A stretch of 16,747 nucleotides of DNA, taken from Fidelibacterota bacterium (GTDB taxonomy: Bacteria > Fidelibacterota > Marinisomatia > Marinisomatales > JABMOV01). How positions within the stretch are numbered: the first letter of the stretch is position 1; every line of letters begins with the position of its first letter. Below the pieces are notes generated by a model. The model had not been told where the DNA came from. It saw only the letters and a program-made list of their open reading frames with translations, and did not search any database. The position numbers and the translations under genes were made by a program. Of this stretch, positions 1-16,747 are shown in pieces. The stretch is taken from assembly GCA_046861395.1 (NCBI GenBank), contig JBHHUC010000048.1, positions 1-16,747 on the forward strand, read 5' to 3'.

Positions 1-1
1 G

Positions 2-349
2 GCCCCGCTGTACGGTACATATTCAGCCGCCAAGAGTTATGTGTTGTCTTTTTCCGAAGCATTGCATCATGAATTGAAACCAGCCGGAGTCCAGGTTTCT
101 GCCCTTTGTCCCGGTGTGACACGAACGGAATTCTTTGCGGCGGCGGGACAGAACCGGTTGACACTGTTTCAGAAACTTTCCATGATGGAAAGTGAAACGG
201 TAACCAGAATCGGGTTGCGGGCTTTGCTGGCAGGGAAACCATTTGTCATTGCCGGTCGCTGGAATCGTACTTTTATCTTTTGTTACCGTTTTCTACCTCG
301 GCGTCTTACCACGCTACTGGCCGCCCAGGCCATGCAAGGCGGTGACTGA
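2..349 (+). CDS. SDR-family (short-chain dehydrogenase/reductase) oxidoreductase, C-terminal part; 5' end lies outside the window
   Basis: The frame of ORF 41..349 is open back to base 2 (APLYGTYSAAKSYVLSFSEAL...). It has the catalytic YxxxK (YSAAK) followed by the typical SDR segment EL...GVQVSALCPGVTRTEF. Confidence 0.9.
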   Translation, partial: APLYGTYSAAKSYVLSFSEALHHELKPAGVQVSALCPGVTRTEFFAAAGQNRLTLFQKLSMMESETVTRIGLRALLAGKPFVIAGRWNRTFIFCYRFLPRRLTTLLAAQAMQGGD

Positions 350-394
350 TGAAATCTTTCCTGAGGGAAAACCTGTTTGGAGAAATGTCAATAG

Positions 395-874
395 ATGAAA
401 TATTCCATCTGTCATCTGGCTAATGCAGTTCATGTCATTCCCACTCTGTCCCAATGGTTACTGGATCAATGGGGCTATCTACATGTCAATGATTCCATTG
501 ACCGCCGTCGGGCCATCCTTCATAGTCATTTAAACCGGGAAAATATTCCGTTCTCTTTTGTTGCCCTTGACGGCGACGATCCTCTGGGATCCGCCAGCGT
601 TGTGGAGCGCGACATTCCCGGTCGTCCCGATTTATCGCCCTGTGTAGCCAGTGTTTATGTTCATCGGCCCTATCGCCAACAGGGAGTGGGATCGGCCTTA
701 ATGAAGGCCGTCACCGCCCATGCTCATGGGTTGGGATATGATAAATTATACCTCTTTACGTGGGATCAGGAAAAGCTCTATGCCGCGCTGGGCTGGGAAA
801 CTGTGGGAAGGTCCACCTATCGTGGGGAACCGATTGTCATCATGGGTTGGGAAAGCAAAGCCGTTTCGAATTGA
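395..874 (+). CDS. GNAT-family N-acetyltransferase
   Basis: 159 aa; acetyl-CoA-binding motif A (VASVYVHRPYRQQGVGSALM) and C-terminal LYLFT...LYAALGW; GGAGA upstream at 379-383. Confidence 0.88.
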   Translation: MKYSICHLANAVHVIPTLSQWLLDQWGYLHVNDSIDRRRAILHSHLNRENIPFSFVALDGDDPLGSASVVERDIPGRPDLSPCVASVYVHRPYRQQGVGSALMKAVTAHAHGLGYDKLYLFTWDQEKLYAALGWETVGRSTYRGEPIVIMGWESKAVSN

Positions 875-948
875 CCGGCGTAAAGACAAGTGTGTTGCTG
901 TTGGTATTTGATTCAACCCAGGCCATGCACGAATTGGTCCGGGTGGAA

Positions 949-1506
949 TTAACCGGTCTTGTGAACGGTGGACGCCCGAATATATAATAACGCCGCTATC
1001 AGGAATAGTGGGGAGAAAAAAGCACTCACGACAAATATCTGCCCCACCCCCGGTGACCAGGATATAACGGGCGGCGGCCAGAGAAAATAGGCCAGGGTGG
1101 GTATAAAGAGTTGGACCGTGGCAGCCGTTCCCAGCGTGACCGCCATTCCTTTCGGGTGGAAGCGGGAGAACACGGCCCCGGCAACAATGATTACCAACAC
1201 AGCACCGTAGAGCAGATTGACCGATTGCCCTTCGTTGCCAATGAGGCCCACGGCGGCATTGATCCAGAACAGAAGCAACATACCAACCAGGGCAATTCCG
1301 CTGGCGATCCGGTAGAGAGTTGTACCCGCACGGGCCGCCAGAAATTCCCAGGCCCCGGCCAGAGCCAGGAGGAGGGTCCCCATGAGGAAAAAATCAAAGC
1401 CATCCCATTGCACTTCATCCGTGAATTGCATGGTAATTAGTGGAATGGATAGTAAGACGATAATGACACCAACCCATGAGAGAATATGCGACTTATTTAG
1501 CTTCAT
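949..1506 (-). CDS. Hypothetical integral membrane protein (about 6 TM helices)
   Basis: 185 aa of alternating hydrophobic stretches. The segments IPLITMQFTDEVQWDGFDF and LLFWINAAVGLIG resemble a widespread uncharacterised family (from memory). SD AGAGGA just upstream of the ATG. Confidence 0.8.
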   Translation of the reverse strand: MKLNKSHILSWVGVIIVLLSIPLITMQFTDEVQWDGFDFFLMGTLLLALAGAWEFLAARAGTTLYRIASGIALVGMLLLFWINAAVGLIGNEGQSVNLLYGAVLVIIVAGAVFSRFHPKGMAVTLGTAATVQLFIPTLAYFLWPPPVISWSPGVGQIFVVSAFFSPLFLIAALLYIRASTVHKTG

Positions 1507-1534
1507 GGTTTCCTCTATTCCTGAGTGTTTCTAC

Positions 1535-1561
1535 TATACACAACGAGGTGCCGGGAGTTCC
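1535..1561 (-). promoter_or_regulatory. Possible ECF-sigma-type promoter for the membrane protein gene
   Basis: Minus strand reads GGAAC-N17-GTATA, ending about 28 nt upstream of the ATG at 1506. This matches the general ECF -35 'GAAC' / -10 'GT' layout, but the motif is short and could be chance. Confidence 0.25.
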
Positions 1562-1898
1562 AACATTTAGAAATGAAAGTGGATGATGAGGTTAGTTACC
1601 GGGGAATGACCTATTAATATCGTGAACATAGAAAAATCGCAGATATGGTAAGAATGAAAATTCTCTCCGTTGGTAGTTCGGTTGTTCCCCCATTTCGTGA
1701 GGCCGCCAACCCCGGGGAGAACCCCAGGAAATAGATCGGCTTGAAAAGGCCATTTTTTATGCGATTGAGTCCAACAATTTTAGCGACGGTCAGGTAGTTA
1801 AACCGTATCCGGCCTAAAAACGTAGCGGAGCTGGTTTGCTTGTGCATGAGAATCATGAGGTGTAAATTTTCCCATCACCCTCTTGCTCAAGTGATATC

Positions 1899-2582
1899 AT
1901 GAATACATTTACCGGTTTTCCTGCGGACACGCTTCCCTTCCTGTCTAAGCTGAAGGACAACAACGACCGTTCCTGGTTTGAAGCACAAAAGCCCCGGTTC
2001 CGGGTCATTCAGACGGCAGCACAGGAATTCATTTCCGCCATGGATGCCGCTCTGAAATCTATTGCGCCGGAGTTGGGTGGTGATCCCCGTCTTAACGGTT
2101 CCGGATCACTCTTTCGCATTTACCGGGATGTGCGGTTCAGCAAGGATAAATCACCCTATAAAACCCGCCTGGGAATTCTGTTCTGGGACCTTAAAAAGAA
2201 GAAAATGACACATCCCGGCTTCTATCTCCATATCGACCCACTCCGGCTGGGACTGTATTGTGGTTTATATAAATTTTCAACCGATGTTCTGACGCGCTAC
2301 CGGGAAGCCGTCGCAGATGATAAACAAGGTAGTGAATTAAGCTCCATTCTCAGAGTCGGAGCCGAAAGGGGCTTTCGCCTGGCCGAACCCCATTATAAAC
2401 GAACGCCGCCCGGATATGATGTACCCCCGGATCGGCTCCCCTTACTATTGAACAACGTTATGTATTTTCGTTACGATGTTCCGCAACCGGATGTACTGTT
2501 CACACCGGAGTTGATTCCGTTTGTCCTGGATATTTGGACGACCATGGCGCCTCTGTATCACTGGCTTAAACCGCTGGCCTGA
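1899..2582 (+). CDS. DUF2461 / TIGR02453-family protein
   Basis: Signature segments FL..LKDNNDRSWF and LFRIYRDVRFSKDKSPYKT, plus PGFYLHI and YKRTPPGY. Confidence 0.9.
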   Translation: MNTFTGFPADTLPFLSKLKDNNDRSWFEAQKPRFRVIQTAAQEFISAMDAALKSIAPELGGDPRLNGSGSLFRIYRDVRFSKDKSPYKTRLGILFWDLKKKKMTHPGFYLHIDPLRLGLYCGLYKFSTDVLTRYREAVADDKQGSELSSILRVGAERGFRLAEPHYKRTPPGYDVPPDRLPLLLNNVMYFRYDVPQPDVLFTPELIPFVLDIWTTMAPLYHWLKPLA

Positions 2583-3687
2583 AGCGGCGGGCCTTTTCCA
2601 GGCGCTCCCCAATCGGCGGGTGGGAGTAGAACAACATTTTGATCCACGCGGCTGGGTAGGCATTGGACAAATTGCGGTTTGCCAGTCCGGCCATGGCGGC
2701 CTGGAAGGCCGCAGGATTGCAGGTGAGGTTCAGGGCCGTATCATCAGCTTGTCGCTCAAAGTACCGTGACAGAGCCAGGTTCAGCGGACCGAACAGCAAG
2801 GTGGACAAACCACCGTACGCCAGAAGAAAGGCCGGCATAAGCGTCAGGGTATCTATCAGTGAGCCGGTGAAGACGGGAAACATCGCCTGCAGGATACGAT
2901 GAATCAGGTAAAACAGGATAATTTGTTGTCCGGTGCCGAGCAAAATATTCTTCCAGATATGTCGGTCCCGGTGGTGCCCCACTTCGTGGGCCAGGACCGT
3001 TTCGATTTCTTCCGGTGACATATTATTCAGCAGGTTATCCCCCAGGACTACCCGTCGCGTGCGCCCCATTCCGGCCAGAAAGGCATTCTCCTTCTTAGTC
3101 TGCCGGCTCATATCACTGATAAAAAATCCACTGGCATGTAACCGACCCTTGGCCAGAATCCGGGTCAGACGTTGACGCAAGTTTTCATCATCCATAGGCC
3201 GGTATTTATTGAAGAGGGGTAGAATAAGGACCGGAAACAGGGTAGCAAAAATTACCCCAATCAATGCTGTGGCCAAGCCGGCGATCAGCCACCAGTAATC
3301 CGGCGCCATTATCATAACTGCGGTTAATAGTCCTAATAAAAGGGGCATGAGCAGGAGTCCCACCAGAAACGATTTTATCTCATCACCGAACCAGGAACGA
3401 AATGTCTGGTTGGAAAACCCCCATTTCTTTTCCAGGATGAAGCCGGAATACCAATCCGGTATCAGGCCGGCCAGGGCCAGCAAGCTGTATAGAATGGCCA
3501 GATAGCGTAGTGTAATCACCGGTCCTGATCCGCCGCCGGATATCACGATTCTTTCATTAATGCCACTAAAGAATATGATGAGAAGAAGCAGGAAGGAGAA
3601 ACATCCGGACAGGAGTCCGGCCCACCGTTTGTCCTTTTCATAGCGTCGGGCCAGGGTTTGCTTTTCCGGATCCAGAAGGGGATGCAT
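2566..3687 (-). CDS. M48-family membrane zinc metallopeptidase, Ste24/CAAX prenyl protease 1-like
   Basis: HExxH in VLAHEVGH; NAFLAGMGRTRRVVLGD; third ligand region SRYFERQAD; C-terminal YSHPP..ERL; multiple TM helices, with LEKKWGFSNQT..SWFGD..K typical of the M48 N-domain. Confidence 0.93.
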   Translation of the reverse strand: MHPLLDPEKQTLARRYEKDKRWAGLLSGCFSFLLLLIIFFSGINERIVISGGGSGPVITLRYLAILYSLLALAGLIPDWYSGFILEKKWGFSNQTFRSWFGDEIKSFLVGLLLMPLLLGLLTAVMIMAPDYWWLIAGLATALIGVIFATLFPVLILPLFNKYRPMDDENLRQRLTRILAKGRLHASGFFISDMSRQTKKENAFLAGMGRTRRVVLGDNLLNNMSPEEIETVLAHEVGHHRDRHIWKNILLGTGQQIILFYLIHRILQAMFPVFTGSLIDTLTLMPAFLLAYGGLSTLLFGPLNLALSRYFERQADDTALNLTCNPAAFQAAMAGLANRNLSNAYPAAWIKMLFYSHPPIGERLEKARRFRPAV

Positions 3688-4295
3688 CAGGCCTGGAGCA
3701 CGTCCCTAATCAGGCCGGCCACTGATACGGGAATCTTATGTCCTGCCGGATAGGTGGTAAGCCGGATATCATAGCCGAGATTTTGGAACAGGTCCCGGGC
3801 CTGTTCTCCGGCCGCCACCGGAACGATATCATCGTTTTGTCCGTGAAAAAGGTGGACGGGAGTTGACCGACTGGCCAGGGTGGCATCCCGGATGAAATGA
3901 TCGGGAAACTTGACAAAACCGGCAATGGGAAAAATGCCGCCCAGCCGGTAATTCTGCCGGATCATGAAATCCATGGATAGGCAGGCGCCTTGGGAAAATC
4001 CCAGTAAATAAATTTGTTCATACTCAAATCCTTCGTCGCGGAGATGTTGAATTAATTCCGTCAGAAGATCAAAGGACTCTTCATAAGTCCAGCCATCCTT
4101 ATCATTGCCCTGGAACCAGGTATAGCCACGGCCTTTCCGGTCGGCATAAGGGGCTCGGGGAAAATACCAGGATGTATGGTGGGATCGGATGCCAATGACG
4201 AAAGGCCGGAGGGCATGTTCATCCCCGGTGTAGCCATGAATGGCAATGACGGCATTGAAGGCCGTATCGCGGGCTGGTAATGTTTCCAGGATCAT
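3687..4295 (-). CDS. Alpha/beta hydrolase, phospholipase/carboxylesterase (Abhydrolase_2-like)
   Basis: HG oxyanion motif (IHGYTG), nucleophile elbow GFSQG, Asp in HGQNDDIVP, His in AGHKI; the triad is intact. Confidence 0.9.
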   Translation of the reverse strand: MILETLPARDTAFNAVIAIHGYTGDEHALRPFVIGIRSHHTSWYFPRAPYADRKGRGYTWFQGNDKDGWTYEESFDLLTELIQHLRDEGFEYEQIYLLGFSQGACLSMDFMIRQNYRLGGIFPIAGFVKFPDHFIRDATLASRSTPVHLFHGQNDDIVPVAAGEQARDLFQNLGYDIRLTTYPAGHKIPVSVAGLIRDVLQA

Positions 4296-4568
4296 TCAGA
4301 GCTCATATTGGTTGCAGCAACAATCGTCCACAACATTCACCGTTTCCAGGTCCAGTGATGTTCCGTCCGATTGAAATTTGAACTGAATACATTCATCGAT
4401 ACTGATTCCAAGGGAGCCCAGTTCCGGCGCATCATTTTCCGTAACGGTGCGGTAAAAATAGCCTGATTCAGGTCCGCCGCCACAATCTTTGCAGGCCGGA
4501 TCGGAAGAGGAACAGGCTCCGGCCAGAAGGACCAGGATTACTGGAAGAAACAGGTATTTTATTCTCAT
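4296..4568 (-). CDS. Small cysteine-rich predicted lipoprotein
   Basis: Likely start ATG at 4568 after GAGGAG (alternative start 4580). Signal MRIKYLFLPVILVLLAGA-C with lipobox-like end; six further Cys (CKDC, C, CCC). It fills the gap between the flanking operon genes. Confidence 0.75.
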   Translation of the reverse strand: MRIKYLFLPVILVLLAGACSSSDPACKDCGGGPESGYFYRTVTENDAPELGSLGISIDECIQFKFQSDGTSLDLETVNVVDDCCCNQYEL

Positions 4569-4576
4569 TGCACTCC

Positions 4577-5254
4577 TCATGGTTTGCGGGATGACTCAAA
4601 GGCGGCCATCCGATGGATAAAATCGTTTTCATCATGGGCCTGGAGCAGGGGACTGATGGTGATATTCTCCTCAATCGTTACCCAGGGTTTTATGCCATAA
4701 TCATGTCCCGGAAATATAAGCGTATCGGGTGGCAGCGTCAGCAATTTAAAATACACGGAATGATAAAGCTGGGTCGTATCAGCGGCTGGATCCGTCGTTC
4801 GTCCGGTGCGTCCCACAAAGAGCGTATCGCCGGTAAAGAGAGTCGACTGATAATAGAACGATAATGAATCGGGATAATGTCCCGGCGTAGCCAGGACTCG
4901 GATCATGTCATCATCCAGGGCAATGATATCGCCATCGGACAGGTGCTGATATAATCGTCCCGGGAATGACAGACTCGCGCTGTAAATCATGGCTCCGGGA
5001 GACATTCGCATGTAATCGTCAAGACAGGCCAGGTGATCACCGTGTCCATGTGTAATAAGGATACCTTTCAGGGCAGCAGAAGGCGGTGGGGAAAAGGATT
5101 CCGGCGGCAGGGCCGGATCAATGAGCCATTGATGGCCGGTACGCTCCTGCGTCAACAGGTAACTGAGATTTTTGTCATAGCCGCCACAGGCCGCCTGGAT
5201 CCGCAGGCCAGTAAAATGAGATGGAATATGGTAACGATCTAGGTAACTGTGCAT
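4577..5254 (-). CDS. MBL-fold metallo-hydrolase (glyoxalase II / hydroxyacylglutathione hydrolase-like)
   Basis: THGHGDH (HxHxDH), TPGH, LFTGDTLFVG..GRT and IFPGHDYG motifs. Confidence 0.92.
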   Translation of the reverse strand: MHSYLDRYHIPSHFTGLRIQAACGGYDKNLSYLLTQERTGHQWLIDPALPPESFSPPPSAALKGILITHGHGDHLACLDDYMRMSPGAMIYSASLSFPGRLYQHLSDGDIIALDDDMIRVLATPGHYPDSLSFYYQSTLFTGDTLFVGRTGRTTDPAADTTQLYHSVYFKLLTLPPDTLIFPGHDYGIKPWVTIEENITISPLLQAHDENDFIHRMAAFESSRKP

Positions 5255-5345
5255 GCCGTTTTTCCGTTGAAAACACCGTAGAATTTAGTAAAATTGACGG
5301 AAGGGAAATGATACATCACTCACTTAATCAGACAGGAGAATGTAA

Positions 5346-5558
5346 ATGAAGCAAACGGGATTTTATTTAATCATAGGCGGGGCCGTTGTTTTGATTCTGG
5401 CATTTGTGAAAAGCATTATCACATTTATCGTCGGCCATCCCATTACAGGATTGGCCATCGCAGCTGTAATTATAGGCGTATTGCTGGTCTTTTATTCGGT
5501 CTTTCAGGAATCGCAATCCGATAAGAAAAACGAACCATTCAGGGATATTGAATCATGA
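5346..5558 (+). CDS. Small two-helix membrane protein, hypothetical
   Basis: 70 aa, two hydrophobic helices and a charged tail; SD AGGAG upstream; ATGA overlap with the next gene. Confidence 0.75.
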   Translation: MKQTGFYLIIGGAVVLILAFVKSIITFIVGHPITGLAIAAVIIGVLLVFYSVFQESQSDKKNEPFRDIES

Positions 5559-5875
5559 TCATAGCGACCACGGAACAAGTTGCCGGTTACGATATTACCG
5601 ATCATCTGGGTATTGTCGTCGGTAATACGATTCGCGCTAAAAATATCGGCCGTGATTTAAAAGCCGTCCTGCGTACCGTGGTCGGAGGTGAAATCAAGGA
5701 ATACACATCCCTGATGGCCGAAGCGCGGGAACAGGCCTTAATGCGGCTCAAGGAAAAAGCCGAAGTCCTCGGTGCCGATGCCGTTATCGGTCTACGTTTC
5801 CAAACCTCCATGGTCATGGCCGGGGCCTCGGAATTACTGGTCTATGGCAACGCCGTAAAACTCCAAAAAAAATAG
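5555..5875 (+). CDS. YbjQ / UPF0145 family protein (putative heavy-metal-binding)
   Basis: 106 aa with family pattern LGIVVG...NIGRD..A.LR..VGGEI..YT.L...AREQA..R....A..LGADAV.G.RF...ELLVYGNAVKL. Confidence 0.92.
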   Translation: MIIATTEQVAGYDITDHLGIVVGNTIRAKNIGRDLKAVLRTVVGGEIKEYTSLMAEAREQALMRLKEKAEVLGADAVIGLRFQTSMVMAGASELLVYGNAVKLQKK

Positions 5876-5959
5876 CGTACTTTATATTTTAAACAAGATA
5901 AGTCCTTACACTGTGGCGTAAATTTGCCGGTTTTCTAACCGTCTGAAGAAAGGACTACC

Positions 5960-6661
5960 ATGCGAATATTTTTTCTGGCCTCCCTGCTCATTTTTCTGGC
6001 AGGCTGCGGCACGAATAGCAATTCAACCCAAAATGCAGATGTAAAACTGGAAAATCACCAGGATTCCATCAGTTATTCTATCGGGATGGACATCGCTTCC
6101 AGCTTTTCCGCGCAATCGGTGGATGTAAACCCCGATGCATTTGTCCAGGGTTTTATGACCAAGTACAGTGGCAATGATACCAAACTGAGTGAAGAGGACA
6201 TGCGCAATGTCTTAATGGCATTCCGACAGGAATTGCGGCAGAAACAACAGGAAGAAGCCAAATTAAAGGCTGAGGCCAATTTGAAAGCCGGGGAAGAATT
6301 CCTGGCTGAAAACCGAACCAAGGAAGGTGTCGTTGAAACGGAATCGGGATTGCAATATAAAGTCCTGAAATCAGTGGACGGACCATCCCCCACCGCCACG
6401 GACCGGGTTAAGGTGCATTATACGGGTCGTCTCCTGGACGGGACCGTATTTGACAGTTCGGTAGAACGGGGGCAACCGGCGACATTCCGGGTGAATGGCG
6501 TGATCAAGGGCTGGACGGAAGCATTGCAGCTCATGCGGGTCGGTGAGAAATGGGAATTGTATATTCCCGGTAACCTGGCCTACGGTGAGCGGGGCAGCGG
6601 CGGGAAAATCGAACCCAATGCACTGCTGATCTTCGAAGTCGAACTCCTGGGTATTGAGTAG
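5960..6661 (+). CDS. FKBP-type peptidyl-prolyl cis-trans isomerase (FkpA/Mip/FklB-like), predicted lipoprotein
   Basis: Lipobox LAGC; N-terminal dimerisation domain [12 protein letters not shown] domain [50 protein letters not shown]. Confidence 0.96.
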
Positions 6662-6666
6662 GTCTC

Positions 6667-7317
6667 ATGAAATCGTTATCGTTTATCCTGCTGCTGTCAT
6701 TTGCGGTAGGACAAAATCTGCAACTGCATTATGAATTAGACCAGAACAGGCGTTACCTCGTATCCACGTTGGAAATGTTCCAGCCGGATAATTGGGGGTC
6801 AACCTTTTGGTTTGTCGATATTCAGTACAATGATACCGGGACGAAAAGTGCTTCCCTGGCCTACCTGGAACTGGCTCGTTATTTTCGATTCCCTTTCGGG
6901 GATAAAATCCAAACAACGATCCAGTACAATGACGGTCTGGCCCTTGGTTATGGCTTAGGACAGATCTGGCTGGGGGGTCTCAATTCCCGCGTGGAACTCC
7001 CACTTTTACCCCTAACGGTTGATATTCTGTATCGCCACCAGTCAGGAACGACGTCCCATGATGTTCAGCTCACCGGTGTATGGTTTCAGCCGTTTTTACA
7101 TGGCAAAGCCACTTTCACCGGATTCTTTGACCTCTGGACTGCGGATCGGTCCGAGTCAAGTGGGAAAGACTGGATCTTTCTCAGTGAACCCCAGCTCTGG
7201 TATGGCCTGTCGTCCCAATTGGCCGTAGGGGGAGAAGTTCATATTTCCTATAATTTTCCCCTTCCTAATCAATCCTGGGATTTCTATCCAACCCTGGCAG
7301 TGAAATGGGAATTCTGA
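6667..7317 (+). CDS. DUF5020-family outer-membrane beta-barrel (Tsx-like nucleoside channel fold, putative)
   Basis: Signal peptide then QNLQLHY..., STLEMFQPDNWGSTFWFVD, DVQLTGVW, FTGFFDLW, FLSEPQLWY, VGGEV..SYNF; ends PTLAVKWEF (beta-signal with terminal Phe). Family recognised from memory of its motifs. Confidence 0.8.
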   Translation: MKSLSFILLLSFAVGQNLQLHYELDQNRRYLVSTLEMFQPDNWGSTFWFVDIQYNDTGTKSASLAYLELARYFRFPFGDKIQTTIQYNDGLALGYGLGQIWLGGLNSRVELPLLPLTVDILYRHQSGTTSHDVQLTGVWFQPFLHGKATFTGFFDLWTADRSESSGKDWIFLSEPQLWYGLSSQLAVGGEVHISYNFPLPNQSWDFYPTLAVKWEF

Positions 7318-7338
7318 TCCGATTCTGACAGATGAAAT

Positions 7339-7364
7339 AGAATGCCCGCCTTGGCGGGCATTCT
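7339..7364 (+). terminator. Stem-loop after DUF5020, probable intrinsic terminator
   Basis: Perfect inverted repeat AGAATGCCCGC-CTTG-GCGGGCATTCT starting 22 nt after the stop; the U-tract is weak. Confidence 0.6.
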
Positions 7365-7495
7365 GCTATTCGGTGGTCCCCGGAGGGGACGGGACTGGAT
7401 TGGGGCACAGGAATCCTTGGTACAATTATTTTTTATTCCGCTTCCCGGAATGTTAATAGATTATCCCGGCCTGAAATGGAGAATACAGGATATTC

Positions 7496-9178
7496 ATGAC
7501 AAAACGTAACCAGGAATTATTGCTTCCCACCGACCCAGCACGGATCAGGGATTTGCTGGAACGGGCCGGGATCGGTCGCTGGGAATGGGAAATTGCGACG
7601 GGTAATATCCGCTGGGATACAGTCCTGACCGGAATAGCCGGCTGGCCGGAGGAGGAGGCTCCGGACATTGATGTTCTGAAATCAATGATAGATCCCATTG
7701 ACCGGCGACGACTGGCCGCCGTGGTGAACGATATGCTGAATAACGGACACGGAAAAATCCAACTACGGTTCCAACGGCAGGATGGGGATTTACGGTATGT
7801 AAGCATAGACGGCATTGTGGAATTCGATCCCGACAAATCACCGAAACGGGCTTTCGGCTATGTCCAGGATTTGACGGCTCTACACATGGCTGAAATTGAA
7901 ATTGAAAAAAAGAACGATGATCTGATAATCATTAATTATATCAATGAAAAATTGAACAGTGGGGCCGAACTGAAATCGATTTACCAGGATATCCTGGACT
8001 GGTTTTCCTTTCAATTTCATTCCTCCGGTCTGGCCATCGGGTACCGGAATGAAACTGATGCCATCATTCGTATTGTATTTCAGTCGTTTAAGGACCTGGG
8101 GCCGTATAAAACAAAAATGATCAACGGTTTTCCCTCTGAAATACGGATTGACAACAGTCCCGTGCATCAGGACATCATGAAAACCAGACGCATGAAGGGC
8201 ATACCTTTTTCCGTCCTCTGGCATGACATTTCTCCGGGACAGATACCGCTTCAGGTTTCCTTGCTGGAGGATGACAATCCTTCCCCTGATTCAGGTGAAA
8301 GTTTGGACCAGGTCTGGCTGGTTCCTCTCTTTATCGAGGAAAATATTATCGGCATTATCTATGTGTTCGGCCTGAGGGCCTTGACGGTGAAGGACCAGTT
8401 ACGTATTGAAGCAATTTCCAATCAGATTTCCGGGATCGTGGTGCGAAAACGAACCGAAGACCGGATCCGGTTTCAGCGTAAGGAATTAAGTCGTCTGTCT
8501 CAGCGACTGTTTCAGGTTCAGGAGGAAGAAAGGCGCAATTTATCCCTGGAATTGCACGATGAACTGGGCCAGTCCCTGACGGCCATGCGGATTAATCTGT
8601 CAGCCGTACAGCAGGCGGTGGAGCAGGTGGCCGATGAACGCACGCTGGCCCGCATCCGGGATACAATCCGGATGATTGATGAAAAGGAAGAACAGATTCG
8701 TGATATTTCCCTACTCCTGCGGCCTTCCATGCTGGATGACCTGGGACTGGAACCTACCCTGGAATGGTATATCAATTATTATAAAAAACGAAATAAGGAG
8801 TCAGTCCGCTTTCATTATAATTTACAGAATACTGTTCTTCCCCCTGATGTGGACGTTGTCTTGTACCGGGTCATTCAGGAAGCATTGACGAATATTTCCC
8901 GCCATGCCAGGGCCACCCGGATTACCATCCAATTGATGGAACGGGAAAAGGAAATCCTGGTGGAAATTCGTGATAATGGCATTGGTTTTGATTCCCGTGA
9001 AATCCTGACTCACCACGGTAAGCGCAAGACTGCCGGTCTGGTGGGAATGCACGAACGGGTGAAAATGGTAACCGGATCCCTGGACATATTATCCATACCC
9101 AACAAAGGAACCACGATTCGTATCCTGATTCCGAAGGAGAAAACACATGACGAAAATTTCCGTCCTGATCGCCGATGA
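7496..9178 (+). CDS. Cytoplasmic sensor histidine kinase: PAS + GAF-like + HisKA_3 + HATPase_c (NarX/UhpB class)
   Basis: PAS-type start GIGRWEWEIATGNIRWD...IDPIDR...GYVQDLT; H-box QEEERRNLSLELHDELGQSLT; LRPSMLDDLGL; N-box QEALTNISRHA; G1 DNGIGFD; G2 GLVGMHERV; no TM segment. Confidence 0.93.
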   Translation: MTKRNQELLLPTDPARIRDLLERAGIGRWEWEIATGNIRWDTVLTGIAGWPEEEAPDIDVLKSMIDPIDRRRLAAVVNDMLNNGHGKIQLRFQRQDGDLRYVSIDGIVEFDPDKSPKRAFGYVQDLTALHMAEIEIEKKNDDLIIINYINEKLNSGAELKSIYQDILDWFSFQFHSSGLAIGYRNETDAIIRIVFQSFKDLGPYKTKMINGFPSEIRIDNSPVHQDIMKTRRMKGIPFSVLWHDISPGQIPLQVSLLEDDNPSPDSGESLDQVWLVPLFIEENIIGIIYVFGLRALTVKDQLRIEAISNQISGIVVRKRTEDRIRFQRKELSRLSQRLFQVQEEERRNLSLELHDELGQSLTAMRINLSAVQQAVEQVADERTLARIRDTIRMIDEKEEQIRDISLLLRPSMLDDLGLEPTLEWYINYYKKRNKESVRFHYNLQNTVLPPDVDVVLYRVIQEALTNISRHARATRITIQLMEREKEILVEIRDNGIGFDSREILTHHGKRKTAGLVGMHERVKMVTGSLDILSIPNKGTTIRILIPKEKTHDENFRPDRR

Positions 9179-9806
9179 TCATACCATCCTGCGGAAAGGA
9201 ATTCTGTCGCTGCTGGAAGATGAACCGGAGATCACTGTGGTGGGAGAAGCCGCCGATGGTATTGAGGCGGTTCGCCTGGCACGGAAACTAAAGCCGCAGG
9301 TCGTGGTGGTGGATATTTCCATGCCCCAAAAAAACGGTCTGGAGGCCACCCGGGAAATCCTGCGCAGCAATAAGGCCACCAAGGTCCTCATGCTTTCCAT
9401 GCACGGCACCCAGCAATACATTGTTAACAGTCTCAAAGCCGGGGCTTCCGGTTATATCCTCAAGAAAAATGCAGTGGAAGAACTGATAGCCGGCATTCGT
9501 ACCGTCATTAAAGGAAAACGGTATTTAAGTCCGTCCGTGTCAGATATTCTACTGGAGGATGTAGTGGGATCGGACTGGAAACCGGAGGATATCGCGGAGC
9601 CGGTCCTCAGTAGCCGTCAGAAGGAAATATTGCAACTGATTGCAATGGGCAACACCATGAATGAAATTGCAGAATTACTCCACTTAAGTGTCTTTACCGC
9701 CACCACACACCGCAAGATGATCATGAAAAAACTCAACCTGCACAACACAGCCGACCTTACCCGTTACGCCATTCGTAAAGGACTGGTGGACATTAACGAC
9801 GAATGA
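9147..9806 (+). CDS. NarL/LuxR-family DNA-binding response regulator
   Basis: REC residues ADDH, VVDISMP, MLSMH, GYILK; LuxR HTH LSSRQKEILQLIAMG...EIAELLHLS...THRK.IMKKL; SD AAGGAG; 32-nt overlap with the kinase. Confidence 0.95.
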   Translation: MTKISVLIADDHTILRKGILSLLEDEPEITVVGEAADGIEAVRLARKLKPQVVVVDISMPQKNGLEATREILRSNKATKVLMLSMHGTQQYIVNSLKAGASGYILKKNAVEELIAGIRTVIKGKRYLSPSVSDILLEDVVGSDWKPEDIAEPVLSSRQKEILQLIAMGNTMNEIAELLHLSVFTATTHRKMIMKKLNLHNTADLTRYAIRKGLVDINDE

Positions 9807-9826
9807 TATTCTGAGGGGCGGATTCC

Positions 9827-11509
9827 ATGGATTATATTCAACGGATTTTCAATAAACCCTGGCTGGTGGCGCTATTGGTGGGAACCGCCATTCACGGTTC
9901 CATGGAACTGGGTGCCTTCCTGCTTCTGGGACACAGTTATCTGAGGTCTCTGCAGGAAAACCTTACTTACGGTATGATCCGGTTTATCGTTCCCTATCTC
10001 ATTCCCTTCATCATTGCCAGTATCAGTCGTTACCTGGTGAATCTATCGGTGCGGCGGAACATGGAAATGTTTCCCGAGGCTAACCCGGACATGATTCTCC
10101 GGCTTGACGGTGACGGGAATCGTATCTATACCAATCCCATGACCAGGGAATTCCTGGATAAATTTAAGTTGCCCGAAGCGGAACTGACGGCCCAATTATA
10201 TGCGCTGGCCCGGGAAAACGGCCGGGAAAACAGGGAACGATTGTACACCATTCCCTTTCATGACCATACCCTGACGGTGAATTATCAGTTTCATGCCGAT
10301 TCGCAGGAATATTTCTTCTCAATTCGAGATGTAACTCGATTACAGGCTTCATACCGGGAAATTGAAGAAAGTCGGAATCGCATCTTGGCACTTACGGGTC
10401 ACATTGATCATATTTTTGCGGCCTTCCATCAAAAATCATTCAACCTTGAGAAAACGTACAGTACGACATTACAGGAAATTCTCTGTGATCAGGGCGGAGG
10501 GCATGATAAACCGGTGGCCATTTTGCTGGCTCATCGGGGGCAAGACAATATTTTACGCGGCAATATATATCAGCGGAGAAAGGGGAAACTTAGCGTTTCA
10601 CAGGAATTGACAATTGATCCGCGTAAACGGACTTATGCCATATTAATGGGTGAGAGAGAAGTGTATTGGGAGAACTGGAACAAATTCAACAACAGTCATG
10701 AATCGTTCATGGCACAGTTTCATCGGGATGTGCGAAAAATAATTCCTGATTTCACCGGCTATGCTACCTATACCAGCAGCGATATTTCGGCGCTGGGCTT
10801 TTTCCGGCGCACCGTCGTCAATGAGAATCATGCCGTAGTGCTGAAAACTATCACCATCATTGCCAAGGTACTGAACCTGATCAGTGAGCAGGTCGATTCG
10901 ACCCGGGAGGCGTTTCGCTACGCGGTACGGGCTCTGGCGCGGGCCGCAGAAGTCAATGATGAGGATACGGGCGATCATATCCTGCGCGTCAATGATTATT
11001 CCCGTCTCCTGGCCCAGAAGCTTGGTCTTGACAGCCAATTTATCGATGAAATTCATTACTCGGCTCAGATGCATGATGTAGGGAAAATTCACATTCATCC
11101 CGATGTTCTCCGGAAAAAAGGAAAACTGACAGGGGAAGAAATTGCCGTCATGAAACGCCATCCCCTCATTGGAGCCCGGATCCTGGGAAATCAACCGGCT
11201 TTAACCATGGCACATAATATTGCCCTGTATCATCATGAACGCTATGACGGTACTGGCTATCCCCACGGTGTGGCGGGCCGGGACATTCCGCTGGAAGCCC
11301 GTATCGTGGCCATCGGCGATGTCTATGATGCCCTGCGCCAGGAGCGCAGTTATAAGAAAGCCTTTTCCCATGACGAAGCGGTGGCAATCATCCGGGATGG
11401 AGACGGGCGTGTAATGCCGGAGCATTTTGATCCGGATATCTGGCAACTGTTTACCGAATTTCATGGGGAATTCGAAACCATCTTTGATACCTACCGACCA
11501 ACGGACTGA
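9827..11509 (+). CDS. Membrane-anchored HD-GYP domain protein (putative c-di-GMP phosphodiesterase) with PAS-like domain
   Basis: Two N-terminal hydrophobic helices; PAS-like FPEANPDMILRLD.DG..IYTNP; DEDTGDHILRV, MHDVGKI, MKRHP.IG, HHERYDGTGYP, ARIVAIGDVYDAL...RSYK, HFDP. Confidence 0.92.
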   Translation: MDYIQRIFNKPWLVALLVGTAIHGSMELGAFLLLGHSYLRSLQENLTYGMIRFIVPYLIPFIIASISRYLVNLSVRRNMEMFPEANPDMILRLDGDGNRIYTNPMTREFLDKFKLPEAELTAQLYALARENGRENRERLYTIPFHDHTLTVNYQFHADSQEYFFSIRDVTRLQASYREIEESRNRILALTGHIDHIFAAFHQKSFNLEKTYSTTLQEILCDQGGGHDKPVAILLAHRGQDNILRGNIYQRRKGKLSVSQELTIDPRKRTYAILMGEREVYWENWNKFNNSHESFMAQFHRDVRKIIPDFTGYATYTSSDISALGFFRRTVVNENHAVVLKTITIIAKVLNLISEQVDSTREAFRYAVRALARAAEVNDEDTGDHILRVNDYSRLLAQKLGLDSQFIDEIHYSAQMHDVGKIHIHPDVLRKKGKLTGEEIAVMKRHPLIGARILGNQPALTMAHNIALYHHERYDGTGYPHGVAGRDIPLEARIVAIGDVYDALRQERSYKKAFSHDEAVAIIRDGDGRVMPEHFDPDIWQLFTEFHGEFETIFDTYRPTD

Positions 11510-11612
11510 ATTCCGGAGGTTGTTTCCGGCGGGAATTTTTATTCCTTAAACGGGAAAAAATCGGTAAACTGTTTCACCAATTCATTTCCGATTTCAAATT
11601 AGAGAGGGTAAG

Positions 11613-12896
11613 ATGAACATACGACGGATTGTAATCGTGACCATTCTACTGCTGAGCGCTGTAACGGTGCTATCGGGGCAGGAGAAAGGAAAAACCGGTT
11701 GGAGCATAGGTGGCATTCCGGCGGTTTCCTATGATTCGGATACCGGATTTCTTTACGGGGCTATTATCAATGCCTATGATTATGCCGACGGATCGTATTA
11801 CCCCGATTATAAAAAATCGATATACATGGAATGGTCCCGGACGACCAAAGGCAGCGGCCGGAATGTCCTGTTCATGGACCTGAAGGATTTATTCAACAAG
11901 GGGTACCGTGCAACGATTGATATTTCCTATCTCACAGAAATGGCATTGGATTTTTATGGCTTCAACGGGTACGAAACGAAATTCAATGCCGATTATATCG
12001 ACGACAGCGAAACCAATTCTGATTACATTACGCGGGTCTATTATAAACATGACCGGAAATTGCTGCGAACGACGATGGATATCCAGAACCAACTGCCCAT
12101 GGCCCATTCCCGCTGGTTTGCCGGTGTGGGTTCCTATAACATAGACGTGGGCCCGGTGGATGTGGATGCCCTGAACGAAGGTAACCAGGACACCTTGCCC
12201 GTGGGCGTGGAAACCCTCTTTGATTCCTACGTGAACCAGGGTGTAATCTCCAGCGATGAGTCCGATGGTGGAAGGGTGAATTTTTTCAAGGCCGGCCTGA
12301 TCTATGATACCCGGGACAATGAACCGAATCCCATGCGGGGCATGTGGACGGAGGGTCTGATCCTGGTTGCTTCGGCGGAAACGGGATCCTATTCCCAGCT
12401 GGTGATAACTCACCGGCAATATTTTACCTTGAAAGACCCGGATTTATCCTTTGCCGTACGGGTGGGGTACCAGGGGAAATTATCCGGTGATATCCCGTTC
12501 TATATGTTACCGTTTGTCCACAGTTCCTATAAAACCACCGATGGCTGGGGCGGCTCCAAGACGTTGCGCGGTGTCCTGCGCAACCGCGTCGTCGGGAATA
12601 GCGTCTTTTACGGAAATGGTGAAATCCGCTGGAAATTCAAACGGTTTGCCCTGGCGAATCAGAACTTTTATCTGGCATTGAACGCCTTTGTGGACGGGGG
12701 AGAAGTGGTCCAACCTTATGACCTCCCTGAATCGTACACGCCTTCGGCCTCGAATGATTCATTCCACCTGGGATATGGCGGCGGATTTCGTATCGCGATG
12801 AATGAAAACTTTATCATAGCGATTGACAAGGGTTGGCCCGGCGATCCCCAGGATGGCACGGGTGGCCTGTATATTGGTTTGGGGTACCTATTTTAA
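11613..12896 (+). CDS. Omp85 (BamA/TamA superfamily) outer-membrane beta-barrel without POTRA domains
   Basis: Signal peptide immediately followed by barrel strands (IPAVSYDSDTGFLYG); YDTRDNEPNP.RG; L6-loop-like GG..TLRG; GEIRW; GYGGGFRI; C-terminal YIGLGYLF. Confidence 0.85.
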   Translation: MNIRRIVIVTILLLSAVTVLSGQEKGKTGWSIGGIPAVSYDSDTGFLYGAIINAYDYADGSYYPDYKKSIYMEWSRTTKGSGRNVLFMDLKDLFNKGYRATIDISYLTEMALDFYGFNGYETKFNADYIDDSETNSDYITRVYYKHDRKLLRTTMDIQNQLPMAHSRWFAGVGSYNIDVGPVDVDALNEGNQDTLPVGVETLFDSYVNQGVISSDESDGGRVNFFKAGLIYDTRDNEPNPMRGMWTEGLILVASAETGSYSQLVITHRQYFTLKDPDLSFAVRVGYQGKLSGDIPFYMLPFVHSSYKTTDGWGGSKTLRGVLRNRVVGNSVFYGNGEIRWKFKRFALANQNFYLALNAFVDGGEVVQPYDLPESYTPSASNDSFHLGYGGGFRIAMNENFIIAIDKGWPGDPQDGTGGLYIGLGYLF

Positions 12897-12975
12897 GATT
12901 ACCTGCCGACGACAAGGTCCAGCGGACTCGTCGTTTCTCGATCTTTCACCACTGCTTGGCTAATCAGGAGGGTTT

Positions 12976-14370
12976 ATGAGTCCTTGGGATCTTGACGTTA
13001 ACCTGCGAACGGTCATTATGGATTTACTCTATTTGAGTATGTTTATCCTGATAGGTACGATCCTGCGCCGTTATATTAAATTTTTCCAAACCTACCTCGT
13101 CCCTAATAATTTTATCGGTGGGTTCATCGCTCTGCTGGTCGGAACCCAGGGATTGGGCTGGGTCGATCTGGCATCGGATCGCCTGGTGCTTTATGTCTAT
13201 CATTTTCTGGCCCTGACCTTTATTTCTCTGGGACTGCGCCAGGAGAAAAAGAAATGGGGGAAAGGTCCGCTGAGCAAATCCATTGCCGCCCTCATCTCCT
13301 ATCTAATTCAGGGCCTGATTGGGCTGAGTGTGGCCTTGGCCCTGGTCTATACCATAAATCCGGATCTCTTCGTTGGGATCGGGCTGGTTGTTCCGCTGGG
13401 GTTCGGCATGGGACCGGGTTTGGCGGCCACCCTGGCCGGAAGCTGGGAAAAGTTTGGTTTTGAAGGCGGTGCCCAGGTGGGATTGACCTTTGCGGCGATC
13501 GGGTATGTATATGCCTTTTTTGTCGGTATGGCCATTATCAATTGGGGCATCCGGACCGGAAAGACGGCCTTCATTAAAGGTGTTGACCACATTTCCACCG
13601 ATATGCGTCGGGGCATCATCAAGAACGGAACACCGGGTGTCGCCGGTCATTTGCCCCAGTCCACCGAAGCCATCGAACCGCTGGCATTTCACCTGGCCCT
13701 GGTGGGTACCGTTTACCTTCTGACCTATTTCATTGTGAATTTCCTGGCCGGAGTCATGGTCAGTAATGGCCTGGAAGGATTCGTAGCGACGCTGTGGTCT
13801 TTCCATTTTGTCGTGGGACTGCTCCTGGCTTTGCTGGTCCGGAAAATCCTGGATAAATCAGGCCGGGGATATCTGGTGGATAACGGATTGATGACACGGG
13901 GCATGGGATTATTCCTGGATTATCTGGTGGTGGGCGCCATCGCCGGGATCAGTTTTACCATTGTACTGCAGTATTGGCTGCCCATTCTCATCATGTCCCT
14001 TTTGGCGGGACCCGCCACGCTGGTGTGGCTCTACTGGGCCTGCCGTCGGGCGTTTGACGACTATCATTTTGAACGGTTTGTGGAAATATTCGGAGAAATG
14101 ACCGGAACCATCAATTCGGCCCTGGTTTTGTTGCGGGTTGTGGATCCGGAATTTGACTCACCGGTGGCGGAGGATGCCGTGTACGGCAGCGGGATCAGTC
14201 TGTTCCTGGGGTTCCCCCTGTTGATTACTCTGAATGTACCATTCGTTTATTTTGACGGCGCCATGAAGGGCTACTGGGTGGCGGCCGGTATTCTGCTGGC
14301 ATACCTGATCCTCCTGTTGGTGGTCTGGCGACTTTCCGGATTCCTGAAGTGGAAACCGGTTATTGACTGA
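12976..14370 (+). CDS. Sodium/glutamate symporter (GltS/ESS) family transporter; substrate uncertain
   Basis: 464 aa with about 12 hydrophobic segments; LRR.I.FFQ.YLVP..FIGG, GFGMGPG, GLTFAAIG, FG..TGT...ALVLLRVVDP; SD AGGAGG. Confidence 0.8.
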   Translation: MSPWDLDVNLRTVIMDLLYLSMFILIGTILRRYIKFFQTYLVPNNFIGGFIALLVGTQGLGWVDLASDRLVLYVYHFLALTFISLGLRQEKKKWGKGPLSKSIAALISYLIQGLIGLSVALALVYTINPDLFVGIGLVVPLGFGMGPGLAATLAGSWEKFGFEGGAQVGLTFAAIGYVYAFFVGMAIINWGIRTGKTAFIKGVDHISTDMRRGIIKNGTPGVAGHLPQSTEAIEPLAFHLALVGTVYLLTYFIVNFLAGVMVSNGLEGFVATLWSFHFVVGLLLALLVRKILDKSGRGYLVDNGLMTRGMGLFLDYLVVGAIAGISFTIVLQYWLPILIMSLLAGPATLVWLYWACRRAFDDYHFERFVEIFGEMTGTINSALVLLRVVDPEFDSPVAEDAVYGSGISLFLGFPLLITLNVPFVYFDGAMKGYWVAAGILLAYLILLLVVWRLSGFLKWKPVID

Positions 14371-15184
14371 GAACCGGCGCTTCCGTCAGCTGTTCCGGGT
14401 TTTCCAGATATTTACGAACATGGTGAGCCAGGGCGCCGCCGTGGTAACCGTCCATGATGCGATGATCCATGGTAGCCGTGAAAGGCATGATGGTACGGAT
14501 CACGATTTCACCATTTCGAACCACCGGCTTTTCTTCTGCCTTACCCATGATGATCACCAAAGGCACATTGGAGGCCGGTAACAGAGCCGCCATACCCGTA
14601 CTGAGCCCGTGGGTACCGATATTGGACAACACCACGGATCCGAACATATCATGTTTCAGACCCAGGGATGGAAATTCGAGGCCCAGCGTGTGATGGAAAA
14701 ACTTGATAATAACGAAGACCCAACGGCGAAAAGGCCAGGGAATCATGCCCAACACATTCTTGTTCCCCATTCCTTCCTGCTCTGAGCCCTGCCGGCTGCG
14801 AGCGGCTTTGTCCCGGATTTCAGTGGCAATTTCATAGACCGTTTTTTCGTGGGCCCGGCGAACTCGGACACTGGACATTTCCTGTCCCCGGGACATGTTC
14901 ACGGACACCGCTACGATGACATCTTTCCGGGGGATGAATCGGCCGCGGCTCAGGTAGCAGTTGATTTCCGGCAGGTTGTGCCCGATGGCACGGCCGATGG
15001 CCGCCACGGCCAGATGGGTAAAGGTAATTTTCTTCCCCGCCGCCCGTGTTTTTTTCACCAGCCGTTCTGCTGCGGTGATATCAATTTCCACCGTTCCGTA
15101 CACGCGGCTGTCTTTGGGGACTGTGTATAACGCTGTGGCCAGGCGGCGCCAGGGTGAATTATAAATTGTTTTATTATCTGACAT
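14360..15184 (-). CDS. Stand-alone 2-oxoacid dehydrogenase E2-type acyltransferase catalytic domain
   Basis: VEID.T, ITFTH...AAIGRA....PEINC, LSNIG, KPVVRNGEIVIR, catalytic DHRIMDG; no lipoyl or E3-binding domain. Confidence 0.88.
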   Translation of the reverse strand: MSDNKTIYNSPWRRLATALYTVPKDSRVYGTVEIDITAAERLVKKTRAAGKKITFTHLAVAAIGRAIGHNLPEINCYLSRGRFIPRKDVIVAVSVNMSRGQEMSSVRVRRAHEKTVYEIATEIRDKAARSRQGSEQEGMGNKNVLGMIPWPFRRWVFVIIKFFHHTLGLEFPSLGLKHDMFGSVVLSNIGTHGLSTGMAALLPASNVPLVIIMGKAEEKPVVRNGEIVIRTIMPFTATMDHRIMDGYHGGALAHHVRKYLENPEQLTEAPVLSQ

Positions 15185-15725
15185 GGAGACAGTTTACAGA
15201 AATTCCTCTCTCGTTTGAAGGAGGAAATTCAGAGATTTCGGATGGCTGAACCCGGGGAAAAAGAGGGACGGACTTTTCGTGCCTGAATGATGGAATTCAA
15301 TCCATTCCACCACCCATAGTGACATTTTCCATAATGATCGTGTTTGACATAATCCTGATTTTTCCCAGGACGTTTTTCACTAACCGCCGGTCCTCGTTTA
15401 TTGTTTTGAAATGTTTTACATTACACCGAACCAGAATGACGATTCATTGTATGATGCCGGAGGGTTGAAGATAGAGAGGCCATGATGAGCCTGAAATTAT
15501 AATTGCATCAAACCTGGCCACTTGCTGGACGTGATCCCCCAGCGTTGTTTCAGGCCTGGCATAGCACGTGGCCGGTATGTTTGTGTTTATTGCCATAAAC
15601 GGATTATTATTTATCCAAAACGTATTACACCCTGATTGGGCACCGGCAGATTTTTATTTTTCTATCGGAAATTCTATTCCACGTTTTGGTCCGATGTGAT
15701 CCGCCAATGAAAGACGTGAAACCGC

Positions 15726-15754
15726 TTGAATTTAAGATATTATTATATTAATAT
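15726..15754 (+). promoter_or_regulatory. Possible sigma70-type promoter upstream of cheD
   Basis: TTGAAT-N17-TAATAT; the context is very AT-rich, so a chance match is plausible. Confidence 0.3.
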
Positions 15755-15982
15755 GTTTCATGGTCTGGTACTCCTCAATCTGTCTTCGGATTTGTTCGGA
15801 CATATTATCTCAACTTCGAGAAAATCCAGGCCTAATTCAAATTCCAAAATGTTTACCGCATACGATTGAATATTTCAAATATAACCACACTATTTCTATT
15901 TGTGTTTATCAGGTCCCTGCTCATGGTTTAAACTCCCATTTCGCAAATCTGTATCGCAGATGTTAAATGCATTTTTAGATCG

Positions 15983-16522
15983 ATGCACACCGGTAAACAA
16001 ATAGTAAATCATAATTCAGAAACAATTGTTGCCACAGGATTTCTGGCCACAGGCTCAGGAGAGGGATTGATAAGAACAACGCCTTTAGGCTCCTGTGTGG
16101 CTGTTATTGCATATGATACTACTACAAAGACCGGCGGCATTGCCCATATCATGTTACCCGGCAGATCACCGAAAAAATGCAAAGAGGGTGAAAACAAATA
16201 TGCCCAAAACGCCATCTCGAATTTAATAAACGATTTAATCCTTTTGGAAACATCAACAACGAATATTGAAATTTGTCTTGTTGGCGGGGCAAATGTCCTG
16301 AAAAAGAAATATGATAATATTGGCCGTGACCTTATTCGTAGTATTTTAGAAAACCTAAAACAGCAACACCTTATCGTTTCTGCCTCATCACTGGGGGGAT
16401 ACAAGAGACGAAACACCAGTCTGCAATTAAGTTCGGGAATTGTTACAATGGCGGTTGGTGACGAAAGCGAGCAAATATTATATCATTTTGGTGTTAATTC
16501 ATATCCGGAAAGTTTGTCATGA
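15983..16522 (+). CDS. cheD: CheD-family chemoreceptor glutamine deamidase
   Basis: Catalytic Cys in TTPLGSCVAV, catalytic His in GGIAHIMLP, KYA..AI..L, VGGANV, NIG, LGG..RR; 179 aa. Confidence 0.92.
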   Translation: MHTGKQIVNHNSETIVATGFLATGSGEGLIRTTPLGSCVAVIAYDTTTKTGGIAHIMLPGRSPKKCKEGENKYAQNAISNLINDLILLETSTTNIEICLVGGANVLKKKYDNIGRDLIRSILENLKQQHLIVSASSLGGYKRRNTSLQLSSGIVTMAVGDESEQILYHFGVNSYPESLS

Positions 16523-16747
16523 AAAATGATTTAAATAAAACCAAAGCACAGCTTATCACTGAACTGATAGAATTACGTCAAAAAAGTAAAGAGCAGGAAG
16601 AGAAGCTAAAGGCCTCCAATCAACAGCTTGAAGCAGCCAACCAGCAACTTGAGGCCAACAACCAACAATTACGAGCATCAGAACAGCAATTAAGAGCGGC
16701 AAACCAGCAGCTTGAAGCAAATAATCAGCAGTTGAGGGCAGCTGAGG
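16519..16747 (+). CDS. N-terminal part of a coiled-coil protein with Gln-rich heptad repeats (probable signal-transduction protein); runs off the window
   Basis: Not in the ORF track because no stop falls in the window. ATG overlaps the cheD stop (ATGA). Reads MKNDLNKTKAQLITELIELRQKSKEQEEKLKASNQQLEAANQQLEANNQQLRASEQQLRAANQQLEANNQQLRAAE. The KTKxQLIxEL..LRQ start is common ahead of PAS/kinase modules. Confidence 0.85.
   Translation, partial: MKNDLNKTKAQLITELIELRQKSKEQEEKLKASNQQLEAANQQLEANNQQLRASEQQLRAANQQLEANNQQLRAAE
16621..16746 (+). repeat. Coding tandem repeat, 6 x 21 nt, encoding QQL(E/R)A(A/N/S)(N/E)
   Basis: Units: QQLEAAN, QQLEANN, QQLRASE, QQLRAAN, QQLEANN, QQLRAAE; codons vary at synonymous sites. 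Confidence 0.9.

Follow-up and report, generated by a model that had tools for sequence, protein, structure and literature searches.

The final two genes of the window, which is an entire 16,747-bp contig from a 2.37-Mb, 94% complete genome (G000), pair a CheD from a clade of its own with an open reading frame (ORF) that carries a tandem array of Gln-Gln heptads. Comparative evidence supports the conclusion that the array closely tracks this CheD clade. Judging from these sequences, we think it probable that the pair forms a two-gene module in which the specialized CheD would convert Gln residues of the array to Glu in one direction, so that the coil loosens and kinase output changes for as long as no new kinase is made. 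The pairing is apparently unpublished: a full-text literature search, working from titles and the starts of abstracts and covering subscription journals and supplements poorly, found no description of CheD with Gln-array kinases. The features at the end of the window are as follows.

15983-16522, plus strand: cheD, 179 amino acids, PF03975 at 54 bits against a cut-off of 25; non-chemotaxis CheD clade
16076..16147, plus strand: catalytic triad codons aligned to 2F9Z (Thr32, 16076-78; Cys38, 16094-96; His55, 16145-47)
16295..16300, plus strand: Val105-Leu106 of CheD, where CheC-binding CheDs carry Met-Phe (B. subtilis M101/F102)
16519..16522, plus strand: ATGA overlap joining the TGA of cheD with the ATG of the next ORF
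16519..16747, plus strand: start of the partner ORF, 76 codons up to the contig edge, from a gene that probably encodes a cytoplasmic PAS sensor or hybrid histidine kinase
16519..16611, plus strand: N-terminal charged helix ahead of the array, read from the sequence as free of a transmembrane (TM) segment or sensor domain
16612..16740, plus strand: six Gln-Gln heptads, to be taken as at least six since the contig stops inside the array

By its domain, the protein belongs to the CheD family, exceeding the curated PF03975 cut-off, and it scores under all NCBIfam CheD equivalog cut-offs. Its AlphaFold model (pLDDT, 84) has 2F9Z as the top Foldseek match (E value, 2e-14; TM scores, 0.71/0.82). In the alignment to this structure, Cys38, His55, and Thr32 correspond to Thermotoga maritima Cys27, His44, and Thr21, the triad described in the available text of PMC7022378. 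The catalytic triad is intact, as the first-pass annotation had noted for its Cys and His, and we predict that the protein is a glutamine deamidase. In place of the Met-Phe pair retained in CheC-binding CheDs (PMC3513319, available part) and characteristic of the CheC/CheD/MCP adaptation system, the window CheD has Val105-Leu106. Both the gap of about 800 bp ahead of cheD (measured at 798 bp) and the overlap of its stop with the next start were seen as first annotated. Translational coupling, proposed from that overlap, is common among related loci but is not obligatory, the genes being unlinked in one group of five genomes.

The A-x-x-Q-Q-x-x-A motifs begin at ORF residues 32, 39, 46, 53, 60, and 67, in exact heptad register. 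When the ORF was shuffled 200,000 times, five or six motifs in register were never obtained and the maximum, four, appeared once; positions and shuffles together bear out the six-motif array originally reported. Residues 1 to 31, read from the sequence, are free of any hydrophobic span, in agreement with the initial view that no TM segment or sensor domain precedes the sites. The same N-terminal start is found behind cheD at five other loci (L006, L008, L010, L012, and L013). At the DNA level, the 21-nucleotide units of the array are just 62 to 73% alike and use both CAA and CAG, and all four CAA/CAG combinations occur among 184 Gln pairs from 33 related loci, which indicates that the repeat is maintained at the protein level. 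DNA slippage as the origin of the array was ruled out by the diverged units, the mixed codons, and the shuffles.

CheD deamidates Gln in chemoreceptor coiled coils at short sites of the form (A/S)-x-x-(Q/E)-(Q/E)-x-x-(A/S), as given in the first-pass annotation, and all six window sites take this form. A longer consensus for chemoreceptor modification sites, also built around an [EQ][EQ] pair, is given in the available part of PMC6829392 and was applied here as [ASTG][ASTG]xx[EQ][EQ]xx[ASTG][ASTG]. None of the six window sites fits it in full, because position -4 is K, E, or R; four fit when that position is ignored. Across the family, 148 of 1553 array sites fit the long consensus.

The contigs of the source genome were searched for a continuation of the ORF, and none was found. 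Logan contigs from one sample cross the junction between cheD and the ORF and end within the repeat; the window may itself derive from this sample, which is hence not independent. In four runs of one sample, summed contig depth is about tenfold higher over the array (window positions 16652-16747), which is consistent with similar arrays in co-occurring organisms of that sample.

The nature of the partner was approached through longer relatives of the 76-residue ORF, a search that gave 654 proteins, with domains counted in the best 120. HATPase_c is present in 102 of these best 120, and MCPsignal (PF00015), CheR, and CheB are present in none. The closest longer homologue (P0121), 66% identical over all 76 residues, is a hybrid kinase of 1096 amino acids with PAS, GAF, HisKA, HATPase, and REC domains. 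Within the same best 120, the kinases are of the HisKA, HisKA_3, and HisKA_2/HWE classes and have differing sensors, and in 86 the first QQ site lies no more than 60 residues from the start. Arrays across the family range from 2 to about 11 heptads, and some proteins have two of them; the family also includes complete small kinases, such as L029 with about 445 residues. In 1625 homologous heptads with L at d, A at f, and N or E at a, Gln occupies b in 93.6% and c in 96.7%, and the pair is QQ in 1487 and EE in 3; the heptads were anchored on L, A, and N/E, and the set was selected with a QQ query, so the Gln percentages are biased upward. These homologues support identifying the window ORF as the start of a PAS-type sensor kinase rather than of a methyl-accepting chemotaxis protein (MCP), as first suggested; its kinase domain is inferred, since the ORF is cut at the contig end. 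An ordinary MCP inside a che cluster was considered and rejected, given that the source genome has no MCPsignal match, that the best 120 homologues are free of PF00015, and that che genes were found at none of the 46 loci of the CheD clade.

To place the window CheD, 276 homologues were gathered at an E value of 1e-20 and 88 were aligned for a profile; the best 120 of the 276, the query itself aside, are 44 to 70% identical to it. The clade profile separates the fetched loci at a score gap of 148 versus 114 bits. In a tree of 121 rows from 123 loci (two proteins shorter than 120 residues were left out), built by quick IQ-TREE with midpoint rooting, a branch with SH-aLRT support of 99 sets 46 rows apart from the rest, and FastTree agrees. 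According to this tree, the window CheD belongs to a separate CheD clade. The array lies within 6 kb of cheD in 31 of the 46 clade rows and in none of the 75 others, counts that include some nearly identical rows and in which no more than 32 of the 78 low-scoring loci reach at least 1.5 kb downstream. Of the 15 clade rows without a nearby array, 8 end within 1.3 kb of cheD and 7 fall in a single branch, that of genome G186. Queries for CheW, CheB, CheR, CheC, MCP, and the CheA N terminus found che genes near cheD at none of the 46 clade loci versus 59 of 76 others and, among loci of at least 5 kb, at none of 25 versus 24 of 25.

At an E value of 1e-30, 214 clusters (50% identity) are reached with the clade CheD. 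In the best 150 of their representatives, Cys (145/146) and His (148/149) are conserved, Ala replaces the third triad residue in 37 of 145, and the equivalents of M101 and F102 are Val in 146 and Leu in 147 of 150; the Met-Phe pair is present in 45 of 75 CheDs outside the clade. An active-site loop of the form S-P/A-L/I-G-S-C is specific to the clade. Named records of clade CheDs or array proteins come from Bacteroidota, Nitrospirota, Cloacimonadota, Planctomycetota, Deltaproteobacteria, Thermotogaceae, and Flexistipes; the strain Flexistipes sinusarabici DSM 4947 encodes a clade CheD. The CheDs of same-order relatives were tried as orthologues and set aside: 60 relatives yielded four, all of the ordinary kind encoded in che clusters, and these fall outside the clade.

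Some loci have peculiarities of their own. In the G186 branch (L096-L100, L030, and L034), the gene behind cheD encodes a lone receiver protein, PAS and GAF kinases lacking an array lie on the flanks, and the array kinase is encoded elsewhere. The most divergent clade member (L053) has a HAMP-QQ sensor on one side and a kinase and a receiver on the other, in a locus where genes resembling a release factor and ribosomal S2 can also be read. Apparent frameshifts, attributable to assembly error or decay, leave cheD in two pieces at L012 and break an array kinase inside its array at L013:10514-14144.

The association extends to whole genomes. We searched 883 genomes from three phyla (a sample of 401 Bacteroidota, 231 Nitrospirota, and 251 from the organism's own phylum), every set both with the CheD profile and for exact matches to a DNA pattern of two heptads; the reversed pattern, used as a control, gave zero matches. 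Pooled, the array occurs in 17 of the 18 genomes with a clade CheD and a clade CheD in 17 of the 19 with an array, compared with an array in none of the 106 genomes with an ordinary CheD only; in these counts kin are not independent, most genomes are incomplete MAGs, and three positives were search centers. With the search centers left out, the array is present in 14 of 15 clade-CheD genomes. The positives spread over four families of the organism's own phylum, two Bacteroidota groups, and Nitrospirota, and the outcome matched a prediction set down before the results were seen. The genomic association of QQ-heptad proteins with cheD anticipated by the first-pass annotation is thus borne out for this clade and not for ordinary CheDs.

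By phylum, the picture is similar. In the Bacteroidota sample, where an E value cut-off of 1e-35 hid ordinary CheDs, clade CheD and array occur in the identical 6 of 401 genomes. Among Nitrospirota, the array is found in two of three clade-CheD genomes, in 0 of 82 with an ordinary CheD only, and in 0 of 146 without CheD; in the one miss (G636), the contig ends 406 bp past cheD, inside a sensor resembling the one in G064 and G638. Within the organism's own phylum, the array is present in all nine clade genomes (eight with a full cheD and one with a partial gene at a contig end), none of 24 with an ordinary CheD only, and 2 of 218 without a CheD match, and it immediately follows cheD in seven genomes besides the window. 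The two arrays without a CheD match belong to G799 (79% complete), whose array kinase has no cheD upstream, and G818 (66% complete), whose array is at a contig start. In the order of G186, any CheD is found in 5 of 91 genomes, the same five that have the array (the DNA pattern was run on 86 of the 91), and in genus g88 three genomes carry both clade CheD and array and one (G771) neither. Physical linkage varies: the two lie about 39 kb apart in G186, on a single contig, and in G106, 42 and 84 kb apart in G206, and on separate contigs in G146 and G334.

We next consider the chemotaxis and methylation genes of the carriers. The source genome has no match to the MCP (MCPsignal), CheW, and CheC of the chemotaxis CheC/CheD/MCP system or to CheR and CheB, all of which were matched in control genomes; CheA was probed there through its CheW domain only. 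Eighteen clade genomes were tested, namely, the 18 positives of the co-occurrence analysis minus G636 and G638 plus G062 and G063. No MCP was found in 11 of them, and none of MCP, CheR, and CheB was found in 10 (G000, G063, G106, G146, G186, G334, G748, G754, G776, and G813), including G186, an assembly of one contig. In G206, a CheB-CheR fusion is present and no MCP was found. Seven of the 18 have MCPs plus CheR, and a CheR domain is present in eight. CheC was found in none of five genomes tested. Chemotactic carriers, namely, five of the seven with MCPs and CheR (G064, G753, G759, G762, and G823) and G638, keep an ordinary CheD beside the clade CheD. The initial proposal had Gln-to-Glu conversion proceed with or without methylation; this resolves to without in at least 10 of the 18 tested genomes, and in the seven with MCPs and CheR, methylation is not excluded. 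A CheR query found no CheR-family gene in G000, where the window ORF is cut downstream, or at the 46 clade loci.

A further set of proteins complicates the relationship between the two partners. We saw 13 fusions of clade CheDs to sensors or kinases, of which three (L018, P0265, and P0307) have a QQ heptad. Six others (P0259-62, P0264, and P0331) are kinases with a different conserved 21-residue coil, of the A-S-L-N-I-M-E-D-L type and without Gln pairs, and four are PAS/PocR sensors or short coils with neither QQ nor this second coil. The idea that the array protein is the dedicated CheD substrate is too simple clade-wide, with 10 of 13 fusions lacking a QQ array. At L053, the gene order is QQ sensor, cheD, and other-coil kinase (6961-8334), one example from which QQ-less fusions may be able to act in trans. 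In L018:2524-7404, CheD is in frame with a multi-PAS protein bearing two QQ arrays; we discounted this fusion as Rosetta-stone evidence, since it contains an internal Shine-Dalgarno-like site and ATG and may reflect a lost stop. Four of 53 clade loci, against 0 of 76 others, encode sensors that lack a kinase domain and have a G/D-R-E-x-x-M/I-x-E/K-L/M-K coil at their end; such sensors (examples are L053:5525-6514, L040:3-566, L023, L180:617-1486, P0263, and P0265) may pair with second-coil kinases as split systems.

Upstream of cheD, the window has the following features.

15185..15982, no strand: intergenic gap of 798 bp in which GC drops from 0.50 to about 0.39; presumed promoter region
15392..15473, no strand: repeated element of about 82 nucleotides where the low-GC segment begins to border on its surroundings, present four times in the genome; no established link to the cheD pair
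14360-15184, minus strand: acyltransferase gene (E2-like), a stand-alone 2-oxoacid dehydrogenase acyltransferase catalytic domain of 274 amino acids
7496-11509, strand not given: PAS/HisKA_3 kinase, LuxR-type regulator, and HD-domain protein, 4.5 kb upstream

The final 1.2 kb of the window has a GC content of 0.393 against a genome mean of 0.483, equally low in 0.8% of windows, and three family relatives lack both cheD and the array gene, another gene adjoining the E2-like gene in them. The cheD-array pair was likely gained laterally, an inference from these two observations. Plasmid and viral contig searches gave zero matches. A promoter scan of the gap returned four promoter-like matches versus 2.6 expected, which is chance level, and Rfam gave no family at cut-off and a sub-threshold match only. 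The four copies of the 82-nucleotide element in the source genome (the window copy and those at C54 near 17584, C26 near 1930, and C97 near 1313) are 87 to 94% alike; each copy sits at a GC drop from about 0.50 to 0.54 down to 0.35 to 0.45, and the copies precede different genes (cheD, a gene that reads as type I HsdM-like, and two short genes). The three copies outside the window have about 120 further nucleotides in common, with no Rfam family at cut-off. The element is possibly an integration or promoter cassette. The E2-like gene is convergent with a membrane-protein gene without a Pfam match, a layout kept in the three family relatives, and no connection was found between the signaling genes at 7496-11509 and the cheD pair.

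The module that we propose consists of the specialized CheD and a sensor, with or without a histidine kinase domain, whose coil is made of tandem L-x-A-x-[N/E]-Q-Q heptads. The kinase would be made all-Gln, a neutral, methyl-mimicking state; Gln at b/c is described as mimicking methyl-Glu and tightening receptor coils (PMC4574943, available part). CheD would then hydrolyze Gln to Glu at b and c. Each chain of the window protein would thereby gain up to 6 to 12 negative charges, and these would loosen or unzip the dimeric coil and thereby shift the kinase/phosphatase output. With no CheR, the change would be irreversible and reset by new synthesis only. Since whole-heptad units preserve helical phase, arrays are free to differ in their number of repeats and to stand on either side of PAS, GAF, or HAMP domains; being N-terminal, the window array would serve to clamp the dimer rather than to relay a signal in line. 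The maintenance of Gln over Glu in the array (1487 QQ against 3 EE pairs in 1625) with mixed codons argues for this reading.

Other roles for CheD have to be weighed. It could be an allosteric partner or scaffold that binds the Gln coil, with deamidation absent or incidental. In B. subtilis, binding of CheD to receptors and CheC outweighs catalysis, and M101A nearly abolishes deamidase activity (PMC3513319, available part); the residue equivalent to M101 is Val in the clade. Nevertheless, Cys and His are near-invariant in the best 150 of the 214 representatives at 50% clustering, and the competitor CheC is absent in all five genomes tested. Moreover, the array keeps Gln, whereas CheC, which binds CheD uncut, has Glu at the matching place (PMC3513319). 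We consider a purely binding role unlikely.

A second possibility, to which we assign a low probability, is a reversible system in which CheD primes Gln to Glu and a methyltransferase, either a CheR encoded elsewhere or an unrelated enzyme, then methylates the product. CheD and CheR are described as cooperating in this manner on MCPs (PMC10107281, available part), the heptad frame of the array equals that of the Glu-Glu coil of a CheB-CheR fusion (L108), and 8 of 18 clade genomes have a CheR domain. Against this, CheR and CheB are absent in 10 of the 18, the single-contig G186 among them, and from all 46 clade loci and the best 120 of the 654 array proteins, results that cover CheR/CheB-type enzymes only.

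We regard as equally improbable that the clade CheD acts on another coil or protein, with the Gln array serving as a polar spacer that one mobile cassette carries along with it. The 10 fusions without an array, six bearing the different conserved coil, would fit such a scenario, as would the cassette-like presence of the pair in low-GC DNA that three family relatives lack. Yet clade CheD and array are retained together when unlinked, and the array occurs in HisKA, HisKA_2/HWE, and HisKA_3 kinases with different sensors, which argues against a single hitch-hiking gene; in addition, the gene order at L053, a single example, suggests that the fusions could work in trans. Finally, the enzyme might join an amine to the array Gln instead of hydrolyzing it, given that some CNF1/CheD-fold enzymes can transfer amines to Gln and that the clade has an active-site loop of its own. 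The CheDs described hydrolyze (PMC7022378 and PMC3513319, available parts), and we consider such transamidation highly improbable.

Compared with the chemotaxis CheDs of B. subtilis and T. maritima (2F9Z), the window CheD has the same fold, triad, and PF03975 domain, and its candidate sites are likewise helix Gln pairs with Ala at -3 and +3. It differs in belonging to a separate clade found away from che genes, with no MCP or CheC found in many carriers; in having Val-Leu for Met-Phe on the CheC-binding surface; in its apparent partner, a two-component kinase; and in scoring under the NCBIfam cut-offs. MCP adaptation helices likewise have an [EQ][EQ] pair at heptad b/c with small flanking residues (PMC6829392, available part), whereas the array is a perfect tandem run, is charged at -4, and is accompanied by MCPsignal in none of the best 120 of the 654 homologues. 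In Bacillus cereus, RsbM methylates the signaling helix of the hybrid sensor kinase RsbK and represses its output, so that there, too, a chemotaxis-type enzyme modifies a kinase signaling helix and sets output (PMC4574943). That enzyme is a methyltransferase and not a deamidase, no tandem Gln array is described in the portion of PMC4574943 available, and "CheD" and "deamid" have zero occurrences in that text.

Another parallel is with MAC1 and MAC2, attributed to Wuichet and Zhulin 2010 (via bioRxiv 10.1101/2022.05.07.491037 and PMC6943060, both in part), which combine a receptor-like coil and a kinase in one protein without MCP, CheA, or CheW and for which MiST profiles exist (PMC6943060). 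These proteins include or accompany CheB and CheR (bioRxiv 10.1101/2022.05.07.491037). Like them, 102 of the best 120 of the 654 array homologues join a coiled coil with receptor-like sites to a kinase, which in the window would lie beyond the contig end, and the frame is the same, with L at d, N at a, and the pair at b/c. CheB and CheR, fused in MAC1 and associated in MAC2, were found neither in G000 nor in 10 of the 18 clade genomes nor at the 46 clade loci. The MAC example has Glu-Glu, whereas the present array has Gln-Gln and CheD as its partner enzyme. Since searches for CheB and CheR in the carriers often found neither, the chemistry would run in one direction, unlike that of MAC. A CheB-CheR fusion in the carrier G064 (L108) has the same heptad frame with Glu-Glu; BLASTP of the array against the fusion coil is weak (E value, 0.007), so the heptad frame is the sole argument for homology to MAC. 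At the motif level, the resemblance to heptads of CheB/CheR fusions that was initially pointed out is real.

Taken together, the sequence comparisons indicate that the pairing is real and that it probably represents a form of receptor-style kinase modification. CheD is described as acting on chemoreceptors, and the receptor-style modification described for ordinary kinases (MAC and RsbK) is methylation; a branch that uses a deamidase by itself would add a third arrangement and, with no CheR, an irreversible one. To our knowledge, irreversible receptor-style modification is not known in two-component signaling. If true, the proposal corrects the label "chemotaxis protein CheD" in chemoreceptor-free genomes, and it offers an entry to MAC-type coils, called experimentally uncharacterized in the available part of bioRxiv 10.1101/2022.05.07.491037. 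More tentatively, the array may serve as a one-way covalent counter: CheD would convert the sites of each newly made kinase step by step, and the output would report protein age, cumulative time in one signaling state, or the ratio of deamidation to growth. Were this so, the module would be a sensor of growth rate or elapsed time in slow-growing bacteria, with array length setting its range.
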